A stretch of 58,843 nt of DNA, counting the filler, from Porpidia crustulata (Eukaryota), in assembly GCA_964255105.1 (NCBI GenBank). It is 10 parts of 10 records of this genome, joined end to end, with 100 filler letters (N's around TTAATTAATTAA, not from the genome) between each part and the next. Parts side by side here need not be neighbours in the genome. Positions count along the whole stretch, not along the records: positions 23,640 to 29,434 come from CAXUWE010001698.1; 9 more parts are not named here. The stretch is one strand, 5' to 3'. Shown here in pieces: positions 1-58,843 of this stretch. The notes under the pieces are model-generated. The model saw only the letters and a program-made list of their open reading frames with translations. It was not told the origin of the DNA and searched no databases. Each line of letters starts with the position of its first letter. The first letter of the stretch is position 1. A program made the translations under genes and the position numbers.

Positions 1-220
1 GCTTTGCCTCGAAGCTATCCGCTGCAGGTTTCGAAGCTTTCTTTTCCTTAGGTTTCTTGGAAGTTTTCTTCTTTGCTAAGCCTTTGAACATATCTGTGAC
101 TTCCTCCACTCCATCTGTCTTCGGCTCATTTGGAAATGTCGTATCGCCATTGGAAGGATCCATCTCCGTGGTAGACTCGCTGAACTTGACCGACTTTTTT
201 TCTTTCTCTACTTCAGTCAT
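1..220 (-). CDS. Probable translation initiation factor eIF2 beta, N-terminal part (runs off contig start)
   Basis: Minus-strand ATG at 220 opens MTEVEKEKKSVKFSE...VEEVTDMFKGLAKKKTSKKPK with no stop to position 1. The KSVxFSE start plus a lysine box resembles filamentous-fungal eIF2-beta. Divergent from TAF8. Confidence 0.5.
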   Translation of the reverse strand, partial: MTEVEKEKKSVKFSESTTEMDPSNGDTTFPNEPKTDGVEEVTDMFKGLAKKKTSKKPKEKKASKPAADSFEAK

Positions 221-488
221 TCTCAAAATGTTTCTACAGAAGAAGTTTTGATCGTGTCACAAGCTTGTAAGTAGAAGAGCGAAATCTATTGTGGACGGTT
301 TAGTAGTAAACGTAGACGGCGAATGTGTGTCAGTCGGAGTAAACGTCAAACGGACCGCTAGCGCATACGACTCTGATTGGGCAAAGTCCGATCCACGAAT
401 TACTTTCCATACTATCATTTGATGTGTTCCAAGCATATATCACTATTATAATTAGTTTACTCCTATTACAGGTGTTCTCGATGTGAAG

Positions 489-1478
489 ATGACTGCAGAA
501 TTGGACGTGCCTCCAGCCAAAAAACGCTGTCCGGGTATTGCGCATCATCACAAGTCTAGGTGGAACTCAGAAAGAAGTGGGCAGCTGTCCATGACTTGCG
601 CAGATGAAATAATTATTCAGTCATTACTCACGCGCTCAGTCAGCCTGGCGCTGGAGGTAGTCGGCTTCGAGTTTGCGGACCCAGTCGCCATTGAGAGCTT
701 TCGCGCTGACGTACAAGAATGTAAGTCTAGAATACACAAAATCTCTAGGACGCGGCGCATCCTGCTAACCCTGCTAGATATGGCACATTTTCTTGCAGAC
801 GTCCGTCAATCAATGCTTTCATCGCGGCGCACTAGACCCGTTCCACAAGACTTTTTACAAGCCCTTCATACACATCAGCTTTCGTTGAGGTCCTTAATAC
901 CACATCTCGACCCTCCAGTCCCACCTTCGCGCTCACAATTCACCCTCGGTATTGAGGCAGCAGACGATAAGACGGGGCAAACTCTCCCATTCCTAGAACC
1001 TACGCTCAATGGTGTGTCAGACGAACAATTAAAACTTTACGTCCCACAACACTTTCCAGCATTTCCAAGCAAGCATACCTATCAGGCAACTCCAGAATTT
1101 CCAGATCGGGAGGATGATCCAAGGAGAATTCGCGAACGCGCCACAGGGGAGGCCCGGATGGGAGAAGAAGCTTTGAGAAGACTTGTAGGCACTACATCGG
1201 ACGATGTCCCTGTACCCAAATCGGAGACAGGGCTCAGATCCCGAGGCATGCGCCAAGAGCGAGAAAACCTTTGGAGGGAGACGATGCAGATCCTCAATAC
1301 GCAAGATGACCGTGCTGTGAAAGACGGAGAGAAGGATAGGCAAAATGGTGGGCATATGGGGCAGCTATCAAAGGAAGCCAGTCGCATCAGCTCGGTGGTC
1401 AATGCGGACAAGAGATTTTGGAGGAAAGCAGGTACGGTACGAGGCTCGCAACGGAACAAAACCTCTGAAGCGCTTTGA
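489..1478 (+). CDS. TAF8: TFIID subunit TAF8 (histone fold plus TAF8_C)
   Basis: Motifs SSRRTRPVPQDF and YVPQHFPAFPSKHTYQATP...GEEALRRL. One 57-nt in-frame GT-AG intron at 721-777 (GTAAGT...GCTAAC...TAG). Confidence 0.85.
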   Translation: MTAELDVPPAKKRCPGIAHHHKSRWNSERSGQLSMTCADEIIIQSLLTRSVSLALEVVGFEFADPVAIESFRADVQECKSRIHKISRTRRILLTLLDMAHFLADVRQSMLSSRRTRPVPQDFLQALHTHQLSLRSLIPHLDPPVPPSRSQFTLGIEAADDKTGQTLPFLEPTLNGVSDEQLKLYVPQHFPAFPSKHTYQATPEFPDREDDPRRIRERATGEARMGEEALRRLVGTTSDDVPVPKSETGLRSRGMRQERENLWRETMQILNTQDDRAVKDGEKDRQNGGHMGQLSKEASRISSVVNADKRFWRKAGTVRGSQRNKTSEAL

Positions 1479-2139
1479 AGGTGGACGGGGTTTGGTATCT
1501 GGGGTTTCCGATAACGGGTTGTCACATTTGGAGCAGCATTGCCTGGAGTTTAGCGTCTGCAATATGATACCCCGGGAGTGATGTGCAAAACATTCAGCAT
1601 TTCATGCATTCCTTTCGTACTTTATATATCCTCAATATCTTATGATCAGTCTATAAACCCGGATTGGGGCATTGATCTAGCTATCTGATCAGCTTTGAGT
1701 CTGTATGGCGTCACCTCCTTCCGTCCTTTTCTAAGGCTGTAGTCTCTGCCAGAAAAGTATTGTTACACCTATGAAAGTTCAGGACGTGCCTAACAGGCCG
1801 CGGGACGCCAACTTACTTGCGGAAATGTCTTACCACCGGCTCGCATTTGACAATCGCCGTACGAGGTCGTTCCGGATCTTCTTCAAGGTGACACGAATAC
1901 TGCACCATCTCCAGCATTTCACAGTTGCCAAGTATAATTTGTGCACCCTTTCTTCGCCGGCCTTGGGACGTAAGCTGGATTCGTTGAGCTAGCTCCGATG
2001 CTGGGAACGTTTCAACTGGTGGGGACATCCTTAATACCAGCACTTTTGTGATGACTGCGATCAGAAGAAACTATCTGGAGTTTCGGGGTAAGACAATGGA
2101 AGGTCGGCTGAAGGGCTTTTCAAGCCAACATTGGGCAGG

Positions 2140-3326
2140 ATGAGTGCGCGGGCATTGGGAACACAGCTTTTGGGGGAAGTAAAGGTAGAAAGCTTAGACA
2201 ACGTGCGACAAACCTCCGCCACTGGACAAGGGCCAAAATTGTTTTTGAGTATGATCAACTAATGACTTATTTCACGTAGCTTCTAAAAACATTGCGCAAC
2301 TCAGAAGTATCAAGAAGAGCGAAAACCGGGTCATTAACTCTTGACTGGCTCTTCGAGATCTTGCAGATACAAACTCTAAGGCGGGCTCACAACCCTGTTC
2401 AAGGATCCATCCCGGTTTTTCAAGATTCAGTGAAGCTCCCAGTCATTGAATTTACAGGCGCTGGACCATGTTCGGGAAAGACTCGGTTGCTTTACCATAT
2501 CATCACTCTGACCCTCCTACCAATCGCTCACAATGGGAATCTCGTAGGAGGGAAAGACGAAGCGGTGGTACTGTTCGACCTAGATAATAGGTTTTGTCTA
2601 CTCGGGGTTCGAGAAAGTCTTCTTTCATATCTACGTTCTCTCCAGATCCCACTTCACGAAGAAGACTACAATATCCTACTTCGCAGCTCCCTACAACACC
2701 TTCATATATTTCGCCCGCAATCTACTCAAGCTTTTCTCGCAACTGTCGGCTTCCTCACTACCTATTTTACTGATACACAGAATCATATATCTGCCAACCG
2801 AGCCGTCGGTGTTCTGGCGCTGAACGGCCTGAGCGCATTTCTATGGCAGGACCGATTAGACGGAGATGAAGCAGGCCTCGTCAACATCAGTAATGGAAGA
2901 GAGAACAATGATACGTTTGCGCAAAAGTATCGAGACCTTGTGGTTGCGCTTGGACATGTGCAGCAAGCCTTTGAAACCACAGTTATAGCGACAAACTGGG
3001 GTTTGGCACCCATAAGCCACTCAGCCGGCCATCCCGTGCTCCGACCGCACCTACCAACAGTGTGGACCAACTTCTGTTCTTTGAGAGTCGTGATAGAGCG
3101 TGATACTGTGTCTAAATTTGGACCAGCCATGAGCGCGGAGGAGGCCATGATGGAGGGGCATCAAAGGCAGGAAGCTGTAGACAACAGTGGATTTTCGTGC
3201 TGGATCAACTGGTGGGGCAGTGACAATTGGAGAGAGGAGTTCAAGGAGGAGGTAAGTAGGATGGAGAGAAGTAGGGCATTATTCCGTTTTCGAATAGAAG
3301 CTGGAAGAATGGTGATTAAATGTTGA
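2140..3326 (+). CDS. Rad51-paralogue / XRCC2-like P-loop DNA repair protein
   Basis: Exon 1 at 2140-2202 (MSARALGTQLLGEVKVESLDN), intron 2203-2279, then the long ORF with IEFTGAGPCSGKT (Walker A), VVLFDLDNRF and HLHIFRPQS, typical of RecA/Rad51-like folds. Confidence 0.75.
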
Positions 3327-4059
3327 CCGCCAAATATTCCGTGGTCGAACAATCTTTCATTTCATAACCACAAAATGCAAGAAAGGACGTTACATGGCAG
3401 TGGAGAAAAGCAACGCTCCCACTACTGAGCAAAAAATAGAATCCCAGACTTCAACCCGCTGTCGGTTTGCTGTCTCACGCTCCTAGAGGGTCCTAACCTT
3501 CCGCTATCGAGCGCAACAATTCACCTCCACGGGCTGAGCGGATCTCAACTATGCCGGGTTTGAGAAGGAGCTCTAAGTCGTCAAGTGCCCTGTCCTTTAG
3601 GATAGAGGAAGTCTCACTCATGTGGGTGCCATGCAACCTATCTATAGATACCGACCCAATTGTGGAGGGTTTCTTTGTTCTGTGGGCTGGTCCTTAACAG
3701 TGAGTCCCAATTTTCGGTATGGTTGGATTTATTACTGACTCAGTTCTATCAGGCATCCCTCTCCAAATTTGATTCGGCGATTCCTCTCTACTTCTCAATT
3801 AATCCTACGGCGATGATTTGTGATGTAGAGTAATCCTCAAAGCGGTTATGTCGGGATTATGCTTTAGCGCATGATATCATCATTAGTACCCAACCACAAA
3901 CTGGTGAACTAGGTACATCGACTTAGAGACTGAAACCTTTATATATCATGAAACGTGATGGAGAGGAACATAATCATTCTCTAGGTATATATTCCAGCCC
4001 TTAGATGCATTTCAGAAACAGACCAATCTCTCTCACAACTTAGACCCTACACTTCTGAG

Positions 4060-5004
4060 ATGCCTTTCCAATACAAAAAAGTCTTGGTCATCGGAGCTAC
4101 CAGTGGGGTTGGTGAAGCTTTGGCAGAAAGAATGATCAAAGAGGGTGCCTATGTGATAGCCGTTGGTCGGAGAAAGGAAAAGCTCGAAGAGTTCGTTCAT
4201 CGCAATGGCAAGGACAAAGCCAGCGCAGTGCCTTTTGATATCACGGAGATGGAAAAGATTCCGAATTTCGTCATAAAGTAAGTTAATTGACGTCTGCCTC
4301 AATGAATGGCGGTGCTCAAGTTGAATTTGGTCAGCATCACCAAGACCCACACCGACTTGGATTGTATATTCTTGAATTCTGGCATTCAGAGAGGGGTGTT
4401 CTTCGACAAGCCCGAGAGTATCGACCTTTCGTCCGTTCAAGCTGAGTTCACGACAAACTATCTCAGTCAAGTGGCTATTACCAAAGCCTTCTTGCCATTT
4501 CTTCAGAATAAGAAAGACGAGACAGCTCTGATATAGTATGATGCAAATACTGTGTGAAGATTAACATGACTAATATGAGCCTAGCACAACATCCGGCTTA
4601 GCACTGGTCCCAATTGTGAGGTGTCCAAATTACTGCGCGAGCAAGGCTGCTATGCATCATGTCATATTGGTAATGCGTGAGCAGTTGAAAGGCTCCAATA
4701 TCAAGATCATTGAGATTTTTCCCCCAGCCGTGCAAAGTATGTTGATCATGAACCAGACGAAAATTTTCACATTAACGAGATTTTAGCGGAACTACACGAT
4801 GAAAAGTATCAACCAGACATCAAGAACGGTAGGCAGATTGGAATGCCTCTCAACGAATTCACCGAAGAAGCCTACCAGGGGCTAGCAGTGGGCAGAGAGC
4901 AGATTGCAATTGGAGGTGCGAAGGATTGGTTCGACTCTTTCGAACCTCAAAGACAAAAGACTTTCCACGAGATGGTCCAAGCTATGAGTAATTATGGCAA
5001 GTAG
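4060..5004 (+). CDS. Short-chain dehydrogenase/reductase (DltE-like)
   Basis: VLVIGATSGVGEAL Rossmann motif, LNSGIQR and catalytic YCASK. Three canonical GT-AG introns. TAG at 5002-5004. Confidence 0.88.
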
Positions 5005-5820
5005 AATTGGGCCGTCATGCCTCGAGATCCAGGCAGAATGACTGGCATCGGTCAGTGTGTGTTGTGACACGTATGATCATGAGCCAACTCAATATTTGGT
5101 CGTATATATCATTGCAAGGAATATTAGACTGATTTCAATGCCTCATCAAGAGTCAGCGCTAGTCATCAATGCCAAACTCGTATTGGTACGCCCTTGCATT
5201 TCAAGCAAGTAAAGACTTTTGAATAGTCATCTACGTGAACACATACACACGGTGTGCACTACTATTGCTCCGAGCGCAATGCGTCGAGTTCTTACACGTT
5301 CTTGTACCGTTGCTTCGCATACACGTGTAATATGTCGAAGAAACCCCATTATTGCGCAATTGCTTTCCGGCGACGAAACGTTCATGCACCTCTATTCTGA
5401 GCGTGAAACGCCGATTCGAGCATGTCTGCCATCACGATGTATCAATGTAGAAAATCAACATCTTGCGCTCAATATCATCGCAGTATGTATTCAGCAGTGC
5501 TAGACGTAACGATTTATCTATTCAGATGAGTGAAAGATATCGCTTTGTCCACAAATTGATGTCTGAAAGTCTGAATATTTTCCAATTTCACCTTCAGCTA
5601 CTTATAGCTGAAATCTCGTAGCATTGTGACTAGCGCTGGCTTTGAGTAAGGGCAGGGAAGAGATTTGGTGAAACATTAAGTGCAGTCTGTTTGTTGTAAG
5701 ATGCGAGTTTAAATTGTTGAGATTGCTAGATAATTGGTTGGATTTGGAGTAACACGAAATACCCGTGGAAATTGAGATGTGATGTGCCCGACATGAGAGA
5801 GTAGAGTGTCTACCTTAGAT

Positions 5821-5920
5821 NNNNNNNNNNNNNNNNNNNNNNNNNNNNNNNNNNNNNNNNNNNNTTAATTAATTAANNNNNNNNNNNNNNNNNNNNNNNN
5901 NNNNNNNNNNNNNNNNNNNN
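5821..5920. other. Artificial contig linker
   Basis: N44-TTAATTAATTAA-N44; the 12-mer has stops in all six frames. Confidence 0.98.
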
Positions 5921-8900
5921 TTACCTTTCCTTCGCCGTAGACGTAGCTGAGGAGGAAGACGCAGAGGATGACGGTGACCTGGTATGATTAGTGAGGGTAT
6001 GCGTTTTGTAAAGAGTGGTACATACCATGTCCCATTGAGGGAAGATGAGGCTGTAAATTGTCAGCATATGTCTCCGGGCAGTGGTTGTCAATAAGTCACT
6101 TACACAAAAGTGTGATCAATGATATCCTGTGGATCAGTGTATCCGCCATAAAACGCACTGAACAGGACAAGTGCCGGGATCTGAAGCAGACAGACTTGCA
6201 GCGCGTAAGCTGATCCAATCTCCATTGAAAGCGCAATATTGCCGTTCATGGCAAATGAGATGGCGTTCTGCATATCTACTATTAGCTAGGAAGTGAAAAA
6301 TTGACTACACGGGCTTACCAAAAACTCTGTGGTATTGGGCACTAGAGCAAATAGGGTGATGCCCAGAAACTTCTCATCGATGTCTACACTTTCCAAGACC
6401 ACGTCCACGGTATTCACCAAGATCTCAGCAATCACGGCATAGAGTAGCGTGGCACCGAGTAGGATGACAGAACTCTTTAGCCTACTCCAATTGGGAGCAT
6501 CATGGCCTCCACTTTCGCCTTGTATGACCGTCCCAGCCATGGTGCCCTCGTCATTTGCTTCATGTAATGTTGCACTGCCAGGAACAGTAGTATGACGACT
6601 GTGATGAGCAGCGGTTCGAGCATTTATTGAGGTCTTACGAGGTGCTGCTGTTGCATCTCTCGCCGCCACGGCTGCGGCAGTAGCAGCCATCTCAGCGACT
6701 TGGCGGACCAGATTAACATTATCTTCCTCTGAGAGACCGGCGACGTGGATACTTCTTTGACTAGCGTTGTCGGCAACAGCAGTGCTTTCGCCTCCCCTAC
6801 TTTTTGGTGGGACAAGATGAGGTAGTTGTGGTGATTGCTCTCGCTGGGCATTCTGAGACATCGATGGCGGTCGTGAACCTTCTGAGTTGCGAGGGTTTAG
6901 TCCTACTTGGTTCAAGGATTGATCCAGGATGCGTTTATAGAGATGGGTGTCCCTGATTTCGTTGCGACTAATGGATCCCTTGATACTGCCATTACTCTTT
7001 TGCTTCGGAGCTGCGCTTTGGAAAGCTTGAGCTGTCTGGTGATTCATGCTGCTACTTTGCCCTGGAGGCAATTGAGCCTTCTTTTCGTCTAACTCAGTAT
7101 TCCATATGACTGCTGCATGCGTTCTCAAGGTGAACCATAATCCAATAACGTAGGATAGGAATAGCAGAACCGCAGCAAACCAGCAATATGGTCGGACTGC
7201 TTCCAGGAAAAAGCGGTCATTGACTGCAGGAACTTGAGAGAAGTAGCATCGTCGACAGTCACCGTCTGTAGGATCCGTGATGATGCAAGAATGGCAATTA
7301 AGTTCGTGCTGAAAGTAATGTCAGTGTCTGAAGGATGTTACCTCCCCAGGGAGACTTACACTTCCATAGATCTGATAGAACAATGTAGGTCCAAATGCAG
7401 CTATGACAGCAAACAAAAGCATGGTAGAAGTCACACCAGCGGATTTGACATTGAATCGTTGAGTTTTGCGTTTGATGGCTCCGAAACACATGGAGAGACC
7501 TGGCAAGAACAAGATACCGGCAAAGATGCTCCCAATAATGCTGCCTTCAACCAATTGACCTTTTCCTTGATTTAATGCTACACAATACAGGAAAACTTCG
7601 ACGACGGTGGAGAAGAATGCATTGATTGCCGCGCCGAGTCCCATGGATGACTGAGCAGATATTGAAGCCACTGCTTGACCAATGAAATAGGCCAACGGAA
7701 TGATAGAGAAAAGCGCCAATGCAAATACAAGGCCAGGGTGGACAAGCCAGATTTCCAGACCAAGGGCTACGCCTAGTACCCAATAGTCGAAGATCACAAA
7801 CAGAACTACGACGATCAGATTGATGAGAAAGATGTTAGTCCCATCAATGGTATACTTCCAATACTTGGATCCAACAGCACGGTATGTGCAGAGCAGAACC
7901 GAGGAAGAAGGTGATGAAGATCCTCCACGCGAGTAGGCGCTATCGGAATGGAATGATAAAGCCAAGGGATGCCGGCGCAAATGGTAGAAAAGTAATAGAT
8001 TTACCTTTCCCATCGGAATCCAAAATACCAGGAACCAACATATTCCGGAGGCTGCGAGTAATAGCGGAGCGATCAAGAAGTAGAAAAATATGAAGTAAAT
8101 GACGCGGCCAAAGTTCCATTGTCCGCGGCCAAAGAACCTCCTTCTCTTGCGTGGACCATCTGGGTTGCGTTCTCCACCTCTTCTTGTTCGTCCGAGAAGG
8201 CTGTCATTCTCGTCCGCATCATCTACACTGTCTCTGCGCCGGCCAATGATAGATCGAGATGTCAGAGGACCGAAGAAAAGACGGCCATCTTCTATGTCCC
8301 CATTCTGCCACTGCTCATATTCGCTAATGCTGCGACCTTCGCCTTCGTCTTCTTCCGCATATGCTTCGTCCTTCTCGAGTTTCACAAATTGACCGAAAGG
8401 GTAGAGGATGTACCAAGCAAGACCCAACAATAATCTGCCATAGTCTGAAGCGCCTGGCGCAAAGCCTAGGAGAAAACATGCGACGCCTCCTAAGGCGGCA
8501 GCAGTGGCAAGCCACCAGCCAAAGAGAAAGGTCCATAAGATATTAAATATCCACAAAAACTTACTCACTCTACCTCCAGGCGAGGAATGTATGTCGCCTT
8601 CTGCAGTCTTCTCTACAGATCTTTGCTTCTTGTAAAGCGCAGGCTTCCAAATTCTTATACCGAACGGGTGGGTCTCATTGATAGCTTGCTGTCGGTCTCT
8701 TAGAGTGAAGCTTTCGGCATCGCTCAAGTCGGCGTCATCATCTTCGCCATCCGCATCAGCCTGCACAGTGTCATCACCAGATGTCTCGGGAGCACTTTGA
8801 GAATCCGGAGAAGGTTGAGCCGCTACTTGTTCTTGCTCTGCCTCATGTTCGTCTTCGCCTCGTGAATCCACCCGTGGAAGAGTAGCGGGTGCAGCTGTAG

Positions 8901-9494
8901 GCCTTCTCCTTAGAGTTGACGCTTGCCTCCTTAAGGCGGGCACTGAGCCTGATGCTGACTTGGCTACCGACGTCCGCCTTTGAGCCACATCCGACTCATA
9001 CTCAACAGGATCATCATCAACCGAAAACTCTTGCCCTTTGTGAGGAGCCTGGTATTTCGAAGACGCCCTGCGTGACAGGCCCGGCTTTTTCGTTCTTGGA
9101 CCTGGGTTTATAGGCTCCATGGTAGGACCCTGCTGCTGTGAAGATGAGCCTGAGCTCCGTAGCAGTTGACCGCCGTCACGCTGAGTAGGGGTCCGCTCGT
9201 TGAAGGAGGTTTCCTCTGGGGTATTGATTGAGTCTACTGGGCAAGTATTAGCAACATTCCTCGGTACCATTCAGCGCTATCACCTGTGAATCCGCCAGTA
9301 GTACCACCACTCGTAGCGATGGCTGAGGGACGATTCCGCCGCACCGTCCCGGAATTCCCCGTGGTGCTCTCATCCTGCGAATTCTCCCTCTGCGCAGTTG
9401 ATTGAAGGAGTGATTGACTTCGAGTGTCTGTTGGTGACTGATCTGATGAGTGGTCTCTAAAGAAAGAACCTTCTGGGCCCGTTTGCGAAGACAT
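5921..9494 (-). CDS. VNX1: Vacuolar cation/H+ antiporter, CAX family with YccF-like domain (VNX1-like), 3' truncated
   Basis: QQAINETHPFGIRIWKP, YTIDGTNIFLINL, GSIIGSIFAGILFLPG and FALVPNTTEFL|NAISFAMNGN. Five GT-AG introns traced, the first at 9237-9283. Confidence 0.9.
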
Positions 9495-10019
9495 TTTGAA
9501 GCCCTTCGGCGTTGCTCGTTGTGAAATATGACTGGATTGTTCTCATGCAGGTTTGTGACAATTATAGCCTCAAATCTGGGGATCCCGTAGTTCCAAGTGA
9601 CGCGGTCCAGGATAATCCGCGAATGGCGTTTTGAACAGGAGGCTCAATCATATTCAATATTGCTTGACTGATGGCGTTTCTGAGAGCGACTTGAGTCCTA
9701 AGCACCTAGCAGAAGCAGTCTATGAGGCCGATATCTGATCAGATGCCCTTACTATCTTATGTGCACATGTTTACTTTGCCAACCGTCACGCTAAGCCTCA
9801 CCGCTAGCTTGATACAGAGCCGCTGACCGGCGGTTCATCTAATAAAGCTCCGATAATCTGGTCATGATAAAGTAGCTTCATCTTTACAGTGGTACGGAAT
9901 TTCCTACCTGTGTCAAATACCAATCTCATCCACGGGTCTCTCTGTCCATTCTCCATCTCCGACTGCTAGGCAACCTCAAGGCCACAATCCTAATCCTCCT
10001 CCTCTCTACCTCCGCCACC

Positions 10020-11256
10020 ATGGCTCTCGATAGCTTCTTCCACAACAAGATCGAGAGCATGAAGCTCGAGATTATCCAAGGTCAAGCTGTCTTGCGAAGA
10101 TTAGAAGCTCAACGGAACGACTACAATTCAAGAGTACGCTTACTACGGGAAGAGCTGGGTCTACTACAGCAACCAGGATCATATGTTGGAGAGGTAGTGA
10201 AAGTGATGGGGACGAAGAAAGTGCTAGTAAAAGTGCATCCAGAAGGCAAATATGGCATGCTTCCCTTTGCTGTCGACTATTCGCCAGATCTTAAAATCAT
10301 AGCTCATACCTTCAATCGCAGTTGTCGACGTATCGGACACAGTCGACATAACCAAGCTTACCGTCGGCAAACGCGTAACCCTCCTATCGGACTCCTACAA
10401 ACTCGAGAAACTCCTTCCCTCCTCCGTTGACCCACTAGTGTCCCTAATGATGGTCGAAAAAGTCCCCGATAGCACTTACGATACCATCGGTGGTCTGGAC
10501 CAACAAATCAAAGAGATAAAGGAAGTCGTCGAGCTAGGCCTCAAACACCCTGAACTCTTCGAATCCCTCGGTATTGCCCAACCCAAAGGCGTCCTTTTAT
10601 ATGGCCCGCCCGGGACAGGCAAGACCCTTCTCGCAAGAGCAGTCGCCCACCACACCGAAAGCAAATTCATCCGCGTCTCCGGCTCCGAGCTTGTGCAAAA
10701 ATACATCGGCGAAGGCTCCCGCATGGTCCGCGAGCTCTTCGTCATGGCCCGCGAACACGCCCCGAGCATCATCTTCATGGACGAAATCGACTCCATCGGC
10801 TCCTCCCGCGTTGAGGGCAGCAGCGGCGGCGACTCCGAAGTCCAGCGCACCATGCTCGAGCTCCTCAACCAGCTCGACGGCTTCGAACCCACCAAGAACA
10901 TCAAAGTCATCATGGCCACGAATCGGCTCGACATCCTCGACCCGGCCCTGCTCCGCCCCGGCCGCATCGACCGCAAGATCGAGTTCCCGCCGCCCACGGT
11001 CGAGGCCCGCGCCGACATCCTGCGCATCCACTCGCGCAGCATGAACCTGACGCGCGGCATCAACCTGGCCAAGATCGCCGAGAAGATGAACGGCTGCAGC
11101 GGCGCGGAGCTGAAGGGCGTCTGCACCGAAGCCGGCATGTACGCCTTGAGGGAGAGGCGGGTGCATGTGACGCAGGAGGATTTCGACCTGGCGACGGCCA
11201 AGGTGCTGAATAAGCATGATGATAAGGAGGTTAGTCTGGGGAAGTTGTGGAAGTAG
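10020..11256 (+). CDS. RPT6: 26S proteasome regulatory AAA-ATPase subunit Rpt6
   Basis: [38 protein letters not shown] and [18 protein letters not shown]. The two ORFs join through a GC-AG intron at 10255-10321. Confidence 0.97.
10255..10321 (+). other. GC-AG intron in RPT6
   Basis: TAT G|gcatgc...cgcag|TT GTC GAC restores [11 protein letters not shown]. Confidence 0.85.
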
Positions 11257-11735
11257 ACACGGGAGATGAGGGGGTTGTGGGGATGGAGGTGGAGGAAAGC
11301 AAGGGTGTTGGGAGCATGTTTGGATGTGCTGGTCTGGAAATGGCCAGTGGGAAGACGATATACTCCGAAGCTCGATGTAAGATCAACAACTCCAAGCATC
11401 GGTTTTCTACGCCGGGTAGAGACTATAATAGACGCCATCAGAAACTTCGCGCCCATTGCAACCATTGCAACATTTGGACCCTCCGTGCAAAGCAAGTACG
11501 GCACCGCTCGTCACCTCTCGTCACCTCACTCCAATACTTCCCATGTCCTATTTTGGAAGAGTCGATTATCGACAAGCGCTAGCATAACGTCATAAACTAT
11601 GTCTTCCTATTCGTTTATTTCGCCCCCCTCACCCTCAGCTCACGACGCTCCAGATCTCCACCCCTACCAAGTGACCCCATAATGAATTAAATAACCCAGC
11701 CCTCACTCAGCCAAGCGGCAGCTTCAAATTCACCC

Positions 11736-11835
11736 NNNNNNNNNNNNNNNNNNNNNNNNNNNNNNNNNNNNNNNNNNNNTTAATTAATTAANNNNNNNNN
11801 NNNNNNNNNNNNNNNNNNNNNNNNNNNNNNNNNNN
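11736..11835. other. Artificial contig linker
   Basis: N44-TTAATTAATTAA-N44. Confidence 0.98.
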
Positions 11836-12571
11836 GAAAGTGGTGAAGGCGTCTGTGCTGACTTCGAAGGCGCCTTCGTCGATCCAGGGGAAGAATCGCC
11901 AGAATACTCCGTCGCCGGATTGTTTTTCGTCTACGTCGATGTCGTCTATCCTGATTGCTTTTTCCTTGCCTTGGGATTGGTCGTGCAAGATGATGGTAGC
12001 GATTGATTCATGCTTGAGAGCTTCCCGCAAGACAATCCCGCATGGCATGGCACTCTCCCGGTGCTCGTAACCTCGGCATAGTTCGATTATGACTTCCGGC
12101 CGTTGGTTTATCACATAGGTCAAGGCTGGTGGTTCGGGCGCTGTGGCGTTTGGAGGTTTGAAGCGTAGGACGTAGGAGAAGATGGTTTGAGTGTCTTTCC
12201 GGGATTCGAAGGGAAGAAGATGGATGCTGCGGGCGAGGGAGAAGAGGAGATCTTCCTGGATGATGGAGGTGACTAGTTGGGAGACTTGCTCGGGGCTGCT
12301 TTCGGTTTCTATTGAAGTGGTATTCAGCGGGATTGAAGAGGGGCAATGTGGCTCAGGGTTCACCTTGTGTCCCTTGTAATATAAGCTTCATCTGCGCCAG
12401 CAGCTTTGCCAGTTCATCCTCTGTCTTTATAATGTTGTCAGAATTCCCCATAGAACATGACGATTACAGTCGCACCTTTGGTGGAAATGTGGGTTGCCAT
12501 AGCCGAGTAAGCAGCTCCCTTGTCGGCCTCGCGAGATCGGCTTTGGACTTGTTACGGAATAGGAAAGCCAT
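11836..12571 (-). CDS. hymA: Mo25/HymA (Hym1) RAM-network scaffold, 3' truncated
   Basis: MAFLFRNKSK...EDELAKLLAQMKLILQG, LPFESRKDTQTIFS and FEVSTDAFTTF. Two GT-AG introns. Confidence 0.92.
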
Positions 12572-13016
12572 TGTATATGGAGAAGCTTATAATCTCAGTC
12601 GACGAGTGTGACTGGGAATATTATGTTGACCGTATGTGGTATGCTCGTACTCCTCTTACGGGTCAGAGGAAAGGGTCTATATATAGAAAGAGCATCTTTC
12701 ACAGACAGATTGCCTGTATTTCAGTGGTAATACGAAGGTAGAAATCATACATCCAGACGAAACCAAGATAGAGGGGAATGTTTATTGTTTCGAAGCCACC
12801 ACGACAGCCATTGCTGCAGGTCTGTTCCCCTACACGCCTTGTAAGGCGCCGGATATAAGCAAGATCCGACGATTAGCCAGGGGTAGATATCTTAAGCCGC
12901 ACAAAGTATCACACCAACACATTGACGCGATCACGACCAACAGCAACCGAGTGCTCGCTGGCTAGGCATCCATCGCTGAGTCTTGCAGCTTGCTTCGGTA
13001 GCTGAAGATCTCTCCG

Positions 13017-14862
<1,846 letters not shown>

Positions 14863-15738
14863 GCTTCACGGGGAGTATGCCATAGGCTACATGATGGAGT
14901 TGCCGAGGTTGAGCGGGGGTCTGACGGGGGTTTGATGACGATGATGATGTCTTGAGGAACAAGGGTAACAGCAATTCGATGTACGAGGGGGTGGTTGTAC
15001 CTATTGATACCCGAGAGAATACCCCCTGGTGGGATGTAACGATCGAACTTGCTGGCCTTACCGGATTCGAATCGTCTCATTCTGATAGTCACCTTGCAGC
15101 GTCCACTCATCGTTGTCTTAATCAAGACTCGTAATCTTATTGTGGAAGGTTATGATACCTTCATCCTTGCATCCTTACCCAATCGTCGTATCTATCGATC
15201 TCTCTTTGTGTTCCCCGCATTTTCCTTTCAACCAACGCTAAACCCAGTGTGTCATGTTTTCTCCATCTCTCCATCTCTCCCTCTTTCCCCTGCCGAGCTT
15301 CCTCCCTTGACCCCACACTCTTGGATCATAACAGTAACAGGTACAACAATAATAATAACAGTGGTACTAATAACTACTATGTACGCTTTTCTTCTGTCTT
15401 TGTTCTACGTACTCAAACTCTGCAGCCTGCTTACATCATGTGCTCCCGAGCGCCTCCCCCTCTGCGACTCCATCGACTCCATCGACTCCACTAAGGAGCT
15501 TTGGCCGCCACAACTGCCCATGTCTAACTTGGGGCCTTACTGCTTTCTCCTTTCCCCAGTGTAGAAGCTGCCCTTAGAGGAATGCAGGCTGTTCATGTCA
15601 CATTGCCACTCCCACCGTAGCATCTGCCCGCCCCAAGCCGTCGCTCTATGGCCATGCGACCTGAATTACATTTATGATTGTAATTCCAGCTTTTCTCGTT
15701 TTGTCTACGCATCTCTATTACGATTTCGTACACTCGTA

Positions 15739-17643
15739 ATGTATACCCCCATAGGTCTCCTCTCTGTTTTGTCCCTCACGTTCGTGACGCTTGCCCAGCA
15801 TGTTCATTATGAACCCCCCGAGGTCAAACAGGATGTCGACAATATGGTTCAGCAGTCTAACCAGTACGTAAGTTATCGGGGCCCAGATCACGATGTCCCG
15901 AAGAAACCAAAGCATGGGCCTGAGCCGCCTCCCGGTGTCACGTATTGGCTGGAGAACATCAAGCATCAAGGCATCGCGTCGTTCAACCCGAGTCCTGCCA
16001 CCTATCAAGTATTCCGCAACGTCAAGGACTTTGGTGCCAAAGGCATGTTCAGCGACGACTTTTGATACCTGTATAGACTGAATTCTGACTTCGCACTAGG
16101 TGATGGAGTTACCGACGATACCGCAGCCATTAATAATGCAATGAGCAGTGGAAACAGATGTGCTCCAGGGAAATGCCAATCCTCCACCACCACGCCTGCG
16201 GTGGTGTACTTCCCTGCCGGAACCTACATCATCTCCTCTTCCATCGTCGACTACTATTTCACCCAGATCATTGGGAACCCGAACAGTCTTCCAATATTAA
16301 GAGCCACCCCGAATTTCAGTGGATTCGGATTGATTGATGGCGATCAATATCAGGCAGGTGGCGTACTTAGCTTTGGGGGCACCAATGTCTTGTATGTGTT
16401 CGAAGCCGAGAAAGCTTCTCACGACGGAATACCAAGCTAACAGAAATGATTGCATAGCTATCGACAAGTCAGAAATATCATCTTCGACATGACCGATGTC
16501 CCGGCGAATCAGGCTGCTACTGGTATCCATTGGCCCACAGCGCAAGCAACAAGTTTGCAGAACTGTGTGTTTCAGATGAGTGATGCATCAGGGACCCAGC
16601 ACCAAGGAATTTTCATCGAGAGCGGTAATTCTTATCCAATCTACCCTGCAACGAATATCGCCTGATCTCCCTATTCTTAGGTTCGGGCGGTTTCATGACC
16701 GATCTCGTCTTCAACGGTGGATTATATGGTGTGCAATTTGGCAATCAGCAGTTTACGGTGCGAAACATGACATTCAACAATTGCGTAACAGCCATCAACC
16801 AGATCTGGGATTGGGGCTGGACTTACAAATCAATGAACATTAATAATTGCACCACCGGGCTGAATATGGCCAACGGAGGTCATAATGCGCAAACTGTGGG
16901 ATCCGTTACGTTCATTGACAGCTCCATCAGCAATACCAAAGTTGGCATCTCAACAGCCCACGACGCTACATCTCAGCCTCCTGCTGGGGGAAGCTTGATC
17001 CTCGAGAACGTTCAGCTCAACAATGTCTCTGTGGCTGTCCAGGGTCCGAACCAATCGATCGCTCTTGCAGGCTCCACAGGCCAGTCAACTATTGCCGCCT
17101 GGGGGGAAGGCCATTCATACACCCCACAGGGCCCAACCAACTTCGAGGGACCAATCACCCCGAACGACAGACCAGGATCTCTAGTCCGGGGTGGAAAGTA
17201 CTACGAACGTTCGAAGCCCCAATACGAACAAAATAGTGTTAATGACTTTGTCAGCGTTCGCTCCGCTGGTGCCAAAGGTGACGGAGTAACGGACGATTCG
17301 GATGTTCTCAATAAGGTCATCAAGAAGGCGGCCAAACAGGGGCAGATTGTTTATTTTGATGCTGGGATCTACAAAGTCACCGACACCATACAAATCCCAG
17401 CTGGTGCCAGAATCCTTGGTGAAACGTACCCCTTGATCATGTCCAGCGGGAAAGCTTTCAGCGACATGAGTAAGCCGAAAGCAGTGGTACAGGTAGGCGA
17501 AGAAGGCGAGCGAGGCACCATCGAATGGTCCGACATGATCGTCAGCACTCAAGGCGCCCAAGCCGGAGCCATCCTCATCGAATACAACCTCGCCTCGGAC
17601 GGAACCCCCTCGGGCCTCTGGGACGTTCACACCCGAATCGGAG
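15739..17643 (+). CDS. Secreted exo-beta-1,3-glucanase, glycoside hydrolase family 55, 3' truncated
   Basis: Signal peptide, YWLENIKHQG, FRNVKDFGAKGDGVTDDTAAIN, HWPTAQATSLQN, a second GAKGDGVTDD repeat and WDVHTRIG. Three introns, the first GC-AG. Confidence 0.93.
16043..16099 (+). other. GC-AG intron in the GH55 gene
   Basis: AAA G|gcatgt...tctgac...ctag|GT GAT GGA restores GAKGDGVTDD. The unspliced frame stops at 16065. Confidence 0.88.
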
Positions 17644-17743
17644 NNNNNNNNNNNNNNNNNNNNNNNNNNNNNNNNNNNNNNNNNNNNTTAATTAATTAAN
17701 NNNNNNNNNNNNNNNNNNNNNNNNNNNNNNNNNNNNNNNNNNN
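17644..17743. other. Artificial contig linker
   Basis: N44-TTAATTAATTAA-N44. Confidence 0.98.
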
Positions 17744-18546
17744 GGGTTGGGCGGGAAGGCTGAGTAGGCGGTTTGTGTGGGCGAGGAGATGGGCGATATG
17801 GCTCGGGAGAGCCTCTCGACGTTCTTGGGCTTCGAGGACTTGGGCGGAATGATCGAGGGGGTGAGCGAAGTGACGATTAAGAGGCTGTTGTTACTGCTGG
17901 GGTTAGGGATCGTTAAACCTAGGACTTTTTATGTAGGTCTCCAGACAAGAGGGTATACTTCGAACTTTTGCGTAGATCTAGGTCTTTTGCTGACTCAGAA
18001 AACACATCAATGACAATGAGTATTGTTCAAAGCTTTCTTTGATGTGGGTATTGACTTGACTGGACAAGAAAAGCACAGACAGAAGAAGCAAGACAAAGCG
18101 TTTGACGACATTTCGAGAACTCTTTCTTTCTTGAAGGGGGTACCGGTACCTTATCGAATTTGATAGGGGATGACTGAAGGTTAAGCCATGGAACGAAGAT
18201 TGGATGACGGCTGGACAAAGAGCTTCCTTTGAGACTGTGAAGGATAATAACTTTGACGGCTGATGAATAAGGTCGGAAATTGTTAACAATCATCAATAGT
18301 CGACATTGCCACAGGCTTTAGGCTAATTCCCATTAGTAGCCTGTCATTTCAGACAGCTTGCACTTGCAGGTCAATTCGACTGATGAGAAATTTCCCAAGT
18401 GTGTAGTAGACGATTGGTCTATTTGATCTGTCGAATTGAGTTGCTTGCGTTTCATGATGCCCACACAGACTGTAATACTTGGCACCCTAACCAAACCGGA
18501 AACTACTTACCATGTAAAGGGTATACCTTATAGTAATACCACAGGC

Positions 18547-19960
18547 TTATGACCTGCCCTCTCCGTTTCGGACCCTTTCGCAAAGTCTCTTAAGCATAGT
18601 CCCAGCACAGTCGAAATCTGCCATATCAAGGTATATTTGGCCGCTAAACCGAACCCACAGAGCGCCGGCGTGGAATTTGGCTGAGATCATAGTATTGGAG
18701 TCGGAAATTGTCCTGTCCGTGATCCACTGGCCAACAACCGAAGCCTCGTCAACAAAAATACTCTGGTCTTCCAATTTCTTCGATGGAGGAAGGCTTCGGG
18801 AAACAAAGATAAGAGGTAAGCGGACATTTGCAAAGCAGCACTTTGTGAGTGTATGAGATTTATTATCCATGACCTCGGTTCCCAACATGTGGGCTACATG
18901 GTCTGCCCCCAGGATTACGATACGGCGACAATACTTTCTTATACCCTCTTCACCGCCACAGATTTGTTGCCGGAATTTTATTGCATCGTGCACACAGGCA
19001 TAAGGCGTGCTATCAATGGTGGCGGCGTGAGTAAACGTTTTGACGAAATAGTTCTTTTCCTTGTTTTCTGATTGTCCAGTAGCCTCAGTCGCCGGCTGCA
19101 TGGGCACGCGTACATGTGATGTTGGCACTGCGGTGTGTATGAGATGCTGTTTACGAGCTGGAACGTGTAAAATGGCGCAGCCGCGAGGGACATAGAGCCA
19201 TCTAGAACCAACTCAGGTGCTAGTATCGGAATATCGATTTCAGGGGCTTCAAGGGCAGATATGTTTCAAGGATAACTTACTTGTGGCAACTGCTTGTGAA
19301 AAAGTCTGGTCCAACCTCCCCTACCTTTGTCAAGTCCAGGTGTCCAATCCCATGAGCACCGTCAACTAAGCTTAATATACCATCTTTTTTGCAGGCGTCC
19401 ACCAAGTCTTCCCATGGCACCCTTACCCCAGGGAATGCGCTTACTGTGTCGAAGAGGGCAATCCTCACTTGTCTCCCGCCTTTCTTGACGTATTCAATTA
19501 CTTTTTTAAAATCAAGGATGGCCTCGGAATCCTCTATCGGATACTCAAGATCAACGCACACACTGTCCAAAGGTGTCGTCTCACACACGTGTTTGAGAGT
19601 ATTCCATACCGCGCGGTAAACCGTGCTGAAGTAAAGAAGGACGTCTCCTTGTTTGTAGATCAGGTTTTTCAGCACGACATTTATGGCTGTGGTGACATTA
19701 GGCACAAAAACAATTTCATCGGTAGATACCCCAAGGAATGGAGCCACTGCAGCACGGGATTCTTCTATAAGCTTTGGCAGCTGATAGCGAATGAAGGTAT
19801 CAGGTCTTGCTTCGGTCAAATCCTGGATCTCGCGCTGGCGGTCGCGCACCTCGATTGGGAAAGCTCCATAAGTACCATGATTCAAAGGGAGGTAGGCCGC
19901 ATCGAATTGAAAATGACTTTTGCGAATAGGATGCCCAAAGGTTACAATGGGCTTAGGCAT
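18547..19960 (-). CDS. PLP-dependent class V aminotransferase / C-S lyase (Egt2 / isopenicillin-N-epimerase-like)
   Basis: LNHGTYGAFP, LVDGAHGIG and FFTSSCHK|WLYVPRG (PLP lysine split by one GT-AG intron), plus C-terminal WVRFSGQIYL. Confidence 0.85.
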
Positions 19961-20401
19961 TTTGTATGTAAGTCTACATCGTTTAGTTGAATGCTAACGT
20001 ATGAGATGACAAGAGACGAGGTAGCCCAAAGACATAGCAGAGCTTGTGAAACCAGATAATCAACCACAGAACAGTGCGTAACCTGAGGCATTGCAGAAAA
20101 GGAAAAGCGGGATAATGCATCGCACTTCCCTGATCTGGTAGCTGGGTCTGAACCATGCCAATTGCACTTCCAATTCATTGACATCCGACTGACACAAATA
20201 GCTTCACAGATAGATGAAGTTGCAGTGCTGATAGAGGAATTATTTGGGCACATCGCTGATGAAACAAATGAGATGTCGGAATTTTCATATCGTCACATGT
20301 TCAAACGGAACCATTCCGTCCTCTACCATGAAATTCAGCAGTGGGACCGATTTCCTCTCACTAGCACCATGCATCCTTGAACATTATACAGAGTGCCAAT
20401 C

Positions 20402-21590
20402 ATGGCAACAAATTCAATAAAATTGCTCACGGGCAACAGTCATCCAGAGTTGGCAAAGCTGGTCGCTGACAAGTGAGCAAAGAGCTCCAGAGATTATTGG
20501 ATTATTGCTGATTGGTACTCGAGACTCGGCATCGAGCTCACGAAGATCATGGTGCTGCAGTACTCGAATCAAGAGACCTCGGTGACCATTGGCGAGTCTG
20601 TGCGAGACGAAGATGGTACGCCCTATGAACTTCTCAAATGCCTCTCCCAACCTTTTGCCTCTGCCAGACCTCCCATTTTATTCGTCTGAACTAGCACGAG
20701 ATATGCTGACGCTGTTTTTCCCAGTCTTCGTTCTCCAGTCTACAGCCCCCGGCGACATCAACGATGGCCTCATGGAGCTCCTCATCATAATCAATGCCTG
20801 CAAGACCGCCTCCGCTCGTCGCATCACCGCTGTGATTCCTAATTTCCCATACGCCCGTCAGGACAAAAAGGACAAATCGCGCGCCCCCATAACCGCAAAA
20901 CTCATGGCAAATATGCTGCAGACGGCCGGATGCAACCATGTTATCACCATGGATCTACACGCAAGCCAGATCCAAGGGTTTTTCAATGTGCCCGTGGACA
21001 ATCTATACGCAGAACCAAGCACATTGAAATGGATCAAAGAAAACCTCGACATCTCCAACGCCGTCATCGTCAGCCCCGACGCCGGCGGCGCAAAAAGGCA
21101 CATCCCCGCAATCCCACCACCTTTCCCAGAATCCAGCTAACCCTCCCTAACAAGAGCGACCTCTATCGCCGACCGCCTCAACATCGGCTTCGCCCTCATC
21201 CACAAAGAACGCGCCCGCCCCAACGAAGTCTCCCGCATGGTCCTCGTCGGCTCCGTCGCCGCCCAAACCGCCATCCTCGTCGACGACATGGCCGACACCT
21301 GCGGCACCTTGGCCAAAGCCGCCGAGACCCTGATCCACCAGGGCCGCGCCAAGGAGGTCGTCGCCATCGTGACGCACGGGATTCTGTCGGGCAACGCCAT
21401 CGAGACGGTGAATGCGAGTTTGCTGTCGAGGGTGGTGGTGACGAACACGGTGCCGCACGGGGGCAAGAAGGAGCTGTTGGGGGGCCGGCTGGAGACGATT
21501 GATATCAGCGGCACGTTGGCGGAGGCGTGTCGGCGAACGCATAATGGGGAGAGCGTGAGTTTTTTGTTTAGTCATGCGCCGGTGGAGTGA
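20402..21590 (+). CDS. PRS: Ribose-phosphate pyrophosphokinase (PRPP synthetase)
   Basis: [50 protein letters not shown] and [10 protein letters not shown]. Introns at 20473-20523 (GAG acceptor), about 20617-20724, and 21098-21154 (GC donor). Confidence 0.96.
21098..21154 (+). other. GC-AG intron in PRS
   Basis: AAA AG|gcacat...gctaac...caag|A GCG ACC TCT restores [15 protein letters not shown]. The unspliced frame stops at 21140. Confidence 0.85.
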
Positions 21591-21998
21591 TGTAGATTTG
21601 GGTGGGATGAGAAGATGGATGTTGGGTATATATGGTGTACGATGGCGTTGTGGGTGCGAATTTAGGCGCGTCGAAACATGTGGATATGGCTTGGTGGTCA
21701 TTTGGGGCATCATATAGGAATATACCGGTCGAATAAAAGTCATCTGGATCAATGGATCGCTAAAAAATTAGGAATCGCATCGTGAACCGTCCCTAGCAGG
21801 CACGAACTTGACATCAATCCGAACGGCGATCAATTGCGGTATGCTCTACATGGTCACCCTCGTAAACGCAGCCAGATCAATCGCACGAGTCCATCACCAA
21901 CCATCTGAGCCTCCGCCAACTTACCCGTGCCAGCCCTACCTCCCCGTCTGAGCCATCAGCCAACCTCATCCATGATCCCCCTTATCCTACACCACGTC

Positions 21999-22869
21999 CT
22001 ACTTCCTCATCGACGACGCTCTCCGCTTGCGCAACTCGGTCTTCTTAGTCTTTTCCTCATTGACGCGTTTCGCGAGGATGGCGGCGTATTCGTTCTGTGT
22101 GATGTTGAGTCAGCAACGTGAGCACGATGTTTTTGACAAGCGTCAAGGGGGTAAGTAACGTACAGCGGCATCTTTGGACGCCTCGGCTTGGCGGCGCTTG
22201 AGGGCTCTTCGGTGGCGCTTGTGTTGGAGACGTTGTGGGGTGACGAGACGTTGGATTTTGGGGGCTTTGGTGTAGGATTTCTTGCCTTCGCCTTTGGGTT
22301 GGACTTCGCGACGGATGACGAATTTACGGACCTGTGTTAGGACGTAAAAGTTAGCATCAAGTACGGTTGATGGAGGGTGATGCAACGGTGTCCATAGAGG
22401 AAGTGCAACATACATCATCATCCTTGGTCAACCCAAAGAACCTTCTAATCTTCGTCGCCCTCTTCGGCCCCAATCTCTTCGGATGCACCTGATCCGTAAT
22501 CCCCGGCAGCTCCTCATCTCCCTGCTTCACGATACTCAACGCCAACACGCTCAAATCCATCGCCACGATGCAGCCGCGCACGCTCTTTCTCTTTCTCTCT
22601 CCCGTACGCCTGGGTCGGTAACAGCTGTGTCCGTCGCTCAACAACAACCTCACGCGAGTCGGGTGCATGATTCCTTGCTTCATCGGGAAACCTTGCTTGT
22701 CGTTGCCGCCGGTAATTTTGAAGACGTAGCCTTTGAATTCGGGGCCGACGCTGTCGCCGGGGACTTCGTGGCCCATGCGGCGGTCCATGAAGACGCGGAG
22801 TTTGCGCTCATCTTCGATCTCGATGAGCTTCTGTGTACCATTGGCCGGGTAGGAGATGTTGAGCTTCAT
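21999..22869 (-). CDS. RPS6: 40S ribosomal protein S6 (eS6)
   Basis: [35 protein letters not shown] and C-terminal [10 protein letters not shown]. Two GT-AG introns. Confidence 0.98.
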
Positions 22870-23539
22870 CTTGACGGTGGGGTTATGGTCAAGATGGGAG
22901 GGTTCGTTGTTGTAGTATGTCAAAAGATGTGTGTGGTGGGTTTAGATGCTTTCAGCGTAGGCGAGATTGATGTGTGGGCGCTAGTGGGCAGCACTAGCAG
23001 GGATAGCGAGCCCTACATTCTTACCTATCCTTTACTTCACCACCTGCACATACTACATACTTTATTCCCAAGATATACTTTCAGAAGCACTTTTGTGATG
23101 TTTCGAGTCCTCCGATTCTATTTTGGTCACAGAGTACTGCTCTTATCAATGTCAAACATAATTCGCGGGCGGGCTTGAAACTTTGAGCATCAGAAAGCCC
23201 AATGAACTTCGTTTCTCTACTATCGCCCATCTTTTTTGGGAAATTGACGTATCGTCAGCGTATTGAACACACATGTTACTTTTCTTCGCCTTTGTTCTAC
23301 TACTACGACGATTTCTACCGACCCTTATCTCTAGACTCCTAACATGCGCTGCTTTTGTTTCGGGGCCATTGACCCACACATGTTCTATATGGACAGAGAG
23401 GATTAGTAGAATCGCCAACAAGGACGATGGTCGAGGTGAAGTGATAAGTCTTTTGAATGGTGACGGCGATGATTAGCAGCCTTGGCCCTGACATTGAGCA
23501 AAAAGGAGGTGAACGTATGGGGAGCTCTGCGTGTAGATC

Positions 23540-23639
23540 NNNNNNNNNNNNNNNNNNNNNNNNNNNNNNNNNNNNNNNNNNNNTTAATTAATTAANNNNN
23601 NNNNNNNNNNNNNNNNNNNNNNNNNNNNNNNNNNNNNNN
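23540..23639. other. Artificial contig linker
   Basis: N44-TTAATTAATTAA-N44. Confidence 0.98.
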
Positions 23640-23973
23640 ATATTTTTCCAGAATTCCTCGCATTGATATTAAACACTGGTCGGCAGCTAACAAGGAAATG
23701 ACCCAATGATAATGTTAAATTATGGTGACAGCTTTGAAGCCGATAGCATCAAATCGGAACCTTTAGATATTTGACCGATAAGAAAACAACCACCGAGTAC
23801 CAATACCTATTCAGAACAAGTCCCTGTCCGTATCTTGCCTTTGACTCCCTTCTCCATGAGCGCGACTATTGTGCATCACCTGAAATGAGAACAAAAATGA
23901 TTGTAAAAAGCGCGAGCTTCTGAACAGCACCTAGGAAACCATTCCAAAGCCCCATCTGTCACTCCCAAATCTT

Positions 23974-25089
23974 TCACATTCTGTGCGCCTTCTTGGTCTC
24001 TCTTGCGACTGTCTCTTGAGTCTGATCCTTGATAGAAGGATTATCAATATATGACGAGGACGGAATGTCTACCGCCGGTCGAATGTGCCTTGGAGCACCT
24101 CTTTGGACAGGCCTCGGTCTTCCCTCATGAACATTCTTGTGATGACTTTGGAGTTTGTCCTTTCGGGGGAAACCTTTGTCCCCTTTATATTTACACCCGA
24201 TTTCTGGACACGGGTATCGTTTGACATTCTTACAGTGCCGGTTACCTGTGTGGCGGACCAGATCTTGGAAACGTGTGAAGGACGCTGTGCAATCAGGTAA
24301 ATTGCATCCGTACTTTCCTCCTTGTCGAAAATGCTGCCGTTCATGATCGTAAAAGACACGGTCCCAGGAGTCAGTTTCTCCATTGCAATGCTGGCCGCAC
24401 CCAGGAACACGACAATGATAATGACTAGAGTCTTTATAATGAGAGCAGAATTTCCTATCCATGTAGTCGATACATTTACTTGCACACCTTTCGGGTCCAA
24501 GTCTAGGCGACGACTTGATGCCAATACAAGTACATCTCAGACATCCACATTCCCCTTGGAGTGTTAGTGTAAGAGGATCGCCAGCCAAGGAGGACCCGAA
24601 AGACTCTTCCGAGGCTCTATTCGGGCACCTATCAAGGCCAGGCTGAACCCCACGAGCAATGGATTCAAAAATACATGGGGTCTCTGCGTCAGAGGTCGCT
24701 ATAGATCTTGAGCATTCCCTGTTGATTTGGTTTTGGTTCAGTACTGTTCTGTGGACCGAAGCGAAAGCCCGTTCTTCCTGATCGGCTTGCTGATCAATCA
24801 TCCACTGGAATCTTGGCTGGGGTATGTGACCCTCATCATTGATGGAAGATAGCGTACGCGGCTCAATTTGGCGACGGGTGTCGGCTGGTAACATGATGGC
24901 GGGCCGATCCGTTTCGCTTATTAGAGCTTCATGTATATTGCCACTTTTTTTCGCCCTTTTGTCAGCCAATAAAAAAAAACCTTACCCAACCCCCTCGCCC
25001 TGCAGCCAATCCACAGGGGAGGAGTTCAGGAGCGCCTCGAAATCAAACATCTCATTGGTGTCCATGTAGGGCGTGGTGTATGGATCCAT
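23974..25089 (-). CDS. C2H2 zinc-finger protein (putative transcription factor)
   Basis: YGCNLPDCTASFTRFQDLVRHTGNRH and YPCPEIGCKYKGDKGFPRKDKLQSHHKNVH. A short acidic exon 1 (MDPYTTPY...) joins through a short GTAAGG...GCTGAC...AAG intron near 24944-24985. Confidence 0.78.
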
Positions 25090-26082
25090 GACCTCGGAAA
25101 CGGGGAGCAAGTATGCGGTCAAAAAGGGCGAATGATATGGTTGGTGCGCTGGCAACTCGACGAGGCTGAGGAACAAATCTCGGTAACACAACCAATAAGA
25201 ACGGCAAACCCGACAACAGATTTTCGAAAAAGGCTTTGGAAAGAGCAGAGGATGAGGGACACTTATGTAGAAACCGTAGGCACCGAGGCGGACGCAGAAA
25301 AAAGGGCGGGCTGGTACTTTTCTGACCCTGGAAAGCGGTGGTCATAACGCCCTGGAAATGAGCCAGTCGGTTTTGTATGTCGTCAGTAGCGACTTGTCGT
25401 GTCTGGACACCTTGGTGCGAGATTCGCCCTCAATGGTCAGAAACCGAAGTCATTCGTGTTCCTCGTGCTTGAGCCTCGCTTTTTGAATCGGGCGACATGA
25501 CATTGGTTCACTCCTCTGCTGGAATCAGAGGGTTTGGAAATCTTCGTATTTACCTGCGATGGGCCAGACATGGTGCTAAAAACCCTTTCAAGCCCTAACC
25601 CTAGGCGCGCTGGCCCGTTGCTGCTAGCAATGTCTTCAGACCTTCCATCCTTTCGACCCCCTAGATAGCCTCCCACCTCCCAACAAACACCATTCTTTCC
25701 ATACCCGGTATACCAACATCTTCCTTCATGGGCGCCATCATTTCTACGCGGTGTCAGCAAAGGAGAATTAAAAAAAGTACCTCAATATCTCGTTTAGCCA
25801 TCTGACCCTCGTTTCGATTCGATCTTGTGTTTGTCCATGTGACCACAATGCGCTGCAGCACGTATCATTTTCTCGAACAGTTTTTCTTGTGGTTCCCACA
25901 GCAGCTGCATGACGGTGTGAGCAGCTCGGGATAATCATGACTATTGATAATGCTACTCGCTATTCATGATACACCGAAGTCCGCACTCGCCCTCACTCAA
26001 TTGTCCGGCTTGAGTGCTGGGTTCATAAGCTCAGGTAAGCACACCATGCAGAGCCTCAATTCACATCGGACACGTCCCACAT

Positions 26083-28885
26083 TCAACGAATCACATCCTT
26101 ACCTTCCCTCTCAATCCCTTCCAGCGCTTCAAGAATATCACTGCCCCCCAAAAGCCCAAGGTTACCCGCCGTGCTCTTCCTCGCCCCACTCCACACCTCA
26201 TGGAACTTGACGCTCTCATCAGAGCACGCGACAACAATACACCCCTCCTCCGCCGTCCTACCCCACCACCTCTCGCCCTCCTTGACCTGTCTACCCATCT
26301 CATTGGGACCACCGGGATACGGGATCGCCAACAAGGCCCTCATCTCGCTGGCCCACGGGATGGCGACGACTTGCCTGCATTCGGGCCACGAAAAGACCGC
26401 GATGCGGTACGGGTGTTCCGGTTGAGCGTAGCCGAAGGTAGCAGCGATTTCGCGCCGGCTGGTGGACCAGATGAGTGAGGTCACTTGGGCTTGGACGTTG
26501 ATCGTGGCGAGACGGGCGCCGGAGAAGGTATGATAGAAGTGAATGGCTCGGTCGTTTGAGCCGCCTCCTGTGGCGATGAGGCCACGCTGCCAGGGACAGA
26601 AGGCGATTGCTTTTATGGCGGCACTGTGAAGCCATTTATGTTTCTGGCGCCCTTCGCTCACTATAATGGTATCTTGTTGGCCAGGTGTGGAGCGAGTCTG
26701 AGGAACAACGATGGCGGGTAAGGGGGCAATATTGTGAGTCCTTTGGAAGTTGTGCTTCCAACGCCACTCGTCTCCGAGGATACTCGTGATCTTCTTATCA
26801 GAGGTTTTGTTACGAGAAACTTTTGGTAAGCCGAAATCAGTGATGAGCTCTGCTAAAGGATCCCTCTGCTTTGGGGTAAGACTTTGCAGACTCTTGGGTG
26901 GTGTAAGGACATCCTTGACTTCAAAAAGGCAGCAAGCATTGTCATTTGCCCCTGTCGCAAAGTGTTCCCCATCAGGCGACCAAGCAAGTCCACAAATTTG
27001 TTGGGTATGCACAGAAATCTTTGCAATCAGTGTCATGGCTCCGGGCCACCCATGAATATCGACAGCACGATTGTTCAGCCATTCAATAGAGTAGTAATGA
27101 ATGTTTCCAGCCTCATCCCCCACCAGCAATTCTTCGACTACTACTGTTGAGTTCAATCGCTCGGACTGCCTTCGAGTACCCACAGGCTTGAAAGCAACGC
27201 ATGCGATAGCGCTGGGCTGACGACACTGGAATCTGGCGTCATCATCAAGCAGACTCCATAGACTTATTTGGCCGTCATTTCTCCCAATGGCAAGTATACT
27301 ATGCCCACCTTCTGTAGAAGAAAACGACAAAGAAGTTACGTAAGTATGGCGATGAGTAGATTCCTCCATTCGAGGATATTGAACGCCAAAAGACTCGGAC
27401 CAAAGGTATACTCGATTGCTAAGCCCGACGGCGAGCGTTCGAGAAGTGTGGCAATACGCCAGAACGGAGCAGTAATAGTCGTCTCGAAGCTGAGGCGCAT
27501 CGAGAACTGTGCTCCAACATCAGCACTGACCTCGAATTGAGCGATGGAGTTCACTCATCTGAAGGGCGTTGTTGGAACGGCGCGAGGTTCATCTTTAGGC
27601 CCCTTCTTTACCCCTGGGGAAATCCAGATTAGTCAACATACATTGAGAAATGACGACTCGCCGCCAGTATAATGGAAAACAAGCAAGCACATTTCTACTT
27701 ACATGGTGGTGTACCTTCTTGAACCCATGTCCCATAATCCCATCGGCTCCGTCCACCTATGGTTTTATATTTCCGCCCCGTTGCAATAGAATCCGAGCCA
27801 ATGTATCGTACTTGCTCGGGAGAGCTAGATATCTCCATCATTCTGCTAGTTTGATCAATCTCCAACGCCATCGCAAGCCTTCCTTCCAAACGTTCTAGGT
27901 CTTGGTCCGGTGTCTCGCCTTCCAGAAAGCGTGACGTATACATCGGCGCATTGGTACCACTACCAATCAGTCTACCACGTCCATTCGATACGCCCTGAAT
28001 GGGACCACTTGGCAAAACGGCCGCAGTACCGCCGACGTTCCATACAGCTCCTGCACTACTTTGTCGATTCTGAATCGTCAAAGGACTTCGGAGTAGGCCA
28101 AGGACGTTCGAGCCACTCATTGAACGTGATCGGGATTGCATTTCTTGTCTATTATCATTCCTGGACATCACTCTCGTACCTTCTCTCCGACGCGTCGGGC
28201 TGTGGAAAGGATCTAGGGTAGCCAAATTGCGACGCAGCAGTCTCTCCACCTCCGACAAATCTTTCGGCGATTTGCTGGTGTGGAAAGTATTGGACAGTGA
28301 CTGCGACACATAACGACGCGGAATATAACGATCTGGAGATGCTGGAGGAGTAAGAAATCTTGCTTCAGCACTTATGCAACGCCGCTTTGGACTTTGCGCG
28401 CCTCCGTGGTGATCTTGAGAGCTGGAACTAATAACAGAGGTAGGTGAAGGCTTGGCCGGGAATGGAAACCTATCAAATCCGATTTTCCTATCTTGGAAGG
28501 GTGTTTGTGTTGTGCATGATTTTATAGCCGGGTAGATGCCGGCATCTGGGGTTGGAGAGCTAAAACCCGGAAAGTCACTGGCTTGACCAGTTTCACTGTC
28601 TGATACAGGCGATAGTGGAAGTCTGGAAGTCGGAAAGTAGTGCTCTACATTAGTTTCCAGAGTCGGTATATCAGCCTCATCGGAATCTGAGGCGGGTGGA
28701 GATGGGATGCCCCTTATGAACGAGTGCTGCGAATGGTCTGTGAAATTCCTTCTCCGGCTACCGGCAGCAAATGCATCGCTGGATAAGAATGATGAGTCTT
28801 CAGAGTAGCGATGGGAAAGATCGACAAATGAACGCTTTGTGGACGAGCGAAAATCCTGTACAGACGCGGATGCCAAACGAGGCAT
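26083..28885 (-). CDS. AMA1: Cdc20/Fizzy-family WD40 APC/C activator, meiosis-specific Ama1-like
   Basis: C-box DRYIP, VPTTPFR|VLDAPQLRDDYYCS, HTQQICGLAWS, AIKAIAFCPW, ATGGGSNDR and C-terminal IR tail. Exons 28885-27703, 27613-27559 and 27508-26083. Confidence 0.88.
27509..27558 (-). other. Predicted AT-AC intron (U2-type signals) in AMA1
   Basis: TTC AG|atgagt...gctgat gttggagcac|A GTT CTC GAT GCG is the only junction found that gives PFRVLDAP. Unspliced, TGA follows immediately in frame. Confidence 0.75.
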
Positions 28886-29434
28886 CGTGCGAATAGTGAA
28901 AGTGACGAAGCATTTGACAAGGAGAGACTACTGTGGAAAAAGAAACTCGAAGTCTCTCAGTGTGGCCCAGACTTTATGGATAGCTGTAATGCATGTTAGT
29001 AATGATTGGTAGAGCCCTCCAAGGGTAGCTCGTATAGTGAACCTCGAAGAAGTCTAGAGTAGCAAATACCATATTCTAGGGCTAAAACTCGGCTAAAGTC
29101 GTCGTCGAACGCGACTTCTGTCGTTAACATCAAGAGATGCAGTAGTAAAGTCGCCACTATAATCGTGTAGCTACGACTAAGGATGTATCTAAACAAATTG
29201 TAGATCCACATAACAACAAGTATCTACCTAAAAAATACAGCCATCCACATCACCATCCACCATATTCATTTCCAGCCACCCTACCACCCTAAATCAAGCA
29301 CACCAATCCCTACGTACGCGCGACCATCTAACACGTATCAAAATACCACTTTCGAACCCAGGCAGGACGTCCTTTGGGTATCACAAGTCACAAGCATCAC
29401 TGCATAATCTCCACCAATTACCCCACCCCACCAC

Positions 29435-29534
29435 NNNNNNNNNNNNNNNNNNNNNNNNNNNNNNNNNNNNNNNNNNNNTTAATTAATTAANNNNNNNNNN
29501 NNNNNNNNNNNNNNNNNNNNNNNNNNNNNNNNNN
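29435..29534. other. Artificial contig linker
   Basis: N44-TTAATTAATTAA-N44. Confidence 0.98.
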
Positions 29535-29973
29535 TTTGTCGGCAGGCATCAATATTACCTTGGCAGAAGCACTATGTGGCTTCTCACGCGTCGTCGTAAG
29601 GCATCTTGATGGACGGGGTATCTCAGTCACACATCCGCAAGCCATTCCCAGGATCTTAAAGCCGGGGTCAGTCATGAAAGTCACCGGCGAGGGCATGCCA
29701 ACAAAGAAAAGCGAAATTAAAGGAGATATGTATTTGGTTGTGGAAATTGAATTTCCGGACTACAACTGGCTTGAAGACCGGAAGGCTTTCGTCAAGCTTC
29801 AAGAGCTACTGCCTAAGCCTCCTAAATCAATACAAGCGGATAACGTTGACGACGTGGATTATGAAGAAACGGAATCTTTGCGAGATTTTGGTGCAGGTGA
29901 ACCTGGTACCGGCGAAGCGTGGGAGGATGACGAAGAAGAAGAGGAAGGCCAACCTCAGTGTGCTCAACAGTAA
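29535..29973 (+). CDS. Type I DnaJ/Hsp40 (Ydj1/Xdj1/Mas5-like), C-terminal part only
   Basis: ITLAEALCGFSRVVVRHLDGR, GEGMP...KGDMYLVVEIEFP and CaaX box CAQQ. Confidence 0.92.
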
Positions 29974-31638
29974 ATTACTCTGTCAATATGACTGTATAGA
30001 TTTGTGCATTTTAGGCGTTCATCAAATCGACTAGATCGGGTAGAGTCGTTGTTCGAAATTCCGTCAATAGAACGAGAGAGGATGGTAAGGAACCTTCCGT
30101 GAGCCTAGATACTATCTTATGCCGCACAAAATCCGCAGACACATATATTTCTAGGTCTATTTACTGATATTCAGACTCCGGTTGTTCCCAGTAAGCTTAG
30201 CCGGACGGAGAGAAGAACTTAGACGTCATCAATGAGCCTGTCGATAAACACTGGCTGTTTATGCGAGAATATAGCGCAACATACGTACGCTGTATTCTGG
30301 CGCCTGGTCAGTCTTCATCGTTATTCTAAGTGTCCAAATAAGCGAGCCGAAGAACACGTAGGTCTTGCTTGCTCAGCGGTCTTATAATTTTAATATCAAT
30401 CGTTGATCTTTAACCCCTTGCCAAACTAGAGCACGTGCAACATTACGCGCTGTATGCCCTTGGCCACGCGGATAGCCAAATTAGTTTCTGATAATGACAT
30501 TTGAAGGCCGAAAGTGTCAAGACTATTGATTGTTTGAGGCACAGCTCCAGCTATGCTTGCGCAATTGTTCTACACTTGATGAGACTCCACGATCACACCT
30601 TCATCGGGGCGCTGTTCTCACAACCAAAGCACACTTTCACTCTGTACCTTGTGTCATCAGATTCTTTGTTACAGACTCAATCGGCGAGATATTTCCACAC
30701 TGATCTGTTACTGTCGAGCTCAATCTCAGCACCAAAATGGCGAGGAGCTGGTCACGCGCGAGTTGTGCAGGATTTGTTCTGGCCAACACGAATAATGCCA
30801 TCGTCTCGAGATCTTGCCGCCAAAAGTTGTTATGTATACTTTCTTAATGTCGGTAATGGCATCAAACATTGCTGGCACTGGATGTTCGCTTCGGGTTCCT
30901 CTTGTGTTTGAAGCCAAGCCCTCATCTAGATAGGGTAACTTATGCCCCAGAATGCAGCCAGTAAATCTAAGGGTCGAGCTACCACGATCTCGAGCTGAGA
31001 GTACTCCTTCGATAATGCGGACTGTTGCTTTGTCATTAGGGGATCTCGGTTGAGTTTGGGAAGCCTTTCTGGAGACATCACGCGTGAGACCACAAGCTCG
31101 AGGCCTGCCTTGTTTTTCGTACAGGCCCGTCATCTATGCAGTGGTGAAATCGATATACGGCGACTTCCGGCGACCAATCCAAATCTTTATGGACACTATC
31201 TTGATCGTGAGATGTCAGGGAGCATTCTCCAAGGTAAAATGTCTCGGTAGAGCAGCTTGTATCCTGTTGGCCGGGCCAATCTCAAGCTAATATCTCAAGC
31301 TCAGCCTGGTATGGGTTTAGGCGTCCATCCTGCGTGAATCATACAGCCACCGTGATCCGAGGCCGACCAGAAGCACGTCAAATGCTTGGAAATCAGCTAC
31401 GCCCTCCTACTCATGTGTTTGGGTGTGACCTATCAACTGATCATAGATGCTCCGGCTTTGCCGAACCTTCATGTCAACGTACGTCTTCGCGGCAGCTCAA
31501 ATCCGTTCCTCTGAGCCTCGATATCTATACAAGCAGGCCTTTCCTCTCCTTCCTACTCCATCATCCAGTATATCCACAAGACTACCACTTCGTACCAGTT
31601 CAACATCGCATCTGAAAGTCGTTCCGCAATCCACCATC

Positions 31639-32441
31639 ATGAAGTCCTTGATCACTGCCCTCGCTCTAGCCACACTTGTTGGCAGTACCTTAGTCAGTTC
31701 TCTCCCCTTTACAACGAGAAAGACAATTCCCATATTGAACGTTACCTACTAGTCAAACCCATTAGTGATGCGCAGTGATGGTGGTCCACCTCCTGGGTAT
31801 ACCATCGTATCGATGCAGTGGTCAGGTCCCATTACTCCTGGTGGTCCAGACGTCAAATTGGAGGGTACTATTCAGGTCTGCCATCACCCTTATAACGACC
31901 GGCGACTAGTTCCTTGGGTTCTAACATATTTGTTACAGGAAGTTCATGCTCAGATTTTGAAATTGAATCCCGAGTACAAGATGGTCGAGTCTGCAAATAC
32001 GACCAAGAGAGATCTTGGGATAGCGTTGGAAAAACGAAACAAGGTGGTGCCTCCGTGGTGCAACCCTCCAGGAATTGGACAGGCTAGTACCCAGGCCACA
32101 CACGCGAACTATCAGTATCTCAACGGTCTCGTCGGTTCCCGTTGTGGGGTAGGCGGCGGACCAAGAGTCTGTTCAAGAATTGCGTGTACCCAAGGTGGCG
32201 GAGTGTTCCTCTGCAACGACGTGACTCTCAAGACCCATCACTCCACATGTCTCGTATACTAACGTTGACGCAGAACTCTTACTCCAGCCAGCCAGATTGT
32301 GGTTATCTCGGTTCTTATGTCGGGGATATCTGCAATGACTGCTATCCTTCAGGCTCCTGTAGTACTGTCGCGGAATATGCTGCGGGACAAGAGTTCGACA
32401 CCGACAACTACAACATCCTTGTGTCGGCTCAAAATTGCTAG
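31639..32441 (+). CDS. Small secreted cysteine-rich protein, uncharacterised fungal family
   Basis: Signal peptide MKSLITALALATLVGST, LEKR Kex2-type site, then a Cys-rich domain (CGVGGGPRVCSRIAC...LCND|N...GQEFDTDNYNILVSAQNC). Three GT-AG introns. Confidence 0.8.
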
Positions 32442-33165
32442 ATTACAGTCCCTCGTTGATATCTCCGGAACCCGTTCTCGACTGCTTTCGTTTGGAGGGT
32501 GTGAATCAGATTGGATTGCGTGAAGATTAATGACGCATTGAAGTCGCTCTGATAGACTTGAAATTACCTGCGTAGGCCACTTACGATATAAACTTAGCAA
32601 AATCTTGGATTTTTCTATAGTAGTTAGAGCATTAAAGCTACCCAACAGTCTTTACAATGTAACCATTATCCCTAGATTCTCAAATGCAAGATTACCTAAT
32701 CTAGTCTAAAGACATCAACGAGACTTCCAGTGTCATCACTTCCATTCAATAAGCCGAAAATGTGCTCCAAATCAGCTGGCTGTCTTTTCGTTTGAAAGTA
32801 TGACGTCGAGCGTAGACTCCTTAATTATGGCAGGCATATGATAGCATAGAGCGTCTTCTTCATCCAGAAGGAAACAAGCTCGGTCGGATGGCTAAGTAAG
32901 GAAACCACTCTGTCTAACAATCTGTCAGTGCTACATAAGGACTTTATCATGCAAAGCCTGAGGCATGTTAAGAGACTAGGGAATAAGACAACAGGGAAAG
33001 ACAGATTGCTTTAGGGAGAGAAGCTTATCGGGAGGGGAGCAAACAAGGGCTGAAGTAACCACTTGGATATCTAAGGATTTAACAGAAATCAAATATCACT
33101 GCATAGGGACAGCGAGCATAAATGACTCACAGTCGAGACAACGACAAAAAAACCGCGTCATGCGT

Positions 33166-33725
33166 TTACAATTTCGATTTCTGAATGTGCACTATCTTCT
33201 CGAGCCCCCGCCTAATGTCCTCGGCCATACCACTAGCAAGAGGCCGATTCGTCTCCCGATCGACAAAAACATGCGTAACGCCCCCAACAGCCCTCACGTC
33301 CTCTTCCCCGCGCTCAAACAAACCGATCTCATACGTCGCACTGGAATTACCAAGCTTGTTGACCCGGAGGGCGAGATCAAGCATCGCAGGGAATGCCACG
33401 GAACCGAAATAGTCGCATTCCGAATGGACGACTAGGCCGATTTGCTTGGATCGGGGGGGTTGGAGGCCGCAGTGCGATATCAGGTAGGCGTTAATTATGG
33501 AGTCGAATCTTCGTCGAGCTTAGTCGGCGGCTCCTTGTGATATTGATTTTACGCACAGAAAAGAGTAGACGCTGTTGTTCATGTGATTGTACATGTCGTT
33601 GTCCGACCTGTGAGACGTTATGATTGGAGCATACTGCCACCGAGAAGAATGTACCATCTAGTTCGGTATTCGAGATGAAAGCCATAGTCACTGCGTTTCC
33701 GCTGCTCTGAACCTGGCTTTGGCAT
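33166..33725 (-). CDS. Hotdog-fold (4HBT-like) acyl-CoA thioesterase
   Basis: Spliced product MPKPG...YRTRW|SDNDMYNHMNNSVYSFL|FDSIINAYL...LRVNKLGNSSATYE. Two GT-AG introns. Confidence 0.88.
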
Positions 33726-33976
33726 TATACACAATCACCATTCGAAATACACCGTTTATAGAAGTTCTAGTCCTCTTACCTGTTACGGGCACGTTTCTTA
33801 GCGGAAGCGGAACGGGCCGGCCGATCTCAATCGGATCTTATCTTAAACGGAAAACCAAAAATCTGCTCAGCCAGAAAAGTTGGTCTCCAGAACCCGTTCA
33901 TCAACTTTTCCAGCTGGCTCCCTCACCCCGAGTCCTCGCGTACCTTGTACGGAAAGGTCTTCGTGAGCCCTCTAGT

Positions 33977-35329
33977 ATGGCTCTGACAACTGTCGCGACA
34001 GCGACAAGTCTAATGGAGGGAACAGAAGAAATGGCTTCTCCTCCAGAAGTAGTCACTACACCGTGTGATCCATGGCCCCGACCTTACTATCTCGAAGATG
34101 GACTTCGCAAAGTATATCCTTACCATTTCACCTACAACACGTACTGCAAAGAGCGATGGCGAGGGAGAGAACTCCTGGATATCTTTGCGACCGAATTCAG
34201 GGATCGACCGAATGCATATTACGTATGCTATTCCTACTGTATATCTTTAGGATCTGCACTGACATACTCTAGAAAGACGCCATAGAACGTGGTAAGGTTG
34301 TACTCAATGGTCAGCCCATTCCCATCAATGCCATTGTCAAAAATGGCGACATTATTTCTCATACCCTCCATCGCCACGAACCCCCCGTGGCTGCCCAATC
34401 CATCGGTATCGTACATGAGGATAACGACATGATCGTCATCAACAAGCCCGCCGGTGTCCCTGTTCATCCCGCTGGCCGATACAACTACAACTCGATCGTC
34501 GAAATCATGCGCGCAGAACGTGGCCATCAATGGAACCCACTCCCCTGCAACCGCCTCGACCGACTGACCAGCGGCGTCATGTTTATCGGCAAAAATGCGA
34601 AAGCAGCTGATAGGCTTACCCGTCAAATTCAAGATCGCACGGTCAAGAAAGAATACATTGCACGCGTCATTGGCGAGTTCCCCGAAGGCGACATCGTCTG
34701 CGACCAACCCGTAATGCAAGTCTCCCCCAAACTCGGCCTCAACCGCGCCCGCGCAAGCGGCAAGTCTGCCAAAACCGTTTTCAAACGCCTTGCCTACTAC
34801 CCCGCCAGCACCTCCCCAGCGCAAGATCCAGCAACTCCTCCTTCCGAAGCCCTTAAAGAAACCATCGACACCGGCAAACCCTGGCTCCAGCACACCGGCT
34901 ACTCCATCGTCCGCTGCCGCCCCCTCACCGGCCGCACCCACCAGATCCGCGTGCACCTCCAATATCTCTCCCACCCCATCGCCAACGACCCCATCTACAG
35001 CAACCAGCGCGTCTTCGGCCCCTCCCTCGGCGCCTTCTCCTCCTCCCCGACCCAGGACTCCACCATCATCGCCGCCCTCGCTAAGATGGGCAAGGAGGAA
35101 ACCGCGCAGGCGGTCGCCTACCACGACGACATGGTGGACGACTACAACAAGCGCAAGGCCGAGAAGCTGACGGGCGCCGCGTGCGAGGTCTGCGCCACGC
35201 CGCTGTATAGCGATCCGGGGGTGCACGAGTTGGGGATTTACTTGCATGCGGTTAGGTATGCGGACAGTGGGGGAAGGTGGAGCTATGAGACGGGGTTGCC
35301 GGCGTGGGCGTTGCCGCCAGTGGGCAAGG
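33977..35329 (+). CDS. RluA-family tRNA pseudouridine synthase (Rib2/Pus9-like), 3' truncated
   Basis: TYCKERWRGR, INKPAGVPVHP, CNRLDRLTSG (catalytic Asp), TGRTHQIRVHL and IYLHA. One intron at about 34223-34272. Confidence 0.93.
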
Positions 35330-35429
35330 NNNNNNNNNNNNNNNNNNNNNNNNNNNNNNNNNNNNNNNNNNNNTTAATTAATTAANNNNNNNNNNNNNNN
35401 NNNNNNNNNNNNNNNNNNNNNNNNNNNNN
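35330..35429. other. Artificial contig linker
   Basis: N44-TTAATTAATTAA-N44. Confidence 0.98.
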
Positions 35430-35777
35430 GTTTAAAAGGGTTTAGTGAGGTATGGGAGTGGGCAAAGGACGATACAGTGACATTTCGATATGATGAGAAG
35501 GCATTCCCAAATGGCCACACATTGGGATCTCACATCCCTCATTACAAAACAAGGACGCGAGAACCAAGATGTTGCTCAAATTTTGCCATCTCGATTGAGT
35601 ATAAAGCAAGACTCGCTGTCTAGGATATGTGTAGTCACTATGCTAAATAACTGTCGTTCCACACAGCAGCACTAGTGCAAGCAATGCTGAAATCCCGGTT
35701 CGCCCAACGCCTCGCTTGCTAGCCCGTGTCATTGTGCAGAAAAAAGCGCAGAGCAGGAGCGCTCAACGATTCCAAAC

Positions 35778-37298
35778 CTACGCCTTACCAACCTTAAAAG
35801 AATACCTCGACGCATAACCTTCATGCAAATCCACCTCGACGTCCGTTTCCTCGGGGATCATTTCATGACTTAAATCCCAGCCGGCACGACGGCACAGCTC
35901 GGCGACGACGGTGTCGCAATCGCCGAGCATATCGATATCGAAATCGACGTGCGAACACGGTTCGCGAGATATGTACATTTGAGGAGTATTCGGGGGCAGA
36001 AAGCCGACGACCTCGGACACGGGCGCGACTTTCAAGGATGTGCCGATCACGAGGACGAGGTCGACGAGGTCGCGGTCGTGGTTCGCGAGGCGGTGGTGGA
36101 AGGTCGCGGGGAGGTCTTCGCCGAAGAAGGTGATGTCGGGTTTCATGACGCCGGCGACGGTGATGTCAAAGTCTTCTTCTTCGTCCGAGCTGTCGTCGTA
36201 TTCCTGCCGCCGCTTTTTGCCGAGTAAGGCTCCGTTTGAGCGTTTGCGCTTGATGCCTCCGGGCTTGGATTGTCGCAACCGGCGTATGCATCGGTCGCAG
36301 CGAGGGACTTGGCCGGCTTTAAGGTCCTTGTGGATTTCTTCGCCTTTGACTTTGAAATTGCATTCGAGGCAGGAGGCGGTTGCGAAGGAACCGTGGCATT
36401 GGATCAGCTTCTCCGGGAGGATGCCGGCGTGGCCTTCGAGGTTGTCGATGTTTTGGGTGAAGTTTGTGAGAAGCTTGCCTTTCTCTTGTAGAAGCCTTAT
36501 GAATGCGTGCGTAGGAGAGAATTTATTTGTCGAAGGTAGGATGTCTTTGGCAACGGAATAGAAGATGGTGGGATCTTCTCGGAAGAGCCTGATGTCAAAA
36601 ACCTCTTGTGGATCACTGAGTCCAAGATGCTGGAGTTGTGAGTATAAGCCTGTCTCCTTCGATCGGAAGTCAGGGATACCGAGACTTGTCGATATCCCAG
36701 CGCCGGTAAGGACAATAACGTTCTTGGATTTTTTCAGCAAAGACACGGCGTCATCTATCGTATTGTATTGAAGTAGCTTGACTCGCTTTGCAAGCTCTCT
36801 AGAAATTCCCAGACCCAATAGAGAAAAGTATGCCTCGTCGGGCTCTCCATCTAGGAATGACGGTGGTCTGATGCCGAACGCAGTACATAACTTCTTTGCA
36901 GTGTATTTTCTACTCTCGATAGTCTCTGAAATGAATTGATCTGGGCCAACTAGTCGTACTCTTTTGCGGAGGCCGATAGATTCAGCAAGCGTACACGCGT
37001 CATGCACTGGATGGAAATTAGTGCCTGATGCCGGAAATCCTTGGGGCTTCTACGCACTGCCATCTAGTTGTTCCTCATCTCCCATGCCATCAAGGGCATC
37101 CTCATACAGAGACCAGTCGTCGTCGTCATCATCATCCTCTGGCTCAATCTGCGTATCAACCTTCGTGGACGCGTCGCGCTCGCCTTTCCGTTGAATGGCG
37201 CCTATCAATTCATTGACGGAGCTGTCGTCGAGATCGATAATCTCCGTGGCACGCACTTTCAGCGGAGACTCAACGGGAGCCTCATCAACACTCGCCAT
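35778..37298 (-). CDS. SIR2: NAD-dependent histone deacetylase Sir2/Hst1
   Basis: [31 protein letters not shown], CxxC...Cxx[10 protein letters not shown] and GTSLKVAPV. One GT-AG intron near 37008-37057. Confidence 0.95.
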
Positions 37299-37576
37299 GC
37301 GTAGGTTCAATGGAAGGTAGCTGGCTAGATGGTTATCATAATGAAGGCCCCGAGAATTGGATGTCTGACAGCGGTAATAAAGCTAAGCCCAGTATGGAGA
37401 GTAGATGCGACAGTTCTGAGCCTTACAAGGCAATAGCATGTGAAGTCAGTCGACCCACTTCATCTCCAGAGTGTCACCAGAATGCAAAGTCTCAATGAAT
37501 GGAAAAAAGCCATGCTTGCCCACTTCTCAATTGAAGATAGGACTCTGGCTACAATGTGTTTGTCAACCGGTATGAG

Positions 37577-40500
37577 ATGGTAGGAAGTAACAATGGGCCA
37601 AGCGTTCGGTTTAGGGCATCTACATTTCAAGCGATTGACGACTCTCAGCCGTCTTCTTCCTCCCAGCAGCAACGACCCCAGAGGCTCGAAACTCCAGGCG
37701 GCAGACAAAGTGTAGAGTCAAGTGTATCGCGGCCTACCACTCCAAATGTCTATCATGGTTCTTACGGTACAAATCTGGGACGAAACAGGGCATCCGTACC
37801 AGGGTCTCTGGACGCTGAAGCTCCTCGAGGTTCCGTGGGCGGTACCCCCGGAGCGAGTATGAGCCATGTACAATTGCAGCATCTTTTACAGGCAGTTGAA
37901 CATAACCTGGATGACTATGGCATTCAAGAGGATCGAGATGGCTTCTTCGATGCTTCTTTTTTTCGTCCATTGAATCTTGATCATGCAGAGATGATCCAAG
38001 AGGCATCTGAAGCTCTACCAAAAGGATTTAAAAAGAAAGACCCGCTGTCGCTACGACGATTTGGTCCCCAGCAATGGTCTGAATTCTTGGAGATTGTTAA
38101 GCAGATCACCTTTACCAGAGCTGGTATACAGCTCGCTAAGTCGTTTTTGGGATTTTTCATCTCTTACGTGATATGTCTTGTTCCAGCTTCGAGAAACTGG
38201 CTTGGAAGATATAATTATATCATGGTCTTGTCTGCTATTGTCAACCATGCTGGAAGACCTCTGGGTTCTCAGATTGACGGCACCATCTTGACTATCCTGG
38301 GCACTGTGGCTGGGCTTGGCTGGGGTTCTCTTGCCCTCTATGTCTCTACATCGACGAGTCCGGCTCGTTCGGGCTATGGAGGGGTCTTAGCTACATTTCT
38401 CATTCTATTTACTACGGCTATTGCCTGGCTACGTTGTATATACATGAGATTCTTCCAAGCTGTGATAGCAGCTGGCATAGCCATATGTTATACCTGCCTT
38501 ACTGAAACCTCAGGGACCGTGAGCTGGAAGAAGACGTTCGACTATGGCATTCCATGGGTTTTAGGCCAGGCAGTATGCATTTTAATTTCGATGTTTGTTT
38601 TTCCTGATACCGGTGCATATGCAATCAGGTAAGCGTTCTCCATAACAATTATGTAACGTGAGATCTCATTACTTTCTAGTATAGCTTTCCATCGTTCACT
38701 TAAATCCGTGCAAGATGGACTTTCTATACCCCGTCCAGATACAAATAAACTAAAGCGCGATCTATCATGGCATTTTGTCAATCTTTCGGAAGCCGTGCGA
38801 GACTATACATTTGATTTGTCGGTCTCTAGGTTTCAACCTGAAGACATCAGGTCAATGCGTAATCTGGTTCAAGGAGTAATCCGGGCTGTTCTGGCTATTA
38901 AACCTGACACAACGCTCTCCGACGTTGCTGATGAAGTTGCAGAGCTCACTGATACCAATGCTGATGGCTGGGCTGCTTCAGATCATAATGAAGCTCTGCT
39001 ATACTTGATACAACAGCAACTTGCTAAGCCCACTCGAGCGCTACTTGAAGCTATGTACGAAGCTATTGAGAAAACAGATTTCGTGATTATGACCATTGGC
39101 GGATGTAAAAAACCAAGTTCTCAACAGAACCCAGACATCCGTAAGGTCCTCAATGGTCTACGAGTGAGACGCGATGCTTTTGACGCCGCGGACGCTTCGT
39201 TGACCAGTCACTCGAACCTACCGTCCACCTATTCAGATCGTCCAAATGTAGTAAGATTATTTCTCTTCGTACATCCAGTCCGTCAGGCAGCAGAAAAGAT
39301 CGAGGTACTCCTAGAGAAAACCCTGCGCATATGGGAGGGAAGTAAAGGGCTCAGAGTATGGTTTCCGTCTTATCCTTTTGCAAAGGCTTTGCTCCGATGT
39401 AATGCCCAGGTACGTCATGATCGAGGCGGATTGACGGCTGGCTTCTATTTTCAAAGCAAAAACCAACTGGAACGTACAATGCGAGAGCTCCAAAGCAGGG
39501 TCTATGTCCCATCGCCTCGTGGTAGAACGACTACAGATGCTTCTGTTGGTTCCGCCGACCAAATGCCAACCATTGGCCAGTACGAACAGGAGAAAAAGCT
39601 CGCCATGGGAGAGCGCGAAGGTGTATCTAGAAGGATCAAATTACGTTTTGGAATCTGGGAGTTTCTCCATAGTTTACAAGGTTTTGAAGCACGCTTCGCC
39701 TTCAAAGTGGCTCTGGTTGCCACGTTTATCTCTGTTCCTGCCTGGCTGGCACAAAGCAAGGGTTGGTGGAACGCGTACGAAAGCTGGTGGACCGTAGTTA
39801 CCGTATGGATGATGATGCATCCTCGGGTTGGCGGTACCTTCCAAGACCTCACTGTGAGAGTTCTGTACGCCATCATTGGATCGCTATGGGCGGCTTTTGC
39901 CTTCGCTGCGGATAATGGTAATCCGTACGTCATGGCTGTCTTTGCAGCTGTCTTCATGGTTCCGATGCTGCACCGATATACCCAAAGCTCACATCCCCGC
40001 TCGGGTATTGTGGGCTGTATTAGCTTCACAGTTATTTCTTTGGGTGCCTATACCGAAGGTGGTAAACCATCAATAATTAAGTTTGCCTGGACTAGAAGTG
40101 CGGCCTTTATCGTCGGCGTCGTCGCTGCTATATTGGTCAACTGGATGCTTTGGCCATTCGTCGCCCGTCATGAGCTCCGAAAGTCATTGTCAGCAATGAT
40201 GCTACACTGCGCAATTCTCTACCGAAGTGTCGTTGCCAAATACATCTACTATACCGAAGGCCAAGAACCTGGCCCTAAAGATGTCGCGCGGTCTGAGATT
40301 CTAGAAGGCCGATTGCGGGAGGGCTTCGTCCGCATCCGCCAGCTCATGGAAATGACAAGACATGAGATTCGCCTCCGTGCACCCTTTGACCCTCTTCCTT
40401 ACAGTGCCCTCGTTGACTCCTGCGAACGCTTTTTCGACTCTCTTGTCCAGGTTCGCCAGTCAAGCCTTTACTTCCAACCCCATATGCTTGCTCGATCCCC

Positions 40501-40852
40501 CGACGCGGCGTCTTCCCTTACCGTACTCCGTCGTGACGCCGTTGCCGTGATTCTGATGAACCTGTACATTCTTGCCTGCGCGCTACGTAACGACCAGCCT
40601 TTGCCACGATATCTGCCTTCCGCAGCCGCGGCGAGACAGAAATTGCTGGACCAGATGGAAAAGGTCGAGGCTGACCAGGAGGTAGCGAGGGTGGAGGAGG
40701 TGAGGAGCGGTAAGACGAGACGGTGGGCAGATATTTACCATTATGCGTATTCTTCAGCGTTGACAGATATCGTGGAGCGATTGCAGCGATTGCAGAGATA
40801 TACCAAGGAGATTACTGGGGAGGTTGGGTTTGAGGATTCGGGTATAAAATGA
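37577..40852 (+). CDS. Multi-pass membrane protein, FUSC / aromatic-acid-exporter-like (YGL140C-like)
   Basis: Two hydrophobic clusters. Motifs ARFAFKVAL, MHPRVGG and LWPFVARHELRK. One intron at about 38629-38679. Start codon uncertain. Confidence 0.8.
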
Positions 40853-41219
40853 AGTCAAGGGGGAGACACATGTACATTTATTTACTTGGAATTTTTCGTA
40901 TGTTGAGGTAATTTCCTAGCCTAGAAATCATATCCTGTTCTGAAGATGTTATACTTTATAGGGGTCATCGGCTCAAAAAGTAAGCTGGAGATCCTCGGCA
41001 TGCAAGATTTGGGCACTCCACTACAATGCATAATTTCCACATTCCCTAAGTCCGCAATCGCTTTGCTTCCGGGCCTAGTTGCGAAATACAATTCCTTACG
41101 CCCCGATTCCCAACTTCTCCACACCACCCACCACGCAGTCCACCTCAGCTTCCTCATCCTCCTCCACTACCTTCCCGACCATCCCCCTCTCCCACAACTC
41201 TCTCCCCGACAACCTCTCC

Positions 41220-41319
41220 NNNNNNNNNNNNNNNNNNNNNNNNNNNNNNNNNNNNNNNNNNNNTTAATTAATTAANNNNNNNNNNNNNNNNNNNNNNNNN
41301 NNNNNNNNNNNNNNNNNNN
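41220..41319. other. Artificial contig linker
   Basis: N44-TTAATTAATTAA-N44. Confidence 0.98.
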
Positions 41320-41320
41320 C

Positions 41321-41374
41321 ACACCGACTAGATAATGAGGAGGTTAGGCCTTCGTCCTACCGCACTTTTCAACA
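41321..41374 (-). mobile_element. Inverted start of a second, less mutated copia LTR (cut by contig end)
   Basis: Reverse complement matches 41548-41601 at 45/54 nt and begins TGTTGAA. Confidence 0.8.
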
Positions 41375-42083
41375 GTGAATATGATTGCTGACGGTCTTAC
41401 AAAACCGCTTGTGAGAGAGAAGTACAAGAACTTCGTGAAACTGCTCGAACTGCAGAGATCGAAGATCAGTGAGAGCTGATTAACTCATGCTGAGTAGAAA
41501 TTGAATCGACGAAGATGCGCTAAGATTTCGTCGTCATCGAGTAAAAGTGTTGAAAAGTGCGATAAAACGAAGATTTAATCTTTTCATTATCTAGTCGGTG
41601 TAAATAAATGAATTTGTTATGATCCCGGTCACCCTACTTCCCAAAGGGGCTTAGCGCCAGCCTTGGCAACCGGCAATAGGGCCGCCTGGCCCGAGCTAAC
41701 TTAGGACCAAGCCCACCTAACCTAGACCGGGGTCATGTGACCAAGCCAGCCCAGCAAGGAGTCTAGCGCAGGCCAAAGCGGGCACCTTACCTGTTCGGGT
41801 AAGGCGCAACTCCCAAAGGCCACAAAGTCTCATCCACCCCCAAATCCTTTCTTTCCTCCCTAGCTTTTAGATCTTTGTTTATTAGCCCCCTACCTAGCTA
41901 ATACCATAGGCCTATGGCATTATTAGTAGGGCTGGGCCACCTCATGTGCACCCTTAATAGAATTGAATTTAGTGATAGGGCTCTGTTCTACCTCTGTCTT
42001 ATGTGATTATCTGATCACTCAAGTTTCCAGTTCTGCACGTTATTTAGTAGCAATACTATGACAGTCACCCTGCCTGTTCAACA
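41375..42083 (+). mobile_element. Ty1/copia retrotransposon 3' relic: RNase H tail plus 3' LTR (41548-42083)
   Basis: NMIADGLTKPL...stop at 41378-41479 is the typical end of copia Pol. A purine-rich tract follows, then an LTR bounded by TGTTGAA...TTCAACA. Confidence 0.85.
41615..41959. mobile_element. Solo LTR (345 bp) nested inside the copia LTR
   Basis: Ends TGTTA...TAATA (degenerate TAACA). 5-bp target-site duplication GAATT at 41610-41614 and 41960-41964. Confidence 0.8.
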
Positions 42084-42312
42084 ATAAACGAAGATTTGAT
42101 TCTGATTACGATGCAAGAGAGATTTTGCAAATAAAACTTAACTGACAACTCTGCAATTAAAACAGATCATTTTCAGTTAGATTAGTGAGGCCGCCTAATC
42201 TACCTATCTAAATCCAAAGTAAAAGCCGCTTTGCTCAATAAACGATAGCGTCTACTAGTAGTTGTACATCTTAGTGATAAAGCGATCGCGCTCAGTGTAT
42301 AGCGTTCGATTA

Positions 42313-42398
42313 CACCCCTAGTTCGAACATCGCACTTAGTGTTATTGCCCAAATTTTCTACAGCCTTTACCCTAGGTGCGATGTTCGAACTAGGGGTG
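42313..42398. mobile_element. 86-bp Tc1/mariner-type MITE
   Basis: Perfect 23-bp TIRs (CACCCCTAGTTCGAACATCGCAC) flanked by TA on both sides. Confidence 0.8.
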
Positions 42399-43893
42399 TA
42401 CAATCAACCATGTAATCGAACGAGAGATGGATACGAGTACCTAAACATGAGCGCTTCAAGCCCGAACTTTACTAGCAGAAAGCGAGCTAACTCAAAATTC
42501 CTTATTTTCAAATAATCTTGCTAAGAAAATTCATTTCTAAAATCCTCCTCTGTCGATGACAGTGCATCATCAGCGTCAAGTTTCTTTTGACCTAGGGGGT
42601 CCCTTCTAACTGCTTTCGTTAAGGAAATACTCGTAGGGTTGGTGTGCAAAAACCCTCTAGTGAGTCTTAAATGGAGTAGCGAATGTCTTCGATCCGGGAA
42701 CTGCTTGGAAAACGGCCTTACAGTGAGGCCGTGGTCGTCGCTTAGAATGAGCGGAGCTGGCACACGAGAAATGAAGGAAATCCGCGTCGCTCGCAAGATG
42801 ATCTGGATGGGGAATAGGAGCACCTTCATCCATACTCCCTGCATCAGACGGTATGCCACACTTCAATTATAACACATATCCAACAACTCGAAACGGCACA
42901 AATCGTTGGAATACGAGGTCATGGTGGCCATTATGGTACGAAGGTTGTTGCTGATGGAGGCTGTCCATGAGGTGGAAAGCTGACATCTCTGCTCGCGGGC
43001 CCCAGCCCCTATCAGGCGGAAATTACCAACTCCTCGTATCGAACTCTTGTATTAATTGTTGGCGGATGAAGCACCGCATCATCAGATGCCTTCATCTTTG
43101 GATCTGTTGGAATGTCGTACGATGAATATTGTTTCGCTAAAGGCTGTTGTCTATCGCCTGTATTGTTTTCAGTTGTACGGAACAAAAGTTTTCGTGTGAT
43201 ACATCCTCTAGAAGAATTTGTATATTCGCCTCTCTATATTGTTAAAGGCTGCGCTACTCTCCGTCTGTCTTATTCGAAAGAGCGTTTTTTTGATTTTGAA
43301 AAACACAACCGTTCCTCAGCTGATGGATTACTTCCCGTTTCTCCACGCCACCTAACCTAACGCTATCTTCGCGAAGAAGGCCTCCCGCTAAAGCAACCCT
43401 TGATACGTACTCTCAAAATCACCGCTGCAATTATGTACACTACATGGCTTCATTGGTTACAGAGCTATCCTGGCTTTTCCTTGCCCTCTACGTTACATAC
43501 AAAATTCGTGATCAGCTCGTCGAATACCACCCCAAACGGCCGATAGATCTGCTTCGTTGCGCAACGCCGAATCATGACAGATCAGCGTAAGCATCTACGC
43601 CGTCCACATTCTCAGTTGGTATGTGGACTCGGCCGCAATTCGTATCCAACAGCTATAGCCAGCTGAAGTCTCCCTTGCTGCTGTCAGCGATCCCGAGGTC
43701 ATTCGTTATAAGAAATTCGTTCCCTGCCCATTTCATCTCAGCATACAAGCAGTTTCTTCTGGCTCTAATCGCACTCTTTATTCTGCAAATAGACCCCCTT
43801 TACTTGCACTTTCGGCTTCTACAAACCAGCTAGAATTTGCCCTTAAGACAGTACTCGCTCACCTTGCTTCAAGCCTCGACAAATACCGTTATT

Positions 43894-44598
43894 ATGAAGT
43901 CTACTTACCAAGCCTACCTACTCCTCTTGATATCAGCCACTAGCCCCGCTGCTCTCGCTTTGCCAGCGGCAAGCAGTGGAGATGATATCGCTCCGCACAC
44001 GGCCAACGGCGCTGCCGTGATCAATCCCGGCCATGAAGTCTCCGCCGCCGAAGTTGCCGCAGCCGCAAACGCCAAGAAGTGCATCACCTTCACCTCTGAC
44101 AACCCAAACTGGCACTACACCAACAGCGCCCCCTGGTCCGGTAGCGGCACCTTCGGCTCAACCGGCGGCAAGATCTGCGTGCCCCAAAGCGACTCCGCCG
44201 GCGGCGCCATGTATATCGGCTCTGAAGCTAACCCGGGCCCCGGCAGCACCAAACTTGAATGTTTCTTTCCGAGTGCGGGGACTGCGAATTGCGACGTGTC
44301 TTTGGTGGACGGCTACTCCCTCTCTATCAAGTGTGACGTCCCCGGTCATCACTCCTTCGGCGGCAACACCAACCTCTGGAAGACGGGTAAGCAGTGCGTG
44401 GATAAGAGCGAGGCGGGGCGGGGCATCTGCAAGAACGACAAGGGCTACGCGCCCCATCAGAGCGATGTGACGCCATTTTTCCAGGCCGGGATAAACAACG
44501 GCAACGATTATTGCATCTGGGTCAATTGCAGCCAAGATTATTACTTCCCTGTTAGCGCGGACATTAAATGTCATGTTAGTGGGAGTCATGGCCCGTGA
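43894..44598 (+). CDS. Secreted thaumatin/osmotin-like cysteine-rich protein
   Basis: Signal peptide, Ala-rich propeptide, TKLECFF...CDVSLVDGYSLSI (thaumatin-type DVSLVDG motif), many Cys, intronless. Confidence 0.75.
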   Translation: MKSTYQAYLLLLISATSPAALALPAASSGDDIAPHTANGAAVINPGHEVSAAEVAAAANAKKCITFTSDNPNWHYTNSAPWSGSGTFGSTGGKICVPQSDSAGGAMYIGSEANPGPGSTKLECFFPSAGTANCDVSLVDGYSLSIKCDVPGHHSFGGNTNLWKTGKQCVDKSEAGRGICKNDKGYAPHQSDVTPFFQAGINNGNDYCIWVNCSQDYYFPVSADIKCHVSGSHGP

Positions 44599-46234
44599 AG
44601 GTAGGGTGATGACGCGCGAGGGCTTACCCAAAGCCTGGATGTCGAGTGAGATATATAGCTTGAGTATTTTGCAGTCTTTTGTTCCTTATTATAGATGCTC
44701 GGGGAGGACGCTCTTTTGGAAAATTTGGACGCTCGTTCGGGGGATTTGATGTAATAGCTTACAACATCGCTCTTGCCGATTAGCTGTAGAATACATGGCA
44801 GGGTCCCAAGATAGTCCGGTCTCTAGAATTCTTATCGCTCGCGCTTTATTGCCAACATAATGTAGACTACAGTTGAGCTTTGATATTTTGTGCTAACGTC
44901 TCGGTTAACCCAGTCAACCTTTGTCGGCGCGCGTCTATCACGCCTGCGTAGAATCTTATCCTAGTCTCGTCCTACCTCGACATTTCCCTTTACATTTCAG
45001 GTTTCATAGATAAGTCGAGTTCTGTTGGAATTGGGGGGCCAATTGGCAATCTCTGCCACATGGGGCTAGCCTCCTAACAACAACATCAACATCAATGCTC
45101 AATCAATTCTTGCCTGATACTCCAACAAGTCTCAGCTTCTCGTCTTTCTCGAAAAGGGTATGATTCCGAGCTATTATTGTCGCAGGAGAAGTCTGTTGTT
45201 GTAGTCCTTGCATCCACAAGATCAGAAAGAACACGGTGAGTATGATCAGTTCCGGTCCGCCTCGCTTCCTTCGCTCCAACTCATAAAGATGCCCATAAGC
45301 ACTACCTCTGCTTGCTTGAAACGCAATTTCCGAGGAGACCGGGGCTGTATAAGCGGCCCTCAGGCTGCTCTCATGGATGATGAGGTGAGATATTGACTGC
45401 GGCTACTTCGGTCAGCCAGCCCGAAAGAGACTTATCCCCAGATTCATCCTATCGACCTCGGCCACGACATTTAAGGGGAAATACCGATCATCTGGAATTT
45501 TTGTTTGTTAAACGTAATATAAAAAAAATGTGGTATCAACTGCAATTACTGAGCTTACCACCCTTTCAGGTCTTTCAGGCCAACCGATGTTGTCATTGTC
45601 TTTTGTAAGCCCATCATATGACTTTCCTCGAAACATCTTTGTTGATTTATATTGGCCGGAAGCACTGGGTCTCCATCATCCTATACAATATCTTACGTCT
45701 TCTCAGTACATAATAGTTGGATTCGGGGTGTGCTTCTATAGTAGAAATGAAACCGGAGCCAACATCTGATCCACGCGTTCCTTGTTTCGATTATTAGCTT
45801 CGCCAAACTTTTCCTATCAAACGATTTAGCCCTATTGTTCATTAATAGTCTCAATTCTCAACTAGAGAGTGGCTGTCCGTACGAGTACAACGTTACGTGG
45901 GTCAACAGGAGACGAGCTCTGAAGATGGACGTGCTACGTCACATTTAACATGCCACCATCTCTGAGAAGAGTCGAACGGAGCATGTACAAGAAAGTCAGC
46001 GTCGTATTACGCCAGAAGATCCGCTTTAGGTCACGTCAGAGGGCCAGTGTAAGGTTACGCCAGATTGCGTGCCTATCGATTTTGTTTGTCTATATAAATC
46101 CTGTCGCCCTTCTTGATCTTCCTCTCCATCGGTCTCAAATTAGCAGTCCAAAATCAAAAGAAGATTTCCGCGTCCCTGTCCAGTTCACGTTTTATCCCCA
46201 ACTCCCAAAATAAACATCCAAAACCCTTGCCAGA

Positions 46235-47038
46235 ATGTACAAAGTCTTGCCTCTCACCCTTGCCTTCCTCCACCTTAGCGGATCTAGCTGGGCCTGCTCC
46301 GTCCAAAATGGCATTAAGCTCACCAACTACGGCTTCCCGGACGCAAGCGGCACCCCCGCCTACAAATGTAATGGGAACACAGTAGTCCCCACGGTGGCAG
46401 GCGATAAAACCAAACTAGGCGACGGCTCCTTCGGGAATCCATACGCGGCCGCGGCTGCGGGCAACTCCGTCTTTAAAAAGTGCAGCCTCATCTACGTTCC
46501 CCTGCTAGAGAAGTATTTTCGGGTACAAGACGACTGCTCGGGCTGTGGTGTGTTTCCCTCTATTACCCCCTCTCCCCTGAACCCCACCTCGCTGACCACC
46601 CTCGCAGTCTCCAAGCAAGTTGACCTCTACCTAATCCAATCCAACCAGAACATCGGGCAGACGTCCTGCGAGCAGCAATTCGGGACCTTCAACTACAACG
46701 GCAAGGTCCTGCACGAAGTCATCCTCGCCCCCGGCGCAGGGTTCCAGACAAACATCCAGCCCCTCTTCGCGAACGGCAAATGCTTCAATAAGGTCGCTGA
46801 TGGCCGTATCTTTCCGAACCGGGATGGAACAGTCAATTGTGGCGCCAATGCCGCGGAGGTCCTGACCACCGCAGATGTCGCTGCTGGCGCGAATGAGGTT
46901 GATAATTCCGGCAGCACGAATGATGGGGATCCTGCCGCTAGGCACAAGGGAATGGCGCCTGCGAACCAGGGGGGACAGAATGCTACGAACGCTGAGCAGC
47001 CGCCAACAAGGATGGCGGCGAGGGATTTCAGTGCTTAG
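46235..47038 (+). CDS. Secreted protein with possible double-psi-beta-barrel / 3D-like domain
   Basis: Signal peptide, LTNYGFPD, GDGSFGNP and IYVPLLEKYFRVQDDCSGC|VSKQVDLY. In-frame intron at 46548-46607. Low-complexity tail. Confidence 0.7.
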   Translation: MYKVLPLTLAFLHLSGSSWACSVQNGIKLTNYGFPDASGTPAYKCNGNTVVPTVAGDKTKLGDGSFGNPYAAAAAGNSVFKKCSLIYVPLLEKYFRVQDDCSGCGVFPSITPSPLNPTSLTTLAVSKQVDLYLIQSNQNIGQTSCEQQFGTFNYNGKVLHEVILAPGAGFQTNIQPLFANGKCFNKVADGRIFPNRDGTVNCGANAAEVLTTADVAAGANEVDNSGSTNDGDPAARHKGMAPANQGGQNATNAEQPPTRMAARDFSA

Positions 47039-47099
47039 GCTGAATTAGGGTGAGACGGGTGAGGGGGTTTGTGAAGGGGACGATGAGATGGTGTAGAGA

Positions 47100-47199
47100 N
47101 NNNNNNNNNNNNNNNNNNNNNNNNNNNNNNNNNNNNNNNNNNNTTAATTAATTAANNNNNNNNNNNNNNNNNNNNNNNNNNNNNNNNNNNNNNNNNNNN
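47100..47199. other. Artificial contig linker
   Basis: N44-TTAATTAATTAA-N44. Confidence 0.98.
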
Positions 47200-48823
47200 A
47201 ACATAGGCTTTCGGGTTTAAAATTACTAGCAAAACGTAAACAAATAATAACTCCTTCTATGCATGACTTATGACCCATAGTCTTACTATCGCCTTCTTCG
47301 CTCCTTTAGGCAAAATATCAATCATATTTCACTGAATCTATTGAGCCGTAAGTATGTTTTCCTCTGCTTCAATGAATATTTTCGTGTATCTGCGAGACTG
47401 CGATCAGTTTTGCCTGCCGGCCTCAGCTGATAATCATACATATTCGCATGCAGCTAATATCACATCAATGAGCGGACTCGGATCCTTCGATGGCCTGCCT
47501 CATCAATTCTCTCAGCCGCATCATGCGCACCCGGAAGAGAAATTCCTATCGACTAAGATTTTGCCTGGAAGGATGAATGGGAACACAGCTGAGGAGCTGC
47601 AGAGTTACTCGTTGGCGTGGAAGCAAAAAGTGTCTTGTTTTTCGCTCGTTCGGAATAGTGTCTCCGCCAGTGACATGGCATTATCAAAAAAACGGTACGA
47701 TACATACCTTCGTCAAATTGACCTGCCAATTTGGGTAGTCACGAACCGACCCCACAGTCTAAGAGGGTATTGATAGGAAGATCTCACCTATGAGCTAACT
47801 CTGCAAGGCTGCAACATCAGAGCAGCGCTTACGCGTTATGCCCTGCGTCTTGGAACCCCTACTCAGCCTGATTACAGTGCATGGCCTGGGATTTCCGTCA
47901 ACAGAGGATCTAAGGCACGCCTTGTCAAGAAGCGATCGCTAATCGAGGAGGTTTCATCCTGCAGATGATGTCCGCCGTCGAGGCGAAACAATTGATTTTG
48001 CTTATTCCGACATTGGAATCAACGAGCTATCGTAACTTAGACAGACAATTTGAGAGAAAAGTCGGCTGAAAACGGTCAAGGATCTATGCGACAAACGCGT
48101 CCTTGACACATCTTGGAGCGGCTGATATTACGGCGATTTCCACTGGCTAGATGACACAGTATGTCTACAGTAATATCGAGCACCATCACTAGGTGCGCGC
48201 TAGCACAAAAGCGATGTTCAAGCAAAGTGCTGCTGCCCGATATGTCTACTCCGTCTACTCGAAACACAGTCGTCATCAGGCAGCCTGATTCTGGGTATCA
48301 AAGTTCCAAAACCATTGGTCAAAATTCCTTTGATTGCAAGCAACGAGCCCAGCGATCGACGATAAGGCGCAGGATGCATTCAGGTGCTGACGGCTCATTT
48401 TCCGTCTCTTTGCCTGGTAGAATGCGTCTTCTACTGGCCAGCTGTGCCGCTTCATGGTCGTCAGATCGCTGAAAGTGACCCTGAGTGCTGCAATCGGCTG
48501 GAAATCTGCCTTATATTCTCCATGAAGATGTTGCAATGAAAGTTGATGAGCTTTCTTATGAAGACTATATGTAATCTTTCGCGCATCGTTCCGCATGTTA
48601 AGGCTACTTTCTTGGAAGCCCTTAGCTAAGCAGATCGAATGAATGCCAGAGTGCTACGATTGCTCAATCCAGCCATCAGAAAACTTGCTCTCTTTGACAA
48701 TTGCAATTAATCCGCTGTTACATCTCAAGATCATTTCGGTTCCAGGATCAGAATTGAGCCTGGGGGGATAAGGACGGCCTCCTTTCAGACGCGAACCACA
48801 TTTCCTCAATACGCGTCAGCACA

Positions 48824-50939
48824 ATGCTTGCAGAAACTTTGTGGCATGTCGGCTCCTTAACCGTGCAATTGCGGTGGTATATTCTGGAATGCCTTTTTGC
48901 CGCGGTGGTGATCCAGGACTTGTTCAATGTAGGCTGGATGTACTGGATCAAACCCGTAAGGATCCTTTCTGGTGCGTGACTTCAAAGGCTGAAAGCAAGA
49001 CAGCGTCACTTGTCGATTCATGGTCCATCAATGCTTTTTGGCAAATGGTGGAGTAGTTTATGGTTTATACTCCGGGCACCGCAGACCATTCACGAAGGTT
49101 ACAGCAAGGCTAGTCCGATGATGCAATCAAATGAATTAAGCTGAGAGAAAAAAGTCAGCACCAAATCCATATGCTATACCCGCGCGAGAAGGTTATCTGG
49201 TCTTCGTGACATCAGAGGATCAAATAAGGGAGGTTGAAAACAGTCCCATTGATCAACTTTCATTTCACGAAGCCATGGAAGAGGTATTGAAGTAGTTCCT
49301 CTCCGCACAATGACGAGCGATCACTGAAATTCATCATCTAGAGGCTCAAAGTGAGATCAATTTTTGCAGGCTTCAAGCTCGGTCCAATCGACCCACACGA
49401 CTCCGTGCCTATTAGAGTCTTGAAGACGTTGGTCCGGTCAAACATTCCCGAACTGCGTCCAAGAATTCAAACAGCGATTGAGGACACATTCAAGAACTGC
49501 GTGGAGAATTCAAGTCGACTGTCAAACGGTAATTACGACCAAAAATTTAGAGTATCACTAAGAGCATACAGGTTGGAAAGAAGTCGATTTATTCCATCTG
49601 ATGGAAGAAGTGAGCTTGCAAGTCAATTGCAGGGTCATATTCGGTGAGCGCCTGTGTAAGTGCCAACAAAATTTTGTTCGCTCAATCAGCTGAGCGACAC
49701 AGCAAGAAATGGGCGTTTCATAGAGGCTGCCAGAGGATATCACCAGCGTGGAGTAGCAGCTATGCTTATATCTCCCTACTCTCCTCGCTGGATGGACAAG
49801 TCAGAAACCTCATCAAAGGCTCTTGTGGCTCTGCTGATCCTCCAAGGTTTCTGCCGTCGGCTATCATGACGTCCGGAGGTGCCATGAAACAGCTTATCAA
49901 TGTCATCAGAGAAGAAGTAGAAGGACGGCTCCAGAGTATGGTTGACGAGAAAGAAGATTCCTCGGTGCGTGTGATTGCGAACGGATTTCCCTCCAGCACG
50001 ACTGACGTTTACTAGGAGGATGTCATCACTTGGGTCATAAAGGCTTCTACCACAAGAGACCAGCAAGCAGTGCCAAGACTGACTCAACAGATCGTTGCAA
50101 TCTTTTTCGCTTCTGCTCACCAGTTGCCGATGGTAAGAGGTCACGGAAAGGCAATATTCTGACGAACAAGCTGACTTTTAGCGCAAAAGCTTCTCATGTT
50201 TTCTGTATACAGACTATGTCAGCATCCGCAGTTCTTGCAGCCCCTTGTTGACGAGGCTGAGGCTATGCTCTCACGGCCCTTGACCGAGCATTTCAAAAAC
50301 TTGGCATTGCTGGAAAGCTTTCTCTGCGAGGCATCTCGACTCGATCCTCTAGACTCGTGTAAGAGCCTCCTCGCGTTAACTGGCAGGCTCTGATCTCGAA
50401 CAAGCTGACAAGGTCTCGGCGTAGTGTCCGTGCAACGAAAGGTTCTGAGAGACTTCAAGTTCTCTGACGGAACATATGTTCCTGCTGGCAATACCATTTG
50501 CGTCCCCCAGCAAGCAGTCATGCGCGATCGGGCTTTTTATGAACACCCAGATGAATTCAGACCATTTCGCTTCGTCGGGAAAAATTCGGGCAGACAAGGG
50601 CTCGCGATACGAAAGTATACTGACTTGAAACCCAACTATTTCGTATGGGGTACGACTGCACAGCCATGGTGAGTGCGAATCCTACAGTATTGCGTTCCCG
50701 CGTCTCCCAGTAAAGAGCCATGATTCTGACACGGATGAAGTCCTGGAAGATGGTTCGCTTCTGCGGTCATGCAGCAAGTGTTTGTGCACCTTCTCACCAG
50801 ATTCAATTTCAAGCTGCCTGATCCAAAAGCCGATCTGACCTTCACATATACGACAATTGTATTTCCAAGACCGGGACTCAAAATACTGTTCGAACATCGC
50901 AACAGTGGTGAGGTAGCTCCGCTGGAAGCGACCGAGTAA
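48824..50939 (+). CDS. Cytochrome P450 monooxygenase (secondary-metabolism type, about 10 introns)
   Basis: N-terminal anchor MLAETLWH..., I-helix FFASAHQLPM, ExxR (ESFLCEASR), HPDEFRPFRF and heme motif WGTTAQPC|PGRWFA. The frame can be traced through all exons to TAA at 50937-50939. Confidence 0.88.
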
Positions 50940-51833
50940 AGAGTCGGCCTGATCTTGCGTGAAAGAACAATTTACGCTCAACTGAAGGCCTTGCGCTCAT
51001 TAGTCTAGTCTTCCCAGGATTTTGCACCACAGGTGTATGGAGAACCAAACGCGACGTGAAATTTATTCCGTAACGACTGATCGATGTCATTCGGAGCAAA
51101 AATGGGCGACAACCGGTTGACCATGTTGCCAGTTCTTTTATCTCTTCACCCGGATAGACGTGGTTTGATCTCCATTTTTTGCGGTAGCTAAATCCACAGC
51201 GCCTCCTTCCGCAAGACATTTTTGTGTTGCAGACGACACCCTTGACGATCGGTCTTCGCCGCGGCTTGGGAATCTTGCCCATGCCCTACAATGATGAGTT
51301 GATTGTAGTCAAGGGCTTGTGAATCTCATTCACCGAAATATGGTCCGTCTAATTCACCTAGAAGCGACCTATCAAGGGACATCTGTAAATGCCAGAGCTT
51401 TGCCGCTTTCAAAAATGCTATGATAAACGTAATTGTAGCTTTTCCTATAGCAGTTGAGGAAGGACCTAGATTCGTAACTGAGGCAATCAAAACTGTTGCC
51501 CATGGTTGTTTGTTAAACGCGGTCTCTGAGGAATCAGTGGCTGCAACTCGATCCATCGCGTGTATGTATGCGTGCTGGGACTCAGTAGCCCTCTCTAGTT
51601 CAACGACGCACCTTTGTTGTAGATTTATAAAGGCTTAGTAGAAGTAGCTGCAGGATGGAGCAGGCCGTGCCACATCCAGCTTTTAAATGCGACAACATAG
51701 CCCCCCAATTCTTGGCCATTGCTTTTTCTCCATTCCTCGCTCCTTTGGTTCCTCCAAATATTCCTCTATTCGATATCATCTACTGATACGTAGTCTTCGC
51801 TCTTTCGTTATTTCCAGTGCACCAGACCGTACA

Positions 51834-52349
51834 ATGACACCATCGAGTTCATCAGCCCAGCCACCCTCGCTACTCGACCGGAAGTCAGACATCGTTTGGA
51901 TCGCGCTTCTGATCTTCGAAATCTTCCTGGCCGTCACGCTGGATTTTGTCCCTTACTACCCGCTTGGTTCTTGGCTGCGGACGAATCCGTTCCATGAATA
52001 CTACGTCACGACATACAACGATCCCCTCTACACGGAGAATCCCACATTCTGGCAAGTCTACGTTGCAGTCGAGCTTGTCTTCTCCATGCCCATGGCCACA
52101 TGGGGGATCCAGGGTCTGACCAAAGGCGACGACAGTCGGATTATTCACCTCCTCGTTCTAGCGACGCATGTCGTCTCGTCGTGTATTGTGTGCATTGCCG
52201 AGATCTGGTCGGCGGATGGATGGTCCGTTCGGCGCATGCACCCTTGTCTCCCCGGACATTTCGCCCATCTTTTCGTCTGGGTCGTCTTCTGGCTCGACTT
52301 GTTCGGACGACTGAAACGGAAATTTGCGGCGAAGGCGAAGAGAAGCTAG
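51834..52349 (+). CDS. EXPERA/TMEM97 (Ema19-like) membrane protein
   Basis: Hydrophobic helices with LDFVPYYP, YYVTTYNDPL and VELVFSMP, plus a basic C-terminal tail (KAKRS). Confidence 0.72.
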   Translation: MTPSSSSAQPPSLLDRKSDIVWIALLIFEIFLAVTLDFVPYYPLGSWLRTNPFHEYYVTTYNDPLYTENPTFWQVYVAVELVFSMPMATWGIQGLTKGDDSRIIHLLVLATHVVSSCIVCIAEIWSADGWSVRRMHPCLPGHFAHLFVWVVFWLDLFGRLKRKFAAKAKRS

Positions 52350-52568
52350 TTCGCGAGCCGCCTTGCATTGGCAGTCCTACAAGGGGCGACGTACAACTCC
52401 TTGCCTGTTCGTGGGGAGGATTCAGACCTCACACTTTGCAATCACGGCGGCATACTCTAAATAGAAGCTTGAAGCTTCGGACCTCGGCGCCGGTGGAAGA
52501 CCGGGTAGTCATTCAGTGGGGCTCGGGTTTGGACTCGAATTAGCCATATTCTAAGCAGATTATGACTA

Positions 52569-52714
52569 CTCGTTCCCACCCCCAAACGGTCCGCACCCCC
52601 AAACAGTCCGCCCTACCTAGGGTTAGGGCTGCAGCGTAGGGTTAGGGTTATATTGACTAATCTTAATTAGCGCGGACCGTTTGGGGGTGCGGACCGTTTG
52701 GGGGTGGGAACGAG
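52569..52714. mobile_element. 146-bp pogo/Fot1-like MITE
   Basis: 43-bp TIRs (42/43 identical), each with a tandem 18-bp subrepeat CACCCCCAAACGGTCCGC, and TA on both flanks. Confidence 0.85.
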
Positions 52715-52973
52715 TATGATCGACGGGTTGTAGAGAAAAGTTGACGGGGGGTAGAGAAATGATGATTGCCCGATTAAGAATAGTCTACCCCCGCTCAGCT
52801 CCGCTAAGAACAACGATGTCTTAGCTATATGCCTCTACCCGTCTACCAGCCTCCAGCCATCATGACCCCGATAACCGTAGATAACGTGATCTACCCCCTA
52901 GTTGGCCAAACCCTCTAATTGGCCAGCGCCCCTCACGAAAACACGACTTTCAATAAAACACCAAAATGCCACC

Positions 52974-53073
52974 NNNNNNNNNNNNNNNNNNNNNNNNNNN
53001 NNNNNNNNNNNNNNNNNTTAATTAATTAANNNNNNNNNNNNNNNNNNNNNNNNNNNNNNNNNNNNNNNNNNNN
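52974..53073. other. Artificial contig linker
   Basis: N44-TTAATTAATTAA-N44. Confidence 0.98.
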
Positions 53074-53109
53074 CCTCTCCACCATCAACTATAGATAATT
53101 TCCCATTCC

Positions 53110-53127
53110 AAAAAAAAAAAAAAAAAA
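53110..53127 (+). repeat. Poly(A) homopolymer, 18 nt
   Basis: Seen directly. Confidence 0.9.
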
Positions 53128-53794
53128 CCAAGCACAATGAATTTGGTTAGATATTACGAAGATTTTCGATTGAGTGGAGGGTGGTGGAGGGATATGAGGA
53201 GTTTGGGGTTGATGTGGGTTCAAAGCGAGGGTTGAAAGCTTCAAAAATGATGTTCAAAACCCTTCAAGAATAATTTAAAAACGATATTCATTTCATCTCA
53301 CCACCTACCAACCCTCCATCTATGGTATTTGCAAACAAAAAACCCGGGGAACAAACACCATCCCAGATGCAAGCGCAAAACTTATCGACAAAAACACCTC
53401 GCTTTCCCAACGCTATAATGACCCACTTTTGGCACCAACCCTGGCTTGCGAGAAACTCCAAGAGGGCCAGGCCAGGCCAGCCCGATGACGACTGTATTCA
53501 ACCAAGAAGTGTCAAGTGGTTGGTGAACCACTCACACGTATGTCCCAAAATGATGAAAACATCAATTTCCCTCACCGTTTGCGGGAGAACAACAAGGAAC
53601 AGACACTCGCAGCGTTCGATACACAGTGTAGCCAGGTCCAAGAGATGCGAGACTGGGAATTCAAAATCGGGCAAAATTCCGAGAAGGTGGTACATACGGT
53701 GTGAGGGGTGGACAGCGATACCGTAGATAGCTATTAGGGCCCGGCTTTGCTTTCCTCAAGCGCTTGATAGAACAACGACCTCCCGAGCTGACGA

Positions 53795-56700
53795 TCATCC
53801 ACCTTTCCTTTCGGCTTCTGTGGCTGGCAGGGGTTCGCCGTTGGTAAGCTGAGAGGTGCTATTCTTCGACTTGTGCTTTTTTGATTTTTTCGACGGTTGC
53901 TGCCATCCGTTATTCTGTCGTTGTGTTGCCGTCCCGGGAGTGTCCGCCATGAGAGGAGGGACCCCGTTTGGTTTCGGTATCAAAACGTCGGACTGCCTCT
54001 GTTTCCCATTTGTTCCTTTCGAGAATGGAGGGATATGGAGTTCCAGAGGGCCAGTAAAGCGGCCCGAGGGTTGTCCCGAAACAATACCGTTCGGCCGTCT
54101 ACTCGCCAAAGGCGATGGTGTTCTCACCTCACGTACCGGGGAAAGCAACGGAGCAGGTTGCAAAGGCTTCTCAGTCTGAGCTTTGACGTTATCTGTCTTG
54201 ACGTCCTGCTTACGATTCGCGCCTGTATTACGAAGGTTCTCCTGTGTGGCCACTTTTTCCGAGTCGGAACCCCGACGCCTGGTGCTACCGTTGTCGAGTT
54301 GAATTCCCAGTCCGTTTACAGGTTTTGTTTGCGTCTCCAAGTAAGCCTTTGGCGTTTTTTCTTGCGGATTGGCGCTGAGGTGGCTCTTGTTGAATTGCAC
54401 CAAGCTCTCCATATTGATATCTCCATTTCCATCTATAACATGGCTCATATATGGCATCGGGTGCACATGCGAAGGAACATGACTAATGTCAGGCGTATAT
54501 GGAGTCTCGGCAAAAGTGATTGGCGCACCGTATGAGTGGTTATCTGAGCCTGATGTGGTCTCGCTTGTAGTCGTGGTCAAAGACTCAGACTCAACCACTG
54601 CCGGATAGTCACTCGTGCCCCATCCATCTGACCCGTCTACTATTATAGGTCCAGAAGTGCGGATCGAAGCATTTGAAGCGTGAGGCCTTTCTCTTTGTAC
54701 AGGTCCACCTGGGGCAGAAGCTGCCGACCGTACGCTGTAAGATCGGTCTCGGAATGGCATTGTGGGTGAAGGCGACGGAGAGCGCGAATGATGTCTTAAT
54801 CTGTTAAAACCTGGCGGCAAAGTCCTATAACGATGAGAAAGATCGTTGTACGCTGGCATTCGTGCCATAGCTGGGTCGTCACGAAAAGGTCGAGACTCCG
54901 GGGAGTAATGCACGTAGTAACCCACGTACTCCTTTGGTAAGGTCTCTTCCCGTTGGGAGTCAACCATTGGTGGTCTGCGATGTGCATAATCATGAAGTCT
55001 CTGACGATTTGGTGCCATATCAACAGGGTTGTAGAGTGGTTGCTGATAGAGCTGTTGGTATTGCTGAATCGCATTACCGTTGAGAGGAAAAGGTTGGAGG
55101 GTTTGGACAGCTGCGCTACCGAATGGTATGGGTCGAGCGGGCTGGGAATGAGATCTCAGGCTTGCATTTGAATAAGTGCTTGCTGCAGACGATCTCTGGC
55201 CCGTACGTCTTACTTCTGGTTGCGCAGGTTTCATGGAAGGAGAAGGTGGATTGGTGTGTACGCTTGGATATGGTATACCAGGCACAGAAGGGTAGGAAAA
55301 AGGATGGAAGTTTCCGTTCCGTAGAGGAGCCGTCAAAGGCGGTTGATGAAGCATTGCCGTATGGTTTAGGTTCTCTCTGGCTGTTTGGTGGGTTAAAGGT
55401 GTGACTGGTTGTGGAACCTGGGCTTGTGCCTGTGCCTGAGCGTGCAATTGCGCTTGGGCTTGCAACAAACGTAGTTCATGCTCCTGGGCCTGCAGAATCT
55501 GATACTCATTGAATAGCTGGTCGTGTAGCTGAAGCTGTTCGTAGTGAGCGCGTAATGGATGGTCTCGGCCAACAGATCCAGGCACACCAAGCTGGGGGCC
55601 AACGTATCTTCCAGGCGCAGCAGCACTCGAAGCCCGTCGACCCTGCTCCCTGGCGCGAGTTTGATTTTGTGTGTTTCTACCTCCTCGATTGCTCAAGCCT
55701 CCTCGACCTCCACGTCCGCTTTGTGATTGACTCCGAGATCGAGTAATGGTAAGTGGTGGTTTCGGTAATCGTTTTTCCCACGCTCTCTCTTCAATTTCTG
55801 GGTAGTCGTACTGTTCCATGCATTCCTCGAATTTGGACTCAGAGATCAAGTCGAAAGCACGCCTTAGCTCCATATGTACGCCGCGGAACGAGATGTCATC
55901 GGTGGTATTACCCAGATTCCTTTCGGTATTGAAAGGCTCCTCGACACACAAACGGTTATTTTGCATCAAATGCCAACCTTTTGCTTGTTTGGAGATAAGT
56001 TGGCCTTCACGTACCGACACAACGTTTCGCTCATAATCTATTTCGTACGCATATCGTCTGAAGAAATGGAATAGAAGATCTCCTAATGTCTCCTTGTTTT
56101 TGTGGCCCCAGCCACGAAGCGTGATGAGATCGTCGGCGAACGAGGATGGAGTACCGTTTCTTCCAATAAGCCGCTGATGGGGCCTTCTATGGAGGCAGGG
56201 CAACACAGGTGGAGATCGAGTCTGCAGAAAATTGAGAATCATGCAGATCCATGTGTACGAACTTAGTGTACCACCAAGGGCTAGGACAATGTTTCAGCAT
56301 CGGGATCACTCCTCGAAATAAGATTCTCCCAACCTACCAGCGTCGTTCAAGATTCGTTGTTTTGTCCAATGCTTGATGATCATCGCCAACGGCCGTACAC
56401 GTTCGTCAATTTCAACGTATGTCTTGATCATCCGTGTATTTTCCAGTGCCAGGGTATTATTGACGTTCATGTCGCAGGCAATTTCTAGTTCCGGATCCCA
56501 GACTTTGACTATCGGAACTTTAGCATGAGAAACGCAAACTACTCGTTCCATTCCGTCTAAATGAAGTCAGTTGGGGTGCACTGATCCGTTGAAAGTGAAA
56601 CACCTACGTTCTGCTAGTGCTTCAGCAAGTAAACATACTCGCTCAAGCTTTTTCAAGTGGGTGGTTATACAAATATCAACTGCCACGATTAGCATCTCGC

Positions 56701-57559
56701 TTCTGTGGGTATCCTTCTATCAATACTGACCATCCGAGTCGCTAGTGCAGAGCATGTTCCCCGAAGAGCCAAATACGTGAACCCTTATCTTATTCCCCGG
56801 CCATCGCTCATTCAAGATTTTTTCCAGCTTTTTGACGAACTTAGCCCTTCTGACTTCGCTTTCAGTAGACGGCAATATTCGGTCGTAAAGTTCTCTCATA
56901 TCCCCACTCAACTTATTCTCCTCCATGGGATTCAAATATTTCTTCGGTGCAGTCTTCGGTCTTTCCAGCAGGTCGCCACCAACAGAGTATGGTATACGCC
57001 TTCGCGAGAATGCCATCCCAGTCTCGTATTTACATCCTGCTGCCAAGGGTCCCGTGCCTCGCGACCGGAGATCGCTGTCTGACTCTGACTTCACGGATCT
57101 TGGCAAGCTATCCGGATCGGCTTTCTCAGGAGACGCTGAACGAGAGGTGGATGAGAGTTTTCTGCTCTGTCGGTAAGGCGTCGAGGGTAAGGAATTCGAA
57201 TGCTGGTTAACTAAACCTGGTCGAGGAATCGAGGACATCTGCGCGGCGAGCTTGCTGAAATCCTCCGCATTTGACATCTTGCTGGTTCTCCCTCTTGTCA
57301 CCGATGGGCTACCACCTTCAATTGAATGTAATATTTGATTCCCATTGAAAGGTGTTCGCTCTGCGGCAGCCTGTGGAGTAGCCACCAATCTGCCAGGAGG
57401 AGACCCGACGCTGGGGAAGTTCTGTTTTGTTCTGTTTTGACACTCGCCCTCCCGAATATCCACCCTTATATTTGGTTCGGTAAATGTTTTTAGTAGTACC
57501 ATAGGCTGCTGTTTGCTCTGGAGGAACTCCTCCGCGTCCGAAGTATGCCCGATGACCAT
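53795..57559 (-). CDS. Non-canonical poly(A)/poly(U) polymerase, Cid1/Cid13 family
   Basis: VFGSSGNMLCTSDSD|VDICI nucleotidyltransferase motif, AKVPIVK, CDMNVNN, GGTLSSY and LCVEEPFN (PAP-associated domain), then a long disordered C-terminus. Three GT-AG introns. Start may lie further downstream (MSNAEDF). Confidence 0.9.
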
Positions 57560-58843
57560 GCGATACAAACGTGTCTTTTTGAGTGTCAATACTGGGAATC
57601 TTAGGGTCGGCGAGCGATGAGCTTCGTGGAACAGGGAGCTCGTAGAGAGAAGCCGACTTCTGTAGCATTCGTATCAGAGGAAGATTATTGATGCGGAGCA
57701 CGAAGCACTTGTTCACCCCCGTAGGGTCCTGCGAAGCGGAGGCTCTTGACGGATTGCTGAGGAAAGCGCGAGGCATCCGTCCCTGGCTCGAAGAAGTACT
57801 AGCAAGGACGATGGGAATAGAACGTCAATATTTCGTTTCCAACAAACTGGAATCGGATCGGTAGTAGGAGGACGATTGTCATGTATTGGTACTTTACAAA
57901 AGGGCACTAGTATGAAGCCGTGGCGAATCATTGGTGATGCTGACTTAGACTGCCTTCTCCGTGCTCACTTATTCCTCTACTACGCACAAGGCTGTCCCAT
58001 AGAGGGCAGGACAGCACGGTTCCTGAATGCTTTCTACTACTGTGACATCTCGCCGCATATTTCACAGCCTTGACACTGGAGTGCCTTCTATAACCAATGG
58101 TTCGCGCAGTATCTACCGCTACGGCTGGCAAACATTGGATATTTAATTTGGGGTGGCCTGGACGCGCGAGAAAGTGCCTTCTGAGAGCATTTATCTGTAC
58201 CTAGATGAACATGGCTCTTTGATCATATTGACGTGCACAGCGACGTTATGATCGTAAGGCTGACGAAAGGGCGGAGACCTGGCAGTAGATGGAGCACAAA
58301 CAATTACTGGTCGAAATCCTGAGGCGTCTGAGCCCTGGATCTGCGTACTCCGTGCCCCTATTTCGGAGAAGGCGAAGTCACTGGTAACAGATCTTGTCTA
58401 TTCGAACATGCATGGTAGCAAATTTCGAAATCAGGCGATGGGCTGTGCCACAGGAATTCAATCCCCAGCGCTTCGTTCTTTACCGTTCATTTTCGGGTTC
58501 CACCACGCCACCTGCATCAGTTTTCACGGAAGAAATTGTACTGGGCTTTAGGAAAGCACCTTGCTTTTGTCCCAACATCGTCCGGGTTAAAATGCATGGG
58601 ATTCAGAGACGTATTTCACCAGAGCTTCATGCTCCAAGTAAACCCAGAGATCACTAACACTAATGATGTGCACGCCAAGACGAATTGAATTGTTATCAAC
58701 TGAGTACCTAGGTACCTAAGGTGGCTAGCTGACAGGTCGTGCCGGTGTATTTCAAATGCAGGATCTAAGCTGCTGTAGTCCGTACGCCTTACTCACCTTA
58801 TTAATAGGTATCGTCCATATTCATATTCCTCGCAGTAACCCCC

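Follow-up and report, generated by a model that had tools for sequence, protein, structure and literature searches.

A 50-nt stretch on the minus strand of the window (27558-27509) is, judging from sequence comparison, very likely a genuine spliceosomal AT-AC intron of the U2 type (type II), situated in a lichen-forming ascomycete's gene for an APC/C co-activator that is probably of the Ama1 type. The window is the whole 58,843-nt stretch of Porpidia crustulata DNA that was analysed. Below, we describe the gene and the frame logic around the intron, then its conservation among orthologues, and then how well other readings of the locus agree with the same evidence.

The gene consists of three exons (Table 1), which together encode 887 amino acids without an internal stop. 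The frame upstream of exon 1 is closed by a stop at 28930-28928, and 28885 is the first ATG that follows. Pfam, protein and structure searches were done with the exon 3 product, of whose 474 residues they covered 470. The exon 3 product matched the CDC20/Fizzy WD40 family (PF24807) with 203.6 bits, where the cut-off is 200, and its best relatives among solved structures were Cdc20, Slp1 and Cdh1 (E 3e-36 to 1e-32). We take D-R-Y-I-P-R in exon 1 to be a C-box by its consensus, and the terminal Ile-Arg to be an IR tail. The gene thus encodes a WD40 protein of the Cdc20/Fizzy family that has both a C-box and an IR tail; the family agrees with what had been read from the sequence. It is probably of the Ama1 type, as suggested by a source label and by the behaviour of the subfamily. 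A relative at 66% identity (P0090) is labelled 'meiosis-specific APC/C activator protein AMA1' in its source. Only 266 of the 16819 representative hits in the protein search reached E 1e-30, and the Cdc20 and Cdh1 structures reached only about E 1e-36, which fits a separate, third subfamily.

Table 1. Exons, introns and sequence motifs of the candidate AMA1 gene, with positions along the window.
Feature	Position	Strand	Remarks
Exon 1	27703..28885	-	ATG at 28885; disordered N-terminal region; phase 1 end; no internal stop in joined model
C-box-like motif D-R-Y-I-P-R (exon 1)	28316..28333	-	seen in translation
Intron 1, canonical, 89 nt	27614..27702	-	GTAAGT...CTAAT...CAG; equivalent intron GT..AG in 9/9 Lecanoromycete lineages
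Exon 2, 55-nt micro-exon	27559..27613	-	conserved ...RAVPTTPF(R); 55 nt in 9/9 Lecanoromycete lineages; ends ...CCC TTC AG
Intron 2, AT-AC (putative), 50 nt, phase 2	27509..27558	-	interrupts the Arg codon of PFR
Intron 2, 5' splice site ATGAGT	27553..27558	-	U2-type hexamer GTGAGT with A at +1
Intron 2, branch-site motif CTGAT	27519..27523	-	presumed branch A at 27520, 11 nt from intron end
Intron 2, 3' terminal AC	27509..27510	-	preceded by a pyrimidine (C, 27511)
AG two bases past AC	27507..27508	-	acceptor for the in-frame alternative that skips exon 2; used by gene predictors
Exon 3, WD40 propeller	26083..27508	-	VLDAP... to IR tail; one open frame; 474 aa; stop at 26085-26083
C-terminal Ile-Arg (IR tail)	26086..26091	-	from translation

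The frame leaves little choice in where the second intron can lie. Among all cuts of 30-120 nt, PFRVLDAP resulted only from 27558-27509 (AT..AC), after which exon 3 starts with A GTT CTC GAT GCG CCT, and from an equivalent cut one base further on, 27557-27508 (TG..CA). The protein does not distinguish between these two cuts, and we prefer AT..AC because it is the sole reading that is invariant across lineages. The splice sites around the junction comprise 38 GT/GC donors and 19 AG acceptors. In a full enumeration of these sites, the motif was kept by none of the seven canonical second introns with an open frame and by none of the ten single-intron solutions, which upholds the earlier claim that no GT or GC donor preserves it. 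All canonical splice alternatives were rejected, since they either rely on poor donors or remove conserved residues. If intron 2 is retained, a TGA follows directly after PFR, as had also been read from the sequence. By itself, the AT-AC signal pattern occurs at chance frequency in the window: AT[AG]NGT..CTRAY..YAC was found six times, compared to 4.5 times in shuffles, whereas its GT-AG version was found 15 times, compared to 4.6. The significance of the intron thus comes from its position, the frame and its conservation in orthologues.

We fetched 39 orthologous metagenome loci, three of which (L027, L032 and L038) stop short of the junction, leaving 36 that were readable. An intron is present at the same position and in the same phase in 24 of them, and its ends are AT and AC in all 24 and GT and AG in none. 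The sequence-only reading had described an AT-AC intron with U2-type signals between PFR and VLDAP; the sequence in the window is as described, and the orthologues bear it out. In the other 12 loci there is no intron, and PFR is fused straight to V/I-L-D/E-A-P. The 24 introns represent 10 distinct sequences of 48-53 nt, to which the window adds an eleventh. Six separate assemblies of one close relative (L001-L005 and L020) concur on the AT..AC intron. Three-exon models were open in 9/9 Lecanoromycete lineages, with lengths of 890-939 aa in eight and of 641 aa in L013, where the model is ended by the contig edge.

Within the intron, conservation is confined to the splicing signals. The bases +1A, +2T, +5G, +6T, -2A and -1C were each found in 10/10 distinct lineages, +3 is always a purine (A in six, G in four), and -3 is a pyrimidine in all ten, giving a 5' site of the form A-T-R-N-G-T throughout. 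The hexamers ATGAGT, ATACGT, ATATGT, ATAAGT and ATAGGT have their GT-type counterparts in intron 1 of the same genes. Exon 2 ends with AG in all 11 distinct sequences, and a CTRAY-type branch motif (TTGAC in L010/L011) places the branch A, as judged by eye, 10-11 nt from the 3' end in 11/11. The intron body (+7 to -17) has a mean identity of 0.512 across the ten lineages, versus 0.509 in shuffles. The last eight codons of exon 2 show 157 synonymous-only versus 44 amino-acid-changing codon differences (36 pairs), and from this comparison exon 2 is under purifying selection.

One of the intron carriers, L031, groups with Dothideomycetes, albeit on a long branch (1.74) and with a row that was cut at an in-frame stop. 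This grouping suggests that the AT-AC intron is probably old and that its precise losses (L012, L017-L019, Teloschistaceae) came later. The stop in this distant orthologue is a TAG at a conserved Trp codon; a hairpin around it was no better than those of shuffled sequences (z -0.83).

From the signals, the frame logic and the conservation described above, we infer how the intron would be spliced, by which spliceosome and with what effect. The major spliceosome would recognise intron 2, with U1 and U6 reading the near-consensus 5' site (exon-end AG, then A-T-R-N-G-T) and U2 reading the CTRAY branch site, which lies 10-11 nt before the end of the intron. During exon ligation, a non-Watson-Crick pair would form between the first A and the last C that replaces the usual G-G, so that AC rather than the AG two bases further on would be used. 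Changing either end alone should block this second step, which would lock the AT-AC ends by epistasis. The AT-AC state would then be older than the split of Lecanoromycetes from the Dothideomycete-like lineage, and lost solely by precise intron loss. Unspliced RNA would meet the TGA after PFR and yield no WD40 domain, so the efficiency of intron 2 splicing may set the amount of Ama1.

The sequence-only reading went further and proposed the intron as a splicing switch for meiosis. Here, the AT-AC intron would be real and would in addition act as a stage-specific gate: splicing would be poor in vegetative hyphae and efficient solely during the sexual stage, which would restrict Ama1 to asci. Budding yeast, with its Mer1-dependent AMA1 intron, and Fusarium, with the editing-dependent stop codon in FgAMA1, would offer parallels. 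AMA1 is indeed reported to be gated post-transcriptionally in these two other lineages, by splicing in yeast (PMC11585973) and by editing in Fusarium (PMC10776026). The latter source describes FgAMA1 as PSC33, a pseudogene-like gene that needs restorative A-to-I editing, and also notes the meiosis-specific yeast intron; the editing of a premature stop, which the sequence-only reading had mentioned, is thus on record. Retention of intron 2 leads at once to a stop, by which splicing efficiency would control the protein, and an A as the first base is expected to weaken both U1 pairing and the second step (inferred from what PMC5029451 and PMC11585973 report). The weak ends were kept in all 24 carriers.

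However, no support for the regulatory part of the proposal emerged. The Mer1-type enhancer AYACCCUY occurred in 0/10 introns and the intron body is unconserved, so that a site at which a regulator might bind is not apparent. The epistatic lock accounts for the conserved ends just as well. As exon ligation should fail when only one end has changed towards GT-AG, long conservation of AT-AC is expected without any regulatory role, and the borders of U2-type AT-AC introns in animals are likewise reported to be conserved, from human to pufferfish (PMC1557818). Moreover, the gate would be dispensable, as the intron was precisely lost in several lineages. FgAma1 is itself reported to be active in ascospore morphogenesis, not in meiosis itself (PMC10776026). 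We therefore consider the stage-specific gate unlikely. The same doubt applies to its broadest form, in which AMA1 would have acquired a post-transcriptional lock independently for a third time, next to the Mer1-dependent intron of budding yeast and the editing-dependent stop codon of Sordariomycetes. In this form, an intron deliberately impaired in the second step would keep Ama1 switched off outside the ascus in Lecanoromycetes and Dothideomycetes, and perhaps also in most of the Pezizomycotina.

A second alternative is that exon 2 is truly skipped, by joining the GTAAGT donor at 27702 to the CAG acceptor that ends at 27507, and that AT..AC is a coincidence or a relic. This 196-nt GT-AG cut is in frame, has good canonical signals and yields PPFLDAP, as the sequence-only reading had noted. 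The AG two bases beyond AC is present in the window and in nine of the ten distinct locus sequences. The skip junction is also found in at least nine named NCBI gene models of other fungi (Xylographa, Lambiella, Letrouitia, Agyrium, Heterodermia, Pseudocyphellaria, Lindgomyces, Elsinoe and Aureobasidium). These models appear to skip exon 2 because predictors disallow AT-AC ends, and the expectation that gene predictors would mis-annotate the locus was thus correct. By their gene models without exon 2, Aureobasidium, Elsinoe, Lindgomyces, Sodiomyces and Orbilia/Drechslerella are suspected carriers of the intron. The GT-AG skip could be a real isoform, even the major one. However, exon 2 is kept at the level of length, frame and residues despite many synonymous changes, unlike a permanently skipped segment, and AT and AC are invariant around a randomised body. 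In L021 and L025, which come from two separate assemblies, the border reads AC-G-GTA, such that the nearby CAG acceptor is absent but AC is retained. Together these observations make true skipping of exon 2 highly unlikely.

Proteins from other fungi agree with the AT-AC cut. Intron-less orthologues encode exactly the junction that it foretells, and of the 85 representative proteins in which the motif is seen, 62 have PF[RK]-VLDAP uninterrupted. Among 120 proteins, 29 continue beyond the Val on its upstream side but have no contiguous PFR; six of these are spliced NCBI models and 23 are read-through calls. All 23 read-through calls have Thr (ACN) before the Val, as predicted by the ...AC|N GTN border. 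A search with exon 1 for longer proteins gave seven matches: two contiguous (Xylona and Penicillium), three with the exon skip, one unspliced read-through and one without the motif. A search with the junction region gave 85 matches, 33 of them new, and 28 of these 33 were contiguous. The new contiguous matches that carry a name (some rows have none) all lie outside the groups in which DNA shows the intron. Among the matches to these two queries there was no transcript-derived protein from an intron-bearing species that is joined across the junction, which is no evidence against splicing.

The termini also raise the question of whether this is a U12-type intron, spliced by the minor spliceosome. 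Besides the AT-AC ends themselves, the short and constant distance from the branch to the 3' end resembles such introns, for which 10-11 nt is also typical. However, of the U12-type signals (5' splice site ATATCCTT, branch site TCCTTAAC), ATATCC at the 5' site and CCTTRAY at the branch occurred in 0/10 lineages, and +3 and +4 vary like those of U2-type fungal donors. An Rfam search of the 58.8-kb window gave no matches. U12 splicing is moreover reported to be missing from Ascomycota and Pezizomycotina (PMC2846911). A present-day U12-type intron is therefore extremely unlikely here. In a bold, related reading, intron 2 may be the fossil of an AT-AC intron that was once U12-type and became U2-type at the loss of the minor spliceosome in Dikarya.

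An assembly or sequencing error, or a decaying pseudogene, has a negligible chance of being the explanation: the same architecture is found in independent assemblies of nine other lineages, and exon 3 (474 aa) and exon 1 (~400 aa) are open and conserved, even if the sole run that matches the sequence may be the source sample. This run, X1 (type unknown), was the one match in a run search for the gene, with no RNA run among the matches; its independently assembled Logan contig (5759 nt) shows no differences over the gene. Two runs of other organisms from the same study, X2 and X3, compared with the gene at 80% likeness, covered short WD40 patches only and nothing at the junction.

Two further routes by which the intron might be removed or rescued were rejected. 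Non-spliceosomal splicing of the HAC1 type does not fit the spliceosomal 5' hexamer and branch site found in every lineage. A-to-I editing of the +1 A was dismissed by reasoning, as a G-like first base and a last C are an incompatible pair and no edit converts the final C to G.

If the AT-AC intron is spliced, it would be a naturally occurring member of the U2-type AT-AC class that is obligatory and deeply conserved, in organisms that lack the minor spliceosome. It would be an uncommon substrate on which to study how exon ligation matches the first base of an intron to the last, and end-replacement experiments are feasible in tractable relatives. A third unusual requirement at the RNA level in AMA1 would make the trade-off hypothesis of PMC10776026, as stated there, testable in another lineage. 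On a practical level, public models of this gene from many lichen fungi and from other Pezizomycotina lack exon 2 (55 nt) and with it the conserved PF(R/K) segment.

Our literature search found no conserved AT-AC intron in AMA1, and the closest known systems each share part of what is described here. Two of them concern the same gene family. The Mer1-dependent meiotic intron of S. cerevisiae AMA1/SPO70 also has a suboptimal 5' site and has to be removed to obtain the activator, but it is reported to carry the Mer1-bound enhancer (PMC11585973) that the introns studied here do not have. Fusarium graminearum FgAMA1/PSC33 has a premature UAG, an in-frame stop that likewise has to be removed at the RNA level; this is reported to occur by codon editing and not by splicing (PMC10776026), whereas the window gene has no in-frame stop once spliced.

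The other systems share the intron type. U2-type AT-AC introns are present in animals but are very rare, with 24 reported among 608,562 U2-type introns of five species (PMC1557818). The human SCN4A/SCN5A examples (Sheth et al. 2006, PMC1557818) are described with the same AT and AC termini, an otherwise U2-type 5' site and borders that are long conserved. The putative intron in the window differs in being fungal, in its length of 48-53 nt among orthologues, in its CTRAY branch close to the end and in lying in a Cdc20-family gene. Also within Pezizomycotina without U12 splicing, AT-AC made up 69 of 14305 junctions in RNA-seq of Trichoderma longibrachiatum (PMC4324775), and U2-type AT-AC introns were hypothesised for fungal xylanase genes (PMC1557818); as reported, these are catalogue-level counts or hypotheses and concern other genes. 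In yeast, an engineered intron with the first G changed to A and the last G to C (Parker and Siliciano 1993, cited in PMC5029451 and PMC11585973) is reported to be spliced in the same AT-AC manner, with an A-C interaction standing in for G-G. The nested RPL30 AT-AC intron of S. cerevisiae (Gould et al. 2016, PMC5029451) likewise belongs to an ascomycete without a minor spliceosome and uses A-C for G-G, but it is reported as a side product of 1-2% with a 5' site unlike that of U2-type AT-AC introns. Unlike the RPL30 intron, the intron in the window would be obligatory for the protein, and it is conserved across genera.

The gene consists of three exons on the minus strand, which join into a single frame of 887 aa. 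Exon 3 contains the CDC20/Fizzy WD40 domain (PF24807, 203.6 bits against a cut-off of 200), and among solved structures it is closest to Cdc20, Slp1 and Cdh1, with E-values of only 3e-36 to 1e-32. Among named sequences, exon 3 is closest to those of lichen-forming Lecanoromycetes (Teloschistaceae, Xylographa, Lambiella, Psora and Hypocenomyce, 64–69% identity), and a 66% identical relative is labelled as the meiosis-specific APC/C activator AMA1 by one source. Just 266 of the 16819 protein matches in a representative library were found at E 1e-30, which fits a third subfamily, distinct from Cdc20 and Cdh1. As PF(R/K) immediately precedes V-L-D-A-P in 62 of the 85 subfamily representatives that show the motif, the proposed exon 2–exon 3 junction is the norm in this family.

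Predicted structure of the probable Ama1-type gene in window positions
Feature	Position	Strand	Details
Exon 1	28885-27703	minus	Open from first ATG; contains D-R-Y-I-P-R
Intron 1	27702-27614	minus	Canonical GTAAGT...CTAAT...CAG
Exon 2	27613-27559	minus	55 nt; 3' end ...CCC TTC AG
Intron 2	27558-27509	minus	50 nt; starts ATGAGT, CTGAT at 27523-27519, ends AC
Exon 3	27508-26083	minus	Starts A GTT CTC GAT GCG CCT; ends Ile-Arg-stop
Stop codon	26085-26083	minus	

The sequence-only reading had proposed that intron 2 runs from AT to AC; this observation is confirmed and much strengthened by frame logic, conservation among orthologues and the coding nature of exon 2. When any intron ends were allowed over lengths of 30–120 nt, only two cuts produced the conserved PFR-VLDAP junction: the AT..AC cut and its equivalent shifted by one base (TG..CA). 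Retention of intron 2 leads to a TGA immediately after PFR. Pairing each GT or GC (38 sites) with each AG (19 sites) near the junction yielded 10 single-intron and 7 second-intron solutions with open frames, every one of which deletes conserved residues. The donors of these canonical solutions are poor, except in exon 2 skips from the GTAAGT donor at 27702. Strings with AT-type signals were not enriched above chance in the window (6 versus 4.5 in shuffles), and GT-type strings numbered 15 versus 4.6. The five further AT..CTRAY..YAC strings, which are at chance level, lie at 6929-6986 and 33160-33230 on the plus strand and at 45284-45236, 31762-31685 and 23518-23460 on the minus strand. An Rfam scan of window 1-58843 found no family at its gathering score.

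A scan of metagenome contigs identified 39 orthologous loci, 36 of which were readable, as L027, L032 and L038 stop short of the junction. An intron was present at the identical place and phase in 24 of these 36 loci, and PFR was fused straight to the next exon in the other 12. All 24 introns start with AT and end with AC, and none is GT..AG; they represent 10 distinct sequences of 48–53 nt. For comparison between lineages, we used the window and nine non-redundant loci, omitting L011 as a near-duplicate of L010. Positions +1A, +2T, +5G, +6T, -2A and -1C were each identical in 10/10 lineages, with a purine at +3 and a pyrimidine at -3 throughout, whereas the intron body (+7 to -17) had a mean pairwise identity of 0.512, versus 0.509 (sd 0.013) in shuffles. 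Selection has therefore preserved the ends, while the rest of the intron has been randomised. The 5' hexamers (ATGAGT, ATACGT, ATATGT, ATAAGT and ATAGGT) correspond, apart from the A at +1, to the usual GTRNGT donors of fungi; in the same genes, the intron 1 donors are GTAAGT, GTGAGT or GTAGGC. A CTRAY-type branch motif, read by eye, places the branch A 10–11 nt from the 3' end in 11/11 distinct sequences; in L021 the script took a nearer TTGAC, and the upstream CTGAC gives 11. For intron 1 of these genes, the corresponding distance, also read by eye, is ~15–16 nt. The short distance in the AT-AC introns may be a constraint of the AC 3' end, or a relic.

Exon 2 is 55 nt long in 9/9 Lecanoromycete lineages, and its last eight codons contain 157 synonymous-only versus 44 amino-acid-changing differences over 36 pairwise comparisons. 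On this sequence comparison, exon 2 is coding. When the AT-AC cut is applied, three-exon models stay open in all nine lineages, with lengths of 890–939 aa in eight and 641 aa in L013, where the contig ends. The upstream intron of the L031 locus was not resolved under the assumption of a 55-nt exon 2. In the window and in 9/10 distinct locus sequences, A-G directly follows the AC, so that skipping exon 2 to that AG stays in frame. L021 and L025 (two assemblies) have AC-G-G and lack a nearby AG, and the AC is still kept.

Public protein models bear traces of this arrangement. Among 120 relative proteins, 29 have sequence upstream of the Val but no contiguous PFR. Unspliced ORF calls account for 23 of these, all with Thr (ACN) just before Val, as expected from an ...AC|N GTN border (bar, splice border). 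In the other six, which are NCBI gene models, exon 1 is joined directly to L/I/F/V-LDAP. The same exon-skip signature occurs in named models from Agyrium, Lindgomyces, Elsinoe, Heterodermia, Pseudocyphellaria and Aureobasidium, and the PF(R/K) segment is also missing in models from Saccharata, Pseudovirgaria, Sarea, Chrysothrix, Orbilia/Drechslerella and Sodiomyces; both sets, known here from protein models alone, are suspected carriers. Eukaryotic models with the jump that lack PF(R/K) are P0024, P0050, P0055, P0056, P0065, P0086, P0122, P0125, P0206, P0278, P0280 and P0283, from Lecanoromycetes and Dothideomycetes; PF(R/K) is further missing in P0160, P0196, P0144 and P0123 (Orbiliomycetes, Sordariomycetes, Arthoniomycetes and Sarea). 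The pattern suggests that the AT-AC intron leads to systematic mis-annotation. Two protein searches, with exon-1 and junction-region queries, returned no junction-joined protein from an intron-bearing species. One unspliced ORF call, P0075, contains exon 2 (...AVPATPFR) and 18 extra residues before VLDAP. The intron in this species seems to be 54 nt long, in frame and stop-free, starting A-TAT-GT, and its retention would add 18 residues rather than truncate the protein.

A tree was built from 30 rows; besides the window, it comprised 15 representatives of the loci and 14 proteins, named or unnamed, with duplicate loci omitted. Teloschistaceae without the intron are nested within a clade in which all others are carriers, and L031 groups with a Dothideomycete, though on a long branch. 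On the simplest reading, the AT-AC intron is old and was precisely lost several times. At each site of loss, the remaining junction is exactly the one expected from AT-AC splicing, which is what loss via a spliced RNA copy would give. Precise losses were seen at L012:2990-3003, at L017-L019:2990-3003 and in P0008, P0013, P0015 and P0039 (Lecanoromycetes including Teloschistaceae); the junction left is AGG GTT or AGA GTT, exactly as AT-AC splicing predicts.

How could such an intron be spliced? According to excerpts of the respective sources, U12 splicing is absent from Ascomycota and Pezizomycotina (PMC2846911), yeast splices an engineered AT-AC intron (PMC5029451), and exon ligation involves an interaction between the first and last bases of the intron, in which an A-C pair can substitute for G-G (PMC11585973). 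We therefore class intron 2 with the U2-type AT-AC introns, which are rare but already known. U12 5' sites, U12 branch sites and Mer1 enhancers were each found in 0/10 introns. Excerpts of PMC1557818 describe 24 U2-type AT-AC introns with conserved borders in five animal and plant genomes and mention that others have been hypothesised in fungal xylanase genes; Trichoderma RNA-seq had AT-AC in 69/14305 junctions (PMC4324775, in part), and no endogenous yeast case was known before a 1–2% RPL30 isoform, as far as excerpts of PMC5029451 state. The requirement for A-C at ligation would lead to the choice of AC over the AG two bases downstream. The ends would stay fixed because every single step toward GT-AG would be a dead end. 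Searches on AT-AC/AU-AC introns in fungi and on AMA1 introns, covering literature outside subscription journals, found no earlier description of intron 2 of AMA1; as far as this literature shows, its conservation and the widespread mis-annotation are new.

The sequence-only reading further suggested that intron 2 restricts Ama1 to meiosis through stage-specific splicing. Its statement on Fusarium was borne out, as FgAMA1 is PSC33 and requires restorative editing, and the authors of that work regard the meiosis-specific AMA1 intron of yeast as having solved the same trade-off independently (PMC10776026, in part). With this gene RNA-gated by splicing in yeast and by editing in Fusarium, a third RNA-level requirement is suggestive. 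However, no regulator site is conserved in the intron body, the intron has disappeared from several lineages, and an epistatic lock on its ends would explain their conservation. We thus regard a meiotic splicing switch as a hypothesis that is unlikely to be correct. The same excerpts report six independent origins in Sordariomycetes of stop codons at the FgAMA1 editing site, and a role of FgAma1 in ascospore morphogenesis, not meiosis.

L031, a distant AMA1-type orthologue and itself an AT-AC carrier, has an in-frame TAG (L031:3850-3852) at a Trp conserved in all other sequences (SLIW-STSRRE region), past which the frame runs on to the IR tail. The TAG is preceded by T and lies within a small stem-loop; the hairpin around it was no better than shuffles (z -0.83). 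L031 grouped with a Dothideomycete (support 99/97), although its branch is long (1.74) and its row was cut at the in-frame stop; its best local matches are Dothideomycetes at ~50% identity. The TAG looks like the editing-restored UAG of FgAMA1 but could equally be the mark of a pseudogene or an error, and the closest relatives of L031, Dothideomycetes, lie outside the lineage with the reported FgAMA1-type editing system.
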